Shown here one piece after another: positions 1 to 64,000 of a stretch of DNA of 64,000 nt. The number at the start of each line of letters is the position of its first letter. Position 1 is the stretch's first letter. The notes beneath the pieces are model-generated. The model made no database searches, had not been told where the DNA came from, and saw only the letters and a list, made by a program, of their open reading frames with translations. The stretch lies in the IMG/VR virus record IMGVR_UViG_3300025715_000009, positions 256,001-320,000 of that record, one strand, 5' to 3'. A program made the translations under genes and the position numbers. This DNA comes from a virus. Taxonomy: Duplodnaviria > Caudoviricetes.

Positions 1-1168
1 CTCTCTTTTTATCTATAAAATATTTATATGATAAACCATCATTATGAACTACACTTGAACTTAATGGTTCTATAAGAGCGGTTTGATCATTAAAAACATA
101 TTTTTCTTGTCCTGCTTTCCAAAATAATACTGGTCCTCTTGCAAAATTCTTTACTCCGGCTACCTCTTTAAGCCATTGTTCAAAAAAAGTTAAACTATCT
201 TTATTAAATATTTTAGAATCTGGGTCTGGATCTACATGCCAATCGTATTCTATTATTGTCCAAACTTCTCCATCATCATTTTTTTTATACCAAGCGTTTT
301 GTCTTCTATATGTTAGAATCATACCTTTATCTTTAAGAAGTTTTTCATCTTCTTCTGTAATTTGCACTTTAGCCAGCATCAAATTCATCCATGTTATCAA
401 TGGCATAGTAAATTCAATTGGTTCTATATCATGATCTCCTTGCAAAGGTCTTGCTTTATATCCAGTTGATTTACAGTTAATTATTATTTTTTTCTTGGCT
501 AATTGTTTTGCAAAAGAGAATGTCTGATGGTCTGGTATTATATTATCTGTTCTACTTGTTCTATTAAAAATAGCAGAACGTGCAACATAGTTAATTACAT
601 CAATAGCAGTTGGTGGTTGATTGTTGTTCTTTGTTAATAACACTTGCCAAAATTTTTCTGGGTCAGAATTTATTATATCATTCCAATCAAAACATAAAAC
701 ATCATCAAATACAAATTCTGAATATGGAACAAATGTTCCAGATATAGACACGGCACCATCTTCTTCTATATCAAATTTTACTGATGTTAATTTTGCAGTT
801 AGAGTATCTTTATGAATTGCACCTTGTTCTCTTATTGGTTTTAATCCAGTCCACCCAAATGATATTTTCATATCTGGTCCTGGTGAGTGTGCAATATCAT
901 TTCCAATTCTTCCTATATCTGCAAATCTATTTGGCCAAACACCAGATAAATCTTTAATTGAAAAAGAACCTTCACGACCTTGAGGAGCAACACCTTTTAT
1001 ATTCATTTGAGTAATTAATGCTGTGCCATCTGCAGTAAACTTTCCATCTTTTGCATAAAATCCAGTTTCAGATTGATTTGTGCTAATTTTATAATAAGTA
1101 AAACGAGGTGGTCCAAGACAAATTTCTACCCATGGTCGAGATGTATTTACTATAGCATTTTCTATCAT
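1..1168 (-). CDS. hypothetical protein running off the window start (possibly structural)
   Basis: ATG at 1168 overlaps the upstream TAA; frame MIENAIVNTSRPWVEICLGPPRF... read manually over its 5' part only. Confidence 0.7.
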   Translation of the reverse strand, partial: MIENAIVNTSRPWVEICLGPPRFTYYKISTNQSETGFYAKDGKFTADGTALITQMNIKGVAPQGREGSFSIKDLSGVWPNRFADIGRIGNDIAHSPGPDMKISFGWTGLKPIREQGAIHKDTLTAKLTSVKFDIEEDGAVSISGTFVPYSEFVFDDVLCFDWNDIINSDPEKFWQVLLTKNNNQPPTAIDVINYVARSAIFNRTSRTDNIIPDHQTFSFAKQLAKKKIIINCKSTGYKARPLQGDHDIEPIEFTMPLITWMNLMLAKVQITEEDEKLLKDKGMILTYRRQNAWYKKNDDGEVWTIIEYDWHVDPDPDSKIFNKDSLTFFEQWLKEVAGVKNFARGPVLFWKAGQEKYVFNDQTALIEPLSSSVVHNDGLSYKYFIDKKR

Positions 1169-1776
1169 TAAGGATTCTCCGGTGGTCTATATTGTATAGA
1201 TATACCTTTCTGATTTTGATAGGGTTTTTGCGAATTTTGTCTATATTGTATTTGTATCGTTTGTGCTCTTATTTTTTCTGCTGTTTCTTCATTATAAGGA
1301 ACTTTATTGAATGAAAAAATCTTTGGTCTTATAGCGGCATTAAGTTGTCTTACCCATTGTTCTCTTAATGCTGCCATAGTATTTACTGGTTCTTGAATTT
1401 GACTTAATCCTTCAGATACTTTTACACCTCTTAACATTGATGTAAAATATTTTCTATATGCTGTTTTTGGTATCATTGGATAGCGTGTTTTTAAAACTTG
1501 ATAAATTGTATTAGAAGTAAGGACAACGTTAGCATGTCTTGAATTACGTATAAAATTAATTAATTGTGATGCAAATCCACCTAAATAATGAACATTTATT
1601 CCAACAGTATAAAAGGCATCAGACCCAATTATAAACAACAATGGTCGTGGGTCATGATGCCAGTTTCTATATGTGCAAGCGTATACTCTGCCTATTCCAA
1701 ATGGAACTACATTAGAGTTTGGTCCATAGTTTTTTCGTAATACTTGAGCAAGTCTTGCAAATAATTCATTAGCCAT
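1168..1776 (-). CDS. T4 gp2-like DNA end protector protein
   Basis: D-P-x-P-L-L-F...GINVHYL...P...YRKY pattern resembles the gp2 family. Confidence 0.55.
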   Translation of the reverse strand: MANELFARLAQVLRKNYGPNSNVVPFGIGRVYACTYRNWHHDPRPLLFIIGSDAFYTVGINVHYLGGFASQLINFIRNSRHANVVLTSNTIYQVLKTRYPMIPKTAYRKYFTSMLRGVKVSEGLSQIQEPVNTMAALREQWVRQLNAAIRPKIFSFNKVPYNEETAEKIRAQTIQIQYRQNSQKPYQNQKGISIQYRPPENP

Positions 1777-1989
1777 TTATTTTTTAAGTTTGAATTTTGG
1801 ATTCTCACCTTTTTCTAATTCTGTTTTTAGTTTTTTATTAAGTTTTCCAAGTTCTGATTGGTCTAATTTTGCAATTGCATCATCGAATTCTTTGCCACCG
1901 TTTGGATTCTCTGTGTCTCCAGTATAATAATCTTTGGGATATTCTTGAACTGGAATTTTATTATAATCTGTTGTCTTTCCTTCTGCCAT
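1777..1989 (-). CDS. hypothetical protein
   Basis: ORF with SD (GGAG), abutting neighbours. Confidence 0.7.
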   Translation of the reverse strand: MAEGKTTDYNKIPVQEYPKDYYTGDTENPNGGKEFDDAIAKLDQSELGKLNKKLKTELEKGENPKFKLKK

Positions 1990-1991
1990 AG

Positions 1992-2252
1992 TTATTCTCC
2001 TGTTTGTGTAAAATTATATCTAAATATTTTTTCTATTAATAATCTTTCTGGATTATCGTATATAGTTGGCATAAATATATCCAAACTACTTGTTTGCATT
2101 TTATCCCAATATATTTGTTTTTTAATTTCTCTTGTTATTAAAAGACGAATATCATATATCTGTCCATTTTTGGATATTGTATCACACCACAAAATAGTAG
2201 CATCATGCATAGTATTATATTTTAATGTATAGATGCTTTTTTCTTTAATCAT
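1992..2252 (-). CDS. small hypothetical protein (terminal LIEKIF motif family)
   Basis: ORF coupled to upstream gene. Confidence 0.7.
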   Translation of the reverse strand: MIKEKSIYTLKYNTMHDATILWCDTISKNGQIYDIRLLITREIKKQIYWDKMQTSSLDIFMPTIYDNPERLLIEKIFRYNFTQTGE

Positions 2253-2973
2253 GTTTTTCTAAATAAATATCATTGACAAACATATCAGAGTAGAATTCAT
2301 CTCTCTTAGACCATTTTTTAAACAAGAAAATAATTATTCTTGCAAAAAAGTTTGCTTTAGCACCTTGTAATTCAGGAGAATAAATATTTCTTAATTCACG
2401 AGAATATAATTTACCTTTATAATATGTTCCAATATACTCTAATTTTTTAGACCTGGCTATATCAGCAGGAGCAATGATTGCTTCTTGGCCAATCTTTATA
2501 TTAATCAAATCTTTTCCAGCATCTTTATAAGATAAAGCCACCATCTCTGAACAGTTATGCATTCTATCTAATGACAATTTTTTTATTCTTTTTGAACTCA
2601 AGAATGGAAAAATGAATCCTTGTTCGTATGAATAAGCGTGTCCAATTTTATTTTTTGCTGCTTCAAGTATTTTGGATTGTGTCTCAGTATCAATTTTACT
2701 TAATCTGAAAATATCTAATGCTTCTGTTTGTGGAAAATTTTCATATGTTGTTCCAAATGCACCAGCACCAATTGTCCAACCATCTTTATCATAAATAGAT
2801 ACATGGTTATATGCTGATGATGTAAATAATTGTATACCAGCACATAATATTTTGCTTCTCTTTCCACGATATAAAACAACATCACCTGGTTGAGCATCAT
2901 TTGTAAAATCAGACTCGAATCTCTTCCCTATTGTTTTTTTTACTAAAAACGTAAATAATTTCATTATTGCCAT
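2245..2973 (-). CDS. permuted papain-like amidase (YiiX/YebB, permuted NlpC/P60)
   Basis: QPGDVVL, YNHVSIY (His), GHAYS, HNCSEMV (Cys) in permuted order. Confidence 0.8.
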   Translation of the reverse strand: MAIMKLFTFLVKKTIGKRFESDFTNDAQPGDVVLYRGKRSKILCAGIQLFTSSAYNHVSIYDKDGWTIGAGAFGTTYENFPQTEALDIFRLSKIDTETQSKILEAAKNKIGHAYSYEQGFIFPFLSSKRIKKLSLDRMHNCSEMVALSYKDAGKDLINIKIGQEAIIAPADIARSKKLEYIGTYYKGKLYSRELRNIYSPELQGAKANFFARIIIFLFKKWSKRDEFYSDMFVNDIYLEKHD

Positions 2974-3063
2974 AGCCCCTCCTAAGATTTTTTAATTCTT
3001 TCAGTTTCTATCTGAATTAAAGTATCAATACTCTCTGCCATAGTTTCTATTGTTGTACCTATA

Positions 3064-3546
3064 TCATCCAACTTTTTCAATAATTTCTCGTTTTGTTTCA
3101 TTAATTTCGCCAACGCTTGAATTATCAATTTTTCTGTCTCTTTCATTTTTACCTCGTTCTAAATATTTTTGCATTCTTTTTTTCTTGGCTTCCATAATTA
3201 TTACTAATTCTGCTCTTCTTACATCTGCTCTTGAACCACCTTCTTGCAATATTTTTAATCCAATAGATTCTAATTTTCTATGGCAAGAATCACAAACTGA
3301 TACTAAATTAGATAAAGAATTATCTTTGCTCACTTTTACTGGGATAAGATGATGTGCTGCTAATTTACCTCTTTTACCACATAATACACATCTGTATCCA
3401 TCACGTTGATATACTTTCCTACGTATATCATCCCAACATTCTGTATAATACTTCTTTTTTATTTTGCTATCTACTATTTGCTGTGCTTTTGTTTTCTTTA
3501 CATTTGGTCTGAAATGCTTTTTGTATTTGAATATATTTTTATCCAG
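3064..3546 (-). CDS. HNH endonuclease, probable CTG start
   Basis: Frame extends 71 codons upstream of the tracked start: RDGYRCVLCG...HHLIP...NLVSVCDSCH; GGAGGT 5 nt before CTG at 3546. Confidence 0.8.
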   Translation of the reverse strand: MDKNIFKYKKHFRPNVKKTKAQQIVDSKIKKKYYTECWDDIRRKVYQRDGYRCVLCGKRGKLAAHHLIPVKVSKDNSLSNLVSVCDSCHRKLESIGLKILQEGGSRADVRRAELVIIMEAKKKRMQKYLERGKNERDRKIDNSSVGEINETKREIIEKVG

Positions 3547-3607
3547 AAAACACCTCCAGTAAGTATATTATTATCTTATGAGTTTAATAAAGTTTAATGT
3601 TGTTTAA

Positions 3608-4396
3608 TTATAATCTTTTAAGGTATCTATCCAGATTCTTTACATCTTTCATATTAGATGCTTTTTTCTGAAGAGATTTTAATTGAGGTGGAGAAAATTC
3701 TTTTTTATATTTCCATAACATATAAGCAGCAAGTGATGCTAATATTACAGAGAACTTAAGTGTTGCTTTAAAAGAATAATCTTTAAATGAAAAAGAGAAA
3801 TCAAATAAATCAGTTGCAAATTTTTGTATAAAACCAAATTCAGAATGTTGTAGTTTATTTGGTTTTAGTGCCTCTTTAAATTTTTTGGCTAAAAAATTAC
3901 CTAAATCTATTTGTGATGAGTTAGCATATACGTTTAACGGGAGGAGTGCTCTTGTTTTATAAACAAGAGATATGGGCGGAGAGAACTTTTGTTTAACAGA
4001 AGAAAAATTATCTTTTATCCATTTTTCTGCATCAAATACATATTGCATTTTTTGTTTATCAATATGTTTTAATGTATAATATTTTTCTTCTCCTGGTCTT
4101 GAACGAGATGAAATAAATTCTTTATAAAAGTTTTCTAATTGTTGTTGGGTTGCTTCTCTTTTATTTGTTGGCATAGGAGGTCCAGGCCATTCTAATCTAT
4201 ACCACATCATCCACTCACCTTTATATTCATTAATCATAAATCTTGATGTTGTTAAAATTAATTTCTTTTGTGATTGTGGTATGATTTGAGTGTCTGGATA
4301 TGAACGATTTTGTTGTTGCGGTGGAAGAATTGCATCAACTGCTTTTGTTTGTGGAGTAATAGTAAGTTGTTGTGATAAAAGACTTGCTAAATCCAT
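3608..4396 (-). CDS. hypothetical protein
   Basis: 262 aa ORF, coupled. Confidence 0.75.
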   Translation of the reverse strand: MDLASLLSQQLTITPQTKAVDAILPPQQQNRSYPDTQIIPQSQKKLILTTSRFMINEYKGEWMMWYRLEWPGPPMPTNKREATQQQLENFYKEFISSRSRPGEEKYYTLKHIDKQKMQYVFDAEKWIKDNFSSVKQKFSPPISLVYKTRALLPLNVYANSSQIDLGNFLAKKFKEALKPNKLQHSEFGFIQKFATDLFDFSFSFKDYSFKATLKFSVILASLAAYMLWKYKKEFSPPQLKSLQKKASNMKDVKNLDRYLKRL

Positions 4397-4668
4397 TATT
4401 GTGTATCTACCTCAAACGCATTATTTTTATAATAATCACTTATTGATATTTGTTGACCAAATATAAATTTAATTACTAATTTATAAAATATTGGCTTAAT
4501 GTTTTTTAATTCTACACCTTCTACTTTGCTATATATTTTTCTAACTTGAAAATCAAATTTACCAATTAAATCATATGCCCAATACATTGACTCTGTTTTT
4601 ACTATTAAAATAGGTCTATATATATTTGATTCACCATAACCACTATGCCATATAGCAAGAATTTTCAT
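4396..4668 (-). CDS. small hypothetical protein (VIKFIF motif family)
   Basis: ORF with overlapping start/stop. Confidence 0.7.
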   Translation of the reverse strand: MKILAIWHSGYGESNIYRPILIVKTESMYWAYDLIGKFDFQVRKIYSKVEGVELKNIKPIFYKLVIKFIFGQQISISDYYKNNAFEVDTQ

Positions 4669-4928
4669 TCTTCTAAGTATCCTTGTATCTCTTCGCGAGT
4701 ATATTTACTAAGCCATTTTTTGAATGTTGCATATTCAAATTCTTCTTTTTCTTCTACTTTTATTTCTTGAATTCTTTTAATATCATCAACTATCTCAGAA
4801 ATTATCTCTTGTTTATTTTCTATTAACTCCTCTATTAAAGAATCAAAAAGCCTTTCGGCCTCACTTGAGATGTTATCTTTCCACAATTTTACGTTGATTA
4901 AATTAAAAAAATCTTCTGCATTTTTCAT
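4665..4928 (-). CDS. hypothetical acidic protein
   Basis: ORF with ATGA coupling. Confidence 0.7.
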   Translation of the reverse strand: MKNAEDFFNLINVKLWKDNISSEAERLFDSLIEELIENKQEIISEIVDDIKRIQEIKVEEKEEFEYATFKKWLSKYTREEIQGYLEE

Positions 4929-5344
4929 TCTTCTGTTTTTATACCTTGTTTAAATGATTCTCGCGACTGCACTCTTTCTCTATCCAAGTCATATAATCTC
5001 TTAAATTTATAATGACTAAATATACCGTCATTACTATAATCCTTCAAACACTCCAGAATAATTGGAAATTTACCAGTCAATGCATGAATTTCTGTAATTA
5101 AAAATGCACTGAATATTGGTAGTCCTGGTAAATTTATAATAAAGAAATCTTTTTGAAAAAAAATAGTTTTATTTTTTTCAATCAAATCATGCACTTGAAT
5201 ATATGTGCTATATTTTTTTAAATTCAAAGATGCTGGAACACTTATCTGTTCTATTTTAATATTGTGTTCTTTCTCAATTGCATCAATTACATTTTGATGT
5301 AGTTCTGCTCCAAAATTTATAAGATTAACTTGTTGCTCTGACAT
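4925..5344 (-). CDS. Csx15-like (CARF-related) protein
   Basis: LINF..EL....IE...VP...IINLPGL...AFLITEIHALTGKFPII matches my recollection of the Csx15 family pattern. Confidence 0.6.
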   Translation of the reverse strand: MSEQQVNLINFGAELHQNVIDAIEKEHNIKIEQISVPASLNLKKYSTYIQVHDLIEKNKTIFFQKDFFIINLPGLPIFSAFLITEIHALTGKFPIILECLKDYSNDGIFSHYKFKRLYDLDRERVQSRESFKQGIKTEE

Positions 5345-5424
5345 TTTTACCCCCAAAGAAAGATAAATATTCTTTGTATTATCTTATATAATTTTAGAGT
5401 AATGTTGATAATTTTAGATGAGAT

Positions 5425-6096
5425 TTAATCCATGAATTTTATGGCTATATGAAGGCGTTCTTTCTCAGAACAATATTTTAAAGCAAGCAAATTTAATTCT
5501 TCTTCAGAAATATTTTTTAATTTTTCTTTTTCTTCTATATTATGTTTTAATATGCAATCTATTAATGCTTTATTCTTAGCATCTATATTTTTATTCTCTG
5601 AATAATTTAAACTAAATGGTCCTGAAGAATTTTTAATAATAAAACTTGAATTGATTTTATCATCAACATTTAAATCATTATTATAAAAAATGGAAATAAT
5701 ATAATTAACTATTGATTCTACTTTTGTATAATCTTTTGTTTTATAAAAACAAGTATGAAGATTTCCATTTGCCTCTGGAAAAGATTTCGACACTTCTTCA
5801 TAAACATTTATTTTTATATTTTCTTTATTTACTTTATCATGTGGTGCTAATGCAACCACCCATTCGTTTTTATAAAGAGTGATTCTACAAGTCCATGAAC
5901 ATGGTTTTTTGCCATCGTTTATTAAAGTTGATAATTCACGTAATGAACCTTTTGTATTTGGTTGCATAACAATAATTGCTAATTCACCATATCTACAAAA
6001 TGATTTTATGTTAGTATCTAAATTTTCTTTTTTAACTTCTTTTTGAGAATAATGTTTTTCTGGTTCTTGTAGGTTTTTTATTTGTTCAAATTTCAT
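5425..6096 (-). CDS. hypothetical protein
   Basis: 223 aa ORF. Confidence 0.7.
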   Translation of the reverse strand: MKFEQIKNLQEPEKHYSQKEVKKENLDTNIKSFCRYGELAIIVMQPNTKGSLRELSTLINDGKKPCSWTCRITLYKNEWVVALAPHDKVNKENIKINVYEEVSKSFPEANGNLHTCFYKTKDYTKVESIVNYIISIFYNNDLNVDDKINSSFIIKNSSGPFSLNYSENKNIDAKNKALIDCILKHNIEEKEKLKNISEEELNLLALKYCSEKERLHIAIKFMD

Positions 6097-6368
6097 GAAT
6101 AAAACATCACTTTCTTTTCAAACATATTTTTAATTAAATGTCTTGGATTATCACTTTCATTAAGGGTTTTTAAGATTTCAATACCAATGGGCATTTCACC
6201 ATTAATGAGATTTGTGCGATTTAACATAAAACCTATTTTTTCTCCGTTTTCATTAAAACTAAAATAATGACCAGAAAAATTATTATTATCTTTAATAAAA
6301 AAATATTGGTATACACTACCTGTAATACGAGCATACAATGTATTTGATTTTATATCTTGTATTGTCAT
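6093..6368 (-). CDS. small hypothetical protein (HLIKNMF motif family)
   Basis: ORF; AAGATAA motif immediately upstream. Confidence 0.7.
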   Translation of the reverse strand: MTIQDIKSNTLYARITGSVYQYFFIKDNNNFSGHYFSFNENGEKIGFMLNRTNLINGEMPIGIEILKTLNESDNPRHLIKNMFEKKVMFYS

Positions 6369-6380
6369 ATTATTATCTTG

Positions 6381-7073
6381 TTAAATTTTTGTTATTTTAT
6401 ATTTATGCCCAGAAATATCTCTTACTATAACTGGCAAATCACTTTCTTCTATCATATTATTTTTCTCTAATCTATATAATTTTGGATATTTAATATCAAA
6501 CTTTTGTGCAAATTGAACAACTCTTTCTAAACTCTCTTCTTTAAATCTTTCATGGTCAAATAAACTTTCAAGATATAAACCTTTATTTTCACCACTTTCT
6601 ATCAATTTCAAAGTATAAGTATAACAATATTCCCCAGACATCACATTTTTTATAATCTTGGATACTATATCTTCATATGGTGATTTAATTTTTTTAGGTG
6701 AAGAAAAACGCCATTTGTCTATTGCGGGGTCCCAAAACATATAAATGGTTTGACCATCATCTAATGGTTCAATAAATATTGTTGTTTCATCAAATATAAA
6801 ATCCTTATCTTGCTTTAATTCTGTTAGAGATATGTCTTGTGTTTGCCATCCTGGAAAAGATACAAGATATGGTGGATGAAATATTATTCCATTACATACA
6901 TCAGTTAATTCTGATATATGACCTCTTGGGTCTGATTTTAAAAAATATGAACCATCTTCTTCAACTACAGTAATTCCCTTTTCATGGAACCATTTTAGTT
7001 TTTCTTCAAAAGAAAGATTAGACATTAATTTATTTCTTATTAATGTCATTAATGCTTTGGGATTTTTTATCAT
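6381..7073 (-). CDS. degenerate RNA ligase 1-like protein
   Basis: CNGIIF..SFP..EPLDDG..IYMFWD..WRFSS resembles the Rnl1 N-domain but lacks the motif I lysine. Confidence 0.45.
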   Translation of the reverse strand: MIKNPKALMTLIRNKLMSNLSFEEKLKWFHEKGITVVEEDGSYFLKSDPRGHISELTDVCNGIIFHPPYLVSFPGWQTQDISLTELKQDKDFIFDETTIFIEPLDDGQTIYMFWDPAIDKWRFSSPKKIKSPYEDIVSKIIKNVMSGEYCYTYTLKLIESGENKGLYLESLFDHERFKEESLERVVQFAQKFDIKYPKLYRLEKNNMIEESDLPVIVRDISGHKYKITKI

Positions 7074-7074
7074 T

Positions 7075-7314
7075 TTAATTCTCCGATATTTGTCTTATTT
7101 TATTATTTTCGTCATAAATTATTGTAATTCTATTTGGCACAAAATCTATTGCTACTACAGTTTGTGGTCCAATATATCTTACTGTTTTATATCCTAATTC
7201 TTGAATTACTTTTTGGACCATGTTTTTATCTGGCCATACTTGTAATATTTTGTAATATTTCTCTACCAATTCTGGATTTTCATTTCGTAATAATAATTTT
7301 GCTTTCTCAATCAT
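7075..7314 (-). CDS. peptidase inhibitor I78/I13-like protein
   Basis: VRYIGPQTVVAIDFVPNRITIIYDENNKI. Confidence 0.65.
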   Translation of the reverse strand: MIEKAKLLLRNENPELVEKYYKILQVWPDKNMVQKVIQELGYKTVRYIGPQTVVAIDFVPNRITIIYDENNKIRQISEN

Positions 7315-7316
7315 TT

Positions 7317-7574
7317 TTATCCCTCACGTATTGCAGAAATCATATTGTTTTCATTAAAAAAAATATTTATTCTATTATATCCATGATTTAACGGCGTAAT
7401 ATCTTCACAATGAATATATCGTATATCTTTATAACCGTATGTTTTTATTATGTTATTAATTTTCTTTTTGTTTGGCCAAGCAATTAAAATATTTGACCAT
7501 TTGTTTATTAATTCTGAGTCATAGCCAAGTAATAGTAATTTTGCTTTTATAACTGATTCTTCCATATTGGGCAA
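7317..7574 (-). CDS. peptidase inhibitor I78-like paralog
   Basis: IRYI...NRINIFFNENNMISAIREG; clear paralog of 7075-7314. Confidence 0.55.
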   Translation of the reverse strand: MPNMEESVIKAKLLLLGYDSELINKWSNILIAWPNKKKINNIIKTYGYKDIRYIHCEDITPLNHGYNRINIFFNENNMISAIREG

Positions 7575-8233
7575 TATCCTTTTTTATATTCACACCATTT
7601 ACACCCATAACTTTGTGTTGGTTCCCATTTTTTATTTGTCTCTATTTCAAAGATAATATCTTTTATTTCTTTTTCAAACAAATTAATTTGTACATCATTA
7701 AATAATATCTTATCTTCTTCATTTATTCTTGGATAGTAAATAATACACTTAATATCTTTGGGTTGACAATTCCATTTTTTACTTAATATTAAATTATATA
7801 ATTTCATTTGAAAAAGATGATTATCTCTAAAATTTGATTTAGATGTTTTATAATCTGCAAACATTTTATCCTTGATAAATAACTTATCTGCAAGACCATA
7901 AACCCAATAATCTTCTGTTTGCAATTCTAATTCTTGCTCATTAAGAGATTCATATTTAGAATATTTATTTAACCAAGAAAATAAATTTTCAATAGTTTGT
8001 GGAACAAGAGATTTAAACTCTTTATCTAAAGAAGATTTATATTTATTTACTATTTCTAATATTTGTTTATAATTCTTGCCAGTATAAAATTCTGCCACCT
8101 CATGAATCATTTGACCAAACATTGTATCAGAGGTGATTGGTTTTTCTAATTTAAGTTCTTTATTATAATATAAATCATATTTCAATTTACAAGATTTATA
8201 TGTCTTTATTCCAGATGCTGAATATCTTTTCAT
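7547..8233 (-). CDS. Cas4/AddB-like PD-(D/E)XK exonuclease
   Basis: YSAS..C, G..IHE, GLAD, DYKTS, Q..LY, CKWC..CP. Confidence 0.85.
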   Translation of the reverse strand: MKRYSASGIKTYKSCKLKYDLYYNKELKLEKPITSDTMFGQMIHEVAEFYTGKNYKQILEIVNKYKSSLDKEFKSLVPQTIENLFSWLNKYSKYESLNEQELELQTEDYWVYGLADKLFIKDKMFADYKTSKSNFRDNHLFQMKLYNLILSKKWNCQPKDIKCIIYYPRINEEDKILFNDVQINLFEKEIKDIIFEIETNKKWEPTQSYGCKWCEYKKGYCPIWKNQL

Positions 8234-8247
8234 TAGTATAAATATGC

Positions 8248-8505
8248 TTATGTGTATTGTGTATTAATTTGTTTAATGTCTATCTCAAATATAGTTTTAA
8301 TCATATCATGAAAATTATTAGATTTATAAATATGGGGCTGTTCTAACATTGCTCCTCCCCATATATCTTTGGTAAAAATTTTACCGCTTCTTAGAACAGT
8401 AAATCCTATATATCTATTGTCTTCTTTATTATAAATATATACATATCCTGCTATATGTGTTGATGAGCCTGCGTATATTATAAACAATTTATTTAAATAA
8501 TTCAT
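8248..8505 (-). CDS. small hypothetical protein (HDMIKTIF motif family)
   Basis: ORF. Confidence 0.7.
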   Translation of the reverse strand: MNYLNKLFIIYAGSSTHIAGYVYIYNKEDNRYIGFTVLRSGKIFTKDIWGGAMLEQPHIYKSNNFHDMIKTIFEIDIKQINTQYT

Positions 8506-8789
8506 CTTACTCCATAATTAAATATTATATCAAATATTGCTTCTTTTTGTTTTTTGGATAAAATTGATGGTGGAAAAATTGCATACCCAGTAGTTAAATC
8601 AAAATAAATATTTCCATACATCTTAGCACTATCAAAATCTATACATTGGGCACATAACCCAGCAACGTTTTTCGTTATTTTATAAACAAAACCATTAAAG
8701 GGATTTCCATTTTGAAAATAAAATGTAATGGCTTTATTCAATAGTGAGTAAAATTGTTCTTCTGTTTTTAATATTATATAATCACTCAA
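8502..8789 (-). CDS. small hypothetical protein (AIFDIIF motif family)
   Basis: ORF, coupled. Confidence 0.7.
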   Translation of the reverse strand: MSDYIILKTEEQFYSLLNKAITFYFQNGNPFNGFVYKITKNVAGLCAQCIDFDSAKMYGNIYFDLTTGYAIFPPSILSKKQKEAIFDIIFNYGVR

Positions 8790-9312
8790 AGCAATCCCTT
8801 ATAACTTCTCTTCTTGTTTCTCTATCTACATCTGCTACTTTACTTTCCATTTCATCTACTTCTTGCACTAATTTTCTTAATTTATATTTTAAATCATCCC
8901 AATCTCGCCAATCTTTAATCATTTCTAATTCATCTGAATAATTCTCATTAAAATCATTCCATGCTTGTTCGGAATAAAAGTCTATTTCATTTTGATAATC
9001 TTTACTGTCTTTATAATCTTCCCAGTTAGGATATTCATCTTGTACTCCATTCATGTTTTCTTCCCAAGACTCTTTAGCCATTAATTCCAAGTTTTCATAA
9101 TCATCTGCTGCCTCACCAGTCTTTAACATCTCATCAAGTTTTTCTGATACATTTTTTACAACTTGAGCAAGTTTGTTTTTATCTTTCCACTCCCAAAAAC
9201 TGAGTTCATTATCTAATAATTTAAATGCTGTATCACCAGATAATTCATAATCAATATTATGTTCAAACCTTTCATCATAATAATCAACGGCATCTTGTTT
9301 AGAATATATCAT
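8782..9312 (-). CDS. acidic hypothetical protein (VIRDCF terminus)
   Basis: ORF with SD GGAGG. Confidence 0.75.
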   Translation of the reverse strand: MIYSKQDAVDYYDERFEHNIDYELSGDTAFKLLDNELSFWEWKDKNKLAQVVKNVSEKLDEMLKTGEAADDYENLELMAKESWEENMNGVQDEYPNWEDYKDSKDYQNEIDFYSEQAWNDFNENYSDELEMIKDWRDWDDLKYKLRKLVQEVDEMESKVADVDRETRREVIRDCFE

Positions 9313-9324
9313 TTTTCCTCCATT

Positions 9325-9350
9325 ATTATCTTATAAAATATAAGATAAAT
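9325..9350. promoter_or_regulatory. back-to-back AAGATAA promoter-like motifs
   Basis: ttatctt and taagataa between divergent genes 9312(-) and 9371(+). Confidence 0.55.
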
Positions 9351-9370
9351 ATATATAAAAAGGAGTAAAT

Positions 9371-9952
9371 ATGAATATTTGTGGAATTGACCAATCTTTG
9401 ACAGATACAGGATTGACTTTTTGGTCTAATGGAGAATTTTCCTGGGCTACTATAAATACAGAAAAAACCAAAGATACAAAAAATCCATCGATTGATTATA
9501 CAAGAAGATTAATTCAAATTGCTGACAATGTTGAAAAAATGATTAGTGAAAAAAATATTGATTTAATAGCAATCGAAGGGATGAGTTTTTCAAGCACCGG
9601 AGCAGTGGTTTTTGATTTAGGTGGTCTTTCACATATTTTAAGAGCAAGATTTATTTCATTAGGTAAAAAATTTATTGTCATCCCACCAACTACTTTAAAA
9701 AAATATTGGTTTGGTAAAGGTAATGCAAATAAAGACGAGATGTTGCAAGCCACAATAGATAGAGGGTATAATATTCCAATGTTAAAAAATTATGGAACAA
9801 AAAAACAGCCAATTATGAAAATGAATGATAACGTTGTTGACTCGATGGCACTTTGTATATTCGCTAAAGATATGGTTGAAGGTAAATTAAGTGAAGATTT
9901 TTTAAAGAATATTGAGAAAAGTGAAGAGGTGTTTATTATAGAGGATTTATGA
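9371..9952 (+). CDS. RuvC-like Holliday junction resolvase
   Basis: GIDQSLTDTG, IAIEG, PTTLKK..GKGNANK, DNVVDS. Confidence 0.85.
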   Translation: MNICGIDQSLTDTGLTFWSNGEFSWATINTEKTKDTKNPSIDYTRRLIQIADNVEKMISEKNIDLIAIEGMSFSSTGAVVFDLGGLSHILRARFISLGKKFIVIPPTTLKKYWFGKGNANKDEMLQATIDRGYNIPMLKNYGTKKQPIMKMNDNVVDSMALCIFAKDMVEGKLSEDFLKNIEKSEEVFIIEDL

Positions 9953-10284
9953 AAGCATATAGATTATTAATAGTTCAAATATTTAATTTTAATATAAGAG
10001 AATGGTTTGATGATTTCAAAGAATTAATACCAGTATCTACAGAAGAAAATTTAGAAATTATTAAAGATTTAAAAAAAGCATTTTATAGACGCGTAGCAAT
10101 AGGTGAACCATTTGTTGTTGGTAAGTATATGCCAGATAGAAATTTATATTTAATATGTTCAAGTAGTTATTTAATGCTTAGTAATATATGTTATCTTGAA
10201 ATACTCCAAACTGAAACAGGGAGAGTGTTTAATTTACAAGATAAACTAAACGGTCAAATAATACAGGGTAGAATAGAATATTGA
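9949..10284 (+). CDS. hypothetical protein, paralog of 10398-10742
   Basis: MKAYR...AFYRR...YLICS...VFNL.DK. Confidence 0.75.
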   Translation: MKAYRLLIVQIFNFNIREWFDDFKELIPVSTEENLEIIKDLKKAFYRRVAIGEPFVVGKYMPDRNLYLICSSSYLMLSNICYLEILQTETGRVFNLQDKLNGQIIQGRIEY

Positions 10285-10308
10285 AAAAAGTGAAGAGGTG
10301 TTTACTAT

Positions 10309-10356
10309 ATGAACAGGGCTGTTCACTACATGAACTCTGGAGTTCACCATGTGAAC
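10309..10356. repeat. 21-bp-period (a/g)tgaac...gttcac repeats
   Basis: atgaacagggctgttcac, atgaactctggagttcac, gtgaac. Confidence 0.6.
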
Positions 10357-10397
10357 GTATAAATATAGAATAAATATATTACTACTATAGAGGATTT

Positions 10398-10742
10398 ATG
10401 AAAGCATATAGAAAATTAATAATTCAAGTATTTAATGAAAACAATTCCATAAAAAAATGGTTAACTGAATTTAAATATTTATATCCAGTTTCTGAACAAG
10501 ATAAATTAAAAATTGCTAAAGAACTTAAACAAGCATTTTATAAGCGTATAAATTTAGGAAGTATATATATACTCGGAAAATATTATGAAGACAGTGTAAT
10601 GTATTTAATTTGTTCTGATAGAAGAATATTGGGTAGCAATATTTGTTTTCTTGAAGTATTTAGAGAAGACGAATATAAGGTATTTAATTTAATAGATAAA
10701 ATAACTGGAGAAATAAGACAAGCAAGAATAATTGGAGAATAA
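10398..10742 (+). CDS. hypothetical protein, paralog of 9949-10284
   Basis: protein similarity plus duplicated upstream DNA. Confidence 0.75.
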   Translation: MKAYRKLIIQVFNENNSIKKWLTEFKYLYPVSEQDKLKIAKELKQAFYKRINLGSIYILGKYYEDSVMYLICSDRRILGSNICFLEVFREDEYKVFNLIDKITGEIRQARIIGE

Positions 10743-11148
10743 AATGTTAGAATATGATATTAAGTATAAATTCGTAGATGAATGGCATAATATATTACAA
10801 AAGACGTTAAATTTAAAAAATTTGAGATTATATGCAATAGAATTAGATGTGTTTACAGACGATGGGAGAAAAAAAGCAGATTTAGTTTATGAAATAGATG
10901 TTGATAAAATTCCAATGAATAATCCGATGTTTGTATTAGAATTAAAGAAAGATAAAATAGATGTTGGTGTTTGTGAACAAGTAAAAAGATATTCACATTT
11001 TATTGAGAGACAATTATATAGAAGAAAACCAGTTCAATGTATTATAGCAGGACCTAATTTTTCTAATTGGGAGTTAGATACTTGCAAAGAACAAAAAGTT
11101 CATGCCTTGCAATATGATCTGTCTGGTAATATGAGGTTAGTAATTTAA
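10732..11148 (+). CDS. NucS-like PD-(D/E)XK endonuclease domain
   Basis: KADLV...VLELKK...QVKRY...IIAGP. Confidence 0.65.
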   Translation: MENKMLEYDIKYKFVDEWHNILQKTLNLKNLRLYAIELDVFTDDGRKKADLVYEIDVDKIPMNNPMFVLELKKDKIDVGVCEQVKRYSHFIERQLYRRKPVQCIIAGPNFSNWELDTCKEQKVHALQYDLSGNMRLVI

Positions 11149-11456
11149 TGAAATATGCAATAGTTATACATGAAGGAGCAAATCACTCTACATATCATCA
11201 AGGTTTAGATGATAATACACATATTTCAAAAAGAATAAAAAAAATAATTAAAGAACTTCTTCCAGATATAAGTAAAACATATAGAATTGAAAACAATAGA
11301 GTGTGTAAAATAATTGATGAATTTAAACAAAATTATATACATTATATTTGTGTTGACTTATTAAATGGAAATTCAGGTATAATAGGTGATGGTGCTTTAT
11401 TATTTTATGATGAGAATAATAAAAAAAGATTTTTTGATAGGATATTTAATAAATGA
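11148..11456 (+). CDS. tandem paralog 1 (FFDRIF terminus)
   Basis: three similar coupled ORFs. Confidence 0.8.
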   Translation: MKYAIVIHEGANHSTYHQGLDDNTHISKRIKKIIKELLPDISKTYRIENNRVCKIIDEFKQNYIHYICVDLLNGNSGIIGDGALLFYDENNKKRFFDRIFNK

Positions 11457-11761
11457 AATATGCAATAGTTATAGATGAAGAGGAAAACCACCCAGCTTAT
11501 CATCATAAGATTGATAATAATATGCACGTGTCACAAGAAATGAAAAAACTTATAAAGCAACTTTTTCCAGATATAAGCAAAACATATAGAATTGAAAGCA
11601 ATAGAGTGTGTAAAATAATTAGTGAATTTAAACATAATTATATACATTATGTCTGTGTTGATTTATTGAATGATAATCCTGGAATACTAGATGCTCAAGG
11701 ATTATTATTTTATAATGAAGATAATAAAAAACTATTCTTTGATAAGGTGTTTAATAAATGA
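11453..11761 (+). CDS. tandem paralog 2
   Basis: high similarity to 11148-11456. Confidence 0.8.
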   Translation: MKYAIVIDEEENHPAYHHKIDNNMHVSQEMKKLIKQLFPDISKTYRIESNRVCKIISEFKHNYIHYVCVDLLNDNPGILDAQGLLFYNEDNKKLFFDKVFNK

Positions 11762-12084
11762 AATATGTAATAGTTATAGATGATGGACAATGCCATCCTG
11801 CTTATCATAAAATAGATAAAAGTCTACTTCCACAAGATATGGTAAAATTAATAGATAAATATTTAGATCAGAACAAACTATATGAAATACATTATAATAA
11901 TATATGTCAAGTTTTGGGAGAGGTCGATGTTGATTCACGCTTTATGGAATCGTCTATTAAAAAACTTTATTTTTGCAAGAGTATTATAAATGATGAAATT
12001 GGTTTTATTAATAATAATGGTGTGTTAATTTATGGTGAAAATAATAATAAAAAAAGATTTTTTGATAAGGTATTTAATAGATGA
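11758..12084 (+). CDS. tandem paralog 3
   Basis: MKYVIVID..HPAYH...NKKRFFDKVF. Confidence 0.8.
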   Translation: MKYVIVIDDGQCHPAYHKIDKSLLPQDMVKLIDKYLDQNKLYEIHYNNICQVLGEVDVDSRFMESSIKKLYFCKSIINDEIGFINNNGVLIYGENNNKKRFFDKVFNR

Positions 12085-12704
12085 AAAAAGCAAATGTAAT
12101 TACGATAGGAGATTTTACATCTTATACTGTTGAAGATTATAAAGAAATGTGGTCATATCAAGATGAGATTGATTATTATTCATTGTTTTTTTCTATATTT
12201 AATAGACATGATTTTATAAAAAGATTAGATAGATTTTTACAACAGATAGACCATAATGACTATGATCAATATAAAGAATTTATTTTGTATTATATAGATT
12301 ATAAACCAGATATGGTGCATGAATATTCAAATATAGAAGAATGTATTAAAGCAATAGAAACACAAATATCAGATATTGAATATGAAATAAAAAATTTAGA
12401 AGAAGAAAAAAAACAAGCAGAAAATGAATATGAAAAAATAGCCGATGATGTTCGTGAACAAACAGGCAATTATATTAATATACAAAATACTCAATCAACA
12501 TCTAAGATTAGAGTAGCAATTCCTACACCAAAAGATGATTATGATCTTGATGATCAAATAGATGATCTGGAGAGGTGGTCAAGAGAATATTGGGAGAAAG
12601 ATGAAGAAATTGGAAGACAGGAAGAATATTTACAAATGGCTAAAGATAATTTAAATACAGCAACAAATCAACTAAATACATTAGGAGATATGATGTATGA
12701 CTAA
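12081..12704 (+). CDS. acidic coiled-coil hypothetical protein
   Basis: ORF, coupled. Confidence 0.75.
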   Translation: MKKANVITIGDFTSYTVEDYKEMWSYQDEIDYYSLFFSIFNRHDFIKRLDRFLQQIDHNDYDQYKEFILYYIDYKPDMVHEYSNIEECIKAIETQISDIEYEIKNLEEEKKQAENEYEKIADDVREQTGNYINIQNTQSTSKIRVAIPTPKDDYDLDDQIDDLERWSREYWEKDEEIGRQEEYLQMAKDNLNTATNQLNTLGDMMYD

Positions 12705-13116
12705 TTTTAGAAGAATAGAAGAAAAATCTTATCAACATGATGCTATAAAAAATGCTTTTATTCCAGGATATGGTAGAAAACTTTTAATGAATATTGCCGA
12801 TAGATATCAGCAACTATATGATCATCATTTATTGTTGCGTGATGTTAAAATTAAAGATTATCCACAATGGACAACATTGGGCCCATCACATGAATTAAAT
12901 CTTGGCATACTACCAAAATACTCTCTTAATATTAAGATGGCTCGTGGTGGGTGGTATATGAATTTGAATAAAAGTAATGGCGATTATATAAGCATTGAAG
13001 ATAGAAAAAAAATATTTGATAATCCAAATAATGATAGTATGTTTACAACTGAGACCAGATATGTTGCTGATATGATTGGTGAATTAAGACAGTGGATTAT
13101 CGATCTTTCTCTTTAA
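12697..13116 (+). CDS. hypothetical protein
   Basis: ORF, coupled. Confidence 0.7.
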   Translation: MTNFRRIEEKSYQHDAIKNAFIPGYGRKLLMNIADRYQQLYDHHLLLRDVKIKDYPQWTTLGPSHELNLGILPKYSLNIKMARGGWYMNLNKSNGDYISIEDRKKIFDNPNNDSMFTTETRYVADMIGELRQWIIDLSL

Positions 13117-13519
13117 AATCAATGCAGGACTTCTTGACTCTTTTTAACATTATCTTGTAATATTTACAAAACATTCCTGATTTATGTTTTCCAAAATAAG
13201 CACAATACTCACAACCATCATATTTAGGCGAATTAGAAGTTATATGGATTTGTTTTGGTGATAAATCTATATCAATATCATTAATAATATCATATTTTAT
13301 ATTAATTTGATTTCTAAAAATATGTTTCTCTTTGAATTTGATATTTACGCCATCTCCATAATAAATATGACCAAGAAAGTCATCTATTGTTCTACCAATT
13401 AAATATTTATCATATATGAAATATCTCAAGTTAGATGGTTTATTTGGGATTATGCGTATAGTTTGATAGAGAAGATTGCCTTCTCTTTTGCCTTCATATT
13501 TAATATCTGCACTGACCAT
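13097..13519 (-). CDS. hypothetical protein with C-terminal Cys cluster
   Basis: CEYC..C..C. Confidence 0.7.
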   Translation of the reverse strand: MVSADIKYEGKREGNLLYQTIRIIPNKPSNLRYFIYDKYLIGRTIDDFLGHIYYGDGVNIKFKEKHIFRNQINIKYDIINDIDIDLSPKQIHITSNSPKYDGCEYCAYFGKHKSGMFCKYYKIMLKRVKKSCIDFKEKDR

Positions 13520-13569
13520 ATACTAATATATGTCAAAAATCTTATCAAATATCTCTTTTTTCTGAAAAT

Positions 13570-13800
13570 TTAATTAAAATGACCTTTCATTCTCTTATGT
13601 AAAACGGCCCACTTATATGCTTCTGCTCTTTTGCCTTTTAATCCTTTCTTTTTGGCTTGTTTTTCTAATTGGTTTGTAAATCCTTGTCTATCAAGTTTGG
13701 TTAGATATGTATCAACTTTTTTTTCAGTAGCATCACCGCCTGCTGCTGATGCTAATCTTTCATGGCCTAATTTTTCATTTAAAGCATCATCAAATGTCAT
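13570..13800 (-). CDS. small basic protein with CTS-like N-terminus
   Basis: MTFDDALNE; SD GGAGGG. Confidence 0.7.
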   Translation of the reverse strand: MTFDDALNEKLGHERLASAAGGDATEKKVDTYLTKLDRQGFTNQLEKQAKKKGLKGKRAEAYKWAVLHKRMKGHFN

Positions 13801-14081
13801 ATCCCCTCCTTTAAGATATACTTCATTGCTTCACGTCTTTTATATTCTGAAATTAAATTTAAATCTCCAAGTTCTATTATTTCATTATTAAAAATATTAT
13901 CTCGATAAGAGTATCCACTTATCATATCTTTTATTGTGTTGTCTAATTTTATTCTTGCCGCATGAAAATATAAAGTATCAGCAATTTTCAAATAAATATG
14001 ACCAATCAAACCCATTTTTTGTGGATCTCTATATTTAGATATAATAACTTGACCAATCTTAACCTTGTCTAATTTCATCAT
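13797..14081 (-). CDS. small hypothetical protein
   Basis: ORF, coupled. Confidence 0.65.
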   Translation of the reverse strand: MMKLDKVKIGQVIISKYRDPQKMGLIGHIYLKIADTLYFHAARIKLDNTIKDMISGYSYRDNIFNNEIIELGDLNLISEYKRREAMKYILKEGI

Positions 14082-14200
14082 CTTCTAATAATAATTCTTG
14101 ATCATATTTAGAGAATAGTTGAACTATTGTTTCTAAACATAATTGTTGGTTTTTTAATATCTCTTTTAACTCTCTTATCTCATCTATAATCTCTTCACAT

Positions 14201-14770
14201 TTATCCATTTTTTATCTCCTCTATTCCACTTAATACTCTTAAATTATATTTTTCTTGTTCTGTCAAAGATGAAATGTCTGCTTCTTTGTTTCCTCTTTCA
14301 TCTACTTTAATTCCAATATTTAATTTATTATCAATTCCACCCATTGGATATTGTGTTTCTATTACTTGACCAGTATAATCTTGTAATGGCATTTCTACTG
14401 GAGTTGAAAAAGATGTGGTTTGTTTTGGTTGTGGACTATTATAACGAGGTTGTTCATCTAAATATAGATTAATAGCAGATCTAATTGATTCAAATACTTT
14501 TCTTCTTTCATTAGAAGATTCAAAATTAGATTTTACTGTCTTAATTATTACACTGGCAAAATCCAATGCTGTCTCAACAAAATCTTCATCTAATGGTTCT
14601 ACTTCTTGTTTAGGTTCAATTTTTTGTTGTCTTGGTTGAGGCATCTCAATCTTCTTTTCTTCTTTTACTTGTTTTACTCCAGGGATTTCTCTTGCCTTGC
14701 TTTCTCTATTTAATCTTGAGACAGTATCTCTGCCTAGCTCCGCAAGGAAATCGTTGAGACCGAGTTCCAT
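14201..14770 (-). CDS. hypothetical protein
   Basis: ORF with SD. Confidence 0.75.
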   Translation of the reverse strand: MELGLNDFLAELGRDTVSRLNRESKAREIPGVKQVKEEKKIEMPQPRQQKIEPKQEVEPLDEDFVETALDFASVIIKTVKSNFESSNERRKVFESIRSAINLYLDEQPRYNSPQPKQTTSFSTPVEMPLQDYTGQVIETQYPMGGIDNKLNIGIKVDERGNKEADISSLTEQEKYNLRVLSGIEEIKNG

Positions 14771-14774
14771 ATAT

Positions 14775-15347
14775 TTACTCCTTTAACCATTTTTCTAATA
14801 TGGTCTTTTCTACTATTTTTGTTCCAGTTATACCCTCAAGAACAATCTTTTCTCCATTAATTTGTTTTATTTTATATGATTCTTGTTGTGGTGTAATAAC
14901 TTCTTGACCAATTACTACTGTTGTTTTTTCTTGTTCTGGTTCTTGTGGCTTTTGTTCTCCAAACCAAATTGAATGTAATTTATTAACAATTGCTTTAACC
15001 GTTGGTTCCAAATTTGATATCATAAGTGCCTTAATATCAGCATCTACATCTTCACCAGGTCTTACTGCTTGAGAATCACAAATCTTATATAAGTGATCTT
15101 GTAATACTCTAACCAATTGTTGTGATTTTTTTACCTTAGGATCAACATTTTTATATGGGTCTTCTGGCATTGGTGGCTGTGCTGCAATTGCCATATCAAA
15201 CTCTCTTAATACACTTTCTACTAATTTTTTTGCTTTATATTCCATATAATAATTCTCCTCAATATTGGGTTGGTTTGTTTCATCCATTTCAGAAATCAAT
15301 TCATCTTGGATTTGGCCTTCAATAATATATTTTTTTAATTCATCCAT
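14775..15347 (-). CDS. hypothetical protein
   Basis: start placed at MDELKK after GAGG. Confidence 0.7.
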   Translation of the reverse strand: MDELKKYIIEGQIQDELISEMDETNQPNIEENYYMEYKAKKLVESVLREFDMAIAAQPPMPEDPYKNVDPKVKKSQQLVRVLQDHLYKICDSQAVRPGEDVDADIKALMISNLEPTVKAIVNKLHSIWFGEQKPQEPEQEKTTVVIGQEVITPQQESYKIKQINGEKIVLEGITGTKIVEKTILEKWLKE

Positions 15348-15383
15348 AATATACCTCTTTTTTATCTTAATCAATTTTAAGAA

Positions 15384-15761
15384 TTAATGATTGAAAATTG
15401 ATTCAAAAACTAAAATATAAAAATTTTTATTATCAATAATAAATTTGTTATTAACAAGAAAATTTATAAATATAGTTGGAATTATTGTTTTAGACAAAGT
15501 TTTTACAATGTCTAAATTTGATAAAACATATGATTCTAATTTATTACAAATAGAAAGAACATTATATCTATTAAAATCTTTTATTATTCCTTTATCTTTT
15601 ATTAAAAAAGATTCTGCTTTGTCTGAACCAAAAATTTTTAAATATAATTTATTATCAAATGTGGCTAATGACATTTCACCAGAATAGCCACCCATATATG
15701 GACCAACCATTATATGCATGTATGATCTTGTTCCATCTCTATATTCAAATAAATTTCTCAT
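15384..15761 (-). CDS. hypothetical protein (VFESIF terminus)
   Basis: ORF; AAGATAA immediately upstream. Confidence 0.7.
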   Translation of the reverse strand: MRNLFEYRDGTRSYMHIMVGPYMGGYSGEMSLATFDNKLYLKIFGSDKAESFLIKDKGIIKDFNRYNVLSICNKLESYVLSNLDIVKTLSKTIIPTIFINFLVNNKFIIDNKNFYILVFESIFNH

Positions 15762-15838
15762 AAGGTTATCTTAATAAAAAAAAGGCTCACAATACAACGT
15801 ATTGTGAGCAAATGCGAATGGAGGATATACTTTAAGAA

Positions 15839-16123
15839 TTACTCGTTCAACTTTGTAGGAGGAGTAAAAGTAATTCTCGCGGCGATCTTGTCTGCAATCA
15901 ACACATCTTCTTCAGACCAATCACCTTTTTCTTTGGCCTCTACGAATTTAAAAATCTTATTTAAATCTCTGACTTTGATGCCAGTTTTTTTACTAATTTC
16001 CTTTTTTTCTTCTCCAACATCTTCTGCAATTGATCTGGCCTCCTCTTTTAGATTCTTGATTCTGTCCCACCCTTTGCGAATGTCATCAATTGCTTCTTCA
16101 TTAATCATATCAAAGTTTGCCAT
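15839..16123 (-). CDS. T4 DsbA/GapR-like dsDNA-binding protein
   Basis: RIKNLKEE...IAED....K...G...LNK pattern; 94 aa. Confidence 0.55.
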   Translation of the reverse strand: MANFDMINEEAIDDIRKGWDRIKNLKEEARSIAEDVGEEKKEISKKTGIKVRDLNKIFKFVEAKEKGDWSEEDVLIADKIAARITFTPPTKLNE

Positions 16124-16142
16124 ATTTACTCCTTATATATAA

Positions 16143-16517
16143 TTATGCTTCTATTTTTTCTTTTTCTAACAATCTCTTGGCAATTGTGGCTATAATATTA
16201 ATAGTCACTTTTTCATCACCATCTCCCATTTCTCCTAAAATAATATCTTCACCTTCTGGGGTTCTACATTTTATTTTACCCTCCTCAACATAAATAACTC
16301 CAAGGGCATTTGGTAGTTTTGGATAAAAATCACCACTTGCTTCAGGCCAAGTGGAATCTATTTTCCACGTTGTAGTAGATGGTGAATTATATATTTGTGA
16401 TTTATCAATCCAAATGTTATCACCTGTTGTGATTGTATATATTGCTTGTGGACCTGCAGATGTATTGCTATAATCACCTACAACATTAGATGATATATTT
16501 GTTATGGAATATTTCAT
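16143..16517 (-). CDS. hypothetical protein
   Basis: ORF with SD GGAGG. Confidence 0.7.
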   Translation of the reverse strand: MKYSITNISSNVVGDYSNTSAGPQAIYTITTGDNIWIDKSQIYNSPSTTTWKIDSTWPEASGDFYPKLPNALGVIYVEEGKIKCRTPEGEDIILGEMGDGDEKVTINIIATIAKRLLEKEKIEA

Positions 16518-16529
16518 TTTTACCTCCTA

Positions 16530-16742
16530 TCATTGAGATAATGCTTTTTTTGCAATATCTGCAATAATTTCTGTTTTTATATCAATAGATTTTCTATGTT
16601 TACAAAATAAACACTCTACATTACAGTTTATATATTCTGTTTGTATTATTACTTTATGTAAATTGTCCCATGTAGAATAATTTTCTTGTATACTATTTTG
16701 TTTATACAAAGGACAATCTGTTTCATTACATATATTAATCAT
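16530..16742 (-). CDS. small Cys protein, paralog of 16735-17016
   Basis: MINxCNExDCPL...CxxCK. Confidence 0.7.
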   Translation of the reverse strand: MINICNETDCPLYKQNSIQENYSTWDNLHKVIIQTEYINCNVECLFCKHRKSIDIKTEIIADIAKKALSQ

Positions 16743-17016
16743 CTTGATTTAATAGTGCATTTTTTGCTAATGATACTATTATCTCACTTTTCATGTCTAA
16801 TTTTTGAAAATATTTACATGATAAACAATATTTTGGTGTTGAAGCTGTTAATTCATTTTTGATAATTAAAAGATTTGTTATTTTATTCAAAGATTGTATA
16901 TTAGCAACATTATTTTCTAATAGTTTTAATTTAGCATCTATGGACTGTAAAGCTTTTTTCTTATTTTCATTGTCTTTATGAAGAGGACAGTCTATTTCAT
17001 TACAACAGTTTATCAT
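16735..17016 (-). CDS. small Cys protein, paralog of 16530-16742
   Basis: same motifs. Confidence 0.7.
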   Translation of the reverse strand: MINCCNEIDCPLHKDNENKKKALQSIDAKLKLLENNVANIQSLNKITNLLIIKNELTASTPKYCLSCKYFQKLDMKSEIIVSLAKNALLNQDD

Positions 17017-17645
17017 TTTACTAATGCAAGAATATTGTGAAGTGTTATTTCTGGATTTGGATCAACATTAACAACTTGCAATTCTCCTTGTTGAATTAAG
17101 AAATCATAACCAGCCTTTACTCTTTCTTTAAATAGAAAAGTTTCTGTCTCAAATAGATCTTGAGCATTGTCTTGAGTTGAATTAATTAATTCTTGTGGTC
17201 TTTGAAGAAAGAAAGCATAGTGTGGTTTTACATTATGTGAAGCAACTTTATTCATCCAAAAAGCAAAATCAACTGACAAATCATATTTTTTTAATAGTTC
17301 TTTACCATAAAATTGATATGCAATTGTGCTATACCAATATCTATCGCAAATCACCGCCTTACCTTCTTGTAAAGCAGGTATAATTACTTTAGAAGTATGT
17401 TCTGATCTATCCAATAAAAAGGCAAAAAGATTAGATAACGGATCAAGATCATATTTTTTTGTTTTACACATATCACTTAGCATTGAATTAAATGGAGCAT
17501 CATTATCACCTGGTTGAAATGTATATATTGCCGGGATATTTACTTCATTTAATTTTTTTACTAATAGTTTAGCAACCGTGCTTTTACCAGAATGATCTTG
17601 ACTATCTAAGACAAGTAATTTATTCCTACATTTCTCTAAATCCAT
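17013..17645 (-). CDS. tmk: thymidylate kinase
   Basis: P-loop DHSGKST, LFAFLLDRSEH, VICDRYWYSTIAYQ. Confidence 0.9.
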   Translation of the reverse strand: MDLEKCRNKLLVLDSQDHSGKSTVAKLLVKKLNEVNIPAIYTFQPGDNDAPFNSMLSDMCKTKKYDLDPLSNLFAFLLDRSEHTSKVIIPALQEGKAVICDRYWYSTIAYQFYGKELLKKYDLSVDFAFWMNKVASHNVKPHYAFFLQRPQELINSTQDNAQDLFETETFLFKERVKAGYDFLIQQGELQVVNVDPNPEITLHNILALVK

Positions 17646-17648
17646 TAT

Positions 17649-18134
17649 TTACTCCGATTTATTTGGGTTGTCCAAGAAATCTTGCAATTTTTTAGGGTCT
17701 TTCAACATCTCTATATATGCTTCTTCGCCTACCAACGGAATGATATAAACACCCCAAGTAGTGCAATATTTTTCATTTGTTCGAATTACTTTTATTCCTG
17801 CCTGCTCATACCAATTATTTATGACAGGACACCAAGAATCTGAATATAATAATCCAGAGTTAGGTTCTGCTTTTAATGACATTGAACCAGTGCAAGCAGG
17901 GCAACTTTTTGTAGGGAATTTACCTTCATCATCTTGAGATAATTTTACATCACATTCTTTGATCCACTTATCCTTTAAATAACCTTGATAATCAAATAAT
18001 GATCCGCATATAAATGTAGAACCACAAACTTTTCTAAATAGGGCTTGTGAGCATGCAAAAAATGGGCAACCTTTTTCTTTGAACCAATTTTCTTTCCAAG
18101 AGTTGAATTCATCTTCTGTAAAATTTTTTCTCAT
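17649..18134 (-). CDS. Cys-rich hypothetical protein
   Basis: ORF. Confidence 0.65.
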   Translation of the reverse strand: MRKNFTEDEFNSWKENWFKEKGCPFFACSQALFRKVCGSTFICGSLFDYQGYLKDKWIKECDVKLSQDDEGKFPTKSCPACTGSMSLKAEPNSGLLYSDSWCPVINNWYEQAGIKVIRTNEKYCTTWGVYIIPLVGEEAYIEMLKDPKKLQDFLDNPNKSE

Positions 18135-18817
18135 AATTTCCTTTTTAAGAAATCATTAAATGCTTTATTTAATTTGTCCTCATATTCCAATATTTCAGTA
18201 ATATGATTATTAGTAGATTGTGGAATAGATCCAGTTTTTATACGATATATTCCAGCATTATATGATGCAAGACCTAAATATGCATTTTCTGTCTTAGAAA
18301 TACACTCAGCAAGATGTTTTATTCCTGTAGCGGTGTTTTTGTTTATATTAAAAAAATCTGCTTTACTCCATTTATATATTTTGTCATTTAATTGAAATAA
18401 TCCCCAATCTCTTGATCCATTTGTGTTTAATCCACTTTTGGCTGTAGGATTAAACTTGCTTTCTCCCCAAGCAAGAGCAAATGCAAGCATAATAGGGACG
18501 TCCTGTTTCAATGCTTCTGATAAAATAATGGTTGTTATTTGTGTATCATTTGTATATTCATCAAAAAAAGAAATAAATTTCTTTATACCTTTGTTTTGAA
18601 TTATTTCATTTATCTCTAATCTGGTATAATATGTTGATTGAGAAGTAAAAATTGGTTTATATAATTCGAGCAAGATATTATAGGTAGATGTAGTGGGTGA
18701 TTCAGGAACGAATAAGGAAGATGAAAGAAGAGAAAAAACAACAGCTATAAGAAAAAATAAATTATTTCTTCTTTTTTCCACTTTTATCACCAAGCAAAGC
18801 AAGTTGTTCAGCTTCAT
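18131..18817 (-). CDS. membrane-anchored SLT lytic transglycosylase
   Basis: N-terminal TM; ESKFNP, DWGLFQLN, SYNAG. Confidence 0.9.
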   Translation of the reverse strand: MKLNNLLCLVIKVEKRRNNLFFLIAVVFSLLSSSLFVPESPTTSTYNILLELYKPIFTSQSTYYTRLEINEIIQNKGIKKFISFFDEYTNDTQITTIILSEALKQDVPIMLAFALAWGESKFNPTAKSGLNTNGSRDWGLFQLNDKIYKWSKADFFNINKNTATGIKHLAECISKTENAYLGLASYNAGIYRIKTGSIPQSTNNHITEILEYEDKLNKAFNDFLKRKL

Positions 18818-19016
18818 CCATGTTTACAAAATCAATATCACCTTTTTTATTTATAACCATAAATTCTTTATATTCTGAGTTGATTATCTGCACACTATCA
18901 ATTTCACCAGTATCTAAATTTCTATATACTATTGCTTTAGTATATATATATTCGTCATTTTCTTCTGTATTAGAAAATAATACATTTAAGTTATCAAAAA
19001 AATCTTCTCTTTTCAT
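18762..19016 (-). CDS. hypothetical protein
   Basis: ORF coupled to STAS gene. Confidence 0.6.
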   Translation of the reverse strand: MKREDFFDNLNVLFSNTEENDEYIYTKAIVYRNLDTGEIDSVQIINSEYKEFMVINKKGDIDFVNMDEAEQLALLGDKSGKKKK

Positions 19017-19483
19017 TTTATTTCACCTTTTTTATTTATTGATATTACTGTTTTACAAGATGGACATTTAAATCTGCCTGCTTTACGAACTTGGAATTTT
19101 TGTTGACAGGATGAACATTCTATTGTCAAAGGAAACAAATAATTCTTATCGTGGATTTCTTTTATATCAGAAATAAATATGCAAGATTCTTTTAAGCCCA
19201 ATAGATTAAACATTTCTATTATTTTATTATTGGCATTTAAAAAATAGATTTTTTTAAGATTTTGAAATGTAGAATTGACGCTTACTAAAGATGCTATACC
19301 TTGTGATGATATAAATTCTAATTCTTTTAAATCATATATTATTATATCTTCTTTTGTTGCACTTAAAATAAGAGTTATATAAGAAGCAACATCTTGTGCA
19401 TTATATACATCTAATGATCCACGTAATTCAATAAATTTAATACCATCAACAGATTTCTCAGATGAGTTGTGAGTTTTAATCAT
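19013..19483 (-). CDS. STAS anti-sigma-factor antagonist with C-terminal Zn ribbon
   Basis: LRGSLD, DLKELEFISSQGI, CxxC...GRFKCPSC. Confidence 0.85.
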   Translation of the reverse strand: MIKTHNSSEKSVDGIKFIELRGSLDVYNAQDVASYITLILSATKEDIIIYDLKELEFISSQGIASLVSVNSTFQNLKKIYFLNANNKIIEMFNLLGLKESCIFISDIKEIHDKNYLFPLTIECSSCQQKFQVRKAGRFKCPSCKTVISINKKGEIK

Positions 19484-19515
19484 AAAAAACCTCCGTAATT
19501 ATCTTACGGAGGTTT
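19484..19515 (-). terminator. intrinsic terminator
   Basis: AAACCTCCGTAA/TTACGGAGGTTT hairpin plus T run after the VWA gene. Confidence 0.7.
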
Positions 19516-19525
19516 ATCATAAAAG

Positions 19526-21136
19526 TTATTTATGATATTCTTTAATGTCTACATAGATATTCTTACCATGAGGGACAGTGGTATTTTCTGTGGTAACACA
19601 CCAAATAGTCTTAATACCATGATTATCAAAACTATGTTCAAAATATCCATCAGTAAACATTACAATTGGGTAGGACTTTAGCTTTTCATTTAACATCCAA
19701 TCAAATGTTGCCTGAACGTCAGTGCCTCCTCTTCCCTTGATGGTAATTTTTTTGTAATCACCTCTCTTATATTCTTTCCAGACATCCTTAACTTCAGTAT
19801 CCCATTGCACAACAACAAGCTGACTTACATCTTTAACAATGTTTTCAATTTCTGAGAAAAAGACTTGAACTTCATGATCACCAATTGATCCTGAAGTATC
19901 AATTCCAACAACAATTTTGTTGCTGAATTTTTTAATTCCAGGGAGAGGAAGCCCACGGCGATTTCTCTTGCTCCAGTTATTCTCATAAATATTGCCAGGA
20001 GAGTTTACTGTTGCTGAAAGATATTTTCTTAAAAGCACCTTCCAGTTTATTTTTGCTCCTTTGCACAATTCTTCAAGTTTTTGAATTCCTGCACCAGTAG
20101 CATTTCCCCAACTACGAATCTTGGCAGTATCAATTACTTCTTTGATTGCTTGTTCAGCAAGAGCATCTGACTCTTCAAGAACAGAGTGATCATCAATTTT
20201 AGAACCATAAATAGCATCAAAAAGACCATCTCCATTTCCAGGTTGTTTGCCAGTTCCAGCACAATGTGGACATGGCTTGCCAGTTGGATTTCCTTGGTCA
20301 TCTTTTTCTTGGCCATCACCACCACAGTGTTGGCAAGATCCTGAACCACCACCTTGATTCATAAGATCTTGCATTTGATTACGATACTGCTCTCGCTTAT
20401 CAAGAAGCCAGAAGTAAAGAGCTTCAGTAATTGCCTCTCCTTTATATCCTTCAGCGGTTGCTTGATTAAGATATAGAGCACCTTCTGGAAGGACAAGCTG
20501 TCTGTTACCAATGGAGATGGTTGAAATATCTTCATTGATAAGCATATCTGCTGCAATGTTCCAGATGTAGTGATCTTCAAGAGCTCGTTCACCATGAACA
20601 CGAATCAAGTGTTCAATTTCGTGAACAAGAACACCTTCAATCTCTTGTTCTGTAAGAGGTGATGATTCATATTCTTCAATAAGTGGAGCTCCAAATGGAT
20701 CAAGTTTAATATTTCCTTGGTCATCCTTTTGGAAGATTGGAAGCTGACGAATCTTGTCTTTGTCTTGTTTAGATACTATAGGCTTCCCATTGTTATCAAC
20801 TGCAATAGGATTATTGTTTGCATCAACCCATTGCATTTTAGGACGCATTTGTCCACCACGAAGAAATTTAGGATTGAGATATAGGTTGATACGACCACCA
20901 CGAGAGTTCACTCCCATGGTAGGAATCTGTTCTGTCATATAATAATTAAAACGCAGAAGGAATTCAGAAAAGAATGGGGCGTGTTTTACCCATCGTAGAG
21001 AAATATCCTCAACTTCAGGGGGAATTCTTACCTTTTCTACCTTCATTCTTTCATTGAAAACATCTACTTGTTTGTGAAGATATTCTTTTTGCTCTTCAGT
21101 AAGTTCAACTTTATTGGTATTGATTTCGTTAGACAT
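19526..21136 (-). CDS. fused HExxH metallopeptidase-VWA protein (DUF2201-like)
   Basis: PTMGV, HEIEH, WNIAADMLIN, CxxCxGxG Zn motifs, DTSGS MIDAS, GRGGT, FTDG. Confidence 0.9.
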   Translation of the reverse strand: MSNEINTNKVELTEEQKEYLHKQVDVFNERMKVEKVRIPPEVEDISLRWVKHAPFFSEFLLRFNYYMTEQIPTMGVNSRGGRINLYLNPKFLRGGQMRPKMQWVDANNNPIAVDNNGKPIVSKQDKDKIRQLPIFQKDDQGNIKLDPFGAPLIEEYESSPLTEQEIEGVLVHEIEHLIRVHGERALEDHYIWNIAADMLINEDISTISIGNRQLVLPEGALYLNQATAEGYKGEAITEALYFWLLDKREQYRNQMQDLMNQGGGSGSCQHCGGDGQEKDDQGNPTGKPCPHCAGTGKQPGNGDGLFDAIYGSKIDDHSVLEESDALAEQAIKEVIDTAKIRSWGNATGAGIQKLEELCKGAKINWKVLLRKYLSATVNSPGNIYENNWSKRNRRGLPLPGIKKFSNKIVVGIDTSGSIGDHEVQVFFSEIENIVKDVSQLVVVQWDTEVKDVWKEYKRGDYKKITIKGRGGTDVQATFDWMLNEKLKSYPIVMFTDGYFEHSFDNHGIKTIWCVTTENTTVPHGKNIYVDIKEYHK

Positions 21137-21177
21137 ATAATCTCCTGCAGCTATTATATCATAATATATGCTGCTCT

Positions 21178-21208
21178 AAAAAAAGTGTGGGGGCCAAAGG
21201 CCCCCACG
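21178..21208 (-). terminator. intrinsic terminator between the AAA and VWA genes
   Basis: GTGGGGGCC-TTT-GGCCCCCAC plus T run. Confidence 0.75.
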
Positions 21209-21224
21209 AATGTAGGAGGATCAC

Positions 21225-22445
21225 TTACTTTTTAGTAAGAGCTGCAACAATTTCCTTTGATTCGGCAATATACTTTTTAAGATAAGCATCAATAAAGTCA
21301 TTTCCTTCTTTGGAACACTTACGGGTGAGAGTTTGCATGAAAGCAATGTAAATGTCCTTTTCAAGGCAGTCTGCACTATAGTCATGGATGTTTGCTAACC
21401 AAGAATCAAGAAGTTTTTCAGAAGAAGCAGCTGCTTCCTTCTTGGCATCTTCTTTGTTCTTGCCGTTATTGACTGCAAGCTTGAATGCTTTCTCAAATTC
21501 TCGATCTTTTGTTACTGTCCAGTTCTTGGCAACATAGTTAGAAAGTTCTTCATTGAGACCATAAACTTGATCTCGTTGCATAGACTTGATTCTCTTCTTG
21601 ACAATCTTATACTTACTAAGAACATCGAGAGGTGTGACAATTGTCTTTTGTTCAAGCCAAGTAATGAACTGAGCAGCTGCTCCATTGATAATGGATGGGC
21701 CAATTAGTTCTGTTACGTCCTTAGTATCCATATTCTCGTTTTGTTTAAGAACATCAGAGAATTTCTTCCATGAACGAGGAGTAAGAATTACATCGTCTTT
21801 TTCATTGAGCTTTTTCTCAAGATAACCAGGTTTAGCCTGAATGAATCCAATCACATCAGGATGAACGCCAGCAGCTTCTGCCCAATCAAGCCAGCATTTG
21901 TCATTGACAGTTGTGGTAAAGTGAGCAAATCGGTTGTTAAGAGCTGAGTCCATCTCATTGACATCTGTCCCATCATCCTGTCCAAGGTTTCCTGCGGCTA
22001 CGATGAACCAGTTATCAAGGAGTTTATGAAGACCAACGGCTCGGTCAAGAACAAGCTGGAAAGCAGCTTGCTGAACATCAAATCTTGCTCGGTTGAATTC
22101 ATCAAGGAAGAGAATTCCACCATCTTTGAATTTTTTTCCTTTATTGATAGGATAGGTTTCTGGAATATTAAGATCAGCAAAAGCTCTGAAAGGAATAGTT
22201 TCTGGTGGAAGCCATCGAGATGAACCAAGAGTAAGATCTGGGGTTGGGATACCTCGAAGGTCAGCACTTTCAAGCTGAGAAAGACGAAGATCAATAAATC
22301 CAATATCCAGTTCTTCAGCAATCTGGTAGGTGGCTTCTGATTTACCAACACCAGGTGCTCCATGGATAAATGGAGTTACAGATTGAGTATATCCCTTTTT
22401 AAGAAGAAGGCGAAGTCTAATCTTTAGTTCAGCAATGTTCATCAA
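21225..22445 (-). CDS. MoxR-type AAA+ ATPase
   Basis: GAPGVGKS, LFLDEFNRA, AAGN, ALNNRF, TPRSW. Confidence 0.92.
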   Translation of the reverse strand: MMNIAELKIRLRLLLKKGYTQSVTPFIHGAPGVGKSEATYQIAEELDIGFIDLRLSQLESADLRGIPTPDLTLGSSRWLPPETIPFRAFADLNIPETYPINKGKKFKDGGILFLDEFNRARFDVQQAAFQLVLDRAVGLHKLLDNWFIVAAGNLGQDDGTDVNEMDSALNNRFAHFTTTVNDKCWLDWAEAAGVHPDVIGFIQAKPGYLEKKLNEKDDVILTPRSWKKFSDVLKQNENMDTKDVTELIGPSIINGAAAQFITWLEQKTIVTPLDVLSKYKIVKKRIKSMQRDQVYGLNEELSNYVAKNWTVTKDREFEKAFKLAVNNGKNKEDAKKEAAASSEKLLDSWLANIHDYSADCLEKDIYIAFMQTLTRKCSKEGNDFIDAYLKKYIAESKEIVAALTKK

Positions 22446-22494
22446 TTACTCCTTTAAATGTCTTTGATGTAATTATATCTTGAAAATTCTATCT

Positions 22495-22830
22495 CTAAAT
22501 AGGAATAAATCCAGAATGTGGTGTCCATTCCCAATTATGATATTCAAGTTTACTAATTGGACTTTCCCAGAAATTATCTTCTATTTTATCTGGATAAAAC
22601 ATTTTAATTGCTTTATATAAACCATTTGGCCCCTCACCACCATATCCGATAGAGAATCCAGATGCTCTATAGGCGTCATCACCATCAAACACGAAATATG
22701 TTTTACAATTGACAGCATTTTCTGCTTCAATAATAACTTTTACAAGTTTTCTTTTATTGTAAAATTCAAGAGTTTGTAGGCTTTTTTGAGTGACTCCATC
22801 ATTGTCATAACCAATAATATTCATATTCAC
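22495..22830 (-). CDS. hypothetical phage protein (GYGGEGP motif)
   Basis: ORF with SD GAGG. Confidence 0.7.
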   Translation of the reverse strand: MNMNIIGYDNDGVTQKSLQTLEFYNKRKLVKVIIEAENAVNCKTYFVFDGDDAYRASGFSIGYGGEGPNGLYKAIKMFYPDKIEDNFWESPISKLEYHNWEWTPHSGFIPI

Positions 22831-22847
22831 CTCTCAAGAATATATGC

Positions 22848-23555
22848 CTATTTTTCTAACAAAAATCTTGCTTTCATATTTATTGAGCAATTATTTCTTG
22901 ATATGATGTGTTCCATTAAGGAATAAAAAAAAACATCATCTAAATGTGTTCTCATATAAGAAATTATTTCATCAGAAAAGTATACTATATTTGAAAAAAC
23001 TGATAAAAATTCAAATGATACCGCAGATGGCATTGAACAAATAAATTTTACTGCAGGTTCAAATTTAGAATTGTCAGCACGAATAATAGAGATCAAAGCT
23101 CCTTTTCTCTCATTTAAAAAAGTATAAAAATCATTATTCATGCCACAAACAGATTGAAGAAAAAAATCAAAATCAATATATTTAGACATAGTTTTAGGAA
23201 TTATTTCCCATGCTAAAAATACAAGACCAAGATCTAATTTCATGATATATTGTTCTATTAAGTCTTGAGTTATTTCTTGTTTAATAAGAGTTTCAGTATA
23301 TATTGCTTTTGTTATATCTCTTGATTTAAGACCAACTTTTGAAATAACATCTATAATTATAGATTCTGGTAATTTTTGAAGACTGACAAGATCATATCTT
23401 ATCTCTCTTATTTTCCATAATTCTAATAATAAATCATCTGACAGTTGATTTGTTTTAAAAAATCTTTTTAATCGAGATCTATTTCCACCACTACTAAACC
23501 ATTTATAGTCTTTATTAAGTATTTTTTCTTTTATTAAGGCTTCATCTATAAGCAT
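22848..23555 (-). CDS. hypothetical protein
   Basis: 235 aa ORF. Confidence 0.7.
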   Translation of the reverse strand: MLIDEALIKEKILNKDYKWFSSGGNRSRLKRFFKTNQLSDDLLLELWKIREIRYDLVSLQKLPESIIIDVISKVGLKSRDITKAIYTETLIKQEITQDLIEQYIMKLDLGLVFLAWEIIPKTMSKYIDFDFFLQSVCGMNNDFYTFLNERKGALISIIRADNSKFEPAVKFICSMPSAVSFEFLSVFSNIVYFSDEIISYMRTHLDDVFFYSLMEHIISRNNCSINMKARFLLEK

Positions 23556-23914
23556 GATTCAATATATTTTTGAACATCATTTAACATATCTTTATCATTA
23601 TTAAAAAATTTTTCAACAAATTCTTCTGCCATTTCTAAAACAGTATCGATTACAAGATCATTCTCTAATTCTTCATAATCATCATAATCAATATCATTTC
23701 TTGAATATCCATCAGCTAAAAATTCATGGGCCATTTCACTCCAATTAGAGCGAATGGCCCACTTGTCATAATCCTCTTTAGCCTCTTCTACCTTATCATA
23801 TAAGATATTTGCTAATTCTTCAGGAATAATATCATTTTCCTCAAAAACTCTTTGCACATGTGATGAAAAAGAACCAGACGATAAAAGAATTTTAGCCTTC
23901 TCGTTATCTTCCAT
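23546..23914 (-). CDS. acidic hypothetical protein
   Basis: start placed at MEDNE just after the upstream stop. Confidence 0.7.
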   Translation of the reverse strand: MEDNEKAKILLSSGSFSSHVQRVFEENDIIPEELANILYDKVEEAKEDYDKWAIRSNWSEMAHEFLADGYSRNDIDYDDYEELENDLVIDTVLEMAEEFVEKFFNNDKDMLNDVQKYIESCL

Positions 23915-23915
23915 T

Positions 23916-24266
23916 CTATCTGCCTGAAAATAAATTGATAAAAGGGATGATTTTTGCCTCAGGAAGAACATCTTTCATGTTTTTAGCACCAGCTGGATTT
24001 AGAGTATGAAGAATAATTTCATCAAATTTTAGATCTTGAGAGGCAACCCATTTAGCAAATTGATAGCCTGTATTAGGTTCATTTGAGTCAACATAAACAC
24101 GATCATCAAGATCATGATCAAGAAAAAGGACATCAAAAGGACCAAGCAGTTGAACTGCCTCTATGGCATCTTTAACATTATCAAAAAAATAAAGATCATG
24201 CTTAAAAAGATGCTTTTTGAAAAGCTTAATCCTCTCAGGAGAATCTTCAAGTATGAGAGCTTTCAT
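23916..24266 (-). CDS. cyclic-phosphate-processing receiver (cREC) domain protein
   Basis: ILED..R, LFLDHDL, TGY..AKW, HTLNPAGAKNM. Confidence 0.75.
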   Translation of the reverse strand: MKALILEDSPERIKLFKKHLFKHDLYFFDNVKDAIEAVQLLGPFDVLFLDHDLDDRVYVDSNEPNTGYQFAKWVASQDLKFDEIILHTLNPAGAKNMKDVLPEAKIIPFINLFSGR

Positions 24267-24624
24267 ACATCCCTCTCTTTACAGCCTTAAAGATATACCC
24301 TGCATCACTTAATACAAGGGTTTTGATAACAAGACTCTTTTTCCATGTTTCATCAACTTGTCTAAATCGTCTATTATATTGTACTGTAAATTGGTATCCA
24401 CCTAAAGCCTTTAATTGCTTTACAGTGTAATGTTTTAAAAGATTACGATAAATCTTTAAGGCACGTGAAAATATAACCTTTATGTTATGATAACCTGGAT
24501 TTGGATTATTTTTAAGAGTTGAAATGGCTTCTTCTACAGCCATCTGTGAAAGTGTTCTTGAATTTAAACGTTTACCTTGGAGAGCAGCTTTAGCCAAAAG
24601 AGCGTTTCTTAAACCAATATCCAC
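24247..24624 (-). CDS. hypothetical basic protein
   Basis: ORF with SD, GTG start. Confidence 0.7.
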   Translation of the reverse strand: MDIGLRNALLAKAALQGKRLNSRTLSQMAVEEAISTLKNNPNPGYHNIKVIFSRALKIYRNLLKHYTVKQLKALGGYQFTVQYNRRFRQVDETWKKSLVIKTLVLSDAGYIFKAVKRGMYESSHT

Positions 24625-24664
24625 GTTTTACTCCTTGAGGATTAGTTGGTATTAAATATGCTTA

Positions 24665-26164
24665 TTATCCGCGTCCTTGTCCAGAATCTACAATATTTCC
24701 ATCTGTATCAAAAGCATCAGCAAATGATTCTACATGGACATCACAATATATAAAGTTTCTTGGACGCATATTTCCGAGCCATGCTTTGCTGGTTATAATA
24801 TATAAAATATTGCCCAAATTATTTCTATATAATGGTCCAAAAGCATTTGGCACCTCATCATAACCATCAGTAAAGAATAACAAGAATGGAACATTGGCAT
24901 AATCAAAAGATTCTTTTAACATGTCTCCATATTTGAATTGTTTTGTCTTTAATTTTTTAATTTGTTCTTGGCGATCATTATCTTTTACATAAGTTGTTTC
25001 TATTTCATGTTCAATTTTATATAAATCTTTTTTCTTGTCAATTTCAAATAGTCCAGGTTTTGCTTCATCAAACACAAATTTATTAGATACCAAATTACCG
25101 CGTTTTTCTTCTTTCAAGAAGTGTTGATTTAAGAATTTATATACACAATTTACAGCATTACCGCCACCACCTCTAGGAGCTTTTGGTTTTTTATCGTTTT
25201 TCCATTCACGAATTGGAGTATAAACTCGTGTATCATATTCCAAAAGGAAAACTCTTCCTGGGATACCACCAGATCCTGCTGAATCTGATTTAAAGAAATC
25301 AGCTATTTCTTTAGCCCACCCATATACTAATTCAAATTCTTCATCACCCATTGATCCAGATGTATCTACACATAAAAATAAAATTGCAGATTGTTTATTT
25401 CTATCATCATCTTTTACTTCAACAGGTCTATTGATATCTGATTTACCGCCTTGTGATGCACCAGATAAAATAGAAAGTTGATATGTTTCATCATCCATCA
25501 TTTTTTTAGAAATTTCTTCTTTAAAGGCAGCAAGCTCATGTTTAATTTTATCCATTGGAAGACGTCTTCTTACAATTTTCTTTACATCATCTCTAAACAT
25601 ATTACCTGCAGCACCTTGCCAATTATCTGGATTCTTTTTACCAGATCTTCTTACCATTTTATCATATATTTCACTTAATGCATCATCTAATTTTGAATTA
25701 TCAGATTTATTAGCCATTATTGAGTGATCATCTATTGAATTGATATCGTCTTTTAATCTTTCACCAGTTCCTTTACCCCACTCACCTTTTTTATTTTTAT
25801 CTTCACCTTCTTTACCACCACTTTCTTCACCAGTTTGATCTTCTTCTTTTGGATTACTTGCCTGTTGATCTTGTGATTTTTGGCCTTTTTTATTTTTATT
25901 AGATTGTTTGTCTTGGCTTTGTTGTCCCTGTTGACCTTGCTGACCTTCTTGTCCTTCTTGACCTTCTTGATCTTCTTGACCTTCTTGTCCAACAACTTCA
26001 ATATTTGATGATCCACCTTCACCATCGCCTTGTTGTACATCTTTAGGGCTTTTCAATATAGTTATTTGTTCTGGTTTCCAATGAACATTTAAAAGACCAG
26101 CTTCATTGAGATTGATATATTCTACATTATCTAATTCTTCGGCTAATTTTTTCCAAATACTCAT
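24665..26164 (-). CDS. stand-alone VWA (MIDAS) protein with Q/E/G repeats
   Basis: VDTSGSM, GGGGN, FFTDGY; QEGQ linker. Confidence 0.85.
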   Translation of the reverse strand: MSIWKKLAEELDNVEYINLNEAGLLNVHWKPEQITILKSPKDVQQGDGEGGSSNIEVVGQEGQEDQEGQEGQEGQQGQQGQQSQDKQSNKNKKGQKSQDQQASNPKEEDQTGEESGGKEGEDKNKKGEWGKGTGERLKDDINSIDDHSIMANKSDNSKLDDALSEIYDKMVRRSGKKNPDNWQGAAGNMFRDDVKKIVRRRLPMDKIKHELAAFKEEISKKMMDDETYQLSILSGASQGGKSDINRPVEVKDDDRNKQSAILFLCVDTSGSMGDEEFELVYGWAKEIADFFKSDSAGSGGIPGRVFLLEYDTRVYTPIREWKNDKKPKAPRGGGGNAVNCVYKFLNQHFLKEEKRGNLVSNKFVFDEAKPGLFEIDKKKDLYKIEHEIETTYVKDNDRQEQIKKLKTKQFKYGDMLKESFDYANVPFLLFFTDGYDEVPNAFGPLYRNNLGNILYIITSKAWLGNMRPRNFIYCDVHVESFADAFDTDGNIVDSGQGRG

Positions 26165-26173
26165 ATTTCCACC

Positions 26174-27085
26174 TTATGCTATATCTATTGTGTTTTTAAT
26201 AGTAAAATCATTTATTTCTGCTTTTTTGGCTAAAAATGATTTTTTACCTAAAACAATATCTTCTGCTTCTTGTTTTGTTAATGGCTCAATTTGTTTAACA
26301 TTACCACCAACTGTTTTTACAACCCTTCCATATTGTCCATCTGGTCCACGAATAATATCACCTTTTTTAGGTTTTATAATTTCTGATTGTTGATTTCCAC
26401 TCTGACCTTCTTGTCCTTGTTGACCTTCTTGACCTTCTTGTCCTTGTTGACCTTCTTGATCTTGATTTGGATCTCCATCTTGTTTAGCCTTATTTATAAG
26501 ATATTTATAAAGATCAGCAGAATTACCAATTGGAAGATATTCTTTGGGATTAATTTTATCTCTTGGAATGCTCAATGTTTTTTCCATAACTTTGTCTATG
26601 CCATTCATCTGAGCACCTCTATACTCTTTACTCTCCTTCATTAATCCACCATCAACAAATTTTATAGGGATGCCTGCAAATTCACCATCACGATTAGCAT
26701 CTTCATTAATATAAATATCTTCTACTATGTTATTTAAATTATGGTTAGATTTACCAAGATTAAAATTTCTATTACAATGTCCTCTTTTATAATGAGCAAG
26801 TTCATGATATAAAAGGAAAGCAAGTTGAGATATAGTTAGTTGACTATAAAAACCTTTACCAATATAAAATTGTAATCTTCCCTGATACATAGCAACGCCC
26901 ATAGTTGGTTCAGGATGATCTTGGGTTGGTTCCATCCAATAATAATCAGTATAATTTTTTAATAATTCATATGTAACAGGTTCTGAAGCTCTTATATAAA
27001 GAAGAAAATTTGAAAACTTTTCAGGAAGTTGACTTATTCTTTGATCTTCATTTAAGAGCTCTCTTTTTAACTTATCTAAAAACAC
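26174..27085 (-). CDS. stand-alone HExxH metallopeptidase (DUF2201 N-terminal-like)
   Basis: PTMGV, HELAH, NNIVEDIYIN; QEGQQGQEG repeats. Confidence 0.85.
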   Translation of the reverse strand: MFLDKLKRELLNEDQRISQLPEKFSNFLLYIRASEPVTYELLKNYTDYYWMEPTQDHPEPTMGVAMYQGRLQFYIGKGFYSQLTISQLAFLLYHELAHYKRGHCNRNFNLGKSNHNLNNIVEDIYINEDANRDGEFAGIPIKFVDGGLMKESKEYRGAQMNGIDKVMEKTLSIPRDKINPKEYLPIGNSADLYKYLINKAKQDGDPNQDQEGQQGQEGQEGQQGQEGQSGNQQSEIIKPKKGDIIRGPDGQYGRVVKTVGGNVKQIEPLTKQEAEDIVLGKKSFLAKKAEINDFTIKNTIDIA

Positions 27086-27086
27086 A

Positions 27087-29894
27087 TTAACCTCTCATGT
27101 TTTCAAACAATGATTTTAATCCCTTTTCAAGAACTATGCTTTCTTTTTGCATATCATTCTCTCTTGGTTGTTCAATTTCCACTGGGACAAACCAATCTTG
27201 TTGAACAGCATGCCATATGCCTTTGAGATAATTTTCTATTTTATTTCCCTTTAAACCAGAAATAAATTCATTGAATTCATCAAGGAATCCAAGCTTCTTA
27301 ATTTTTGATAATTGAACATTAACAAATTTCTTAATACCGTCTTTAAAGTTTTGAGTAAAATTACTTGATCCTCTTTCTTCTTGTAATGATTCACCAAATA
27401 AATCATCTACATCATCTTTACTACCAGCATCATCAAAATTAAAATCCTTAAGATCAATATCATCAAGCTTACTAAGAGCAGCTTTATATTGATCATCATC
27501 TGCAAGAACAGAAGCAAGTGTTCCCAAAAACTCCATTGTTTTTTCATCTTTTGTATCAGCAAGAGCTTGACCAATAGAAATTGCTAATCCAGCAATCTCA
27601 TCACCAGAACACATAGCATCATCAGTGAATCTCCATATATTAGTTGCAAGATACCAATATTCATTTTTGAATCCTAATTTTTTAATATCTATTCCAGTAA
27701 TTTTCTTTTTATAATTCTCAATTGAACCAATTTGAACTAATTTTCTTGGAATTTCATCAAGAATAATATCTTTGGCTGATCTTGCTACTTGTTCTAATTC
27801 TGCTAATTTATCTTCATCTTTATTATATTTTAAGGCAGTTTCAACATGTTTTAAGAGAACTTGTTCTGTGTCTCCTAAAACCATTTCTTTTTGTGTTTTA
27901 CCATGAGCTGCTTCAATATCTGCAAGTATATTCTTGCCACCTTTCATTAATGATGCTTCAATGATCTTTAAATATCTTTGATGACCTTGATTCATCATTA
28001 AATAATATGCTTGTGGAGATGGAAGAGGTCTCTTTGTCCATTTTTTCTCTTCTGCATTATATATTGGAACTTCTTCTTTTTTATAATTTTTTTCATACCA
28101 TTCTTTTGGTAGTGTTTTGGATGTTCCAACAGGAGTTACGAGATTATCATTTTCCCAGTCCTGAAGAGCAGCCATAGATACGTTTTTAGAAATACGATCA
28201 ATAAGACGTGGGTTAATTTTAACAGGAGTTCCAGTTTGATATGATTCAAGAGAAGTTCTTTGATATTGACCTTCTTCCATACCATTACGAATAACATAGT
28301 TAAGCCATAATGCAGGTGGAATCATTTGCTTCCACTTCTTGGCCAACTCTGGAGTTAATTCAAAATTCTTATGTTTTACTTCCCATTCAGTTGAATCAGA
28401 TGGATTGAAATCTGGTTCTTCTCCTTCTGAAGGAAGAGATGTCATACTACCCATAATGTGAGAAACAGAATCATTAATCTTGCCTTGAACTTTTACAATA
28501 AAACTGAAACGAGTAAGAATAGCACCAGTAATTTTGGATACTTCTTCACCATCTGAATCATCTGAACCACCTTTGCCACCAAGGTTTGATGTAGCTGAAA
28601 CAATTGTTTTTAATGGAAGGAAGTAAATTGTTCCAATTGCTCCAGTTAGTAATAAGTTCATAACTGCAGACATTTTTTTATCTGTTCTTGAGAATTCATC
28701 TAATGCTAATAGCCATGGGTCTTTATTTCCTGGATCAGGTAATACACCCTTTACAGGAACAAGTTCGACAATTGTTTTTTCTGTACGAGATACTTTTTCT
28801 CCATCTGCTTCAACAATTATTTCTTTTTCTTGAACACCATTATACTCTTCATTCTTTGATCCTTCAAATCTATATCCCATAGATTGAAGTTTTTGTTTTA
28901 CTGGAGAATATGATTTATCCCATACTCCAGTTAAAGATCTTTTAAGATATATTGCTTGTAATGTTGTAAGCGCTGCTTGCTCTGGTGAATCTTCAATTTC
29001 ATCAGCTACACTTGCATCGCCTGTAAGTATTTTTTGAACATAATTATATTTTTTGTTGGCTTTTTCAAGATCTTCTTCTTTACCCTCGAATAGCATGTTT
29101 CCAATTTGTACAACTTTAGAATCATTGACAGATTTACCTCTTCCTGTTTCAGTATTATATACTGTTTGAGAAACAGGCATACCACCAAAGATTTCTGTAT
29201 AAATAGAAGCTACTTCAATTGCTTTATATCTTGCGCCAATCATTTTTGCTACTTGAGTTCCGATTGCTGTTTTTGCTTCACCAGGAGAACCGAATACGAG
29301 AATTGAAGGGATGAATTGGGTTTGACGAGTTCTAAATTTTACTTGGAAAGCAAGGCGTCCAAACAATTGCTTCATTTGTTCGACTGTAATTGTGCCTTCT
29401 GGTTTGCCTTCATATGATTGCTTGTATTTTTTATCAATTTTTGTATCTTTTAATTGACCACCAAGACCAAACATATGTTTCATAGCACCAGATTTATCTG
29501 CTTTTACTTCTTCTTCTTCACCAGTATCAAAAGCATCTGGATTTATACCATCATCTGCTTCTGTTAATTTGGTTTTTAATTCATCAAATATAGATTCATT
29601 AGCAACACCTAATTTTGTTCCATTAGTAAAACCAAATCCATAAAATCTAAGCCCACCACTATTTTGTTCAGTAATGTGAAATCTTTCAACACCAGCAGAG
29701 TCAGTAATACCCATCTCACTATCACTTTTTTTGAATATACCAAATACTTTATTTCCAAGTTTTACAATTGATGTTTTAACTGCACCATAAACAGATTTAA
29801 TTTTTTGGATAAGACCACCAGCTATCTCTTTTAACCCTTCATCGAGATTCTGCTGATCTTCCAAGTTTTCATTTAAAAACTTTCCAAGATCCAT
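27087..29894 (-). CDS. large MoxR-like AAA+ ATPase (935 aa)
   Basis: GSPGEAKT, LALDEFSR, ATSN, ILTRF, NPR. Confidence 0.85.
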   Translation of the reverse strand: MDLGKFLNENLEDQQNLDEGLKEIAGGLIQKIKSVYGAVKTSIVKLGNKVFGIFKKSDSEMGITDSAGVERFHITEQNSGGLRFYGFGFTNGTKLGVANESIFDELKTKLTEADDGINPDAFDTGEEEEVKADKSGAMKHMFGLGGQLKDTKIDKKYKQSYEGKPEGTITVEQMKQLFGRLAFQVKFRTRQTQFIPSILVFGSPGEAKTAIGTQVAKMIGARYKAIEVASIYTEIFGGMPVSQTVYNTETGRGKSVNDSKVVQIGNMLFEGKEEDLEKANKKYNYVQKILTGDASVADEIEDSPEQAALTTLQAIYLKRSLTGVWDKSYSPVKQKLQSMGYRFEGSKNEEYNGVQEKEIIVEADGEKVSRTEKTIVELVPVKGVLPDPGNKDPWLLALDEFSRTDKKMSAVMNLLLTGAIGTIYFLPLKTIVSATSNLGGKGGSDDSDGEEVSKITGAILTRFSFIVKVQGKINDSVSHIMGSMTSLPSEGEEPDFNPSDSTEWEVKHKNFELTPELAKKWKQMIPPALWLNYVIRNGMEEGQYQRTSLESYQTGTPVKINPRLIDRISKNVSMAALQDWENDNLVTPVGTSKTLPKEWYEKNYKKEEVPIYNAEEKKWTKRPLPSPQAYYLMMNQGHQRYLKIIEASLMKGGKNILADIEAAHGKTQKEMVLGDTEQVLLKHVETALKYNKDEDKLAELEQVARSAKDIILDEIPRKLVQIGSIENYKKKITGIDIKKLGFKNEYWYLATNIWRFTDDAMCSGDEIAGLAISIGQALADTKDEKTMEFLGTLASVLADDDQYKAALSKLDDIDLKDFNFDDAGSKDDVDDLFGESLQEERGSSNFTQNFKDGIKKFVNVQLSKIKKLGFLDEFNEFISGLKGNKIENYLKGIWHAVQQDWFVPVEIEQPRENDMQKESIVLEKGLKSLFENMRG

Positions 29895-29912
29895 TTTTGT
29901 TTCTCCTGTATG

Positions 29913-29943
29913 AAAATTCCTCCCTCTTCAAGAGGGAGGAATT
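29913..29943 (-). terminator. hairpin/terminator
   Basis: AATTCCTCCCTCTT/AAGAGGGAGGAATT plus T run. Confidence 0.6.
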
Positions 29944-29956
29944 ATTGTGAATTGTT

Positions 29957-30538
29957 TTATTTAAGGAAGGAAGCTGCTCCACCTTCTGCTTTTGGTGCAA
30001 CAACTGCTACGCACTTTTCTAATAGATCGGCAAATTTAAGACCAGTAAGTTTTTTGCTAACTTTCCAGTTTGCGTCTTTGAGTAATTCAGTCCAACCTTC
30101 TACATTGCCTAATGCTTCTTCTTCAAGAACCTTACCACTAAGAATTTCTTCTGCAAGATTCATATATTTTTCAATTTCTCTTGCTTCACTTGTTTGTGCT
30201 TTTGGTTCTTCTTTTCCTGCTCTCTTTCTAAGAGCAGCAGCAGCTGCCTTATCTTCTGCTGAACCAAGTGATTGACCCTTTCCAAACTTCATGACATAGA
30301 TGTCCCAAGAATCTGGGTTATTTTCTCTAATAACAAGAAGTGAGTTCTTGGCACTACCAAAACCACCCGCACCACTCTTTACATCAGCAGCACTTGAACC
30401 TTTTGGTTGTGGGATATATGCCCATTTTGCACCTTGTACGGCTTGAGCAAATGTTTCTCCACCACTTGAACCAGCATCTTCTGCTTCGTTGATAATCATA
30501 TCAGCGTTCTCTTCAAGACCTTCTAAGAAATCTCTCAT
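29957..30538 (-). CDS. hypothetical protein with CTS-like N-terminus (likely virion internal protein)
   Basis: MRDFLEGLEE...INEA; SD GGAGGT. Confidence 0.75.
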   Translation of the reverse strand: MRDFLEGLEENADMIINEAEDAGSSGGETFAQAVQGAKWAYIPQPKGSSAADVKSGAGGFGSAKNSLLVIRENNPDSWDIYVMKFGKGQSLGSAEDKAAAAALRKRAGKEEPKAQTSEAREIEKYMNLAEEILSGKVLEEEALGNVEGWTELLKDANWKVSKKLTGLKFADLLEKCVAVVAPKAEGGAASFLK

Positions 30539-30813
30539 TTAATACCTCCTAAAGTATATATTTATATAAGATTATCTTGTGTAATTTCATAGAAATGTTT
30601 TAAACAATTTCTTTTTCTTCTAAATAAGCAATCTCTTCAGGTGTTAATTCATAATACAACTCTTCTAATTTAGCAAGAGCTTCATCTTGTAAATTAGGAT
30701 CAAGACCATCTTCTTCACTAATTTCATAAAATTTGAGGTACAGTTTTAGATTGCGTGTTAGTTGCATAATATGTCTCCTATACCAATATCTTGTATAAAA
30801 AAGTTAAAAAAAT

Positions 30814-30842
30814 AAAAAAAAGACGCTATTTAATAGCGTCTT
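30814..30842 (-). terminator. terminator after tmRNA
   Basis: AAGACGCTATT/AATAGCGTCTT plus T run. Confidence 0.75.
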
Positions 30843-30843
30843 A

Positions 30844-31114
30844 TGGAGCTGCAGGCAATGACGCCTGGTCCAGAATATAAACACATAATATGCAAATAGT
30901 TTTTACAAGAACTTATTAATCTTGTGCAATTTATTGTTTTTCATGACAAATCAGCTAAAAGTCATTATCTATTTATTAAAGCTGCATTCAGGAAAATAGA
31001 AAACCTATAAATGCAGGTAAAGCAGCAATTAAGCTGCGAGTGCAAAATTGTCGTTTATTTAAACAAAACTTTTATTATGTGTTTTATCTACTCTGTCGAA
31101 ATCTTTTCAGCCCC
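30844..31114 (-). ncRNA. ssrA: tmRNA (compact), tag (A)DNFALAA
   Basis: GGGGCTG/CAGCTCC-A acceptor with G3.U70; TTCGAC; P2 helix; AATAAAC-GAC...GCA GCT TAA tag at 31052-31029. Confidence 0.9.
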
Positions 31115-31229
31115 CTGTAATAATTTTTTTGCTTGATAATATAAAATAAAATCTTCTTTTTTCATTTTATACAACTTTACTAAATCAGTTAAATGTGATT
31201 TTTGTTTTATTTTATTTTTATTTTTCCAT

Positions 31230-31484
31230 TTATTCATAACTTTCCCACTCAGAACAAAAATACTCAGAACATATAATTGGTCTATATTTATAAATAGTGC
31301 ATCTAAATGTTTTTGGGTCAGTAAATATACAAAATCTTACTGGTCCAATCGTTTGAGTTCGCTGTGGATATTTTTCAGTCAACTCTTTTGAACTGATGTT
31401 CATATTGTTTGCTATTTCTATCCAATCATTATCATCTAATATATAAATAGCACAACATTTAGCAGCACATGTTGAACATTTCAT
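31230..31484 (-). CDS. YkgJ-family cysteine cluster protein
   Basis: CxxCxxxCC...CIF...CTIY..RPIIC..Y.C. Confidence 0.85.
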   Translation of the reverse strand: MKCSTCAAKCCAIYILDDNDWIEIANNMNISSKELTEKYPQRTQTIGPVRFCIFTDPKTFRCTIYKYRPIICSEYFCSEWESYE

Positions 31485-31678
31485 AACATAGAACCTGTTG
31501 GCGAAAAATTAACAGGCAATGATTTACCTCCGGTATTAAATTTATTACAGCAATATATATGCCTTTTACATTTCTTATATTGTCCATTACAAAATTTTAT
31601 ATACCAAGGAGATTTTTCATCTTTAACATATTTTTGAACAAATAAACAATTATCAAACCTATCACAACTTGCTTGCAT
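31481..31678 (-). CDS. small Cys-rich protein
   Basis: ORF, coupled. Confidence 0.65.
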   Translation of the reverse strand: MQASCDRFDNCLFVQKYVKDEKSPWYIKFCNGQYKKCKRHIYCCNKFNTGGKSLPVNFSPTGSML

Positions 31679-31970
31679 AAATATAGCCTTTTACAAAAGA
31701 AATTTCAAACCCATCAGGGTTATTAAAAACTGTGGTTATCATCTTATGATAAGCTTCATTTTGTATTTTTTTAGTATTTAACCATTTATAACCTATTTCT
31801 ATTTTTGAACGACTTATTCTTGTTGTATATATTTTATTAACCTCAGGATCATAAAAGATTAATTCAGTACCATATCGACTATCTGGCATTACTTCTCTTA
31901 TTGAAAGACAAAAAAGTAATTTTCCTTTCATGGTTAAAAAATCTTGATTGATATATTTTTTATAATCCAT
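31662..31970 (-). CDS. small hypothetical protein (HKMITTVF motif family)
   Basis: ORF. Confidence 0.65.
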   Translation of the reverse strand: MDYKKYINQDFLTMKGKLLFCLSIREVMPDSRYGTELIFYDPEVNKIYTTRISRSKIEIGYKWLNTKKIQNEAYHKMITTVFNNPDGFEISFVKGYIYASKL

Positions 31971-32253
31971 TAAATAATGCCTCAATTATTTTGTGTAAAT
32001 GTATTTTACCCAATATTTCAGATAAATCATCTAAAATAGAAAAATTTTTATTATAATTTCTGCCATCTGTTCTACTATTAAATCTAATATACATTTTATT
32101 ATTATAAAACATAATTTCCATTTTATATTCTATATCATATGATATAACTTCAGGTGTTAATTGTTGTGTTTTTATCTTATTACACAATATAAGATGATAA
32201 TTATCACCTTTATAGTCTTTATAAGGTGATTTTTGTAAAACCCATTTGTTCAT
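31960..32253 (-). CDS. small hypothetical protein (HKIIEALF motif family)
   Basis: ORF, coupled. Confidence 0.7.
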   Translation of the reverse strand: MNKWVLQKSPYKDYKGDNYHLILCNKIKTQQLTPEVISYDIEYKMEIMFYNNKMYIRFNSRTDGRNYNKNFSILDDLSEILGKIHLHKIIEALFNGL

Positions 32254-32660
32254 GATATATTATCTTTGTTATGATAATCACTTATGATTAAACCTTGGTT
32301 CCATTTTTCTTTATTTTCTAATAAATAAATTTTGGCATATAATGGATAATCTTCTTCTTTTATTTCAGAAATCAAGTTATTTATTTTCTTGACATTTTCT
32401 ATACTGAAATATAAGATATTAGCAATTTTTCCAATTGGACTTAATTGCTCCACTCCATCTACAGTTTTTTTATCATAATAATAACACTTTGATACTAAGC
32501 CATTCCATCTTGCTCTTTGAATACTTTTTTGAGCTTGATTCGGCGTTATATTTGGCTCATGTTTTTTTAATATTTCATAAGCAGTGTCTGTTTGAAAATA
32601 ATGATTTTGTACAACATCTAAAATGTTTTTTATTCTAATAACATAAAGAAAATTTTTCAT
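32250..32660 (-). CDS. hypothetical protein
   Basis: ORF. Confidence 0.7.
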   Translation of the reverse strand: MKNFLYVIRIKNILDVVQNHYFQTDTAYEILKKHEPNITPNQAQKSIQRARWNGLVSKCYYYDKKTVDGVEQLSPIGKIANILYFSIENVKKINNLISEIKEEDYPLYAKIYLLENKEKWNQGLIISDYHNKDNIS

Positions 32661-32702
32661 ATATCAAAATATGCAAAAAAAGAGGCCGTAAGGCCTCTTT
32701 TA

Positions 32703-33332
32703 TTATTCAACTAATTCAGTGTTCCAGTATGCATCTGAAATAAAATGAGTCCAGCTTCGATACTTAGCATTGCCAATATGCACAGTAATGTGAGGACTTT
32801 GCTTTGGCTTTTGAGGTTGACGAATCAACTTCATATGTGCTTCGTTTGGGTCTCTGTCCCTCTTCTTTTGATTGCACTTGATACAAGAACAAACAAGATT
32901 CTCCCAGCTATTCTCTCCACCCTTGGAGCGTGGAATAACGTGGTCAATGTTAAGCTGTTCAGTTGAATATGCTTTGCCACAATATTGACAGGTGTTATTA
33001 TCTCGTGTGTAGATATTTTTTCTTGTCAATTTGATAGCATATCTTGGAACATCTTGGAATCCAAGTATACGAATGACTCTTGGAATTTGAAGAGTTAATG
33101 AAGGCGTGTGAATCCATTCATCATACTCAGCCCAATCTCCCATCTCCTCTTTTAATTCAGATATTTCTGCCCAAGAGGAGAATGTGTAGTTGGCATAAGA
33201 GCCATTTTCGACTGTAACGACTTCTGCGCAATTCTTCCAAAGAAGAATAAAAGCTTCCTTGGCTGTTACGATTTCAATAGGTTGATAGTTTCGGTTAAGC
33301 TTTAAAACTCTGTTCTGAAGAATTGCTTCCAT
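32703..33332 (-). CDS. HNH endonuclease (McrA/HNH_5-like)
   Basis: VLKLNRNYQP...RDNNTCQYCG...DHVIPRSKGG..WENLVCSCIKCN. Confidence 0.9.
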   Translation of the reverse strand: MEAILQNRVLKLNRNYQPIEIVTAKEAFILLWKNCAEVVTVENGSYANYTFSSWAEISELKEEMGDWAEYDEWIHTPSLTLQIPRVIRILGFQDVPRYAIKLTRKNIYTRDNNTCQYCGKAYSTEQLNIDHVIPRSKGGENSWENLVCSCIKCNQKKRDRDPNEAHMKLIRQPQKPKQSPHITVHIGNAKYRSWTHFISDAYWNTELVE

Positions 33333-33381
33333 GAATAACCTCCTTTTTTCATGGCTAAGTAAGATTATAATATATAATTAT

Positions 33382-34059
33382 TTACTCTAAATTAGAATAA
33401 TGATTCATACAAGTAGGACACACACCATCTGATATTTGAATATTGTGAATTGTTAGATATTCTCTTAAATCATGCCATGCTCCATTTTCATCTCTCATTT
33501 TTTTACAATTTGAACATACAGATATAATTGCAGGCAACTCCTTTTTGTCTTTTTTGGTCCTTATATAAAAAGCCCAAGCAAGATTTGCCAAATTATCTAC
33601 AATAGTTAAATCATCTTCATCATATTCAATATCTTTATTTCCTACTCCCATCACAGCAACTACTGAACCAAGATGTTTAATTGGGACAACTAACTCTCTC
33701 AATAAAGCAACATGCCCACCAGGTAAACCTTTTTTTAATTCAGGTGGCATTTGTAAATAGTTATTATGAATAACAGGTTTACCATCTCTTACTGGGTCTG
33801 CCCATATACCTGCAGCTGCTACTGGATAATGTGATGCTTCAACTGCATGACATTCTTGTGCAGTAGAGTTAGTCCATGTAAATAAAGATATTGTTTCTTT
33901 ATCTGGATTTACAAAATGGAAAAAACCAATTTTAGATAAGGTGATTTTTTGACATTCCTCGAGACAAAATTTAAAAATATCGATTGGGTGTTTATCATCC
34001 GAGTAATCGAGGAATGTATGAATTGTTTGACAAGCCTGATAGTATAAATCCCTTATCAT
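33382..34059 (-). CDS. GAF domain protein with C-terminal Zn motif
   Basis: AGIWAD...IHN.Y...P.GH..L.R.L.VP...GVGNK..Y; CSNCKK..RD..W...CPTC. Confidence 0.85.
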   Translation of the reverse strand: MIRDLYYQACQTIHTFLDYSDDKHPIDIFKFCLEECQKITLSKIGFFHFVNPDKETISLFTWTNSTAQECHAVEASHYPVAAAGIWADPVRDGKPVIHNNYLQMPPELKKGLPGGHVALLRELVVPIKHLGSVVAVMGVGNKDIEYDEDDLTIVDNLANLAWAFYIRTKKDKKELPAIISVCSNCKKMRDENGAWHDLREYLTIHNIQISDGVCPTCMNHYSNLE

Positions 34060-34076
34060 AATATTATCTTTTCTTA

Positions 34077-34340
34077 TTAAGAATGATTATTAACTTTTTT
34101 TCTCCGTTTATCAGTTGCTTTTTTATGTTTGTGTCTTCTATCTATTTCATCATCCATGCTTAATTTTTTTGTTTTTACTTTGCTGACACTAATAACTGTT
34201 TTTTGTTCATTTTCATAAATTCGTCTTCCACATTTTGGACAAAGTGGTTTGTTTTTTGTTATATATTCTTTAACATCTGTTTCAATAATATATTCTATTT
34301 CACATCCTTTTTTACATTCTAAATAATATTTGTAAATCAA
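34077..34340 (-). CDS. Zn-ribbon protein
   Basis: CKKGC...CPKCG. Confidence 0.65.
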   Translation of the reverse strand: MIYKYYLECKKGCEIEYIIETDVKEYITKNKPLCPKCGRRIYENEQKTVISVSKVKTKKLSMDDEIDRRHKHKKATDKRRKKVNNHS

Positions 34341-34368
34341 TTATGTACTCCTCTGGTTATAATTATGC

Positions 34369-35058
34369 TTAAATAGTTAAATCTTTTAAATAAGCGCCAG
34401 AGGGATTATATAAATGGTCTTTTATTGATAAACCTAATTTCCTTTCAGGACCTATATGTATTTCTTTATTTACATGTTTATGTCCAAATATTCCAGGTGG
34501 TAATCCAGGTACAACATCATTACCATAAACATATCTAAATGTTTGTGGAACACGTTTATTATATGATTCTACAAAATATTTATTTCCAACTTTTGGAGAC
34601 CCAGTAGTAAGACATTCTAATTCTTTATTAAAATTATATTGTATATCCAATGCAGCAAATGTAGCAATTGCCCCACCTAAAGATTGACCCATACAAATTA
34701 CTTTTGGTGCATTTTGTGCTCTCAAATGAACTGCTTGTCTTAGCAATAAATAGGATTTATAAAATCCTACATGGGCCTTTATTTTTTTATTTGTCCCGGT
34801 TTCACTATATGGTGTTTTAGAGAATCTAAACCAAAAGTTGTATAACCAATCTATAAATTGATTTGAACCTAAAAACATAAATATTCTCCACCCATCTTTT
34901 TCTAAAATAGCGAGTTGCATATGTTTAAATTGAACAAAATCAATAACATCTTGTATTATAACCTTTGGTTGTTCATAATTATCGAAAAAGAGTTTTCTAT
35001 CTTGTTTTCTTATTTCATGATATTTATTTACAAGATAACTTGTCATCTCTGGTGTCAT
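34369..35058 (-). CDS. lipase class 3 family protein
   Basis: HVGF, GQSLGGAIA, GSPKVG, DVVP, DH. Confidence 0.88.
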   Translation of the reverse strand: MTPEMTSYLVNKYHEIRKQDRKLFFDNYEQPKVIIQDVIDFVQFKHMQLAILEKDGWRIFMFLGSNQFIDWLYNFWFRFSKTPYSETGTNKKIKAHVGFYKSYLLLRQAVHLRAQNAPKVICMGQSLGGAIATFAALDIQYNFNKELECLTTGSPKVGNKYFVESYNKRVPQTFRYVYGNDVVPGLPPGIFGHKHVNKEIHIGPERKLGLSIKDHLYNPSGAYLKDLTI

Positions 35059-35285
35059 AATCCCCTCCTAATTACTTCTTTCTTTATTGCTTGCTTGGCT
35101 TCAATTAATGGATAAAAACAATCTTCTAAAAAATGTATGTGAACGTCTTTACCCAAAATATTTTCTTCAATAGTAAAATTAATTTTAAATTCTTGTTTAG
35201 GAGTAATAATAAGGGCATCATATTCTCTTATGTAATGAACATGTCTTTTATTATCTGTTAATAGTTTTATTTCTGATATTTCCAT
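35055..35285 (-). CDS. hypothetical protein
   Basis: ORF, coupled. Confidence 0.65.
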   Translation of the reverse strand: MEISEIKLLTDNKRHVHYIREYDALIITPKQEFKINFTIEENILGKDVHIHFLEDCFYPLIEAKQAIKKEVIRRGL

Positions 35286-35575
35286 ATTGCCTTAATAATA
35301 GTTCTTTGATGTTTATTTTTACTTCCATCATATATGAAAGTAAATGGTGAATCCAAAGTAATTCTTACATCAGAATATGATGGGAATAAAAGTCCTGGAG
35401 AAAGTTCTGCTTTTATTTTTGGCTCTGGTCCAAGAATAAATCTTTTATTTGTTTTAACAATTTCAAACATATGCGCGTCTGACCAATCTTTTTTATTAGA
35501 TATTTTTACTTCTAAAAAAGCAACATCAAGATATAATTTAGGACCTAATAGTTGACGAATATAAATTATTTCCAT
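35267..35575 (-). CDS. small hypothetical protein (TIIKAIW motif family)
   Basis: ORF; AAGATAA just upstream. Confidence 0.7.
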   Translation of the reverse strand: MEIIYIRQLLGPKLYLDVAFLEVKISNKKDWSDAHMFEIVKTNKRFILGPEPKIKAELSPGLLFPSYSDVRITLDSPFTFIYDGSKNKHQRTIIKAIWKYQK

Positions 35576-35578
35576 ACT

Positions 35579-35929
35579 TTATCTTGTATATTTTAATGCT
35601 TTATGTAATAATAAATCATGGTCATATTTATCTTTTATATAAACATGACCATTTTTATATGAGAGAGTATAAAGTTTTTTAAAATATTTGGAAGTAATAC
35701 GAAGAATTATTGTTTCAAGTTTTATTTTTTCAATATTACAAAGTTTCTGTATTTTAACCTTTGTTTTTAACTTATATTTAAAACTTGATTGAATTTCTTT
35801 TTTACTTAATAATATAACACTGCCATCTAAAGTAAAAACATTTCCATTATGGGTATATAATCTATTATTAGCATCTCTTGCAACAATTGCATAAACATAC
35901 CCATTACAAATTGACCTAATCTACTTCAT
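35579..35929 (-). CDS. 116-codon gene with in-frame TAG at codon 3 (readthrough candidate or pseudogene)
   Basis: AAGGAGAGTAGT-ATG AAG TAG ATT AGG... then 113 sense codons to TAA; fills the gap between neighbours exactly. Confidence 0.6.
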
Positions 35930-35930
35930 A

Positions 35931-36155
35931 CTACTCTCCTTTAATTACTGTTAATGATTTATATCCGTCAGTTATAATATAATGATTCACTTGAGCCCAT
36001 TCTTTTAATAGCCACCCACTTATATCATCAAAAGTTCCCCATACATTACCTGTTCTATCTAATTCATTTTTAAATCTATTAAAGTATTCTTGTTTCACTA
36101 TATTGTCTATTTTTTGATAATCTTCAAAAACATAAAAATCATCATAGTGTCCCAC
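35931..36155 (-). CDS. hypothetical protein
   Basis: GGAGGT plus GTG start at 36155. Confidence 0.6.
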   Translation of the reverse strand: MGHYDDFYVFEDYQKIDNIVKQEYFNRFKNELDRTGNVWGTFDDISGWLLKEWAQVNHYIITDGYKSLTVIKGE

Positions 36156-36573
36156 AATTATACCTCCATAATGTTGGTCTAACTCTATTATACCAAGAAC
36201 TATCTTCTCTTTCATCATTATCAACATAGGATAAAGCTTGTTTATATCCCCAAGAAATAGATTGGTCAGAAAATATAATACCATCTTTTTTAGCTAGATT
36301 AATTCCTATATGCCAACATTCTAATTCAATTATTAATGTATTATAATTCCATTCTTTAATAAATTCTTGAGTTATACGACAATGACCTAATTCATGAAAA
36401 AATGAAATTAACATTTTTTCTTCATCATCATAATCTCCAAGCCAAATTTCATCATTACCTATAACCCAAGAATGATTTTTTTTGTCCCAATCATCATGAT
36501 TTTTATCAATAAAAGTGATAATAATATTATATTTTTCTGCTAATTCTAAAATCTTTTCTTTTGCCCTATTCAT
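36142..36573 (-). CDS. HExxH-containing protein (possible metallopeptidase)
   Basis: FFHELGH...ELECW. Confidence 0.55.
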   Translation of the reverse strand: MNRAKEKILELAEKYNIIITFIDKNHDDWDKKNHSWVIGNDEIWLGDYDDEEKMLISFFHELGHCRITQEFIKEWNYNTLIIELECWHIGINLAKKDGIIFSDQSISWGYKQALSYVDNDEREDSSWYNRVRPTLWRYNCGTL

Positions 36574-37024
36574 AATCTTCAGGGTTAAAAACTGTAGAAA
36601 CTTCAACGTTTGGCAATTCGCCTGATTCTGTTTTCTTTATTAAATCATCAATTATTTTAAGTGTTCTTTTTGTTTGATATAATTCGCTTATTGGACGTTT
36701 AATATCAACCAACTCCATAGCAATAATATCCCCTAAAATACCAAGCCAAATTTCTTTTGTAAATGGTCCATCAAGACAATCGTTTCCTCGATGCCAATCT
36801 TCTCCAGCTCGTGGTTTTCTACTTGTCATTGTGCACCCTAAATAACCTTCATAACCATCGTGAGGTGGTTTAGCAGTAATTGAATAATGATTTATGTCTG
36901 TAAATAATGACATTTTAACACAATCATCATCAACATAAATACAATCATTAAATTCGTATTTATGTCTCCTCACTGTCTCTAAAAACCATTGATATAATTT
37001 GTCCGCGCATTCTTGTAGGTTCAT
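36566..37024 (-). CDS. hypothetical protein
   Basis: SD GGAGG before MNLQE. Confidence 0.7.
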   Translation of the reverse strand: MNLQECADKLYQWFLETVRRHKYEFNDCIYVDDDCVKMSLFTDINHYSITAKPPHDGYEGYLGCTMTSRKPRAGEDWHRGNDCLDGPFTKEIWLGILGDIIAMELVDIKRPISELYQTKRTLKIIDDLIKKTESGELPNVEVSTVFNPEDYE

Positions 37025-37077
37025 AACAAACCCTCCTTGAGGATAAAATAACAAGCCATAACAACTTGTTTTAATAA

Positions 37078-37259
37078 TCGGGAGGCGAGGATTTGAACCT
37101 CGCTCTTTCTACATTCACACTTTAATCATGATTTACTGCAGTAATCATGCTGTCTGAAACTTGCTGTCCACCTCCGCGTTGGCTTTCAGTATTGTCAGAC
37201 TCGAAATGTAGTTGTGCTATTCAGCTCTAAGGCTGGCCTTTTTCCCTACACTACCCCCG
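37078..37259 (-). ncRNA. expanded tRNA-like RNA
   Basis: CGGGGG/CTCCCG-A acceptor, GCGAGG-TTCAAAT-CCTCGC T arm, 89-nt insert in place of the anticodon loop, enlarged D loop. Confidence 0.6.
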
Positions 37260-37264
37260 TAGTG

Positions 37265-37335
37265 TGCCCCATTTGGGAATCGAACCCAAGTAAATAGTTT
37301 TAGAGACTACCGCTTTACCATTAAGCAAATGGAGC
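37265..37335 (-). tRNA. tRNA-Sup (CTA), amber suppressor
   Basis: full cloverleaf; GTAGT-CT CTA AA-ACTAT. Confidence 0.85.
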
Positions 37336-37371
37336 AAGTTTGCCAGTTAAACTGGCAAAACTATATATGCT

Positions 37372-38049
37372 TTAGACCTTGAAAGTTTGCCTCATTTCAT
37401 AATTATCCCAACGTTTACCAGCATAATGTTTAATATCTGTCATACTATGTGGAAGAAAACCAGATTCTGAATTATTTTCTTCAAATTGATATTCAGACAT
37501 TAATGGAATTAAAATCCTACCATTATATAATGACATCCATGCAACGCAATCGTCTAAAAGTTCATTGCTTCCTAATTCACAATATCCAAATAAGTCTTGG
37601 ACTTCCAATTTTCCCTCAGATATTTTAGATAAATCAATTGCTTCTAATTTCCATCCTCCACTATCATCTCCCCAAACACATCCAGCAACAATAGCCAAGT
37701 TTGCTATTTTAGAATTTGGGTCTAATTTAGACTCATCCCAATAATCATAATCATTAGGAACACTAAAATCTACTGGACAGAAACCAGAGTTATGTTCAGC
37801 TATTAACTGACAATCTGGCAAAGACATTAAACTCACTGTTTCATAATCATGAGAATATAAAGCATATTCTTTCTCTTTCCATTTAAATGGATAAAATGTA
37901 TTATACATTGAATGATAATTTCTTGTATATTCGCCTATTTTAATTCCATCTTTTAGTATTTCAACTAATAAAGAATTACAATATCCATGACCATTACTTA
38001 TATCTGATGTTTTGGTTGTATAGTTTTTTAGTCTTTTCATTCTAGCCAC
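37372..38049 (-). CDS. hypothetical phage protein
   Basis: GFCPVDF, GCVWGDD motifs. Confidence 0.75.
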   Translation of the reverse strand: MARMKRLKNYTTKTSDISNGHGYCNSLLVEILKDGIKIGEYTRNYHSMYNTFYPFKWKEKEYALYSHDYETVSLMSLPDCQLIAEHNSGFCPVDFSVPNDYDYWDESKLDPNSKIANLAIVAGCVWGDDSGGWKLEAIDLSKISEGKLEVQDLFGYCELGSNELLDDCVAWMSLYNGRILIPLMSEYQFEENNSESGFLPHSMTDIKHYAGKRWDNYEMRQTFKV

Positions 38050-38405
38050 TCCTTTCCATTCTCTTTTAACATGTATTTTACTGAAATATACGCATGTTTT
38101 CTTTCTTCAGTTTTTACTTCATCATCGCTGACTTTTGGTTCAATTTGAGAAATTGTTTTGCCTCTTAGCATTGAATTATAAATATGCTGAATTCTGAAAG
38201 AAGATTTCAAGGATTGGATTGTATTTCTAGTAGAATTGATTCTTTGTAAGATGGGGGAAATTGTAAAATGATATTTTTCTGGTTGTGCATAACACGTATT
38301 TCGTGTATATACTTCATCTAAAACTAATTTGGATAATTCTCTTTGTGCTTCTTTATGTTGTTGTTTTGTAGATTTGATAAGATTTGCAATTTCATTATTT
38401 TCCAT
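38037..38405 (-). CDS. hypothetical phage protein (HIYxSMLRGK..QIE)
   Basis: ORF with SD GGAG. Confidence 0.75.
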   Translation of the reverse strand: MENNEIANLIKSTKQQHKEAQRELSKLVLDEVYTRNTCYAQPEKYHFTISPILQRINSTRNTIQSLKSSFRIQHIYNSMLRGKTISQIEPKVSDDEVKTEERKHAYISVKYMLKENGKEWLE

Positions 38406-38455
38406 AATTTATCTCCTATAAGTTTAATAATAAGGTGGGAATTAAACTTTAAGAG

Positions 38456-38482
38456 TTATGGTGGTTTTAAAATCTATGACAT
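38456..38482 (-). promoter_or_regulatory. leader minigene MS(TAG)ILKPP-stop
   Basis: AAGGAGAGAGT-ATG TCA TAG ATT TTA AAA CCA CCA TAA. Confidence 0.5.
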
Positions 38483-38526
38483 ACTCTCTCCTTTTATATA
38501 TAAATATGCTTTTAATTTTGAAAAAT

Positions 38527-38709
38527 TTACTTTAAAGGAAAATATTGTTCACATTGAAAAGAACCTTTTACTTTTTTATGGTATATTAAACAAATTGCTT
38601 CACTATTAGCATCTGTTTTTATACCATTTTTATCAACAGTTCTTTCACCAGTCCACTGTATACAGGTACAACATCTTTTTTTACCAATTGCATGATACTC
38701 TTTAGACAT
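38527..38709 (-). CDS. small Cys protein
   Basis: CxxCxxWxGxR..C..C; SD. Confidence 0.7.
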   Translation of the reverse strand: MSKEYHAIGKKRCCTCIQWTGERTVDKNGIKTDANSEAICLIYHKKVKGSFQCEQYFPLK

Positions 38710-38718
38710 AATTTCTCC

Positions 38719-38925
38719 TTATAATATATTTTCAACCATCTCATCTATTTCAGCAATAGCCAATGAGATTTTTGTAATTGCTCTAATCATTTCATCAGCA
38801 TCTTCACATTCAATAATTGATTTAGACATATGTTCTTTTGTTTCAATTAAATCATGTTTTATCATCTTTAATTTTTTCCTTCTTTCTTCCATACGATTAA
38901 TAATTTCATAAAGACCCATTTTCAC
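38719..38925 (-). CDS. hypothetical protein
   Basis: ORF. Confidence 0.6.
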   Translation of the reverse strand: MKMGLYEIINRMEERRKKLKMIKHDLIETKEHMSKSIIECEDADEMIRAITKISLAIAEIDEMVENIL

Positions 38926-39208
38926 TCCATGTTGTAAATATCCATTGTATTGTATTTTGGCAAATAAATTCTTTTAGTTGTTGGTTTTTTATATTATTTA
39001 ATTTTCTTAATGTATTCAGAGAAACACCACTAGGCCAAGAATGTGTATAAAACATGGCTCGATATGTTATATTATTATATTTTTCAAGCATTTTCATATT
39101 AACAATATACTGACTATGGAAAGCTCGAACATCAAACATTTTTATCAGTTTATCTTTTACAAAATAACATTCAATGTTTCTTGTCTGGGTATTAATTCCG
39201 ATATACAT
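38906..39208 (-). CDS. small hypothetical protein (TIQWIF motif family)
   Basis: ORF; AAGATAA upstream. Confidence 0.65.
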   Translation of the reverse strand: MYIGINTQTRNIECYFVKDKLIKMFDVRAFHSQYIVNMKMLEKYNNITYRAMFYTHSWPSGVSLNTLRKLNNIKNQQLKEFICQNTIQWIFTTWSENGSL

Positions 39209-39248
39209 AATAGTTATCTTACATAAAAAAAGGAAGCTTGCGCTTCCT

Positions 39249-39956
39249 TTATATTTTTTTTATATACCCATATAAAAATTCTGTTTTACCAAATTCTGCA
39301 TTTATATGGAAATGTCCACAATACCATTTTTTATAATTTACACTATTCTCAATTATGTCAAAATAATCTCTAAGAGGTTGTTCTTCATCTGCCTCTTTAT
39401 GAATCATATCAAATTCTTGACTCATCTCTTTGAATTTATTGTATGAGCAAGAGTGAGTAATAATGTAATCAACAGTATTGTTATGCTGAGCAAGATTTTT
39501 CATGCCAAGAGCATATTCAGCATAATTTGGCATTTCTTGTGGCCACCAGTGAATTTGTGGAGTGCGCCTTGCTTTATCTATTGAATAGCCACCACCAAAT
39601 GTAAAAAATTTCACTCCATCAATAATATATACTCTTCCTCTTTTAAGATGGAAAATAGAATCTCTTACTATACCTACTTCATCACCAAACATTGATTTAG
39701 TAGGGAGAACTTCAAGACGATTAAAATTCTCATGATTTCCATCTACGAAAAGAGTAGTCCATGGTTTTGAGTTGAGCCAATCAAGCTTATATTTTTCAGG
39801 TGCTTTGGATTCATTTACATCCCACACACCACCAAAATCACCAGCAATAATAATATAATCTTGTTTGGTTAATTCTTTACCATCAGAGAAATGTTTAGAG
39901 GAAAATCTTTGAAAATCTCCATGTGTATCACCAGTTAAAAAAACCACTAACACCAC
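39249..39956 (-). CDS. calcineurin-like metallophosphoesterase
   Basis: GDTHG, GDFG, GNHE, THS, GHFH. Confidence 0.92.
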   Translation of the reverse strand: MVLVVFLTGDTHGDFQRFSSKHFSDGKELTKQDYIIIAGDFGGVWDVNESKAPEKYKLDWLNSKPWTTLFVDGNHENFNRLEVLPTKSMFGDEVGIVRDSIFHLKRGRVYIIDGVKFFTFGGGYSIDKARRTPQIHWWPQEMPNYAEYALGMKNLAQHNNTVDYIITHSCSYNKFKEMSQEFDMIHKEADEEQPLRDYFDIIENSVNYKKWYCGHFHINAEFGKTEFLYGYIKKI

Positions 39957-40128
39957 CTCTATAGTCTACTGTCATTCCAGGCCCATATAAAACATTGAGT
40001 TTTTCCAAGGCTATTTTTTCTGCCTCTTGTCGATTATTAACACCATTAAACAATAAATCATATAGTGCTTCAGTAGAAGCAAGTCTTACTACTTCTTCGT
40101 TGTGAGAACCACGGACAAGTATAGTCAT
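39928..40128 (-). CDS. hypothetical protein
   Basis: ORF with SD. Confidence 0.6.
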   Translation of the reverse strand: MTILVRGSHNEEVVRLASTEALYDLLFNGVNNRQEAEKIALEKLNVLYGPGMTVDYRGGVSGFFNW

Positions 40129-40166
40129 TGCTCCTCCTGATTTATAGTATCATAAAATTAAGATAT

Positions 40167-40542
40167 CTAAACTGATAAATATTGCTTAACCAAAAGCATT
40201 AAAACATTTTGGTCAAACGGTTTACTTAACCAACCATCTATTTTGTTCTTGCTTGATAAATTTTGTAATTCTAATATATTATAATTTCCAGTTATAACTA
40301 ATACTGGGAGATTTTTAAATTTTTCATTTTGTTTAATAGTTTCAATTAATTGAAAACCATCCATTTTAGGAAGTGTAATATCAGAAATTAAAAGATTACA
40401 ATCTAACTTGCTTAAAAAATCCAAGGCCTCTTCAGCAGTTGCGTAATCATATACTTCATAACCACCATGAAGAGTTAAAATCATTTTTGTTGTTTTTCTA
40501 ATTGAGTCAGAATCTTCAATTAAAAGTATTTTTTTTCTTCAT
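40167..40542 (-). pseudogene. response-regulator receiver domain with a one-base frameshift in an A8 run
   Basis: ATG AAG + A8 at 40542; removing one A gives MKKKILLIEDS... in frame with SDITLPKMDG...ITG...KPF. Confidence 0.7.
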
Positions 40543-40551
40543 AAGATTATC

Positions 40552-40932
40552 TTATGTTTTTTCAAAGATATGACGCATAAGACTATAAAAAACTAATTTA
40601 GAATCTCGACTATATGCAGCTTCTTTAGGAATATATGCTAATGGCTTTACACTGTCTATCAGCTCTTGTGCTTCACCTGGTTCTGCAAAAGAATGATAAA
40701 TTATAGGGATAGAATAATTTTCTTTTATGAACTTTCCAATCTCTTCACCATCTATGGGGAGATTAAATCTATAATCTAAAATCACGACATCTGGCTTAAA
40801 CTCTTCAATTGCTTCTCGTGTTTTATATGGATCAAAAATTTGCATATACTTAGCTTTTATTTCAGGAATAACATGCTTCTCCAAGTTCATTGAAACAAGA
40901 GGTGAGTCGTCAATAACTAGTATTTTTTTCAT
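40552..40932 (-). CDS. response-regulator receiver domain protein
   Basis: ILVIDDS, PDVVILD, DG, PII..S, YIPK. Confidence 0.88.
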   Translation of the reverse strand: MKKILVIDDSPLVSMNLEKHVIPEIKAKYMQIFDPYKTREAIEEFKPDVVILDYRFNLPIDGEEIGKFIKENYSIPIIYHSFAEPGEAQELIDSVKPLAYIPKEAAYSRDSKLVFYSLMRHIFEKT

Positions 40933-40957
40933 ATATTATCTTATATATATTACTTAA

Positions 40958-41170
40958 TTAGTTATTAATTTTACTTACAATAGTTGTCTCAATTGCTTGC
41001 TTATTCATGTATGTCATAATTTGTTTTAGGTCATCTTCATATCCTTTAAAAACAAGCACCTTGCCATCAAATTCAAAATGATTTGTAATTTTTGCTCTTA
41101 CAAAATTATAAAATTGATTTTTAAATTGATTTGTAAAATTCTTGCCCTTAAAAGAAAGTGTGTAAACCAT
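40958..41170 (-). CDS. hypothetical protein
   Basis: ORF with SD GGAGG. Confidence 0.7.
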   Translation of the reverse strand: MVYTLSFKGKNFTNQFKNQFYNFVRAKITNHFEFDGKVLVFKGYEDDLKQIMTYMNKQAIETTIVSKINN

Positions 41171-41262
41171 TGTATCCTCCTAAAAGAAATATGCATAAAA
41201 AAAAGGAAGCATTGCGTTTATAGCGATGCTTCCTCTATTTTATTAAACAATATATTACCATA

Positions 41263-41814
41263 TTATATCTTGCTGTCTTTTTTCATTTTTGTTTCATCTA
41301 ATAATAAAATTTTTGCTTCTATTGCTAATAAACCATATTGTTCAATTTCTTTTTGAGAGCATGGCATACTAGAATTTAAACTTAATCCACCCCAATAGGT
41401 TTTAATAGGTATCATATAGTCATTTTCAAAATTAAAAATACTATAATAGGATTTAGGATTAATATCATAAACATAAAAATTTATATTAAAATCATCAATT
41501 GGAATAATATATAAAAATTCTTTTCTTCTTCTCTTTATCCACTTGTTTGAAAAATAATTTTGTAAACGTTTATTATCTGCAATTTTATGTGTTATATCAA
41601 AATTAGAAAACAAAACTACTGTAATCATACAAATAGAACCGAACATATAAGACAAAACCACTATAAATGCCAAAGGTGTTTTAATTGCAAGAGACATTAA
41701 TATTGAACTTAGAATAAATGGAATTACTGAAATACAAATAACAAGTATTTTGTGCCCTTCTATAAAGTTTGATATTGATAGTTTTGCTGTTAGTCTTTTT
41801 TCAAATTTAGTCAA
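41263..41814 (-). CDS. membrane protein (2 TM)
   Basis: hydrophobic segments. Confidence 0.65.
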   Translation of the reverse strand: MTKFEKRLTAKLSISNFIEGHKILVICISVIPFILSSILMSLAIKTPLAFIVVLSYMFGSICMITVVLFSNFDITHKIADNKRLQNYFSNKWIKRRRKEFLYIIPIDDFNINFYVYDINPKSYYSIFNFENDYMIPIKTYWGGLSLNSSMPCSQKEIEQYGLLAIEAKILLLDETKMKKDSKI

Positions 41815-41922
41815 AATAAAATGTCCATATTAACCAACATATGCCAAGATGATTTTCATTTTCTGACCCATAATGAAAATGCCATGGGATAATCCACTCA
41901 TACCACTTCTGGCCTTCTAATT

Positions 41923-42297
41923 CTACTCGCATTTGTTTCTCCTTTTTTTGCCTGCAGCTAATCTATATTTTTCTTGGCGAATTTCTTTTTTAGATTGATG
42001 TTTATTTTCTATATTACGTCGTCTGAACTCTGATGCAATTCTATTATATACTATTTGAGCTGTTTCTATGTTATATTCTAGGTCATATTTTTGAAATGCT
42101 GAAATCATTATTTTACTCAAAGCACGTTCAGATAATCTAAAAATTAATAATAATTCTTTTTTAGGAGTTGAAGAAAAGTCGTGTGAGCGATATTTTTTTA
42201 ATTGTCTTGATAGAGAAATAAGTGAGAGATACTCATTATAGATAAATTCAAATCTTTTATCTAACATTAAAGCTTTTGCTATTTCCCACTCTTGCAT
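41923..42297 (-). CDS. hypothetical basic protein
   Basis: ORF with SD GAGG. Confidence 0.7.
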   Translation of the reverse strand: MQEWEIAKALMLDKRFEFIYNEYLSLISLSRQLKKYRSHDFSSTPKKELLLIFRLSERALSKIMISAFQKYDLEYNIETAQIVYNRIASEFRRRNIENKHQSKKEIRQEKYRLAAGKKRRNKCE

Positions 42298-42309
42298 AAT
42301 TACCTCTTT

Positions 42310-42339
42310 AAAAAAAATCCTCTCCTGAGGAGAGGATTT
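42310..42339 (-). terminator. terminator after giant RNA
   Basis: AAATCCTCTCCT/AGGAGAGGATTT plus T run. Confidence 0.8.
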
Positions 42340-42348
42340 AAAAACAAA

Positions 42349-43174
42349 GGGCTGAGACTATACCCTTCTCGCTATCACTTTCAAGCCCGTACCTTTGAGG
42401 TGCTACCCTCTCCGTTAAGCTCTTATCCACATCCTCATGGATGTCTGATAGCATGGCTGCCTTTTTTAGAGAGTGGCTTTTCTCTCGTCACAACAAGTTA
42501 ATCAACCTTCCGGTTACCGTCTACCTTGCGAGCAGTAAAGGACCGCTAAGTCCACCGTGCACCTTCCCATCAAACCCTTCCGCCTTGCGAGCTTCCAGGC
42601 TCCAGATTCTCTTTCGAGTCTGGACTTAAGCCATTTTCGCTTGTTGTCGGTCAAGACTTTTGCGTTTTCAATTGTTGGACTCGAACCAACGACCGATTGT
42701 ATTACAAGACAATTGCTCTACCATTGAGCAAAACTGAACGGGTTTCCCCTTGACCACGAGGTGCTTGACCAGTTGCTCCATATCCTTTTGAGATACGGAA
42801 TACAACACCTCGCATACATTTTACCTGCCGGCTACTTTGTGGTTTTTCAAGACCAGGTATTCCCCTGAATCTATCAAACTGCTATTAAGCACTTGTCTGC
42901 AAAGACTCGCACCTAATAACTACTGTTCTCTCTCATAGATAATCAGTTTTGCATGAAGATAATCCCTTGCGAGGAAAAGTTACTCTCACCCGGTTGGCCC
43001 TGAATAACTCTGTCTCTTCCTGATGTCTCTACAAATTCCGCTGGTAGCGAAATCATAGGAGAGTCAGCTTGCTTACATGAACTGTATTACTACAGCGGGA
43101 GGCGTCACCCTTTACCCCTTTATGATTATTGCTAATCACTATTCTTCGCCTTTCGGCAGGACCATAAGCAGCCC
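42349..43174 (-). ncRNA. GOLLD-like giant structured RNA (~826 nt)
   Basis: GC-richer region without credible ORF; 5' GGGCTG pairs with 3' CAGCCC; many GNRA hairpins; embedded tRNA; size and tRNA-cluster context fit GOLLD. Confidence 0.75.
42666..42738 (-). tRNA. tRNA embedded in GOLLD-like RNA, 8-nt anticodon loop (CU UGUA AU)
   Basis: TTCAGTT/AATTGAA acceptor; ATTGT-CTTGTAAT-ACAAT; GTTGG-TTCGAGT-CCAAC. Confidence 0.7.
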
Positions 43175-43235
43175 TTAATTAAATTTTCAAAGATCTATTA
43201 GCTTTCGCTCTTTTTTATTATACTATTATATATGC

Positions 43236-43838
43236 TTACTCTAAACATATTTTTTGTAATTCTTCAAAATATTTTCCTTGGGGATGTAATTTTTGATCAA
43301 ATAAAGGAAAAATTTTATTTGAACCAAAAACTATATCTTTCCCATGATGAACAAAGCCCATCCAAACAGTTGGCAATTTTGGAACAAGATCTTTTTTATT
43401 TACATATCTAATGGTTTTAATGGTTGAAAAACAACGCGATACAAACCATTCAAATCTAGGAGAACCGAATGCAATACTTTCTATATCAGAAAAATATTTT
43501 CCATATATTAAATGAAAAAGTTGTGCCCTTCCACCGCCCAAAGAATGTCCTATTACATAAGTTTTTTTATTAAAATCAATTTTTTTACTAATATAATTTT
43601 TCCATGCTTTTCTCATTCCTAATTGAATACCAAGATGAATGAATTTAAAATGATATGGCCATGGTATAAAAGTTAAACTTAAAATATAATCTAATGGTGT
43701 GCTAGATCCATGAAAAGTAATAACTTGATAAGAATCATATTGTTTGACATTACATTCAAAACTTAATTTTTTATTTTCATATTCCCATACAGGATGTAGG
43801 ATGTTTTGTTCAAATAAATCAAGAATAGTTTTATTCAT
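43236..43838 (-). CDS. lipase class 3 family protein
   Basis: FHGS, HLG, GHSLGG, FGSPR, DLVPKLP. Confidence 0.88.
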   Translation of the reverse strand: MNKTILDLFEQNILHPVWEYENKKLSFECNVKQYDSYQVITFHGSSTPLDYILSLTFIPWPYHFKFIHLGIQLGMRKAWKNYISKKIDFNKKTYVIGHSLGGGRAQLFHLIYGKYFSDIESIAFGSPRFEWFVSRCFSTIKTIRYVNKKDLVPKLPTVWMGFVHHGKDIVFGSNKIFPLFDQKLHPQGKYFEELQKICLE

Positions 43839-44034
43839 CTTTCTCCTTTAAATACTTTTTTACACATTTTAAAGCATTTTCTGTAGCACATCTTGCGGCA
43901 AGACTGTTTGGTGAATGAACATATTGCTCAACTAAGCCAGTAAAAGAATTTAAGATAATAAATTCTACAGGCTTATTTTCTTCTTGAGCTGTTGCCTTTG
44001 TTCTTTCAAGCCAATCTTCATAATTTCTTATCAT
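43831..44034 (-). CDS. hypothetical protein
   Basis: ORF. Confidence 0.65.
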   Translation of the reverse strand: MIRNYEDWLERTKATAQEENKPVEFIILNSFTGLVEQYVHSPNSLAARCATENALKCVKKYLKEKDE

Positions 44035-44043
44035 GGTGTATCC

Positions 44044-44328
44044 TTATGTATCATCTGGCGTAAATATTTCTATTTTAAAGGCACTTGGTGGAATAGAAAT
44101 TCCTAATTTATCTGCTTGATCTAAAAAACAATCAACACATAAAGACCCACCACCATTATCATTTCGTTGCATTACACTATACCAATATTTATCTTCAATA
44201 AGCCAACATATTCTAAATGATTTGCCACAATTTTCACATGATTCATATGGCCATTTATTAAGAGATAATGAGTTCCATTGTTTGATAAATAACCACTTAA
44301 TACGTCGTAATAATCTAAGAAATAACAT
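44044..44328 (-). CDS. small Zn-binding phage protein
   Basis: CENC...W...LCVDCF. Confidence 0.7.
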   Translation of the reverse strand: MLFLRLLRRIKWLFIKQWNSLSLNKWPYESCENCGKSFRICWLIEDKYWYSVMQRNDNGGGSLCVDCFLDQADKLGISIPPSAFKIEIFTPDDT

Positions 44329-44342
44329 TTTTACCTCTTAAA

Positions 44343-44414
44343 TAGCTGGGGCCGGATTCGAACCGACAATCTCAACCTTATGAGGGTTGCAAGATACCAT
44401 TTCTCTACCCAGCG
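44343..44414 (-). tRNA. tRNA-Met (CAT), initiator-like C1 mismatch
   Basis: cloverleaf; CTCATAA loop. Confidence 0.85.
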
Positions 44415-44435
44415 TCGTATGCGTATTGAATTTAC

Positions 44436-44507
44436 TAGACCCACACCGAATTGAACGGTGATCTAAACTTTATCAGAGTTTCATACTTACCTTTATACTA
44501 TGGGTCT
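44436..44507 (-). tRNA. tRNA-Ile (GAT)
   Basis: cloverleaf; CTGATAA loop. Confidence 0.88.
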
Positions 44508-45302
44508 ATGTTCTTCATAAAGAGAAATAAAATCACTACCATATTTCTCTATTACATAATCTAAATATATTTTCATATCATCTTTCTCTAAAACCTTAAG
44601 TCTTTGTTTAAATTGACTTATTTTTGTTATACATTTTTTGTCTTTATATCCTTTTATTTCAAAATATTCTCCATCAATAATAAAATCTGGATAATATTTA
44701 TATTCTTTTCCTTCATATATATAAGTAAATCCAGTAAAATTTCTATTAAATAAAATTCCATGCTCTATATTATAAATAACAAATGCTAATTCCCAACTAC
44801 TTTGACAATAATATCCTTTATACCATCCTCTATGTCCTTTTCCAGACATTTTTCTTAAACCACCACCCCTTGAACAATTTTTAAGCCATTCTTCTTTATG
44901 GTTTTTTTGATATATTGCAAAACCTCCTCTTATTTCTTTGGGTAATTTTTGTAAACGTTTACTTACTTTTTCAGCACTTTTTCTAACTGACTCTGAAGTT
45001 TCTTTAGTTAAACTTTTATTCCACGAAGGTTTGCCAATTTGAAGTTTATGTCTTTTTTCTAAAGATTTAAAATGTCTTTTTCTCCCCTCTTCAGTATGAT
45101 TAATAATAATGTGAGAACATATTCCTTTTTTACATACTAATTTCTGACATTCTGGACATTTATATAATCCTGAAATTTCGTCGTACCATTCTTCATCAAT
45201 TTTTAGTTGATGTTTTTTTTCTTTGAAATGAGATTGAAAATGTCGCTCATAAACAGATAAACTAACCAATCTATTACATACTTCACAATTTTTATATTTC
45301 AT
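44493..45302 (-). CDS. putative homing endonuclease (Zn fingers + PD-(D/E)XK domain)
   Basis: C2H2-like repeats, WNK.LTKE, SSWE...YYPDF...EIKGY; stop inside tRNA-Ile. Confidence 0.8.
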   Translation of the reverse strand: MKYKNCEVCNRLVSLSVYERHFQSHFKEKKHQLKIDEEWYDEISGLYKCPECQKLVCKKGICSHIIINHTEEGRKRHFKSLEKRHKLQIGKPSWNKSLTKETSESVRKSAEKVSKRLQKLPKEIRGGFAIYQKNHKEEWLKNCSRGGGLRKMSGKGHRGWYKGYYCQSSWELAFVIYNIEHGILFNRNFTGFTYIYEGKEYKYYPDFIIDGEYFEIKGYKDKKCITKISQFKQRLKVLEKDDMKIYLDYVIEKYGSDFISLYEEHRPIV

Positions 45303-45373
45303 ACAATTATCTTATATGGTTAGAGCAATTATGTATGAAATATATAAAAAAATTTACGAATTCCAAAAGGCTG

Positions 45374-45387
45374 TGAGCTAATCCCGC
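45374..45387 (-). pseudogene. tRNA 5' stub
   Basis: GCGGGAT-TA-GCTCA upstream of the endonuclease gene. Confidence 0.45.
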
Positions 45388-45608
45388 ATGTTTTCTAAAT
45401 ATCCTTTGCATCCAAGATCAGTGATCTCTATTTCTAAATACCACCCATGATCCTCTTTTTCAAACTGAATACCACCTTCAAACGGAACAATTGCAAAATT
45501 CAAATTTTCTAAATATGTAGCCAAGTGTTTTGCCATATTATATACATAATCTGATATTACAAAATCTTTAGTCTCTTTAAAAAAATCTATTCTTTCTTGC
45601 AAGTTCAT
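45378..45608 (-). CDS. hypothetical protein
   Basis: IVPFEGGIQFE...LEIEI. Confidence 0.7.
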   Translation of the reverse strand: MNLQERIDFFKETKDFVISDYVYNMAKHLATYLENLNFAIVPFEGGIQFEKEDHGWYLEIEITDLGCKGYLENMRD

Positions 45609-45787
45609 TCTATTTTTTTCTTTATATAAACTGTTTTCGCTAATTTTTGTATTTCTTTTAAATCAACTTCATTTTTGGCTTCAAGTAATAAAGCAACAAT
45701 CATAGCATCAACATCTTTTTTAAGAATGATTTTTTTTGATTGTTCTGTCTGTTCTACTATTTCACCTTTTTCAAAATCATAAATCAT
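45605..45787 (-). CDS. hypothetical protein
   Basis: start placed downstream of tRNA-Gly. Confidence 0.6.
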   Translation of the reverse strand: MIYDFEKGEIVEQTEQSKKIILKKDVDAMIVALLLEAKNEVDLKEIQKLAKTVYIKKKIE

Positions 45788-45800
45788 ACTCATTCCTCTA

Positions 45801-45872
45801 AGCGCCGAGAGGGAGTCGAACCCTCGTCTCCAGCTTGGAAGGCTGGGGTAATAGCCGTTATACGACCGGCGC
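45801..45872 (-). tRNA. tRNA-Gly (TCC)
   Basis: cloverleaf; CTTCCAA. Confidence 0.92.
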
Positions 45873-45972
45873 AAATTAAGGGGATTTTTTTAACTACGGT
45901 TCCCCTCAAAACCACGTTTAAGATTTGGGCGCATAATGCGCGGCTCACCTTATCAGACACAACGGTCTGATT

Positions 45973-46046
45973 TGTCGGCGATGGGATTTGAACCCATAGG
46001 TCTTGGACTCTGAAACCAAGAAGTCTGCCAATTCCTTCACGCCGAC
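45973..46046 (-). tRNA. tRNA-Leu (CAG), short variable loop
   Basis: cloverleaf; TTCAGAG loop. Confidence 0.75.
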
Positions 46047-46130
46047 TAGTTCCCAACCTGCTAAACCGTAGGAAATGGTTGGTGTTGGTATGTCATAAAC
46101 ATATTATATCTTGTTTATTTCTCTTCTAAA

Positions 46131-46439
46131 TTATTCGTAGATGAAAAGATTTTTTGTTCTAAGGTTCCATTTGTTTCCATCTTTGAACATTACATTTCTA
46201 TACCCAGGAAGATCTTCATTTCTACTCTCTGCAAAAGCACGAACAAGAGTAGTAGACTTGTTTTCATCTTTGACTCGTAGAATATCATTTGTTTTATCAT
46301 AACAAATCTTACCAATATTCTGCTTGATAAACGCCCGGCTATCATTATCAACAAGCACTTCAAAATTCCTACCCCACCCCCTGCCAACATGTTCAAGAAC
46401 CATCTTTCCACCAGCCATAGACTTAATCTTCATATTCAC
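46131..46439 (-). CDS. HNH_3-like protein lacking the catalytic His
   Basis: VMFKDGNKWNLRTKNL. Confidence 0.55.
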   Translation of the reverse strand: MNMKIKSMAGGKMVLEHVGRGWGRNFEVLVDNDSRAFIKQNIGKICYDKTNDILRVKDENKSTTLVRAFAESRNEDLPGYRNVMFKDGNKWNLRTKNLFIYE

Positions 46440-46476
46440 TCCTTGATATATATTAGAACTTCTATGAAGTTCGTTT

Positions 46477-46548
46477 TACGCCTACCAGGAATCGAACCTG
46501 GATAATCTGCTTAGAAGGCAGAGACTTTGTCCATTAAGTTATAGGCGC
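46477..46548 (-). tRNA. tRNA-Arg (TCT)
   Basis: cloverleaf. Confidence 0.92.
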
Positions 46549-46574
46549 TCGTTTATTAACGTTTTTAAATATGC

Positions 46575-47510
46575 TCATGGATAATGATTTTCATATAGAT
46601 CAGGATGTTTATTTCTAAATTTTAGATTTTCTTCAGATACATCAAGACAAAAAATTTTTATATGGCTTTTAAAACAAGCGCCAAAATGATAAGCACTAAC
46701 TTTATGAAAATTCATATCATATGGTGGAACTATTTGAGTATAAAAAGAATCATTTTCATATTTACAAAAACTTGAAGATAAGTCAAATACTCTTGAATTA
46801 TCAATAACATCAAAATTAAAATCAAACAAATAATTAAATAAAAATTGATCTACTCCCCATACAATAGGTGCTAACCCTACTTGTATACATTCCTGATATT
46901 GATTTATTTTTTTAATAAAATTATCTCTATTCGCACCAAAATAACAACCCATTATTCCTTTTGTATATATTTTTTTAAACATTAAATTTACTTTATTATA
47001 AAAGGATTCAATTTCATTTTCATCAATAGGGTGTCCTAACCACATGGGTGGATTTAACGTTCCACTAAAAATACAACCATTATCTGGAGTTTTATGATTA
47101 AATAAATCATCAAACCATACGTCTAAATCATATGCAAATATATTATCATATTTTATATTAGATTGAATATAATTTAATGCATCAACATGTCTCCAATACA
47201 TTAACTCTTTATAATCTTGAAAAGCAAAAGTTCTTTCAATATATTTTATTTGTATATCTAATTTTTTTGCTAAATTTCTAATTTTTGAAGGGATAGGTCC
47301 ACCATAAAAAAATATAATTACATCATCATTATATTTTGCAACATGTCTTAAAGAAATCATAAAATCAATCATATGTCCGAGTGAATGATCCATAACATCA
47401 TATCTAAATATAGATTCATTGCTTTGATTTAAAAGTTTAGAATCCAAATATGTTGTTGGTTTTCCATGATTAGATGTTGTGAGTAAAAGACTAGCATAAA
47501 CTAAATTCAT
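46575..47510 (-). CDS. GT-A fold glycosyltransferase-like protein
   Basis: YDLDVWF (DxD), GVDQFLFNYL; ATG coupled to upstream TGA. Confidence 0.55.
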   Translation of the reverse strand: MNLVYASLLLTTSNHGKPTTYLDSKLLNQSNESIFRYDVMDHSLGHMIDFMISLRHVAKYNDDVIIFFYGGPIPSKIRNLAKKLDIQIKYIERTFAFQDYKELMYWRHVDALNYIQSNIKYDNIFAYDLDVWFDDLFNHKTPDNGCIFSGTLNPPMWLGHPIDENEIESFYNKVNLMFKKIYTKGIMGCYFGANRDNFIKKINQYQECIQVGLAPIVWGVDQFLFNYLFDFNFDVIDNSRVFDLSSSFCKYENDSFYTQIVPPYDMNFHKVSAYHFGACFKSHIKIFCLDVSEENLKFRNKHPDLYENHYP

Positions 47511-47659
47511 TTTGGAAATGTCAATTCCAAGCATCCATCTTCTAATTCTTTAATCAAGACATCATCTCCAGGATGGATATCAAATGTCTTAATTATTTCT
47601 TCTGGAAGAGGAAGCACATATTCGCCTGTTTTTGGATCTATTTCAAGTTTTACTATCAT
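47507..47659 (-). CDS. AbrB/MazE-type small DNA-binding protein (50 aa, below track cut-off)
   Basis: MIVKLEIDPKTGEYVLPLPEEIIKTFDIHPGDDVLI... Confidence 0.7.
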   Translation of the reverse strand: MIVKLEIDPKTGEYVLPLPEEIIKTFDIHPGDDVLIKELEDGCLELTFPK

Positions 47660-47667
47660 GTATATAA

Positions 47668-48288
47668 CTATGCTGAAAAAATAGTTAAAATACTCTCTCC
47701 ATACTTATTTAAAAAAGAACGCAATATAATTTTAATAGATGAAATATCAAACCCATTTTTCCAATATTTTGGATTAGAAGATATTTTTTTTCTCCACAAT
47801 AAAAATGCTGATTTAATTTCTTCATCTGAAAATTTGGACATATCTAAAATTAGCTTGTGTTTTGCTTCATATATGTTTGGAGTGTCAAATGCAACTAAAA
47901 CTGGACCTACTACATTCAATTTATCTATTGCTATAATGATGGGGAATGCAAAGCCATAATCATAATATTCAACAAGAGAAAAAGCATCATAATTTAATAA
48001 TCTTTGATTTAAAGGCCAATTTGTAACCATTAATAATGCAGGATCAGTTTTTGAGTAAGATGATATATTTGGCAAAGTATCTAAAAATGCTTGAGCTGCT
48101 ATTTCTCCTCTTTTATGACTATGTAAAGTAAAAAGAACATAACCATAACATCCATAGCCTGGTTCTTGTTGGCCTCTAATAATATAACTACCTACTGGTA
48201 TTCTATATTCTGGGCTTTGGACTGTAAATTCTGAATTTAAAACACAAGATGCTAATAATAAATAAATAAGACTAATCAATATTCTCAT
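47668..48288 (-). CDS. putative lipoprotein/secreted protein
   Basis: LLLASC lipobox-like signal. Confidence 0.65.
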   Translation of the reverse strand: MRILISLIYLLLASCVLNSEFTVQSPEYRIPVGSYIIRGQQEPGYGCYGYVLFTLHSHKRGEIAAQAFLDTLPNISSYSKTDPALLMVTNWPLNQRLLNYDAFSLVEYYDYGFAFPIIIAIDKLNVVGPVLVAFDTPNIYEAKHKLILDMSKFSDEEIKSAFLLWRKKISSNPKYWKNGFDISSIKIILRSFLNKYGESILTIFSA

Positions 48289-48485
48289 TTTTTCTTCCTG
48301 CACAAAATAGATGATATAATTGTAATTATACTAACATAAAAAAGAGCTATAAGACCAATAGCTCCTGCATTTAGAGGATTAAGAGAATCGCTTAATAAAA
48401 ACACTGTAATTGAAGTTAAAATAAGAGATAAGAATATATTAAAAGGAAGTGATTTCATAAGATTATCTTATGAAAAAAGAATAAA

Positions 48486-48761
48486 TTATGATTTTTTTCT
48501 TTCGTACCCTAATTCTGTTATAGCATTACGATATTTATTTAATCTATTTTCCATAGCTATACCACGTTCTTTCATATCATCTAAAAGAGAAAATGCTCGA
48601 TCTGTTATTTCTATTAATTGTTCTTGTAGTTTTGGTATTTCACTAATAGTAGCGTCAGTGAAATTTAATTCTCGTATAGCTTCTATTTCATATCTAAGAT
48701 GATCATTTAAATGACAAATATATTGTTTTTGCTTTATAGGTTCAACTTTCTTTCTAGGCAT
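48486..48761 (-). CDS. hypothetical coiled-coil protein
   Basis: ORF. Confidence 0.7.
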   Translation of the reverse strand: MPRKKVEPIKQKQYICHLNDHLRYEIEAIRELNFTDATISEIPKLQEQLIEITDRAFSLLDDMKERGIAMENRLNKYRNAITELGYERKKS

Positions 48762-48778
48762 ACAAAACTCCTATAAAT

Positions 48779-49456
48779 TTAAATTCCAAAAATTTGCTGG
48801 AATTTTTTAAAGACATCATTATCAACAAAATAATCTATATAATCATAAAATTTTGATTCAAACATTAGCTGATCTTTTAAATTACTATTTTTATAAATAG
48901 AAAAACAATTATCTAATAAAAAAATTTTAATGTATTTATTATCTAGTTTAATTTTATCAATATAAATTCGTTCTTCGCCTTCTTTGTTTATTAAATTATA
49001 TAAATAATTATATATTTTATTGTGTAATTTTTTATAATCAAAATTTGAAAAATTTTCTTTATATTTTTTAACGTTATTAATAATATCTTTTTTATTATCT
49101 AATAGTTTATATTTGTTTAAAATTTCTTCTATTTCTTTTTCAAAATTTAAAACCGGTTCATTTATTGGTTTTGCTTTTATATTATGGATTTTATCATTTA
49201 CAATATCAAATTGTATTTCAAATCTAGCAACAAGATTTTTTGAATTAGGGCCAGTTATTGATTCAATATCTTTAGATCCAGATGGTCTTATAACAGATAT
49301 TTGATCTAAATTTTGATTTAAGTTAGAATAAGTACTTCCAGATTTAATATAACCAGATTTTAAGATATTTAAAAAACCTATCATATTTGTGTAATGATAA
49401 AATAGTTTTTCTGAGCCAGATTCTAATAATGTGCCCAATAGCTCATCAAAATTCAT
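48779..49456 (-). CDS. possible ADP-ribosyltransferase-fold protein with CTS-like N-terminus
   Basis: MNFDELLGTLLES; YHYT, ISVIR, EGEERI. Confidence 0.45.
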   Translation of the reverse strand: MNFDELLGTLLESGSEKLFYHYTNMIGFLNILKSGYIKSGSTYSNLNQNLDQISVIRPSGSKDIESITGPNSKNLVARFEIQFDIVNDKIHNIKAKPINEPVLNFEKEIEEILNKYKLLDNKKDIINNVKKYKENFSNFDYKKLHNKIYNYLYNLINKEGEERIYIDKIKLDNKYIKIFLLDNCFSIYKNSNLKDQLMFESKFYDYIDYFVDNDVFKKFQQIFGI

Positions 49457-49469
49457 GTTGCCTCTTTTA

Positions 49470-49558
49470 CGGAGAGAGAGGGATTTGAACCCCCGAACGG
49501 ATTGCTCCGTTGCCTGATTTCAAGTCAGGTGCAATCAGCCAGACTCTGCCATCTCTCC
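49470..49558 (-). tRNA. tRNA-Ser (TGA)
   Basis: cloverleaf with long variable arm. Confidence 0.93.
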
Positions 49559-49564
49559 ATTTAA

Positions 49565-49635
49565 TTCGCCCAAATGGATTCGAACCACTACTAAAAGCTC
49601 CAAAGGCTCTTGTGCTACCGTTACACCATGGGCGA
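49565..49635 (-). tRNA. tRNA-Gln (TTG)
   Basis: cloverleaf. Confidence 0.9.
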
Positions 49636-49639
49636 ATGT

Positions 49640-49810
49640 TTAATCGTTAAAATCTGAAGGCCTTCTTTCTTGTCTTTTGCATTTTTCACATTCTGCAAAA
49701 TCTTTTTTTCTTCCTTCTATAAAAGAAGTATGCATTTTGATTTCTCCACCACACTTGCAATAAAATCTTTGAGTTGTCGATGAAGTACGCGAGTTTTTAG
49801 ATACAGCCAT
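49640..49810 (-). CDS. small Zn-ribbon protein (56 aa)
   Basis: MAVSKN...YCKCGGEI...ECEKC. Confidence 0.6.
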   Translation of the reverse strand: MAVSKNSRTSSTTQRFYCKCGGEIKMHTSFIEGRKKDFAECEKCKRQERRPSDFND

Positions 49811-49997
49811 TTATTAATTCCTCTCTTAATTTTTGTTTCCATCTTCTGGATAAACGATGTAAAAATTTTTGTCTTGTTGAATGATTGTGTAAATTCTTTT
49901 TAGGATTAGAATGATTGTGTCCACCACAACAACAATATTTATCACTATGATCACAACCATGATTTGAATCAGATGGAAAGAAAGAATCAGATTTCAC
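49797..49997 (-). CDS. small His/Cys-rich basic protein
   Basis: GGAGG plus GTG at 49997. Confidence 0.55.
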   Translation of the reverse strand: MKSDSFFPSDSNHGCDHSDKYCCCGGHNHSNPKKNLHNHSTRQKFLHRLSRRWKQKLREELINGCI

Positions 49998-50012
49998 ATA
50001 TCCTCCAAATAA

Positions 50013-50050
50013 AGCCCCCGCGGTGAATCGAACACCGGACAAGCAGTTTA
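50013..50050 (-). pseudogene. tRNA 3' half stub (Thr-like)
   Basis: TAA-ACTGC-TTGTC-CGGTG TTCGATT CACCG-CGGGGGC-T immediately after the HNH stop. Confidence 0.75.
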
Positions 50051-50052
50051 AT

Positions 50053-50586
50053 TTAATAACTTTTTCCTTCTTTATATCTTTGACGTCTATAGTGCCTTCC
50101 TTTTCCTCTATTTCTACTTTTATATGTACCAAGTTGTGAATCACAGTTTGAACAAATCATTCTTAAATTTTCTCTAGAATTATTTGAACTGTTGCCATCT
50201 ATATGGTCTAATATAAATGGCATTGGTTTTCCATTCCATATTGGCTCTATACCACAAATAGCACATTTACTATTTTGTTCTTCAAGAATAAATGGTCTTA
50301 ATGATTTTGTCCATTTTCCATTTTCTTTCCATTTTTGAATGGCTTTTTCTTGTTCTTGTTTTCCATTTTTTTTACCGCCTTTACTTCTTTCATCAAATGA
50401 AAAACAATGATGTTTTCTGTTTTCTTTAGGAACCCAACATTCTCTACCTTTTAATGACAAAGAAACTTTTTTATTTATTTCTTCTCTTCTTTCTTTTGTA
50501 GCAAAACTTTTAGCACATTTAATTGAACAAAATCTTCCAGAACCGTAAGATCCGCCATGCTCATTACCACAGTTTTCACATTTCAT
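50053..50586 (-). CDS. HNH homing endonuclease
   Basis: CENC..GRFCS..C; LDHIDGNSSNN..NLRMICSNCD. Confidence 0.9.
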   Translation of the reverse strand: MKCENCGNEHGGSYGSGRFCSIKCAKSFATKERREEINKKVSLSLKGRECWVPKENRKHHCFSFDERSKGGKKNGKQEQEKAIQKWKENGKWTKSLRPFILEEQNSKCAICGIEPIWNGKPMPFILDHIDGNSSNNSRENLRMICSNCDSQLGTYKSRNRGKGRHYRRQRYKEGKSY

Positions 50587-50656
50587 TTTGAACTCCTCTG
50601 TTGAATATAATTTATCTTATACTCAAGAGTTCAAATAATCAAATATATTTTAAAAA

Positions 50657-50729
50657 AGCCCTGACCAGGAATTGAACCCGGATCTGAAGATTACAAGTCT
50701 ACTGTACTAGCCATTTGTACTATCAAGGC
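50657..50729 (-). tRNA. tRNA-Thr (TGT)
   Basis: cloverleaf. Confidence 0.9.
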
Positions 50730-50784
50730 AAATTAATGTATCTAATGTATCCACAAATGGTTTCTCCAATAAAAACCATATGAT

Positions 50785-50856
50785 TCGGGGATGTAGGATT
50801 CGAACCTCTTCTTCTGGTCCCAAACCAGACGTGTCTCCCGTAGCACTGCATCCCCG
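50785..50856 (-). tRNA. tRNA-Pro (TGG), imperfect T stem
   Basis: TCTGG-TTTGGGA-CCAGA. Confidence 0.7.
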
Positions 50857-50917
50857 GATTAAACTATAGCATATAATAATATATGCATTTATCTTGTAAA
50901 ATAAGAAAGATAAATGT

Positions 50918-51250
50918 ATGAAACTAAAACAAATTTTATCTGAATTAGCCCAGTTAGAATATTCTTCTACTAAAGGCTCACAAAAACAATTATCTCAATC
51001 AGGAATTGAAAATAAATTTTTAGAAACAGTTGAAGCTGCTATAGCTGCAAGTCCTGAATTACAAAAAATGTTTGATGTAGAACAAGAACCTTATGATGTC
51101 CAATTAGAAAGACAAGGTGGAAATATTAAAATTATTCTCAATCCAGAACATGGTCAAAAACAAAGTATAGCAACATTTCCAATGTCATATTTAAGTAAGT
51201 ATTTTAACAATCCAAAAGGTTTAATTTCTTTATTGCTAAAACGTGGTTAA
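50918..51250 (+). CDS. hypothetical protein with CTS-like N-terminus
   Basis: MKLKQILSE; AAGATAA 4 nt before ATG. Confidence 0.75.
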   Translation: MKLKQILSELAQLEYSSTKGSQKQLSQSGIENKFLETVEAAIAASPELQKMFDVEQEPYDVQLERQGGNIKIILNPEHGQKQSIATFPMSYLSKYFNNPKGLISLLLKRG

Positions 51251-51507
51251 AAAACTGTTTCCTCTACTTTAACTGGGATATGTTCATCTTGGCAACATTG
51301 TTCTATTTCTTGAATTGTTTGCTTGGCATTTACATCAATAAAGTGATCTACATACTCACAAAAATAATCATTTAACTCTGAATCATAATAAAATGCAATA
51401 CAATCATATCCAATTTGTATATCATCTTTAAAAAGATTTCTTATGGTGAGATTTTTTATAGAAACAGAATCATCATTACAATAAAAATTTAATTTATCTT
51501 TTAACAT
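51247..51507 (-). CDS. hypothetical protein
   Basis: ORF. Confidence 0.65.
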   Translation of the reverse strand: MLKDKLNFYCNDDSVSIKNLTIRNLFKDDIQIGYDCIAFYYDSELNDYFCEYVDHFIDVNAKQTIQEIEQCCQDEHIPVKVEETVF

Positions 51508-51870
51508 TTACCACCACTCTTTATTATATGAAGTTAGAATAACATCCCAAATTTTATATTTTCTTGAATCAGGATTTGCATAAACTCTATCAAGCACAAT
51601 AATCATATCTTGAACAGTTCCAGAATATGTAGCCCATTCAAATAAAAGAGATCTAAGTGATTCAGCACTCCCAGTTAGTTTATCAGACCCTTGCATTTGT
51701 CCTAATAGCTGTCTTAAACTATCTAAGCCACTAAACCAACCTAAAACATATTTGGTTTTTTCCATACTTGTCCAGCTTACCCAAGTATAACCATCATTAT
51801 CTAATACTGATTGAGCAAAAACAAGATTTACAAGCAAACAAAACAATACAACAAGAAAGGCTTTTCTCAT
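51508..51870 (-). CDS. secreted protein, paralog of 53988-54425
   Basis: signal peptide; DG..W....K..YV.G...LD.VY..P..RKY...NKEWW. Confidence 0.75.
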   Translation of the reverse strand: MRKAFLVVLFCLLVNLVFAQSVLDNDGYTWVSWTSMEKTKYVLGWFSGLDSLRQLLGQMQGSDKLTGSAESLRSLLFEWATYSGTVQDMIIVLDRVYANPDSRKYKIWDVILTSYNKEWW

Positions 51871-51895
51871 GTTTTCTCCTTGTTTATAAATATGC

Positions 51896-52144
51896 TTAAT
51901 TGATATTAATATTTGTTTCTGTATAATCAAATTTTTTCTTTATACTTAGCTTTATATCTTCACTTTTTTCAGAATGGGGGATATATATTGAATGTGTTTT
52001 AGTTTTAAAATTAATTGTAAACCCACATCCAACATAACCATATTTTGTTTCACAGCATGATTTAATATTATTTTTTTTATATAAATTATGAATTATAATG
52101 TTATCGATCTCATTGTTTTTTATTTCACCAAAAACGTTTTTCAT
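51896..52144 (-). CDS. hypothetical protein
   Basis: ORF with SD. Confidence 0.6.
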   Translation of the reverse strand: MKNVFGEIKNNEIDNIIIHNLYKKNNIKSCCETKYGYVGCGFTINFKTKTHSIYIPHSEKSEDIKLSIKKKFDYTETNININ

Positions 52145-52146
52145 GT

Positions 52147-52887
52147 TTACTCCTTTAGTTTTTTCATTGCTTTGATTCTGTTTCTTATTATTTTTTTAGA
52201 AAACCTAATATTCTTCATAGAAACAAAATATTCATATAAATAAATAATACTAAATGGCAATAATAAGCTAAATAAAACAAGTGTTAATGAAAGAGAGAAG
52301 ATTAAAACTTTTTGTTTATTTAATATTGAATAATAACTTTCAGCACTTGAATCTACTCCAATAGATGCTATATGATTTTTTGATTTAGAATATAGTGGAC
52401 CATAAGCACTTATACTATAAGTATCAAATTCTTCATCATAAGATGTTTCTTGTTCAATTAAAATTTCTGATGTAAATAAAGACTCAAGCATTAGTTCAAA
52501 ATTTGAAGTATCATATTTTTTACCTAAAAATTCAATCTCTTCATCAGCATCTATAATAAACGATACAATATTTACATCATTAAAAATATAAATATAAATA
52601 TATGTCACATATTCTGGATATAAATTTTTTATAAACTGCAAATTATTTTTAATTTTTGTATATCTAACTAAAACTTCTTCATTTGATAGATTCAATTTAC
52701 CTTGAGAATAAAGTATCAATTGCTCTAAACTATCAGGGCAAACTACTAAAGAAGTAAGTTTAATAATTCTTGCTAATTCTGATTTATAAGCCTGTTCAAC
52801 CATATTTGCTTTTGTATTATAGATAAAAAAGTATACAATTGTTGTAATTATGATTGTATAGAGAATAAAAAATATTGTTTTACGCAC
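52147..52887 (-). CDS. two-TM periplasmic sensor (Cache-like) domain without output domain
   Basis: TM-YIYI..FIIDAD..G..Y..DE....SAYGPL..IGVD-TM. Confidence 0.7.
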   Translation of the reverse strand: MRKTIFFILYTIIITTIVYFFIYNTKANMVEQAYKSELARIIKLTSLVVCPDSLEQLILYSQGKLNLSNEEVLVRYTKIKNNLQFIKNLYPEYVTYIYIYIFNDVNIVSFIIDADEEIEFLGKKYDTSNFELMLESLFTSEILIEQETSYDEEFDTYSISAYGPLYSKSKNHIASIGVDSSAESYYSILNKQKVLIFSLSLTLVLFSLLLPFSIIYLYEYFVSMKNIRFSKKIIRNRIKAMKKLKE

Positions 52888-52921
52888 ATTATCTCCTAAG
52901 ATTATCTTTTAAAAAAATAGT

Positions 52922-52992
52922 TTGCCTTATTTGGATTTGAACCAAAACACTGAGCTTCAGAGACTCGTATGCTACCATTACATCATAAGGCA
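52922..52992 (-). tRNA. tRNA-Gln (CTG)
   Basis: cloverleaf; CTCTGAA. Confidence 0.88.
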
Positions 52993-53321
52993 TCGTTTTC
53001 ATATAATTCAGATAAATCTATTGCATATTGATTATCTTGTAAGTCATTACATTCACATGGAGAAATATTTAACCATGTCATAGCATCTAAGCATGAATAT
53101 AATTTCATTGCGTTTTTTCTGTTCATATATATGCAACATGCATTAAGCTTTTTATTATCTTGACTTATTGATGATAATTCTTTTATAGCCCAATTAGCAT
53201 AATTTTCAAAATTACTTCGGAGAGTAGAGTATCTACAATTTTTTCTTATTTGTTTTAATTTAATTGATTTGAAATCAAATTCTTTAAGAATTAAAATCTT
53301 ATCTTTATATTTAGTTAACAT
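52983..53321 (-). CDS. hypothetical protein
   Basis: ORF between tRNAs; stop inside tRNA-Gln. Confidence 0.65.
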   Translation of the reverse strand: MLTKYKDKILILKEFDFKSIKLKQIRKNCRYSTLRSNFENYANWAIKELSSISQDNKKLNACCIYMNRKNAMKLYSCLDAMTWLNISPCECNDLQDNQYAIDLSELYENDAL

Positions 53322-53322
53322 T

Positions 53323-53394
53323 TACTCTCACCAGGAATCGAACCTGGACTTTGAACTTAGGAGGTTCATGTTCTATCCATTAAACTATGAGAAT
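53323..53394 (-). tRNA. tRNA-Arg (CCT)
   Basis: cloverleaf. Confidence 0.9.
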
Positions 53395-53412
53395 TTTATA
53401 AAAACTATTTTC

Positions 53413-53826
53413 TTAAATTCTTTTTGCTTCTATAATTCTCTTTACATTTTGATAAATTTTTGGAGATTCTTTAGTAGCCTCAGCTTCATTAGATCTAAAG
53501 AATTCACACATTTCAAATTCTGTCTCTTCATCTTCACCAAAATAAGATCCCCAACCGGATATAGAACCAACTCTTAAATGTTGGCTTGAATCAAAATAAA
53601 CCTTACCAGTGTCTGAATCAACTTCTTGGGTGTTATCGCTTGGTAATTCCACAATCCTTGTAATCTTCATTCTCATTCCACCTGGTTTAGTGTTGAGAAC
53701 CTTACCATAGATGTTAAACATTTCACCTTCAATGTGAACATAGTCATCTTTTTGCATTTCACTGAATGAAGAATATTGTTTAGATTCCTTTGCTTCTAAT
53801 AATTTATTAAAATCAGAAAAATTCAT
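53413..53826 (-). CDS. hypothetical protein with CTS-like N-terminus
   Basis: MNFSDFNKLLEA; SD GGAGGT. Confidence 0.75.
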   Translation of the reverse strand: MNFSDFNKLLEAKESKQYSSFSEMQKDDYVHIEGEMFNIYGKVLNTKPGGMRMKITRIVELPSDNTQEVDSDTGKVYFDSSQHLRVGSISGWGSYFGEDEETEFEMCEFFRSNEAEATKESPKIYQNVKRIIEAKRI

Positions 53827-53907
53827 TACAACCTCCTAATGGTATAATATAATATATCTTTCTTCATTTAATAAAATAATTCAAAAATAATAAAATAATT
53901 CAAAAAA

Positions 53908-53980
53908 AGCCGCTTCTGAGAATCGAACTCAGATTACTTGTTTACGAAACAAGCGTAATAATCCATTATACGAAAGCGGC
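53908..53980 (-). tRNA. tRNA-Thr (CGT)
   Basis: cloverleaf. Confidence 0.9.
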
Positions 53981-53987
53981 TTATTCT

Positions 53988-54425
53988 CTACTCTATATTC
54001 CACCAATTCTTATCATATTCTACTAGCAGGACTTCAATAATGCCATATTTTCTATTTTCTGGTTTCTCATATACTTTATCTAGAGAAACAATAACTGTCT
54101 GAACATTTACACTAAAATATGCCCAATTGCTAAACATCTCAAGCAAATCATATGCTACTTTTGTATCGCCTGTGTAATTATTAACCAGTAATTCTTTAAA
54201 TTTTGGACTTTCTTGTAGTGCCCAAACATATTCTAGCATGGTGTTAAGACCAAAGAAAATGCCTCTAACAAATGTTTCTTTTGTAGATGTAGTGAATGTT
54301 ACCCAGTTTTCCCCATTAAGAGTTAAAATTCCTCTATCTGGTCTAGGTGGAGAATCACTAATTTGAGCAAATGCAGAAAAAACTAGACTAAGAAAAACCA
54401 GGACAAACATAATCTTCTTGAACAT
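53988..54425 (-). CDS. secreted protein, paralog of 51508-51870
   Basis: signal peptide AFA; shared motifs. Confidence 0.75.
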   Translation of the reverse strand: MFKKIMFVLVFLSLVFSAFAQISDSPPRPDRGILTLNGENWVTFTTSTKETFVRGIFFGLNTMLEYVWALQESPKFKELLVNNYTGDTKVAYDLLEMFSNWAYFSVNVQTVIVSLDKVYEKPENRKYGIIEVLLVEYDKNWWNIE

Positions 54426-54449
54426 CTTAACTCCTTTAAAAAAAGATTA

Positions 54450-54536
54450 CGGAAAGTGAGGGATTTGAACCCTCGGTGCCCTTACGAACACGCAATCTTA
54501 GCAGGATTGTGCCTTAGACCACTCGGCCAACTTTCC
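54450..54536 (-). tRNA. tRNA-Ser (GCT)
   Basis: cloverleaf with long variable arm. Confidence 0.93.
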
Positions 54537-54537
54537 A

Positions 54538-54963
54538 TTAAATATGCAATATATCTATGTTATTTGATTCAAAAATTATATTATTAGGACTTACTGCCCA
54601 AGTATATCTCATCTTATCCAAAATAGCAGATACAATAACTTGAACATTTTTACGATTAAATCCATTTCCTCGAATTGAAGCTATCTCTAAATATAATGTC
54701 TTGTTTGCAGGTACATACCCCCAATAAAAAGTAAAATCTGTTTCTCCTTCTAATTTCTGCTTAATTTGAGCATGCTTCATGCCTTGCATGGAGATAAATG
54801 CTTCGCCTTTAGATGAATATACTCCTCGACCCCAATTAGATCCAAATGGTTGCATGGGTTGAGTTGAATCAATCCATCCTTTAGGAAGATATTGTTTAAT
54901 TGAAGAAAAAGAAGTAATAAGTTTGCTGACTGTTGCTTCTGTTAAAACTTTGTCAAACTTCAT
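54538..54963 (-). CDS. hypothetical protein with CTS-like N-terminus
   Basis: MKFDKVLTEA. Confidence 0.75.
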   Translation of the reverse strand: MKFDKVLTEATVSKLITSFSSIKQYLPKGWIDSTQPMQPFGSNWGRGVYSSKGEAFISMQGMKHAQIKQKLEGETDFTFYWGYVPANKTLYLEIASIRGNGFNRKNVQVIVSAILDKMRYTWAVSPNNIIFESNNIDILHI

Positions 54964-55084
54964 GTTCTAATTCCTCTAGATATTTTTCAATATCTTTTTC
55001 TAAATCTTTGTCTTTAATTCTCATAAAAGTGAGAGCTTTGAGCATCCACTTTAATAAGAAAATTACAAGACTTGTTTTCATCTA

Positions 55085-55110
55085 GGTGATCGGTGGGAGT
55101 TGAACCCACC
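55085..55110 (-). pseudogene. tRNA-His-like 3' stub
   Basis: GTGGG TTCAACT CCCAC CGATCAC C. Confidence 0.7.
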
Positions 55111-55159
55111 TTATATTATACTGAAATAATATCCTTTCTAAAATAATTTACAACTATTA

Positions 55160-55231
55160 GGGGTTTAGAGGGAATTGAACCCTCGACAGTGGTTCCACAG
55201 ACCACGGTTTTACCACTAAACTATAAACCCC
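55160..55231 (-). tRNA. tRNA-His (GTG) with G-1:C73
   Basis: cloverleaf. Confidence 0.9.
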
Positions 55232-55234
55232 ATG

Positions 55235-56050
55235 CTATTTTAATCCTAAACGAATTTCTTCTCTAATGATATCTTCATTGAACCATTTTATTAAAACCTT
55301 ATTTTGTTCTTCTGCTGCTTTCCATTTTAACAAATCTTTTTTTGTTGTATATCCTTTTGTTTCAATATAATAAGAATTATTAACTTTAAAATCAAACAAA
55401 TACATATGTTCTTTATTATCTTCATCTATATACACTATTCTATCTTTAGTATATTCCCAACATAAAATTTCTTTATTTTCTAACATTTTATCTAAAACAA
55501 AACATGTTCTTAATTCATATGTTCCTTGAACTTTTATGTTTTTATAGTAAAACCATTTTGTGGTTCCTCCATAAACTTTTTTACCATTCTTGTATTGTTT
55601 TTTTAATATATTAGATTGTTTATCTCTATGTTCTTGAGATTTTATTTTACATTGAAAACATAATCCAGATTTGGATTTTTTATTAATTTGTTTACCACAC
55701 TTGCAATATAAGCGTTTATATTTAGTTTTTCCCTTATTATGTGGTATTTTGCCTTTTATTTTAATTGATATTTTTAATTTTGTTTTTTCTGTATGTTTTC
55801 GGCTATTACCACAGGAATGAGAACAATATTTCCTTTCTTTTTTGTCTATATGCTGCGTTCCATCTTTTTTTATTTTTCTTTCTATTTCAAATTCTTTTCC
55901 ACATTTAAGGCATTTTTTTATTATTTTAACTCTTTGAAGAGTTAAAGAATTACTAGATTTTATATAAAGTTCTGGGTTATGTGATGCTTTATGACCACCA
56001 TATGCTGATGAGTTTTTAAATTCTTTTCCACATATTTCACATTTATACAT
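55235..56050 (-). CDS. putative homing endonuclease (Zn fingers, NUMOD3-like, PD-(D/E)XK)
   Basis: C2H2, HTEKTKLKIS, QGTYE...YLFDF...IETKGY; start at MYKCE. Confidence 0.8.
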   Translation of the reverse strand: MYKCEICGKEFKNSSAYGGHKASHNPELYIKSSNSLTLQRVKIIKKCLKCGKEFEIERKIKKDGTQHIDKKERKYCSHSCGNSRKHTEKTKLKISIKIKGKIPHNKGKTKYKRLYCKCGKQINKKSKSGLCFQCKIKSQEHRDKQSNILKKQYKNGKKVYGGTTKWFYYKNIKVQGTYELRTCFVLDKMLENKEILCWEYTKDRIVYIDEDNKEHMYLFDFKVNNSYYIETKGYTTKKDLLKWKAAEEQNKVLIKWFNEDIIREEIRLGLK

Positions 56051-56077
56051 TATATTTGTTTTATATAAAAAAATAAA

Positions 56078-56155
56078 GGTGGTCGACGGGATTCGAACCC
56101 GCATTCTTTTCAGCCTGATCCACAGTCAGGTGCATAACCGTTCTGCCACGACCAC
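56078..56155 (-). tRNA. tRNA-His (GTG) with long variable region
   Basis: cloverleaf; variable region CTGAAAAGAAT; no encoded G-1. Confidence 0.8.
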
Positions 56156-56157
56156 AG

Positions 56158-56230
56158 TGGAGAATGCCGGACTTGAACCGGCCACATCCAGCTTGCAAAG
56201 CTGACGCTCTACCAGATGAGCTAATTCCCC
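56158..56230 (-). tRNA. tRNA-Ala (TGC)
   Basis: cloverleaf, G3.U70. Confidence 0.93.
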
Positions 56231-56394
56231 ATGATGAGTGAAGTATTATTTACATTTACATTTACTTCACTTACTTCTTTGCCACACAAACACTCTTTCT
56301 TTATCTTTACTAGTTTACCATCCTTGTAGATATAAATTTTTATTATACCTTGATTTATTGAGCAAAATTTACATGTATCACAATTCCATTCCAT
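56221..56394 (-). CDS. small Cys protein
   Basis: MEWNCDTCKFC...CLC; stop inside tRNA-Ala. Confidence 0.5.
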   Translation of the reverse strand: MEWNCDTCKFCSINQGIIKIYIYKDGKLVKIKKECLCGKEVSEVNVNVNNTSLIMGN

Positions 56395-56396
56395 AG

Positions 56397-56469
56397 AGAC
56401 CCCGACAGGATTTGAACCTGCATAAAATGGATTTGCAATCCACTCCCTAGCCATTCGGGTCACGGAGCC
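56397..56469 (-). tRNA. tRNA-Cys (GCA)
   Basis: cloverleaf, U73. Confidence 0.92.
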
Positions 56470-56587
56470 ACAGAAAACATAAAAGCAAGTAAGATGAAAA
56501 TAAAACCAGAAAAGAAAATAAAACTACCAATAAAACGAAATATAATCTTCATGCTTTTATTATATATTATATTTTAATCCTCTAAAA

Positions 56588-56670
56588 CGGAAACGGTGAG
56601 ATTCGAACTCACAAGCCCTCTCGGACCACTGGTTTTCGAAACCAGCGCCTTACCATTAGACTACGTTTCC
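56588..56670 (-). tRNA. tRNA-Ser (CGA)
   Basis: cloverleaf with long variable arm. Confidence 0.92.
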
Positions 56671-56676
56671 ATAAAT

Positions 56677-56940
56677 CTATAAATTAAATTGACAATATTC
56701 CTCTCCTTTTTGCATAAAATATTTTCCATCTTTTTCAAAAATAGGTGATAACACCCCATTTTCTTCTTTTTTACCAATAATAAAAGAAAATTTTTTGTCT
56801 TCATGCTGCAATATTATTTTTTTATTTGGATAATTAAGTTCTACAAGTTTATAGAGTAAATCATCAGTATTGTCATCTATAACTTCATAATTTAGTGGTG
56901 AGTTTTTATTTTCCATTTTTATTAAAAATTTTTGTATCAT
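56677..56940 (-). CDS. hypothetical protein
   Basis: ORF between tRNAs. Confidence 0.65.
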   Translation of the reverse strand: MIQKFLIKMENKNSPLNYEVIDDNTDDLLYKLVELNYPNKKIILQHEDKKFSFIIGKKEENGVLSPIFEKDGKYFMQKGEEYCQFNL

Positions 56941-56943
56941 ATA

Positions 56944-57016
56944 AGCCGCTTCCAGGAATTGAACCCGGGTCTTCAGTTTACAAGACTGTTGTAATAGCCA
57001 ACTATACTAAAGCGGC
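56944..57016 (-). tRNA. tRNA-Thr (TGT)
   Basis: cloverleaf. Confidence 0.9.
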
Positions 57017-57021
57017 ATAAG

Positions 57022-57094
57022 CGGGCATATCTGGTTACGATCCGGAACTACAAGATTGACAGTCTTGCGTGCAGAGCCACTACACTATACACCC
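57022..57094 (-). tRNA. tRNA-Asp (GTC), atypical T loop ATCGTAA
   Basis: cloverleaf. Confidence 0.8.
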
Positions 57095-57097
57095 ATA

Positions 57098-57182
57098 CGG
57101 AGAGAGGGAGACTCGAACTCCCAAGTCATATTTCAGACCACCTCGTTTCCAACGAGGCCAAATACCATTATCACATCTCTCC
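57098..57182 (-). tRNA. tRNA-Ser (GGA)
   Basis: cloverleaf with long variable arm. Confidence 0.88.
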
Positions 57183-57400
57183 ATTGGTCCTCTTATAGAG
57201 GACCATTAATTTACTTCTTCTTTTCTTTTCTTATTGGCTCTTCATATCTAAGAGCACAATTCCAACAAAGACGACCATTTGGATCGTTCTTTTTTGTGCA
57301 ATCACTGCACCAAATCCAAACTCTCTCATAATCTTTTTTTGTGTCCATAAACACCTCCGATTAATATAGAGGTGTTTTTAACTTCCTTTCATTTGTGCTC

Positions 57401-57793
57401 CTATTTAAACTCTAAATTTTCATTTTTAGAAATAGCATTTAACATTCCATTACACAATTCTAACCCCATAGTTATATCATAATCATCAAATTGTGTTAAT
57501 AACAAACCCTTTGCTAATTCATTTACTGGCTTGTTAAATAATTCTAATGTTTTTTCTCTCAAAATAGGTTCAATTTTCTTTAATTGCTCTGGTGTTAATT
57601 CCCCGTCACAATCTGAATGATCAAAGAAATCATATAATGGGTGGTCTACAGAGATTTGTTCTAACCACACATCTTCTTTATATAAAAAATATAAGTCATC
57701 AGAAAATCCACATTGATTCCATATACGACGTCTATATTGTCCAAAACCAGAATATGACCAATGCGCATTACAATGTGAAAAATCTATTCCCAT
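57401..57793 (-). CDS. phage protein (HSDCDG motif)
   Basis: WSYSGF..RR...HSDCDGE. Confidence 0.75.
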   Translation of the reverse strand: MGIDFSHCNAHWSYSGFGQYRRRIWNQCGFSDDLYFLYKEDVWLEQISVDHPLYDFFDHSDCDGELTPEQLKKIEPILREKTLELFNKPVNELAKGLLLTQFDDYDITMGLELCNGMLNAISKNENLEFK

Positions 57794-57804
57794 AATCTCT
57801 CCAT

Positions 57805-58065
57805 TTATTTATTAAATATAGAAATTATAATTTTTTCTAGTGCTTCAAGAACTATATTTAAATTATCTTGTATATCTAGAGGTGTTAAGTATTCTTCTAC
57901 ATTTTCTTTTGGTACCTCACCTCTTACATAAAACCAGGGACCATTTTCTTTTGTTGCATTTTTATCAATTGGTATTGGTTCAAAAAAATAAACAACAGCT
58001 TTTTCACTTTTTTTTGTGCTAAAAACAAGACTATAATATCCAGCTTTTGTTTTACCAAATATCAT
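57805..58065 (-). CDS. small hypothetical protein (IIISIF motif family)
   Basis: ORF with SD. Confidence 0.7.
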   Translation of the reverse strand: MIFGKTKAGYYSLVFSTKKSEKAVVYFFEPIPIDKNATKENGPWFYVRGEVPKENVEEYLTPLDIQDNLNIVLEALEKIIISIFNK

Positions 58066-58083
58066 AATATCCTCCTTACTTTA

Positions 58084-58154
58084 ATCCCTGACTAGGAGTC
58101 GAACCTAGACCGTAAGATTCAAAATCTTTTATGCTACCGCTACACCATCAGGGA
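58084..58154 (-). tRNA. tRNA-Gln (TTG)
   Basis: cloverleaf. Confidence 0.88.
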
Positions 58155-58385
58155 AAGTAATGAGGGCCTAGGACCCTCATTGTTGAGATTTGTAGTGCTC
58201 TCACACATTACAATTGTGCGCAAAGGGGCTCTCAAACCCTTTTAACCCACTGAGATTCATCAGCTCCCCATGTGGACCAGCAATATAGCACATCGAATTT
58301 AACGCCGAGATTGTGCAAAGGGCGTGCCAGGTCAGGTCATAAGGCCAACCACCTTTATTCACTCCAAAAGGTAAGGAGGAGTAAG

Positions 58386-58457
58386 TGGACACGGGGGGAT
58401 TCGAACCCCTTAGACCTGAATGCAAATCAGGCGCATTACCAGTTATGCTACCGGCCC
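58386..58457 (-). tRNA. tRNA-Ala (TGC), imperfect acceptor
   Basis: cloverleaf, G3.U70. Confidence 0.8.
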
Positions 58458-58461
58458 ATGG

Positions 58462-58543
58462 TAGGTCAGGTTGGACTTTAACTAACATCTTCCGTAGTTG
58501 TTCATGACCAGAGCTACGGCGTTTTAATTATTACTACTGACCT
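58462..58543 (-). ncRNA. tRNA-like RNA with expanded anticodon arm
   Basis: AGGTCAG/CTGACCT acceptor; CCGTAG/CTACGG stem around 16 nt; degenerate T arm. Confidence 0.5.
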
Positions 58544-58693
58544 GTTTGTGCAATTTTATGATTAATTGCTGTAATCCTATTTATGCAAATTTTTCTCATA
58601 AAAGGCAACTTATATCTAAACAATCGAGAAAGAAAACAAAAGAATAGATTATCAGAACCATGAACAAGCTTGTAATAAAAGTTGATTTTACTT

Positions 58694-59050
58694 CTAAGGC
58701 TTTTCATATTTCTCCTTTAGCTTCTTTAGTAAGGCTAATTCCTCTTCCTCTTTTTGCTTTTTCATCAACTTTGCTTCAGCTCTTTTTCGCTTTCTTGCTT
58801 CAGCCTCCTTATTGCATCGAATAGCAAACTCTTCATTAGTCTCATCTCTTATTCCAAAAATGGTATAAGAGCCAGGAGCATGTTCATTATATGCATAATC
58901 ATAATCAATTAAAAATGACTTATATTTTGTTCTATCAACATCACCAATTAAAAGATTCCAGAGGTCTTCAGGAGTAGATATAGTATGTGAATCTAATCTC
59001 GAAACTGAATAGTTGTCTATTTCATCTCTTACTTCCATCTTTTCCATCAT
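58694..59050 (-). CDS. hypothetical protein
   Basis: ORF with SD. Confidence 0.7.
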   Translation of the reverse strand: MMEKMEVRDEIDNYSVSRLDSHTISTPEDLWNLLIGDVDRTKYKSFLIDYDYAYNEHAPGSYTIFGIRDETNEEFAIRCNKEAEARKRKRAEAKLMKKQKEEEELALLKKLKEKYEKP

Positions 59051-59060
59051 CTACTCCTTT

Positions 59061-59085
59061 TGCAAGATACAGGACTCGAACCTGT
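59061..59085 (-). pseudogene. 3' stub of a split tRNA (Val-like)
   Basis: ACAGG TTCGAGT CCTGT ATCTTGC A. Confidence 0.75.
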
Positions 59086-59094
59086 GGTAATACT

Positions 59095-59167
59095 TAGGGG
59101 CTGAAGGGTACGATCCTCCGACATCTACGGTGTAAACGTAGCGCTCTCCCAACTGAGCTAAGCCCCC
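59095..59167 (-). tRNA. tRNA-Val (TAC), T loop ATCGTAC
   Basis: cloverleaf. Confidence 0.88.
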
Positions 59168-59907
59168 AAATTTAAAATCAATTCTACAAATTCTTCATAT
59201 TTCTTAACTACATAAAAATTCAATTTATTCTCTTTATATAGTTCTATTTTATCCAACCATTTTTCATATGACTTTTTAAAACTTTCGTAATTCTTAACTC
59301 TATCTCTATCAATTCCATCTAATTCAATCCAAATATCTTTATCAACTAAATATATATCACTTAGTCTTGATGAATTTGGCAAATATTTATGAGGATCAAA
59401 TCTTATATTTTTATCTTCTAAGAAATTAAAACATTTTTCTTCTAAAGAAGATTGAAAATATGTTCCAACCTTAGTATATCCTTTTTTTCCAAATCCACCT
59501 TTTCTCCCAATTTCTCCAAGTCTTTTTCTTTCTTTTAACGAAGAAGCATTTTTTTTATTTACTATAGACATTGTTAATTTAAAATCTGATGAACTTCTAT
59601 AACAATCCACACAATATCCAGTTTTATTACCATATTTTAGTAATTTATTACAAGTTTTACAATATCCATATATTTTCTTTTTTTTAATATTTTTAGGTTT
59701 TTTAAGTGATAATTTGACTCCTAATGAAATTTTTCTTTTCCATTCTTCTGAGTGGACATGCCCATTTGCACAAGATCTACTACAGAATTCTCTTTCATAT
59801 TTTGGAACATTTTGAAATCCATTTTCTGATATAGTTCTAAAAACTTCAAATTCTTTTCCACACTTTTTACATATTTTATTAATTGCAATTTTATTTAATT
59901 TTTTCAT
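59158..59907 (-). CDS. putative homing endonuclease (Zn fingers, NUMOD3-like, Vsr/DUF559-like nuclease)
   Basis: CKKC..FCSRSC, HSEEWKRKIS, SSLE...SDIYL...WIELDG; stop inside tRNA-Val. Confidence 0.8.
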   Translation of the reverse strand: MKKLNKIAINKICKKCGKEFEVFRTISENGFQNVPKYEREFCSRSCANGHVHSEEWKRKISLGVKLSLKKPKNIKKKKIYGYCKTCNKLLKYGNKTGYCVDCYRSSSDFKLTMSIVNKKNASSLKERKRLGEIGRKGGFGKKGYTKVGTYFQSSLEEKCFNFLEDKNIRFDPHKYLPNSSRLSDIYLVDKDIWIELDGIDRDRVKNYESFKKSYEKWLDKIELYKENKLNFYVVKKYEEFVELILNLGA

Positions 59908-59964
59908 ATAATTATCTTATATAAACAAATCGAACCATGTGTTTTCTATATGTTATTTTTTCTT

Positions 59965-59982
59965 CAGCTGGGCTAATCTTGC
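59965..59982 (-). pseudogene. 5' stub of the split tRNA (Val-like)
   Basis: GCAAGAT-TA-GCCCAGCTG; acceptor strand complementary to the stub at 59061. Confidence 0.7.
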
Positions 59983-59988
59983 ATAATA

Positions 59989-60061
59989 CGAGCCGTGCAG
60001 GAGTCGAACCTGCCTCCACGGATTAACAGTTCGTACCCTCACCACGACGGGCCTACGACTC
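59989..60061 (-). tRNA. tRNA-Asn (GTT), divergent
   Basis: CTGTTAA loop; canonical T arm. Confidence 0.75.
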
Positions 60062-60069
60062 AAATAATA

Positions 60070-60142
60070 CTCCTGGTGTAGGGTTCGAACCTACGACCCA
60101 ATGGTTAACAGCCATTTGCTCTGCCAACTGAGCTAACCAGGA
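60070..60142 (-). tRNA. tRNA-Asn (GTT)
   Basis: cloverleaf. Confidence 0.93.
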
Positions 60143-60146
60143 ATGA

Positions 60147-60220
60147 TGCATGCACCTGGTGTTGGACCAGGACCTTCAGTTTATCAGACTGACGTGCAGA
60201 ACCGCTACAGCCATGCATGC
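60147..60220 (-). tRNA. tRNA-Ile (GAT), atypical T loop TCCAACA
   Basis: GCATGCA/TGCATGC acceptor; CTGATAA loop. Confidence 0.7.
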
Positions 60221-60225
60221 GTTTA

Positions 60226-60296
60226 CAGGTCGTGAAGGAATCGAACCCTCAACTTAGGTTTTGGAGACTCATATGATACCGTTTCACCAACGACCT
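60226..60296 (-). tRNA. tRNA-Trp (CCA)
   Basis: cloverleaf, G73. Confidence 0.88.
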
Positions 60297-60304
60297 ATAA
60301 ATTT

Positions 60305-60444
60305 TTCTGTTTTCTTCTGAGAGTGTGAGTTCCACTCTGTTAATCCTCTTTCGAGGCACGACATATACCGCTTCTTTCGAAGAACTACCTTTCGGCATTT
60401 CGGTATACCGCTTGCATCCCTCTCAGCTACAGAATAAAACAGAA
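60305..60444 (-). ncRNA. unknown structured RNA (~140 nt)
   Basis: nested stems and three GAAA tetraloop hairpins between tRNAs. Confidence 0.6.
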
Positions 60445-60446
60445 TA

Positions 60447-60526
60447 CTGGGGCGACAGGACTCGAACCTGCATAAGATTTCTCCACTGGTTAACAGCCAG
60501 TTGCTCAGCCTTTGAGCCACACCCCA
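60447..60526 (-). tRNA. tRNA-Asn (GTT) with long variable arm
   Basis: cloverleaf. Confidence 0.82.
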
Positions 60527-60577
60527 ATGTGCAACCCTAGAGTCGCTAGGCGTCTCTTTATTGGGTCGCAAGCGTCT

Positions 60578-60650
60578 TGGCTCCCATGGGATTCGAACCC
60601 ATACTGTACACATTTTAAGTGTGCCGCCTCTGCCATTGGGCTACGGAGCC
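60578..60650 (-). tRNA. tRNA-Leu (TAA), short variable loop
   Basis: cloverleaf; CTTAAAA. Confidence 0.85.
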
Positions 60651-60847
60651 ATAAAATTGGGCTCCAGACTAAGGTTGCCCTACCTAGATATATCTAATAT
60701 AGTATCAAGCAGGAGTTTCCTATACCAAGTCTGGTTGATATAGGACGCGCTCTTTAATCTTTATAGAGGGAAAGAGCACCGCTTATGCCTGCAGCTCTTC
60801 AGCATCGACCCTCTTACTCAAATAATTTCACAAATATAAAGTTCTAA

Positions 60848-60951
60848 TTAGCGAGGTGGTGTCATCCTAACCTCCATATTAATCTACAAATAACACTTAA
60901 TTAAACTTGCTAAATTCTTACTTACCAGGTGGCGTCATCCTAACCTCCATA
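60848..60951 (-). repeat. 25-bp direct repeat carrying SD + MTPP minigenes
   Basis: TATGGAGGTTAGGATGAC(G/A)CCACCT at 60927-60951 and 60854-60878. Confidence 0.75.
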
Positions 60952-61038
60952 CTAGGCTAATTAGTTAACTTTTGCCATGTTGAGTTGGCGCTCTTTATCT
61001 GATACTCTTATTCTACCATACTTATATATGCTCTAAAT

Positions 61039-61110
61039 TGCAAAATATTGGATTTGAACCAATGACTTCCACCATGTCAAGGTGGCACTCTCCCACTGAG
61101 TTAATTTTGC
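61039..61110 (-). tRNA. tRNA-Val (GAC)
   Basis: cloverleaf. Confidence 0.9.
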
Positions 61111-61175
61111 GTAGGCCATCCATCTAAATCGTCGTAATAATCTCCTTCAGGAATCATTTTGTCCTCCATAAATAG

Positions 61176-61250
61176 TCTAGGTGGAAGTACTCGAAACTTC
61201 ATTGTGTCCTGGTCCCGGGCCAGGCGGGTTGCCTCTTACCCAACACCTAG
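61176..61250 (-). tRNA. tRNA-Pro (CGG), C33
   Basis: CCTGG-CCCGGGA-CCAGG. Confidence 0.75.
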
Positions 61251-61256
61251 ATGAAA

Positions 61257-61331
61257 CAGCTCGTAGGGGGTTCGAACCCCTCTATCTCCTGCGTGACAGG
61301 CAGGCGTCCACACCTAGCAGACTCACGAGCT
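61257..61331 (-). tRNA. tRNA-Asp (GTC)
   Basis: cloverleaf. Confidence 0.88.
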
Positions 61332-61370
61332 ATAAGTGGGGATAATAAGCTATCCCCGAAACTATCAACC

Positions 61371-62015
61371 TTAAAAATCCCTTGTCTTCAGTTTAGTAAT
61401 AATCCTCTCCCCTTTCCTAGAAAAGAGGCTCACACTTGGGACTAGAACCAAACCTTCTGCTTTCGCATTTCCTATTGTAGACTTAAAACCTCCTTTTACC
61501 ATTTCAATTGCTTGACCTAATGTTCCTTTAAATAGAACAGGAACAGATTTGATACCTAATTTAGCGGCAATACCATCGACATCTTCTCGCTTTAACCACC
61601 AACCATCAATCCAGACATCAAACAAGATAAAGTCAACTCCATTAGGGATGTAATCCCCTCCACCTTTTTGAATCTTAGCTCCATAGCCTTCGCCATAGAG
61701 AGTTACATTTGTCATTCTATTTCCATCAAAATCACGTTCAATACCAGGAAAAGCTTCTTCCCAATTAATTTTGGAAACAATCTCTTCTAGTTTAGTCTGA
61801 AGGAAAGAAGGGATACTTGCATTATCTGACTTGCCTTTGATTTCTACTTTCTTGCCATCCCAAATGATGCGAATGTTTGTTCCATCAATTTTTTCTGTTC
61901 CAATCCATTCATTGTTGAATAGATAGGCAAATTCAGGTTGAGCAAAATCTCCAATGATGAAATCACCATTATCATCTCGTTTATACAGTCCATTAATTTT
62001 ATGATACTGTTTCAT
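61371..62015 (-). CDS. RNA ligase (Rnl2-like adenylation domain)
   Basis: EKIDGTNIR, YGEGYG, FDV, EGLVL, KLK. Confidence 0.9.
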   Translation of the reverse strand: MKQYHKINGLYKRDDNGDFIIGDFAQPEFAYLFNNEWIGTEKIDGTNIRIIWDGKKVEIKGKSDNASIPSFLQTKLEEIVSKINWEEAFPGIERDFDGNRMTNVTLYGEGYGAKIQKGGGDYIPNGVDFILFDVWIDGWWLKREDVDGIAAKLGIKSVPVLFKGTLGQAIEMVKGGFKSTIGNAKAEGLVLVPSVSLFSRKGERIITKLKTRDF

Positions 62016-62030
62016 TTACACCTCCAATTA

Positions 62031-62104
62031 TACCACCAACAGGATTTGAACCCGTATCACCTTGCTTCGAAGGCAAGTGTCTTAATCCATTAGACTATGG
62101 TGGC
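62031..62104 (-). tRNA. tRNA-Arg (TCG)
   Basis: cloverleaf. Confidence 0.9.
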
Positions 62105-62108
62105 AAGA

Positions 62109-62180
62109 TACCTCTACCAGGAATCGAACCCGGATACTCTGTTTAGAAGACAGAGGTCTTATCCATTAGACGATAGAGGC
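62109..62180 (-). tRNA. tRNA-Arg (TCT)
   Basis: cloverleaf. Confidence 0.92.
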
Positions 62181-62186
62181 ATGATA

Positions 62187-62258
62187 TGCTTCTGCCGGGA
62201 CTTGAACCCAGATTATAGGTTTCGTAGACCTATGTCCTATCCATTAGACGACAGAAAC
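62187..62258 (-). tRNA. tRNA-Arg (ACG)
   Basis: cloverleaf. Confidence 0.92.
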
Positions 62259-62260
62259 TC

Positions 62261-62333
62261 AGCTGCCACAAAGAATTGAACTTTGATTTAATCCTTACCA
62301 AGGATTTGTAATTATCCATTATACGATGGCAGC
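62261..62333 (-). tRNA. tRNA-Thr (GGT)
   Basis: cloverleaf. Confidence 0.9.
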
Positions 62334-62431
62334 ATTATCCTTCTCTAATGCCAATTAACCCTAAGAGCATTGGCTTTCTTTTTCAAAGTTCTTGTTGTCT
62401 TGGTCATTATATACTCAAGACTTTTATCTCT

Positions 62432-62467
62432 AAAACAAAAAAGGCATTCAGCCTAAGCCGAATGCCT
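62432..62467 (-). terminator. intrinsic terminator (candidate attenuator) upstream of the tRNA array
   Basis: AGGCATTCGGC-TTAG-GCTGAATGCCT-TTTTTGTTTT. Confidence 0.85.
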
Positions 62468-62491
62468 GATTAAAATCAAACCTTGAACGGC

Positions 62492-62584
62492 TTACAACAC
62501 TGGTATCCCTGTATCGACAGTTCTCCAATTATGATTGGCTACTGGGGATGAGGTACTAATTTGTTGTAAGCATAATTCTTTCAT
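62492..62584 (-). CDS. putative leader peptide MKELCLQQISTSSPVANHNWRTVDTGIPVL
   Basis: 30-codon ORF after an AAGATAA motif, ending 24 nt before the terminator; overlaps alternative hairpins. Confidence 0.6.
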   Translation of the reverse strand: MKELCLQQISTSSPVANHNWRTVDTGIPVL

Positions 62585-62680
62585 ATATTTTATCTTGCGT
62601 CCTTTTCTATAAATATGCATTTTTTTGTAAAAATTTTTATTTTTTTGTTATTTTTATATGATTATATTCTTCTGTTTTAC

Positions 62681-62971
62681 CTAATAAAACTTTTTTGCCT
62701 GCTTGACTATCAAATCTTCATCATATATTTCATACATCTCTTGAATACTAGAGGTTAATTTTTTATCATTATTCGGATGACCTGAAAAATTAAAAATAGA
62801 AATAAAATCCCAAGATAAAGACCCAGGACCGTGTATATTAACACGACTTGCCGCCCATCTTCCAGACATCCATTTATCATTATACTTTACAAGATAAGTC
62901 TTACTCTCATCTATATTAGATATAAATTTATCAAAATCATAATTACATAAATCAACTGGTAGAAGTTTCAT
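62681..62971 (-). CDS. hypothetical protein
   Basis: SD GAGG before MKLL. Confidence 0.65.
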   Translation of the reverse strand: MKLLPVDLCNYDFDKFISNIDESKTYLVKYNDKWMSGRWAASRVNIHGPGSLSWDFISIFNFSGHPNNDKKLTSSIQEMYEIYDEDLIVKQAKKFY

Positions 62972-63707
62972 TAACAAACCTCTCAAGATAAGATTTAAAT
63001 CCTTTCATATCTTTATCTATGCATTGCAAAATCAAATAATTAATTTCAGTCATCTCCTTAAAGATTTCAACACTCCATTTTAAATCTGACATTTCTTCAA
63101 GTATTGTCATAATGGCTTGGGCATAAACGCGAATTTCATATTGAGCATGTTCATGTAGGCGTAATTCAAGAAAATGGAATAAATTTCTTAAATCTACAGT
63201 AAAGTAAAATTCCGTATAATTGCTTACTGGGGTGGCCATTCGAGCCATTTCTTTGGCAACACCTTTAGATAATAAATCTTCATATAATATATGAGATGCT
63301 GAATATAAAGAACCGATACGAGATTTTAATTCTTTATTTAATTCTGAGTCTATTGCTTCTCCTGACCCTTGATGGTTTTTTACTCCTTGGATACGTAATT
63401 CATTTGGCATATACAAATCATCAATCATTGGGGAGTAGCGACCACTATATTCATTAAATGAAAATGTACGATGTCTAAACCATTGTCTTGCTACAAAAAT
63501 AGGACATTTAATCCTAAAAGTTAATTGAACTTGCTCAAATGGAGAAAGATGTTGATTTTTGTATAAATAACGAATTAATCCTCTATCTTCTTTGTCTCCT
63601 TTTTTAGCAATTCCACCTGTTGAAACTCTAGCTGATTGCAAAATACGATAATCATCTCCCATTTTGTCTATAAATTCTACTTCACCGTGGTCAAGAACTT
63701 GAATCAT
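62952..63707 (-). CDS. thyX: FAD-dependent thymidylate synthase
   Basis: ARVS, HLSPFE, RHRTFSFNEYSGRY, HAQYEIR. Confidence 0.95.
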   Translation of the reverse strand: MIQVLDHGEVEFIDKMGDDYRILQSARVSTGGIAKKGDKEDRGLIRYLYKNQHLSPFEQVQLTFRIKCPIFVARQWFRHRTFSFNEYSGRYSPMIDDLYMPNELRIQGVKNHQGSGEAIDSELNKELKSRIGSLYSASHILYEDLLSKGVAKEMARMATPVSNYTEFYFTVDLRNLFHFLELRLHEHAQYEIRVYAQAIMTILEEMSDLKWSVEIFKEMTEINYLILQCIDKDMKGFKSYLERFVNETSTS

Positions 63708-64000
63708 TTTTTACCTCTTTTACTTGGATGCGTGTTGTATATATATTATTATTGATTAAATCATGACGAACTTGCTCTGGTGTCATGTTATCTGGATAAT
63801 CTACTTTTTCTATTAATTCATTCCCAATATAAATTTCAAACTTCATTTAATAATCCTTTAGCATGTTTAGCAATTAATATGGCTCTCACATCTGGTTTAT
63901 TGAAATGAATACAAGAAGAACATAATTGCATATATCTATTTTCTGCTTGTAGCATTGTAACAGTCCATGCAGTAATACTTTCTATATTCTCGCTTTTTCT

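Follow-up and report, generated by a model that had tools for sequence, protein, structure and literature searches.

A nuclease gene and an intact tRNA-Val(UAC) gene nested within a split tRNA-Val(UAC) gene of a large phage, a likely product of intronless homing

In the tRNA array of a large phage, a tRNA-Val(UAC) gene is split into two outer fragments (stubs), between which lie a leader, a nuclease gene, and a second, intact tRNA-Val(UAC) gene. We consider it likely that the nuclease gene and the intact tRNA gene, together with the leader, form a cassette that was inserted by homing into the phage's original tRNA-Val(UAC) gene. Homing by gene replacement had been proposed in the initial annotation of this DNA, and that interpretation is supported by an insertion that replaces the middle of the target, by linkage to a tRNA of the same anticodon, by recurrence of the layout, and by polymorphism among strains. 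The cleavage of the resident allele and the resistance of the carried allele are predicted components of this process.

Layout of the nest and its empty site

The window, i.e., the whole 64,000-nucleotide stretch that was analysed, comprises bases 256001-320000 of an IMG/VR virus record of 388,268 bases, which is ~98% complete and has a G+C content of 29.7%. ARAGORN identified 39 tRNA genes in the window, all on the minus strand, and 59 in the whole genome. The nest is preceded on the minus strand by a tRNA-Asn gene (60062-59988), which ends 5 nt before the 5' stub, and it continues in the order 5' stub, leader, nuclease ORF, intact tRNA-Val(UAC), the trinucleotide AGT, and 3' stub. The 5' stub of the resident tRNA-Val(UAC) gene (59967..59982, minus strand) corresponds to tRNA positions 1-16, as seen from its match to the intact allele of contigs L095 and L096 described below. 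It consists of the acceptor 5' strand, nt 8-9, the D-stem 5' strand, and the start of the D loop (GCAAGAT-TA-GCCC-AGCTG, 59982-59965). The cassette then begins with a leader of 59 nt (59908..59966, minus strand), delimited by reading of the sequence, followed by the nuclease ORF of 249 aa (59158..59907, minus strand), which is supported by the ORF call, homologues, and a fold model, and by the carried tRNA-Val(UAC) gene, referred to here as type B (59095..59167, minus strand, by Rfam RF00005; 59168-59094 by ARAGORN). The AGT spacer (59092..59094, minus strand) is the right-hand end of the insert, as the sequence from 59091 on again aligns with the empty-site alleles.

The 3' stub (59061..59091, minus strand) agrees in every base with the 3' part of the intact L095/L096 allele. 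It reads ATTACC-ACAGG-TTCGAGT-CCTGT-ATCTTGC-A, comprising variable loop, complete T arm, acceptor 3' strand, and discriminator A, and it is an orphan T arm outside every ARAGORN call. This stub had been placed at 59085-59061; it does exist there, but its true extent is 59091-59061, with six more bases, from the variable loop, that also derive from the old gene. The perfect 7-bp acceptor stem that had been claimed for the two stubs was borne out, the halves pairing at 7/7 positions (5' stub against 59068-59062), and the chance expectation for such a complementary partner is ~0.002 per orphan T arm. An Rfam search of 58950-60000 returned no partial tRNA at the stubs, because they are too short for the model.

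The carried tRNA-Val(UAC) matches Rfam RF00005 over its full length (model positions 1-71) with 58.7 bits, compared to a gathering score of 29, and has the anticodon UAC, a discriminator A73, and a full cloverleaf. It is thus a tRNA, and the intact tRNA-Val(TAC) reported earlier in the nest is recovered by both ARAGORN and Rfam. Its T loop is unusual (ATCGTAC, with A54/U58 swapped). As had been suggested, it would serve the same amino acid as the broken gene, with which it shares the anticodon, and is clearly different from it in sequence: the D loops differ, the variable loop has 5 nt in the carried versus 7 nt in the resident tRNA, and the T arm is GGAGG-ATCGTAC-CCTTC versus ACAGG-TTCGAGT-CCTGT. 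Their anticodon arms are nearly identical (15/17 nt).

tRNA arrays are repeat-rich, and one contig (L093) breaks exactly at the ATTACC stub boundary, so that an assembly artefact or a chimeric contig was weighed as an explanation of the nest. The same junctions are nevertheless found in the 388-kb record and in the independent assemblies L005, L090, L091, and L092, which were produced by JGI and by Logan from different samples, and because of these identical junctions we regard an artefact as scarcely credible. The split-tRNA nest is real, and the original observation is confirmed.

The site before insertion is preserved in sister strains. A ~117-aa ORF downstream of the nest (P0213) is present on 20 contigs, and variants of it were identified on two contigs, L095 from Logan and L096 from JGI. 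At the equivalent site, between tRNA-Asn and this ORF, ARAGORN identified an intact tRNA-Val(UAC) gene on both contigs (L095, 99-175; L096, 17-93), which fits the earlier expectation that relatives lacking the nuclease ORF should hold, among the same neighbours, an intact tRNA-Val beginning GCAAGAT. The intact allele has 73 nt and reads GCAAGAT-TG-GCCC-AGCGGCAAC-GGC-A-CCACG-TTTACAC-CGTGG-CATTACC-ACAGG-TTCGAGT-CCTGT-ATCTTGC-A. Its downstream flank is 100% identical to that of the window over 971 nt in L096, and 98-99% identical in L095. Relative to this allele, the window retains positions 1-16 and everything from the variable-loop ATTACC onward, and ~875 nt (59966-59092) replace the 28 nt GGCAACGGCACCACGTTTACACCGTGGC, i.e., tRNA positions 17-44, anticodon included. 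The 5' stub has a sole mismatch to the intact allele at position 9, where the window has A and the intact allele and L005 have G.

As the filled allele does not contain those 28 nt, the empty allele is not derivable from it by deletion, and the insertion is the derived state. It also follows from the replacement of positions 17-44 that the stubs are dead wreckage and that the carried tRNA, the sole tRNA-Val(UAC) in the 388-kb genome, is now the only one that the phage has. The initial annotation had noted a resemblance of the acceptor stem to that of the tRNA-Val(GAC) at 61039. The broken gene is not a relative of that gene, as the intact L095/L096 allele is a tRNA-Val(UAC) with the anticodon loop TTTACAC, and the likeness to the tRNA-Val(GAC) is therefore incidental. 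One observation counted against insertion by homing is that the tRNA-Asn allele directly upstream of the stub in the sister strains differs from that in the window.

The perfectly complementary acceptor halves and the intact T arm might also indicate an intron-like insert or a functional split tRNA, in which the outer halves are joined into a working tRNA. The joined stubs, however, amount to 47 nt without an anticodon, as the filled site lacks the 28 nt that include the whole anticodon arm. The substitution at position 9 of the window's stub, absent from the intact allele and from L005, likewise does not favour a functional product, and the Rfam search of 58950-60000 returned no intron family, even at E up to 10. 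Because the anticodon arm is missing, we exclude this reading for practical purposes.

Exact searches of IMG/VR with both stub sequences, as well as an IMG/VR search with a 33-nt probe specific to the intact allele, gave no match, and in the GenBank phage collection the region had only generic tRNA matches and no relative. IMG/VR also contained no close relatives of the flanking ~117-aa ORF or of the RNA-ligase gene, the best match having 44% identity.

The nuclease family, its leader, and its tRNA neighbours

In the predicted nuclease, Cys4 zinc ribbons at the N terminus are followed by a PD-(D/E)xK (Vsr/TnsA-like) domain at the C terminus (residues ~136-249). The ORF has its own start and leader and lies outside any intron or intein, and its TAG stop codon coincides with nt 8-10 of the carried tRNA, whose first 10 nt overlap the ORF end. 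TAG recoding, which the presence of a tRNA with a CUA anticodon had suggested, is not supported, as long frames gain only 8% in length when TAG is read as sense; the nuclease ORF is therefore taken to end at its TAG.

Sequence searches with the protein gave limited matches: Pfam returned only sub-threshold zinc-ribbon matches and no GIY-YIG match, and the PHROGs match was confined to the N-terminal part. The collection clustered at 90% identity contains 73 homologues, and at 50% identity the family amounts to ~184 clusters; almost all are unnamed metagenomic proteins. In an alignment of 44 family sequences, the two Cys4 ribbons are conserved together with the block GRKGGFGKKGYT...E...PHK.IPNSSK.SDIYL...WIELDGI.REK; E156, E195, and G198 are invariant, and H173, D184, D197, and K205 are nearly invariant. 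The AF2 model has a pLDDT of 89 overall and >90 in the C-terminal domain. This domain matches the folds of TnsA (Z 8.7 over 110 aligned residues), VRR-NUC (Z 7.8), and Vsr (Z 7.7), as well as that of I-Bth0305I, a homing endonuclease (Z 8.3 across 89 residues; Foldseek probability 0.98), for which the sequence match in a PDB profile search was marginal (3r3p, E = 0.9). The AF2 model and the alignment together indicate a restriction-endonuclease-like fold with conserved acidic residues, as in PD-(D/E)xK enzymes of the Vsr/TnsA-like kind, and the earlier label of a Zn-finger/Vsr-like endonuclease holds at the level of the fold (TnsA, I-Bth0305I, and Vsr matches). Judging from this model, the nuclease gene is intact, with the conserved acidic residues present and a predicted fold like that of homing and repair nucleases.

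In total, 77 loci were gathered from IMG/VR, metagenomes, and Logan, including 54 unique loci with the nuclease domain. A tRNA-Val(UAC) gene lies directly beside the nuclease gene in at least 35 of these 54 according to ARAGORN, and was seen by eye as well in L007, L026, L037, and L070. Among the called neighbours, Val(TAC) accounts for 18/35 downstream and 19/35 upstream, versus 10.8% of all tRNAs in the loci (p ~1e-9). When downstream (18 loci), the Val gene is abutted or overlapped at its 5' end by the ORF end, at distances of -17 to +33 nt; when upstream (19 loci), it is 37-124 nt away. A few family members have a tRNA-Thr(UGU) gene as neighbour instead. These data show that association with tRNA-Val(UAC) genes is a habit of the nuclease family. 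On the strength of gene linkage, it is a new, uncharacterised nuclease family with apparent specificity for tRNA-Val(UAC) genes.

The leader of the window's cassette begins with TG and an A-rich stretch, followed by the T-loop-like sequence ACATGGTTCGATT (59940-59928), a TATATAAGATAAT box (59923-59911), and the ATG. Comparable elements are common in the family: a GTTCRA/TTCGAW motif occurs within 75 nt before the ATG in 33/50 family loci, versus 10.7% of background windows (p ~1e-20). At most loci the leader resembles a tRNA variable loop, T-stem 5' strand, and T loop (e.g., AAGTC-ATGAG-TTCGAAT), followed by an A/T-rich, TATA-like box. In the window, the element ACATGGTTCGATT is close to the ACAGGTTCGAGT of the target. 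By analogy with SegB and I-TevI, the T-loop-like leader may be a retained half-site that serves as an operator or as a homology patch; the autorepression of I-TevI is the model for the operator idea.

Homing versus shuffling of the tRNA array

Cassette status at the locus varies among strains, L095 and L096 being empty and the window, L005, L090, L091, and L092 being filled. Contig L005, from a more distant strain, has the same nest with the same junctions as the window. Between the two there are 3 differences in the 876 nt of the cassette (99.66% identity) versus 32 differences in the next 501 nt (93.6%; Fisher p = 9e-12), the first flank difference lying 9 nt past the 3' stub. The presence of the cassette is thus discordant with the relatedness of the flanks, as L096 has an identical flank but no cassette and L005 has the cassette in a diverged flank. 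This sequence pattern points to recent horizontal spread by recombination, with a right-hand crossover in or at the 3' stub, as judged from the one Logan contig L005, in which a chimeric join is possible since a 38-nt segment common to the strains exceeds the k of 31.

Nests of the same kind occur elsewhere in the family. In L025 (nuclease 52% identical), the order is GCGGGAT-TA-GCTC-AGTTGGTTAGAG, leader, nuclease, intact Val(UAC), 29 nt, and the 3' stub GGTC-ATAGG-TTCGAAT-CCTAT-ATCCCGC-A, with acceptor halves GCGGGAT/ATCCCGC that pair 7/7. In L027 (nuclease 38% identical), GGGGGTA-TC-GCTT-AGCTGGTTTTA-AAGC-A is followed by leader, nuclease, intact Val(UAC), and the 3' stub ACTGG-TTCGACT-CCAGT-TACCCCT-A, and GGGGGTA/TACCCCT form 6 Watson-Crick pairs and 1 G-U pair. 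The chance expectation of complementary stub pairs is ~0.06 over all 25 orphan T arms examined. These two cases show that the nested layout arose independently in unrelated phage contigs. Each of the three Val nests lacks the anticodon arm, alone or together with part of the D arm.

A whole-record scan for orphan T arms, together with the reading of L089, revealed further nests in the genome of the window. A complete Met nest begins with the 5' stub GGTGAGA-TA-GCCAAGTTGGTAAGGCAGCAC and continues with a PD-ExK nuclease of 228 aa and an intact Met(CAU) gene; its 3' stub ends in ..TCTCACC-A, and the two halves pair 7/7. In a complete Tyr nest, a 5' half that extends through the GUA anticodon loop and a leader ending in GGGGGTTCGAAT precede an HNH nuclease (PF01844, 42.8 bits) and a Tyr-like tRNA, after which comes a 3' stub with the end ..CCGGCCC-A. 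Over its first 50 residues, this HNH protein shares 72% identity with the zinc module at the N terminus of a PD-type family member, which shows domain shuffling. In the window itself there is also a partial His nest, in which the gene of a paralogous nuclease (55235-56050), flanked by two tRNA-His(GUG) genes, is followed by a His-type 3' stub (55109-55086). The Val, Met, Tyr, and partial His nests of this one genome each have a different nuclease.

If the cassette moves by homing, then, upon co-infection with a phage without the cassette, the predicted nuclease would break both DNA strands of that phage's resident-type tRNA-Val gene, probably in or near the anticodon arm, because that part is missing in every Val nest. 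Repair from the cassette-bearing genome, in which the stubs (the outer parts of the tRNA gene) and the flanks would provide homology, would then copy the nuclease gene and the tRNA gene together. The left junction (...CCCAGC/TG...) would be expected from a crossover in the D-loop motif CAGC(TGG) of the donor stub. The carried tRNA would escape cutting, since its D loop, variable loop, and T arm differ from those of the target, and valine decoding would be kept. It counts against this scheme that the first insertion would have needed an illegitimate or microhomology join rather than ordinary homing.

As a different origin of the nest, the nuclease might be a relaxed, SegB-like cutter of tRNA genes generally, or its gene a mere passenger, and the nest a by-product of array shuffling among tRNA-Val paralogues in which the carried tRNA has no special resistance. 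SegB indeed cuts many tRNA genes via their shared T-loop motif and promotes segmental rearrangements, and the T-loop motif in the leader is generic. A generic cutter would not be expected, however, to have Val(UAC) as the neighbour far more often than any other tRNA, nor does such a cutter fit the joining of nuclease gene and tRNA gene within a few bases in most loci. There are many orphan 3' stubs in the genome, some without a nearby nuclease gene (e.g., after Phe(GAA) at genome position 364344), as shuffling might produce, but in every nest of the genome the broken tRNA is accompanied by an intact one with the anticodon of the broken tRNA. Between loci, the tRNA-Val types also exchange roles, which is in line with shuffling among paralogues: L025 and L006 carry a type A tRNA (GYCAGRT-TG-GCYC..CATTAYC-ACAGG-TTCRAGT-CCTGT), the type that is broken in the window, and the 5' stub of L006 resembles the type B tRNA that the window carries. 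There is therefore no fixed sensitive or resistant type, and the two are interchangeable between lineages. Taken together, we judge an origin by such shuffling unlikely, and we favour insertion by homing into the resident tRNA-Val(UAC) gene.

Recognition in the anticodon arm alone would leave the carried copy unprotected, because the anticodon arms of the carried and resident tRNAs are nearly identical, which counts against a simple form of the homing scheme. A consistent difference between carried and broken tRNAs, such as T-loop recoding or variable-loop length, was sought across the three Val nests and none was found. Long variable regions are present in 14/45 Val(UAC) genes of the family loci versus ~10% of other class I tRNAs, an enrichment that is too unspecific to count as evidence of resistance.

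Relation to known mobile elements

The finding is a form of free-standing (intronless) homing with new features, for which the closest known case is SegB. SegB is a free-standing GIY-YIG homing endonuclease in the tRNA gene cluster of phages T4 and T6, which recognises the T-loop motif GGTTCRANTCC, cuts beside it within phage tRNA genes, and drives the inheritance of neighbouring tRNA genes (PMC2330249, PMC13096335). Like SegB, the nuclease described here is encoded by a free-standing gene within a phage tRNA array, a gene that some close relatives have and others lack. In both cases the end of the nuclease gene shares microhomology with a tRNA 5' end, and neighbouring tRNA genes travel along; the likeness would extend to cutting if the window's nuclease, as predicted, also cuts within tRNA genes, as SegB does at the T-loop motif. 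Unlike SegB, which has an N-terminal GIY-YIG domain, the window's nuclease has a C-terminal PD-(D/E)xK domain and is not a GIY-YIG member. Moreover, segB sits between tRNA genes and leaves no split gene, whereas the nuclease gene of the window splits one. Although SegB has a preference for a tRNA-Asn gene, many tRNA genes are cut by it; the family described here, by contrast, is tied to tRNA-Val(UAC), and no same-anticodon replacement nested inside a broken target has been described for SegB.

I-Bth0305I and other enzymes of the 'EDxHD' group are Vsr-like homing endonucleases (PMC3239194, PMC2677866). They share with the window's nuclease the Vsr-like PD-(D/E)xK domain, an N-terminal modular DNA-binding region (with NUMOD3 in some homologues), and phage or metagenomic sources. 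Residues E156, H173, D184, E195, and D197, conserved in the window's nuclease family, are at most candidate counterparts of the composite catalytic motif (E, D, x, H, D) of these enzymes. EDxHD enzymes, however, reside in introns or inteins that interrupt protein genes (e.g., recA), whereas the nuclease gene of the window is free-standing and located in a tRNA gene.

In fungal mitochondria, free-standing endonuclease genes insert into a gene and bring with them a duplicate of the gene end that they displace. The nest resembles these elements in that a useful gene is disrupted, a working replacement of the broken part is supplied, and the original piece is left as a dead remnant. The fungal targets are protein-coding and only the 3' end is replaced, in frame, whereas in the window a whole RNA gene is supplied and both old ends remain. 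Synthetic 'cleave and rescue' (ClvR) gene drives link a nuclease that destroys a needed gene to a recoded, uncut copy of that gene. The nest is similar in logic, with a carried copy that would be resistant in the phage, but ClvR is engineered and Cas9-based, and it spreads by killing non-carriers rather than by copying into a break. Full-text literature searches found no description of a cassette of nuclease and tRNA genes that lies inside a tRNA gene with the anticodon of the carried one. They did yield literature on SegB, the T-even Seg and Mob enzymes, I-Bth0305I, and group I introns in tRNA genes.

Homing endonuclease genes usually spare their host by hiding in introns or inteins or by sitting between genes. 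The nest suggests a third solution, represented by both a 'before' and an 'after' allele, in which an RNA gene is destroyed and a working, sequence-divergent copy is brought along. More tentatively, the cassette might be a natural 'cleave and rescue' homing element for RNA genes and as such a natural counterpart of the engineered drives. The dead tRNA ends and the leader could then act as portable homology arms and operator, giving entry to the tRNA-Val(UAC) gene of any co-infecting phage whatever its neighbours. Shuffling of the zinc-finger module onto PD-ExD, PD-ExK, and HNH domains might likewise have given rise to Val, His, Met, Tyr, and Thr elements that drive the turnover of tRNA sets in large phages. 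Insertion of this kind would account for orphan tRNA fragments and duplicated isoacceptors in large-phage tRNA arrays, and would provide a mechanism for rapid tRNA replacement. The nuclease family could also be of interest for work on site-specific nucleases, as its presumed target, the tRNA-Val(UAC) gene, is predictable and short. For annotation, tRNA fragments beside nuclease genes should not be recorded as split or intron-bearing tRNAs.

Further tRNA-nuclease cassettes in the same genome

In addition to the cassette at the Val site, we found a second cassette in the window (55086-56155, minus strand). It begins with a 78-nt tRNA-His(GUG) with an abnormal 12-nt variable region, followed by a Zn-ribbon/PD-ExK nuclease gene (55235-56050, minus strand) that is paralogous to the Val-site nuclease, another tRNA-His(GUG) dissimilar to the first, and finally an orphan His-type 3' stub, GTGGG-TTCAACT-CCCAC-CGATCAC-C (55109-55086). 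Between the acceptor strand of this stub and the 5' terminus of the first His gene, six Watson-Crick pairs and one G-U pair can form.

Two more complete nests, each with a nuclease gene and a tRNA between the 5' and 3' stubs of a broken tRNA gene, were identified beyond the window, on the minus strand of the same 388-kb genome (locus L089, G000:C1:362800-365700). The first interrupts a Met(CAU) gene, whose stubs (GGTGAGA/TCTCACC) enclose a PD-ExK nuclease gene together with an intact Met(CAU) gene. The second interrupts a Tyr(GUA) gene, with an HNH nuclease gene and an atypical Tyr-like tRNA, undetected by ARAGORN, between the stubs GGGTCGG/CCGGCCC. A Phe(GAA) gene is also followed by an orphan 3' stub (genome 364344), with no adjoining nuclease gene. 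Farther along the minus strand (genome 350665-352457), all three copies of a repeat starting AAGTCCAGACTACAACATTGAAAGATGG terminate in an orphan T arm, and these may be tRNA genes with an intron or other interruption.

Divergent tRNAs at the Val site and elsewhere

Many of the nuclease-adjacent tRNA-Val(UAC) genes are 84-89 nt long, and their variable region contains a conserved insertion that is unpaired (GAGACGAGAAGTATAAT), as found in the collected loci L011-L014, L039, L045, L047, L048, L052, L058, L061, and L077. Across the nuclease-family loci, 14 of 45 Val(UAC) genes measure at least 81 nt, compared to approximately 10% of the remaining class I tRNAs. The T loop is also altered in several phage tRNAs, reading ATCGTNN instead of TTCGANN in the carried Val (window 59095-59167), Asp(GUC) (window 57021-57094), and one Gly tRNA of L077. 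In these loops, the bases at positions 54 and 58 have changed places, so that the 54/58 pair is still possible, while the GGTTCGA motif, which is recognized by SegB-type nucleases, is lost. These T loops could represent recoding against T-loop-targeting nucleases.

Directly upstream of the Val site, the tRNA-Asn of the window (59988-60062) diverges strongly from its counterpart in the empty-site sister strain (L095:11-96), whereas identity between the window and the sister strains is 98-100% downstream of the site. The explanation is either a leftward extension of the exchanged tract or a separate replacement of the Asn gene.

Unusual tRNAs and Thr-associated nuclease genes

A tRNA with a CUA anticodon and one with an 8-nt anticodon loop (tgta) are present at window 37264-37335 and 42666-42738. 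The former, called as Pyl by ARAGORN, is probably a TAG suppressor. Genome-wide TAG recoding is unsupported, as long open frames gain only 8% with TAG as sense.

In a few loci of the nuclease family (L057, L063, and L065/L066), tRNA-Thr(UGU), rather than Val(UAC), lies directly downstream of the nuclease gene, and these members may represent a retargeted branch. In L065, a fragment resembling a 5' stub lies ahead of the nuclease ATG.

Follow-up and report, generated by a model that had tools for sequence, protein, structure and literature searches.

Probably translated Pro-Pro minigenes, tandemly duplicated within a giant-phage tRNA array

Phage lambda bar is a two-codon minigene (AUG AUA stop) whose harm appears only when the host runs short of Pth. 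Salmonella mgtP is a proline-codon leader ORF, while the ermC leader and the cryIIIA STAB-SD are 5′ stabilisers of Gram-positive bacteria. The tRNA cluster of phage T4 also yields species 1 and 2, non-tRNA RNAs that are co-transcribed with the tRNAs and released by tRNA processing; to our knowledge, they are structured and lack an SD-led ORF. The tRNA arrays of giant phages are large, and their regulation is almost unknown. In artificial toxic minigenes, a short peptidyl-tRNA leaves the ribosome and the tRNA is sequestered (PMC2490762). Minigenes of three to eight codons sequester tRNA in this form (PMC2490762), and very short ORFs shed peptidyl-tRNA with the same result (PMC2490762, PMC10192219). 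When EF-P is limiting, ribosomes stall at PPG, holding peptidyl-tRNA-Pro in the P site while Gly-tRNA occupies the A site; the stall depends on context (PMC4140641). The RAPP/RGPP arrest peptides (ApdA, ApdP, SecM class) need Arg-Ala/Gly-Pro-Pro and, within the exit tunnel, a longer nascent chain (PMC10951233). Finally, the strong SD of hbs is a 5′ stabiliser in Gram-positive bacteria (PMC5737220). We found no description in the literature of SD-led Pro-Pro minigenes in the leaders of phage tRNA arrays.

Such a pair lies in the 64,000-nt window analyzed here, bases 256001-320000 of a 388-kb phage record from sludge, with 30% G+C. The minus strand of this window carries 39 tRNA genes. Between tRNA-Val(GAC) and the next tRNA of the array is a 387-nt spacer (61038-60652, minus strand) that holds both minigenes. 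The elements needed to follow its layout are these:

61010-61037, minus strand: internal sigma-70-like promoter found in a promoter scan, TTTAGA, 16 nt, then a TG-extended TAGAAT (TGgTAGAAT); kept in the relative L047
60887-60959, minus strand: repeat unit A, with SD GGAGGT at 60948-60943 and minigene A, ATG ACG CCA CCT GGT AAG TAA, at 60938-60918, encoding MTPPGK
60814-60886, minus strand: repeat unit B, with SD GGAGGT at 60875-60870 and minigene B, ATG ACA CCA CCT CGC TAA, at 60865-60848, encoding MTPPR
60577-60651, minus strand: first tRNA of the unit, called Phe(AAA) by ARAGORN; its loop CUUAAAA reads as anticodon UAA

The internal promoter follows directly on tRNA-Val, and its predicted transcript start is near 61003. 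Promoters of the class TTTAGA-N16-TGnTAnAAT are strongly biased to the coding strand, with eight copies on the minus strand of the genome and a single one on the plus strand (for example at 61010-61037 and at 21153-21180, both minus strand). Most of the seven copies other than that of the leader have an SD and a start codon within 45 nt downstream, and a similar promoter stands right before a tRNA in contig L184 (about 1196-1225). Given the position of the promoter right after tRNA-Val, the strand bias of its class and its conservation in L047, the spacer is best read as a leader of about 350 nt, belonging to an internal transcription unit that would run into the tRNAs. Minigenes A and B would then lie about 55 and about 130 nt downstream of the predicted start, as short SD-led ORFs in a promoter-proximal leader. 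None of the tRNAs downstream (UAA-anticodon, Asn, Trp, Ile) is connected with proline; the tRNA-Pro genes are either upstream of the leader (61175-61250) or 10 kb downstream. An Rfam search of the spacer gave no match, and this includes the CsrB/RsmZ-type families. Readings of the spacer as a hammerhead, a T-box or a tRNA remnant were dropped because the motifs misfit or Rfam was negative. There was no similar DNA among GenBank phages.

Several features of the array were seen in passing. In the tRNA at 60577-60651, the anticodon stem GCACA/TGTGT leaves the loop CUUAAAA and hence anticodon UAA, as in its L047 ortholog, which ARAGORN labels Leu(TAA); the variable region is short (class I), unusual for a Leu tRNA. 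An 18-codon SD-led ORF at 61101-61157 (minus strand; GGAGGACAAA-ATG, MIPEGDYYDDLDGWPTQN) takes up the 64-nt gap from tRNA-Pro(CGG) to tRNA-Val, and its stop lies inside tRNA-Val. Its start context TATGGAGG is common to both minigenes, and the ORF is absent from the relatives fetched. At 30841-31114 (minus strand) there is a tmRNA-like match to the full Rfam model RF00023 at 41.7 bits, just below the gathering score of 47 bits. The array also contains a tRNA with anticodon CTA at 37264-37335 (minus strand), which reads UAG and is labeled Pyl by ARAGORN, and another, at 42666-42738 (minus strand), for which a four-base anticodon (tgta) was called. UAG suppression is irrelevant to minigenes A and B because both stop at TAA.

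The preliminary description, which drew attention to this spacer, reported a 25-bp SD-led repeat with a synonymous ACG/ACA change, encoding MTPPGK and MTPPR. Indeed, the sequence is exactly as stated. A spacer of 4 nt (TAGG) separates SD and ATG in both copies, and six codons follow in minigene A and five in minigene B. Each thus consists of an SD, an AUG, five to six codons and a stop, with no longer ORF, which is the makeup of the bar-type toxic minigenes. The direct repeat spans 48 nt at 79% identity with a start-to-start spacing of 73, and when gaps are allowed the units align over about 85 nt. From this alignment, units A and B are a 73-nt tandem duplication whose flanks have since diverged. 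Divergence has been uneven. The 25-nt core, from the SD to the second Pro codon, carries the single synonymous change, the flanks are about 60% identical, and the 10 mismatches between the 48-nt copies avoid the core (permutation p = 0.028). An in-frame ATG GAG GTT AGG had also been pointed out before both copies; it is present, but it is unconserved, being TTG in another frame in L047.

Within the genome this combination is rare. A 15-mer from the core occurs twice in the 388 kb, only in these copies, and of the 12 genome-wide occurrences of ATGNNNCCNCCN only the two in the minigenes have an SD upstream. The arrangement GGAGGT, 3-8 nt, ATG occurs 24 times. In 20 of these it opens an ORF of 40 aa or longer, almost always on the coding strand, which makes it a dependable sign of a true start in this phage. 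The remaining four head mini-ORFs, and two of these are minigenes A and B. We also asked how exposed the ribosome-binding sites are: in the folding ensemble, the accessibility of the SD regions is no higher than that of the rest of the leader.

One relative allows the leader to be compared across lineages. L047 is a 2.3-kb Logan contig whose neighboring ligase is 80% identical at the amino acid level, and it is the only informative diverged relative among the ligase homologs. Contigs with an identical RNA ligase have a spacer that is 100% identical save for one SNP at 60907, between the copies and outside the core, and these near-identical contigs (L038-L045) are uninformative. The orthologous leader of L047 contains one unit, GGAGGT-TGCCAG-ATG AGT CCA CCT GGT TGA, encoding MSPPG. 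The SD, the ATG, the reading frame and CCA-CCT-GGT (Pro-Pro-Gly) are kept. The SD-ATG spacer has gone from 4 to 6 nt by a 2-nt indel, codon 2 from Thr to Ser, and the stop has changed in position and identity. The last sense codon, whose tRNA governs the effect of bar-type toxic minigenes by being trapped as peptidyl-tRNA at a slow stop, differs in every copy (AAG in A, CGC in B, GGT in L047), so the copies have no last-codon tRNA in common and Pro-Pro is the invariant part. The preliminary description had asked whether homologs would conserve the nucleotides and lose the ATG, the frame or the Pro-Pro pair; in this single relative, GGAGGT, ATG, frame and CCA-CCT-GGT all survive.

How much this retention means depends on the background divergence. 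Fourfold sites of the ligase genes are 51% identical between this phage and L047 (n = 63), while the leader blocks are 78-84% identical, which argues that the leader as a whole is constrained. The minigene is no more conserved than its surroundings. All 12 translation-signal positions (GGAGG, ATG, CCN CCN) are nevertheless retained in the three copies from two lineages. The whole leader thus appears to be under constraint, with the kept and changed positions inside it following the translation signals. The CCA-CCT is the same in all three copies, with zero synonymous Pro-codon changes. Codon-level conservation across phages is only partly borne out: one diverged relative keeps ATG, frame and Pro-Pro, but its Pro codons show no synonymous change, and with a single relative of this kind, codon-level and nucleotide-level constraint are inseparable.

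These comparisons bear on a functionless origin. The minigenes could be what is left of a gene that was deleted in the common ancestor, namely its ribosome-binding site and opening codons. Slippage would later have duplicated this remnant, which would persist only through limited divergence or through a constraint on the surrounding leader that has other causes. The tRNA array is indeed highly mosaic, and close relatives differ in which ORFs and cassettes they have gained or lost. After its promoter, L047 carries an SD-led ORF of 48 aa that is missing from this phage and has no homolog among 5.8 billion proteins. Also in keeping with such an origin, there are only three copies to compare, with invariant Pro codons. 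But a fragment drifting at the pace of the fourfold sites would not be expected to keep all 12 translation-signal positions while positions adjoining the signals changed, including by the indel in the SD-ATG spacer. No longer ORF beginning M-T/S-P-P-G was present in any relative examined, and the reading frame downstream of the minigenes is full of stops in both lineages. We consider a functionless remnant unlikely. In favor of the minigenes being real, each leader has two ribosome-binding sites: those of the 48-aa ORF and one minigene in L047, and those of two minigenes in this phage.

Other relatives show how readily the array changes. The stretch L047:1006-1125 (plus strand) holds a tRNA that ARAGORN missed, with an extended variable arm and the anticodon loop CUGCUAA (Ser GCT; Rfam 29.9 bits), and after it, at the position of this phage's tRNA-Val, an orphan T-arm and acceptor stub. 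This is another sign of gene replacement in the array. A relative with a 97% identical ligase has a 230-nt insert between tRNA-Asp and tRNA-Pro (L048:1427-1658, plus strand) that belongs to no Rfam family, folds at -83.6 kcal/mol (z = -5.1) with a closing stem of about 22 bp, and has the motif GTCGAYGCTGAAGA in common with the conserved block of the leader described below. Ligase relatives at 64-69% identity have tRNA arrays in which the element is absent, and in ligase homologs at 88%, 97% and 99% either the leader is absent or the contig ends before it. Pattern scans of IMG/VR and JGI metagenomes for the core, the conserved block and the X1 hairpin found no further relatives, and a survey of SD-led mini-ORFs in the relatives' tRNA arrays revealed no recurrent class.

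Look-alikes turned up in broader searches and were set aside. An exact search for GGAGGTTAGGATGAC in viral contigs gave 24 matches, all of them unrelated, ordinary SD-plus-ATG gene starts; a 25-nt match in L162 is inside a protein gene. A degenerate SD-ATG-xPPG pattern matched viral contigs 55 times. Among these, MTPPG* (L068, L073, L076, L105) is antisense to and adjoins a wcaG RNA, and MKPPG* (L064, L107) falls within a coding region; we regard both as chance. The wcaG RNA of L068, a low-G+C IMG/VR phage contig, lies at L068:6282-6382 (minus strand; Rfam RF01761, 96.5 bits), with the adjoining MTPPG* on the opposite strand and a tRNA-Pro(TGG) about 640 nt away. In metagenomes the same idea gave 34 matches and no phage relative, only a soil-bacterial M[IT]PPGQxAA family. 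Its members (L121-L151, JGI soil metagenome, about 60% G+C) have SD-led short ORFs M-[I/T]-P-P-G-Q/H-x-A-A in about 27 of the 34 contigs, with 9 or 20 codons and synonymous variation. The 20-codon family is preceded by a TTGACA-type promoter and followed by a terminator-like hairpin with a U-tract. These ORFs gave no Rfam match and have no clear downstream gene within about 1 kb; they are possibly an undescribed bacterial family of PPG leader peptides.

We then considered RNA structure. The features of the leader that bear on it are the following:

60844-60964, minus strand: inverted repeat CTAATTAGC/GCTAATTAG (9 nt, 60844-60852 and 60956-60964, extendable to about 14 bp), flanking both minigenes
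60987-60996, minus strand: X1 (AAAGAGCGCC), 5′ strand of a long-range helix, from duplex energies and RNAalifold
60974-60989, minus strand: small hairpin GCCA-8 nt-TGGC, kept in the L047 alignment
60766-60813, minus strand: conserved non-coding block of 48 nt from the L047 comparison, GAGGG...AGCTGCAGGCATAAG...Y (GGTGCTCTTT, 60780-60771)...CCCTC
60747-60755, minus strand: X2 (AAAGAGCGC), a direct repeat of X1 and second possible partner of Y
60718-60745, minus strand: hairpin whose position is kept in L047 but whose sequence is not; L047 has TTCCAGAAAAT...ATTTTCTGGAA there

The inverted repeat had been taken to enclose the minigene pair in a hairpin. It is present in the sequence, but it has no counterpart in L047, so the hairpin is specific to this phage, and its stability is unremarkable: the minigene region folds with z = -1.1, and 26 of 200 shuffles fold as well. 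The long-range pairing is better conserved. X1:Y is a 10-bp helix (60996-60987 with 60780-60771). Its energy is -16.4 kcal/mol in this phage and -14.8 in L047; a single compensatory change, C-G to U-A, separates the two, and RNAalifold selects this helix. The region of the conserved block is 84% identical to L047 over 64 nt, against the 51% for four-fold sites of the neighboring gene. Coding does not explain the block: by eye, its three substitutions follow no convincing codon pattern, and a minus-strand ATG is ACG in L047. The minus strand of the genome contains [TC]GCTCTTT 16 times, and other array leaders do not feature it, so a boxA-like reading of Y (UGCUCUUU) was set aside as a weak lead.

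With Y able to pair with either X1 or X2, the leader could act as a sensor in cis. Ribosome dwell on the minigenes, governed by EF-P or Pro-tRNA supply, would choose between X1:Y and Y:X2 plus GAGGG:CCCTC, tuning read-through, processing or stability of the tRNA precursor in a leader-peptide type of control over tRNA output. The element lies between promoter and tRNA genes in both lineages, and X1, Y and X2 change together in L047, where the minigene stop is 8 nt before GAGGG and the stop of the 48-aa ORF overlaps X1. Here, though, the distance from stop to block is 32 and 105 nt, so it is unconserved, and in both lineages the transcribed strand lacks an intrinsic terminator (hairpin plus U-tract) between minigene and tRNA. 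The tRNAs that would be controlled are unrelated to proline, the folds are no stabler than shuffles, and a sensor ORF would not usually be duplicated in tandem. Judged by the attenuators trpL, hisL and mgtP, the leader has an SD-led promoter-proximal ORF, but the terminator/anti-terminator overlap is absent, the ORF is clear of the switching strands of X1:Y and Y:X2, and the regulatory codons are unmatched to the downstream genes. A cis-acting sensor is thus rather unlikely.

The nucleotides themselves, GGAGGUU...GAUGA...CCACCU, could instead form a protein-binding or RNA-pairing site that has nothing to do with translation, for example a CsrA-type GGA site, an SD-only 5′ stabiliser holding the 30S, or an SD/anti-SD hairpin. 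CCA-CCT is, after all, nucleotide-invariant in all copies, and CCACCU is partly complementary to GGAGGU. The AGGAUG of copy B falls in a predicted loop, and strong SDs at the 5′ end are able to stabilise Gram-positive mRNAs by blocking RNase J1 (PMC5737220). The local hairpin is, however, only 4-5 bp with a 12- to 14-nt loop and no better than shuffles, and Rfam has no match. Despite the indel, the ATG has stayed at a working distance from the SD, 4 nt in this phage and 6 nt in L047; neither an SD-only site nor CsrA would need that. Titration of CsrA by the GGA motifs had been offered as an alternative and loses most of its basis, since UAGGAUG is CCAGAUG in L047 and the second GGA is gone there. 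Set beside the known CsrA/RsmA sponges, with their many GGA motifs, mostly placed in hairpin loops and kept among homologs, this leader has two to four, counting four in the two units, and its hairpins are unstable. We regard a translation-independent site as very unlikely.

The best explanation as a whole is that the repeats are real, selectively maintained, ribosome-engaging minigenes, a reading we hold tentatively and at somewhat less than an even chance. The broader claim that the element is functional and depends on translation stands slightly above even. We infer the remaining steps: where the transcript begins, that ribosomes translate the minigenes and pause there, that the leader is set free, and whatever it does to the phage or its host. 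They would fit together as follows. The internal promoter would drive transcription through the leader and on into the tRNA genes, and RNase P, as in general tRNA processing, would cut at the 5′ end of the first tRNA and free the leader. Ribosomes would load at the GGAGGU sites, synthesise Met-Thr-Pro-Pro and pause in a Pro-Pro-Gly or Pro-Pro-Arg context with a four-residue peptidyl-tRNA-Pro in the P site; copy B is PPR, not PPG. The RNA would then act through the held ribosome or the shed short peptidyl-tRNA, with no peptide product. A stable, released leader that acts in trans would accord with the missing terminator, the variable distance between ORF and structure, the duplication and the presence of two ribosome-binding sites in each leader. 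Should the element be functional and translation dependent, it is still doubtful that the released leader acts as an RNA that engages ribosomes or tRNA-Pro.

A decoy or sensor role had been proposed from the start. The ribosome-engaging part of that proposal holds up in L047, which keeps SD, ATG, frame and Pro-Pro, but a pure decoy is mildly disfavored. Pro-Pro is not depleted in the phage proteome (111 observed, 113 expected, in 73 of 393 proteins), which is a mild argument against a pure decoy for EF-P or tRNA-Pro. We found no Pth1, EF-P or RF-1 domain in the phage genome; with normal Pro-Pro content and no EF-P gene found, a decoy would hurt the phage too. The phage does encode a PTH2-family peptidyl-tRNA hydrolase, an intact 129-aa ORF (111 bits) outside the window (G000:C1:67842-68222, minus strand; L185:1495-1884). 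It is conceivable, and distinctly unlikely, that minigenes prone to stalling and drop-off are deliberately coupled to this PTH2 and to the tRNA array, as a gauge of Pro-Pro capacity or as a weapon directed at the host. As a gauge, the cell's capacity for Pro-Pro translation (EF-P, Pro-tRNA) would set tRNA output; as a weapon, the leader would tie up tRNA-Pro and ribosomes of the host, with the phage recycling its own. In both cases this would be a class of translation-manipulating RNA in giant phages new to the literature.

Taken together, the data suggest that these are probably real, translated minigenes. If so, a conserved ribosome-binding Pro-Pro minigene would be a new route by which a phage reads or disturbs the translation state of its host, whether through EF-P dependence, peptidyl-tRNA drop-off or ribosome capture. 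With just two ATGs and two Pro-Pro pairs to mutate, the element is small and inexpensive to test. Were it only a remnant, it would still document the speed at which ORFs are gained, lost and duplicated in phage tRNA arrays.

Among described systems, the species 1 and 2 RNAs of T4 have no sequence similarity to the leader, in line with the negative Rfam search. The Gram-positive 5′ stabilisers hold a ribosome on the RNA through a very strong SD near the 5′ end and shield the RNA downstream from 5′-end-dependent decay. The leader has strong SDs, and that of L047 has another SD at about +5 of the predicted transcript. Stabilisers protect a downstream coding sequence, and here the downstream sequence is tRNAs, which are excised anyway. 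RAPP/RGPP arrest peptides are likewise short regulatory ORFs in which Pro-Pro blocks peptide-bond formation; their motif is missing here, where Met-Thr or Met-Ser precedes the Pro-Pro (MTPPGK, MTPPR, MSPPG). In working, the minigenes appear most like lambda bar and the artificial minigenes, and the proline-codon leader ORFs. With EF-P-dependent PPX motifs and mgtP they share consecutive Pro codons in a very short leader ORF, and in that likeness the dwell time on the leader ORF could report EF-P or Pro-tRNA status; PPG is found in two of the three copies. In cases of the mgtP type, the genes downstream encode proteins and the ORF is linked to defined alternative stem-loops, whereas here tRNAs are downstream, no terminator or RBS-masking helix lies over the ORF, and the pause would come at codon 4-5 of 5-6. 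With lambda bar and the artificial minigenes they share an SD, an AUG, a few codons and a stop with no protein product, and also a place on a phage transcript and a putative action through short peptidyl-tRNA that is recycled by peptidyl-tRNA hydrolase. Unlike bar, they run to five or six codons, of which the Pro-Pro pair is invariant and the last one varies; their place is a tRNA-array leader, they are kept in a diverged relative, and the phage itself carries a PTH2 gene.

Follow-up and report, generated by a model that had tools for sequence, protein, structure and literature searches.

Leader units with short open reading frames and terminators at the heads of two phage tRNA clusters: candidate translation-sensing attenuators

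The window analysed here, a stretch of 64,000 nt (positions 256,001 to 320,000 of IMG/VR record IMGVR_UViG_3300025715_000009), belongs to the 388-kb genome of an uncultured sludge phage that carries 59 tRNA genes in two clusters, one within the window (cluster B) and one outside it (cluster A). Cluster A lies 36-47 kb upstream of the window cluster in the genome and carries the K, E, F and Y tRNAs and further Met tRNAs; an earlier prediction, made from the letters of the window, had allowed that F/Y/K/E tRNAs might lie beyond its ends, and this is where they are. In cluster B, tRNA-Thr starts at 62333 and is followed by three tRNA-Arg genes, an RNA ligase gene, and the Asp, Pro and Val tRNAs, an order that had been read from the sequence and is borne out by ARAGORN, Rfam and Pfam. 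Ahead of these genes is a leader unit (unit B); its parts and the first genes behind it, all on the minus strand, are as follows:

62607-62619, minus strand: candidate promoter element P1, the 13-nt motif TGCATAT.TATAG at the 5' edge of the unit; conserved, two copies in the genome, promoter function putative
62590-62596, minus strand: AAGATAA, a weak Shine-Dalgarno-like motif 5 nt before the ATG, read from the sequence and invariant in five sequences
62492-62584, minus strand: leader ORF B, 30 sense codons plus TAA (ATG at 62584, stop at 62494-62492); frame kept in relatives
62562-62571, minus strand: region 1, the 5' arm of a long-range helix (codons 5-8), forming a 10-bp helix with 62499-62490
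62525-62538, minus strand: apical hairpin within the ORF, with 5 bp and a loop of 4 nt, unchanged across the five sequences
62510-62524, minus strand: codons 21-25 of the ORF, R-T-V-D-T
62490-62499, minus strand: region 2, the 3' arm of the long-range helix, holding the stop codon (62494-62492); its last 7 nt can alternatively pair with 62460-62454
62464-62481, minus strand: linker hairpin, predicted in partial-transcript folds, overlapping the first 4 nt of the terminator stem
62432-62467, minus strand: intrinsic terminator, 11-bp stem, 4-nt loop and T-run (stem-loop 62467-62442, -18.2 kcal/mol)
62406-62434, minus strand: promoter P2, TTTAGA-17-TATAAT, of a phage promoter class, between terminator and tRNAs; conserved
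62338-62374, minus strand: pre-tRNA 5' leader, a hairpin (62374-62369 with 62355-62350) followed by TTAGAGAAGGA, ending 4 nt before tRNA-Thr
62030-62333, minus strand: proximal tRNA block, Thr(ggt), Arg(acg), Arg(tct) and Arg(tcg), called by ARAGORN and Rfam
61371-62015, minus strand: RNA ligase gene inside the array (Pfam PF09414, E = 1.8e-20)

The AAGATAA motif (62596-62590), the ORF (62584-62492), helix 1:2 (62571-62562 with 62499-62490, 10 bp), helix 2:3 (62494-62488 with 62460-62454, 7 bp) and the terminator all lie where the original prediction had placed them. The unit was compared in five sequences, namely the window plus L104, L105, L109 and L110, which represent only three lineages; eight further contigs (L096-L103) show 0 differences and are hence uninformative. 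The Shine-Dalgarno sequence of leader B (AAGA) is far weaker than the GAGG/GGAGG found before the ThyX gene, a 96-aa gene and the RNA ligase gene. A 42-codon reading from an in-frame ATG at 62620 was rejected, because L105, L109 and L110 either lack this ATG or have a stop after it. The P1 block is kept in all relatives and the sequence farther upstream is not; GCATAT is commoner outside long ORFs (42% vs. 21.5% of the genome). A sigma-70 reading of P1 (TTTACA plus a downstream hexamer) was also rejected, the spacing being 14 nt here and 16 nt in L109/L110.

Rfam 15 covariance models, run on 62432-62640 with E values up to 10, gave no match to a T-box, an amino-acid leader or a phage sRNA; the only matches in the Rfam search are the four tRNAs, and readings of the hairpin as a degenerate tRNA or a T-box were dropped as neither has Rfam support. 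A blastn search of the region against the phage collection gave no match, and a profile search of the leader B peptide against 1.84 billion proteins recovered nothing but the 42-aa call of the window itself.

The fold of unit B as a whole has a z-score of -3.3. Its three pairings (1:2, 2:3 and the terminator) had been described as trp-attenuator geometry; the mutually exclusive topology is present, but shuffled sequences pair as well as the bare 2:3 duplex does (P about 0.3), and the nested form is marginal at P about 0.03 (energy gain of 2:3 plus linker hairpin against shuffles, P = 0.029 for unit B; P = 0.003 for the second unit, A, described below). When region 1 is blocked in partial-transcript folds of unit B, 2:3 and the linker hairpin together sequester 11 of the 15 nt of the terminator 5' arm and loop, and the corresponding figures are 10 of 13 nt in unit A and 14 of 14 nt in L109. 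Full-length equilibrium folds give the terminator a probability of at least 0.96 at every simulated stall in the window copy and L105, and of at least 0.79 in L109; we do not count these simulations as decisive because attenuation is kinetic, and the trp terminator is likewise more stable than the trp antiterminator. All relatives preserve the pairs of helix 1:2 apart from a single C-to-U wobble change and a single A.C break, the apical hairpin is lengthened to 7 bp in L109/L110, and the inner stems of the leader hairpin are not kept in L109. In the terminator of the relatives, one U-A pair is replaced by C-G and one G.U pair is improved to A-U or G-C, and unit B shows the GC-rich hairpin, U-tract and covariation of a Rho-independent terminator.

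Leader B uses 26 different codons for 18 amino acids among its 30 sense codons, and codons 4-30 draw on exactly 15 amino acids, each with a tRNA in the window. The original prediction took this for exactly the tRNA set of the window, with F absent from leader and tRNAs alike. The 15 amino acids do all have tRNAs, but a cluster B tRNA whose anticodon is AAA (Phe), placed at 60578-60650 by both ARAGORN and Rfam (54 bits), had been overlooked, so that F is not strictly absent from both; leader B is without a Phe codon even though this tRNA sits in its cluster. All 16 cluster amino acids occur within 30 codons in just 2 of 3255 proteome windows, and the K/E/F/Y absence is reached by 0.5-1.5% of nulls. 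Cluster B tRNAs read 22-24 of the 29 codons after the start, whereas cluster A tRNAs read 5; the codons left unread by cluster B tRNAs are two TTA (unless the anticodon-AAA tRNA reads them), TTG, ATA and GCC. L110 carries a tRNA-Leu(taa), which would suit the TTA/TTG codons of the leader, whereas cluster B of the present genome lacks such a tRNA. Most amino acids are present only one to three times, and for this reason leader B should be a poor sensor.

The other tRNA cluster, outside the window, is headed by a paralogous leader unit (unit A), which was found as a prediction of the hypothesis:

L118:3614-3688, minus strand: leader A, a 24-codon ORF rich in F/K/Y/E

Its Shine-Dalgarno sequence is AAGGA, 7 nt before the ATG. 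Units A and B have flanking RNA motifs in common and no peptide similarity. The motif TGCATAT.TATAG occurs exactly twice in the 388-kb genome, once per leader unit, and TTAGAGAAGGA also occurs exactly twice, each time directly before the first tRNA of its cluster. Of the 39 terminator-like hairpins of the coding strand, just 2 have a tRNA within the next 400 nt, namely those of units A and B, and the gap from the small-ORF stop to the terminator stem is 24 nt in both. In unit A it is the last codons that pair with the terminator 5' arm and loop (-14.0 kcal/mol vs. -15.3 for the terminator; P about 0.01). Only one further copy of unit A was found (L119), and it is identical.

The two leaders are complementary in their codons: those for F/Y/K/E and those for amino acids unique to cluster B number 11 vs. 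4 in leader A and 2 vs. 21 in leader B (Fisher P = 6.6e-5). The composition of leader A beats 99.9% of proteome windows and 99.2% of small spurious ORFs (P = 0.0007-0.008), and 18 of its 23 codons are read by cluster A tRNAs, vs. 8-11 by cluster B tRNAs. Its run F-K-K-Y-Y-F precedes a cluster that starts Phe, Tyr, Phe, Met, Lys, Lys and also includes Glu. Besides F/K/Y/E, leader A has M/L/G/I, like its own cluster, and it includes codons for T, D and R, which cluster A does not serve. The link of leader codons to downstream tRNAs has thus passed an independent test and is supported by a paralogous leader with the complementary amino-acid set.

The original prediction proposed that related phages be searched for a conserved small ORF, a terminator and compensatory changes ahead of tRNA arrays, and these are what the relatives hold: a conserved ORF and terminator precede the tRNA block, the reading frame persists, and the terminator has its compensatory change. 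L104, L105, L109 and L110 retain the ATG, frame and stop of leader B through two 3-nt indels, and 20 residues are invariant. Amino-acid changes are frequent (as frequent as in ThyX) and radical, and the codon-position bias is weak (6:4:7). In L109, all 16 amino acids are kept and no F/Y/K/E is gained after 17 substitutions, an outcome that random substitution produces in 0.9% of trials. Synonymous sites have changed far less in leader B than in ThyX (1 of 27 vs. 32.5% in L105; 4 of 20 vs. 47% in L109), as expected if RNA structure overlaps the frame, and the apical hairpin adds to this unusually low divergence.

The conserved frame, start and stop, the in-frame indels and the invariant residues would also suit an ORF that encodes a functional peptide of 30-31 residues, with the terminator merely ending its gene. 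Such a peptide is hard to reconcile with a ratio of amino-acid to synonymous change much higher than that of ThyX, with a weak Shine-Dalgarno sequence, with the sharing of flanking RNA motifs and not of peptide between the paralogous units, and with the lack of homologues among 1.84 billion proteins, and we give it very little credence. The constraint on nucleotides, synonymous sites included, is far above that of neighbouring genes; the 96-aa neighbour gene decays to a pseudogene in the relatives while the unit stays about 95% identical. This pattern raises a different alternative, a structured RNA of about 165 nt that either stands alone as a small RNA or forms the 3' end of the upstream mRNA, with an incidental ORF and with the tRNAs driven solely by P2 and other promoters. 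The promoter-like block, structured domain (z = -3.3), AU-rich linker and strong terminator have the layout of an sRNA gene, and the frequent, radical amino-acid changes, the weak Shine-Dalgarno sequence, P2 directly behind and a peptide without a family agree with it. However, a small RNA predicts neither the complementary codon content of two paralogous units nor the in-frame indels and retained amino-acid set, and it leaves unexplained the identical 24-nt spacing from stop to terminator and the placement of tRNA-Phe in cluster A behind a terminator with no intervening promoter. It also has no Rfam match, and we think it unlikely.

Beyond these relatives, the unit was searched for at the loci of ThyX relatives of 65-76% identity (L106-L108, L111, L113-L117) and not found, and the loci around RNA-ligase relatives in viral contigs have no tRNAs. 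Pattern scans gave no further relatives among viral contigs and a single record among metagenome contigs, which is a duplicate of L110. Unrelated tRNA arrays in the retrieved loci show no similar unit, but these loci may not extend to where the arrays begin. Among phage records, even the best RNA-ligase match stays under 50% identity, and therefore no cultured relative is near enough for comparison.

Between the terminator of unit B and the tRNAs lies P2, whose exact pattern has 32 copies on the coding strand against a single one on the opposite strand (control spacings give 2-4), most copies of its class sitting just before a Shine-Dalgarno sequence and ATG. Its hexamers are kept in L109/L110 (TTTAGA-16-TATTAT) with a diverged spacer; in L110, P2 is separated from the tRNAs by two protein genes, and a hairpin of different sequence is found at the position of the pre-tRNA leader. 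An attenuator is expected to have no promoter between its terminator and its genes. This holds only at unit A, where no promoter-like site is found between the terminator and tRNA-Phe; at unit B, the conserved P2 (62434-62406) occupies this interval ahead of tRNA-Thr. The claim that the leader gates the array must therefore be given up, and leader B can only modulate expression. The accompanying caveat, that internal promoters may limit control to the proximal block, was well placed: at least four more promoters of the P2 class lie inside the cluster B array and cluster A has internal ones as well, so that any control would reach only the proximal block.

A terminator with a promoter behind it might be a plain transcription-unit boundary, where the ThyX operon stops at the terminator and the tRNA unit begins from P2, with coincidence to account for the ORF, the helix and the composition match. 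Terminators directly followed by a TTTAGA-class promoter do recur in the genome (e.g., at positions 277180 and 332684), a 27-codon frame of leader B's composition is open in 18% of random sequences, and the bare 2:3 pairing is at chance level. Yet the conservation far exceeds what a terminator needs, a paralogous unit with shared unique motifs heads the other cluster, and the composition statistics oppose coincidence, all of which makes a mere boundary quite unlikely.

One metatranscriptome contig spans 62539 across the terminator to 61383, a weak observation, as contigs show no transcript ends and DNA carry-over is not excluded. In the contigs from four metatranscriptomes, neither the 96-aa gene nor the leader's 5' half is covered, a coverage gap that is no evidence in itself. 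A contig that crosses the terminator would be in keeping with a cis-acting RNA that makes RNA polymerase termination-resistant (HK022 put / EAR), or with a lambda PR'-tR'-like site served by a phage antiterminator protein; polymerase would then cross both the terminator and the many hairpins of the tRNA array. The order of promoter-like block, conserved structured RNA, terminator and long array, and the nucleotide-level constraint at synonymous sites, speak for such an element, but it resembles no Rfam family and accounts for neither the frame conservation nor the composition match, and we judge it very unlikely.

Given the observed anatomy, paralogy, conservation and composition match, we consider a translation-sensing (ribosome-mediated, trp-type) attenuator to be the best reading of the unit; it is unproven, and we put its chances at about even. 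In each of the two units the order of parts is a conserved 5' motif, a hairpin-folded short ORF with its stop in the 3' arm, a terminator 24 nt on, and a conserved motif abutting the first tRNA; the attenuator would act on transcripts that enter from upstream. We infer that the ORF is translated and that its pairings work as a switch. With fast decoding, a ribosome at the stop would cover region 2 and the terminator would form; with no ribosome, helix 1:2 would form, and again the terminator. A ribosome stalled inside the ORF, as might follow from tRNA depletion, would leave region 2 free to tie up, together with the linker hairpin, the top of the terminator 5' arm, and transcription would then continue into the tRNA block. 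In unit B, P2 behind the terminator would supply basal transcription, and the leader would add demand-dependent transcription without gating.

The codon content of both leaders fits a demand sensor for tRNA supply. It is possible, and we propose it tentatively, that the two leaders form a block-by-block, demand-driven tRNA circuit, in which the F/K/Y/E leader and the 16-amino-acid leader each test the decoding of their own block, and slow decoding (e.g., after cleavage or depletion of host tRNAs) leads to read-through. An anticodon nuclease as the trigger, and a repair role for the ligase, are speculation.

Among known systems, the enterobacterial leader-peptide attenuators (trpL, pheL, hisL, and the multivalent thrL and ilv) also have a short leader ORF whose codons are related to what is supplied downstream. 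In them, too, the stop codon lies in the segment that pairs either in 1:2 or in 2:3 with the terminator 5' arm, with the terminator behind, and the tandem run F-K-K-Y-Y-F of unit A resembles pheL and thrL. Those attenuators control biosynthetic enzymes, whereas the phage units precede tRNA genes, so that decoding capacity and not amino-acid supply would be sensed. Leader B further differs in being spread over 16 amino acids, mostly with 1-3 codons each, and in having a promoter after the terminator; the antiterminator here is nested and weak, and neither sequence nor Rfam links the phage units to those attenuators. T-box riboswitches similarly tie terminator read-through to the state of tRNA, but they bind uncharged tRNA directly, need no ORF, and control aminoacyl-tRNA synthetase and amino-acid genes, and no match to them is found here (E up to 10). 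The lambda-type PR'-tR' arrangement ('6S' transcript, Q antitermination; for a Stx phage case see PMC7547250) likewise has a promoter followed by a strong terminator after about 165-190 nt, and in both it and the phage unit a long operon lies behind and a short RNA is the default product. Read-through in the lambda type is set by a DNA- and RNAP-binding protein without a leader ORF, while in the phage unit the conserved frame and codon content point to the ribosome as the sensor.

The purpose of large phage tRNA sets is debated, with codon compensation and replacement of tRNAs cut by defence nucleases among the proposals (PMC10264068). In studies of phage tRNA clusters as counter-defence against tRNA-targeting nucleases (PMC10264068), as here, a large tRNA set adjoins an RNA ligase gene; those studies treat the tRNAs and repair enzymes themselves. 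Lys, Glu and Tyr-type tRNAs are typical nuclease targets, and in this genome they belong to the cluster headed by the F/K/Y/E leader. T4 PrrC/Pnk/Rnl1 is a related case of tRNA-nuclease counter-defence. A literature search found no publication on leader-peptide-regulated transcription of tRNA genes. If the attenuator reading is true, leader-peptide attenuation would be applied to tRNA genes, a use that we have not found described, a leader mirroring its tRNA block would be a built-in sensor of decoding capacity, and phage tRNA expression would be regulated on demand. Two complementary leaders before two complementary clusters provide a natural control within one genome. Should the attenuator reading fail, there is still an RNA element, conserved and present in two copies, that specifically marks where the phage tRNA clusters begin.

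Codons 21-25 of leader B (R-T-V-D-T) name amino acids of the proximal block (Thr, Arg x3, Asp, Pro, Val), a post hoc observation, and in L109/L110 this run reads R-P-V-D-T.

The phage genome, a 388-kb IMG/VR record of which the window forms bases 256001-320000, carries 59 tRNA genes (ARAGORN), all on the strand of the leader unit within the window (unit B) and arranged in two clusters.

293-318 kb: cluster B, downstream of unit B (Thr, Arg, Asp, Pro, Val, Asn, Trp, Ile, Ala, Gln, Ser, Cys, His, Leu(cag), Gly, Met, plus an odd tRNA with anticodon AAA)
354-366 kb: cluster A, upstream (Phe, Tyr, Lys, Met, Glu, Leu, Gly, Ile(tat))

The original prediction held that K, E, F and Y have no tRNA here, which is true of cluster B but not of the whole phage, since cluster A carries all four; its caveat allowed for these tRNAs lying outside the window, as they do (354-366 kb). 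Nor is F strictly absent from both leader and tRNAs, as had been stated, because the AAA-anticodon tRNA at 60578-60650 passes the Rfam tRNA model (54 bits). Two other unusual calls, at 37264-37335 and 42666-42738, are an amber-suppressor-type tRNA (cta) and one with an 8-nt anticodon loop.

The features of unit B and its surroundings are as follows.

63707-62952, minus strand: ThyX gene, upstream of unit B
62971-62681, minus strand: 96-aa gene after ThyX; an A-rich spacer comes next
62619-62607, minus strand: conserved block with TGCATATTTATAG, following the spacer
62596-62590, minus strand: AAGATAA, ahead of the leader B ORF
62584-62492, minus strand: leader B ORF, 30 codons
62467-62432, minus strand: terminator, 11-bp hairpin plus T-run
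62434-62406, minus strand: P2, promoter-like TTTAGA-17-TATAAT
from 62333, minus strand: tRNA-Thr, after a leader of ~70 nt
downstream of tRNA-Thr, minus strand: tRNA-Arg x3, RNA ligase gene (PF09414), tRNA-Asp, Pro, Val

A paralogous unit, unit A, lies outside the window on locus L118.

L118:3540-3760 (genome 365.54-365.76 kb), minus strand: unit A, before the Phe/Tyr/Lys/Met/Glu cluster
within unit A, minus strand: promoter-like TTTAGA-17-TAAAAT, then motif TGCATATATATAG
7 nt ahead of the ATG, minus strand: AAGGA
L118:3688-3614, minus strand: leader A ORF, 24 codons, F/K/Y/E-rich
L118:3590-3567, minus strand: terminator, 10-bp
directly abutting tRNA-Phe, minus strand: TTAGAGAAGGA

The two units share an architecture. 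The 201-nt unit B region (z = -3.3) folds as a long hairpin closed by a 10-bp helix (62571-62562/62499-62490) and followed by the terminator; the unit A fold (z = -4.4) resembles it, with a long helix that joins the start of the ORF to its end and stop, and the terminator next. The distance from stop to terminator stem is 24 nt in both, and the two boundary motifs have no other copies in the genome. Of the 39 terminator-like hairpins on the coding strand, only those of units A and B have a tRNA less than 400 nt downstream. The peptides of leaders A and B are unrelated.

Eight near-identical contigs show zero variation in unit B, which also occurs in four relatives, of which L104 and L105 are the closer pair and L109 and L110 (ThyX 72-73% identical) the more distant. 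Over the stretch that opens with the TGCATAT block and closes with the T-run, identity is 93% for L104, 90% for L105 and 77% for L109/L110. The tRNA order downstream is the same, while the upstream genes vary: the 96-aa gene (62681-62971) is interrupted by stops in L104 (6001-6290) and L105 (740-1040), where the leader unit beside it is still 90-93% identical, and other genes take its place in L109/L110. The ThyX gene of L104 (L104:3933-6020) is interrupted by an intein that includes an HNH nuclease (Pfam Thy1, Intein_splicing, HNH, Thy1); that of the window has no intein.

Compensatory changes of the kind originally sought occur in the terminator (one, plus one improved wobble pair). Relatives retain the 10-bp helix apart from one break, with a further change that is wobble-compatible, and the inner stems of the long hairpin are not kept in L109. 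An Rfam search of the unit B region gave no matches besides tRNAs. That the conserved element is a structured small RNA or 3' end module, which the folds would accommodate, seems to us rather unlikely beside the behavior of the reading frame: the predicted uORF is indeed conserved, with ATG, frame and stop kept in all five sequences and its two indels, each of 3 nt, both in frame. An in-frame upstream ATG at 62620 was rejected as the start, as it is not conserved in relatives. Synonymous changes in leader B are scarce (1/27 vs 32.5% in ThyX for L105; 4/20 vs 47% for L109), at the amino-acid level it is 73% identical to L109, no different from ThyX, and the changes are spread 6:4:7 over the codon positions, which together point to constraint on the nucleotides in addition to a maintained frame, with the peptide little constrained. 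On sequence comparison, this is the pattern that would be expected of a regulatory ORF within an RNA structure, unlike a typical protein gene. A functional peptide is accordingly a most unlikely explanation of the kept frame, and a leader B profile found no further family member among 1.84 billion proteins.

The codon content of the leaders matches their clusters. Leader A has 11 F/Y/K/E codons and 4 whose amino acids only cluster B serves, vs 2 and 21 in leader B (Fisher P = 6.6e-5). The composition of leader A lies beyond 99.9% of 24-residue windows drawn from long ORFs of the phage itself and beyond 99.2% of spurious small ORFs, and all 16 cluster B amino acids occur in leader B, as in only 2 of 3255 windows. 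Under standard wobble rules, the tRNAs of its own cluster can decode 18/23 codons in leader A and 22-24/29 in leader B, and those of the other cluster 8-11 and 5, respectively. Leader A has the run F-K-K-Y-Y-F ahead of tRNAs Phe, Tyr, Phe, Met, Lys, Lys; leader B has R-T-V-D-T (R-P-V-D-T in L109) ahead of Thr, Arg x3, Asp, Pro, Val. Despite 17 substitutions, the L109 leader has lost none of the 16 amino acids and acquired no F/Y/K/E, an outcome of 0.9% of random-substitution trials under a null that ignores RNA-level constraint on position. Some codons do not fit their cluster: in leader B these are TTA, TTG, ATA and GCC, and in leader A those for Thr, Asp and Arg. The L110 array has a tRNA-Leu(taa) (L110:4425-4500) that would read the leader's TTA and TTG, vs Leu(cag) as the sole Leu tRNA in cluster B of the window phage.

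The reading we favor, with about an even chance of being correct, is that both units are translated regulatory leaders of the attenuator type, because a duplicated, motif-delimited design heads both clusters, the frames are maintained while the peptides are unconserved, stop-to-terminator spacing is identical and, above all, codon content is complementary. Under it, unit B would tune read-through of transcripts arriving from upstream, and P2 would supply basal tRNA expression.

The pairings originally proposed for unit B are present where they were placed. The 2:3 pairing (region 2 with the terminator's 5' arm and loop) is possible, but as a bare duplex (-8.8 to -10.3 kcal/mol) it is no better than shuffles (P about 0.3). 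The corresponding pairing in unit A, between the last codons and the terminator 5' arm and loop, reaches -14.0 kcal/mol (P about 0.01) vs -15.3 for the terminator. In folds of partial transcripts, before the terminator 3' arm emerges and with region 1 blocked as by a stalled ribosome, a nested 2:3 structure encloses a linker hairpin and sequesters 11/15 (B), 10/13 (A) or 14/14 (L109) terminator arm nucleotides; when no ribosome is placed on unit B, 1:2 forms and 4/15 are sequestered. The energy gain against dinucleotide shuffles gives P = 0.029 (B), 0.003 (A), 0.125 (L109), 0.07 (L105) and 0.02 (L104). The terminator wins every full-length equilibrium fold, which is not decisive because that of the trp attenuator does likewise.

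The whole genome has 32 copies of TTTAGA-N16/17-TATAAT on the coding strand and one on the opposite strand (control spacings, 2-4), mostly 10-25 nt ahead of an SD and ATG and in several cases right after a terminator. P2 is one of these sites, and L109/L110 retain it as TTTAGA-16-TATTAT though the spacer has diverged; in L110 the P2-like promoter is separated from the tRNAs by two protein genes. A plain transcription-unit boundary, terminator followed by promoter, is quite unlikely as a full account of the unit. Members of the TTTAGA class occur within cluster A, and internal promoters, originally raised as a caveat, are found in cluster B.

window 56586-56559, 55142-55115 and 46130-46103, and genome 299245: TTTAGA-class copies inside cluster B

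The array is thus more than a single operon, and the tRNAs of unit B are independent of read-through; with P2 behind the terminator, the claim that unit B gates the array falls. Between the unit A terminator and tRNA-Phe no promoter-like site was seen. Unit A is the cleaner attenuator candidate and unit B a weaker copy, since in A the SD is good, codons stand in tandem, the antiterminator is competitive and no promoter bypasses the terminator. Among known systems, enterobacterial leader-peptide attenuators come closest, above all the multivalent thr and ilv leaders. Their regulated genes depend on read-through, a defining feature that unit B lacks, and its switch is only predicted, so we say that it works like an attenuator rather than count it an established member. 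A literature search on leader-peptide control of phage tRNA genes found no paper.

In one sludge metatranscriptome, a 1157-nt contig (62539 to 61383) spans the terminator and P2 at ~5x the depth of ThyX contigs from the same run. It is a weak hint of read-through at unit B, as transcript ends cannot be read from contigs and carried-over DNA may be present; that the unit is a termination-resistance RNA, which would also give such transcripts, we consider very unlikely.

GCATAT, often as AAGCATATAT (e.g., 62618-62613 and 50895), is enriched outside long ORFs across the whole genome: 42% of its copies lie there, vs 21.5% of the sequence. Many copies are in a TTTAGA-promoter spacer or 15-30 nt ahead of an SD. 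The hexamer may act as an operator or second promoter element, and may mark a second promoter class serving both leaders. A second small ORF of 20 codons (62345-62407, minus strand; M-T-K-T-T-R-T at its start) has its ATG overlapping the P2 -10 and its stop inside the TTAGAGAAGGA motif, just before the tRNA-Thr and tRNA-Arg genes; it is probably not coding, because its frame is shifted near the end in L104. Just 5' of tRNA-Thr is a hairpin (window 62338-62374; L110:3405-3462) that differs in sequence between lineages and holds the same position, with conserved motifs on both sides; in L110 it stands ahead of a TTAGAGAAGGA-type motif right before tRNA-Thr. This hairpin probably belongs to the pre-tRNA 5' leader or signals processing.
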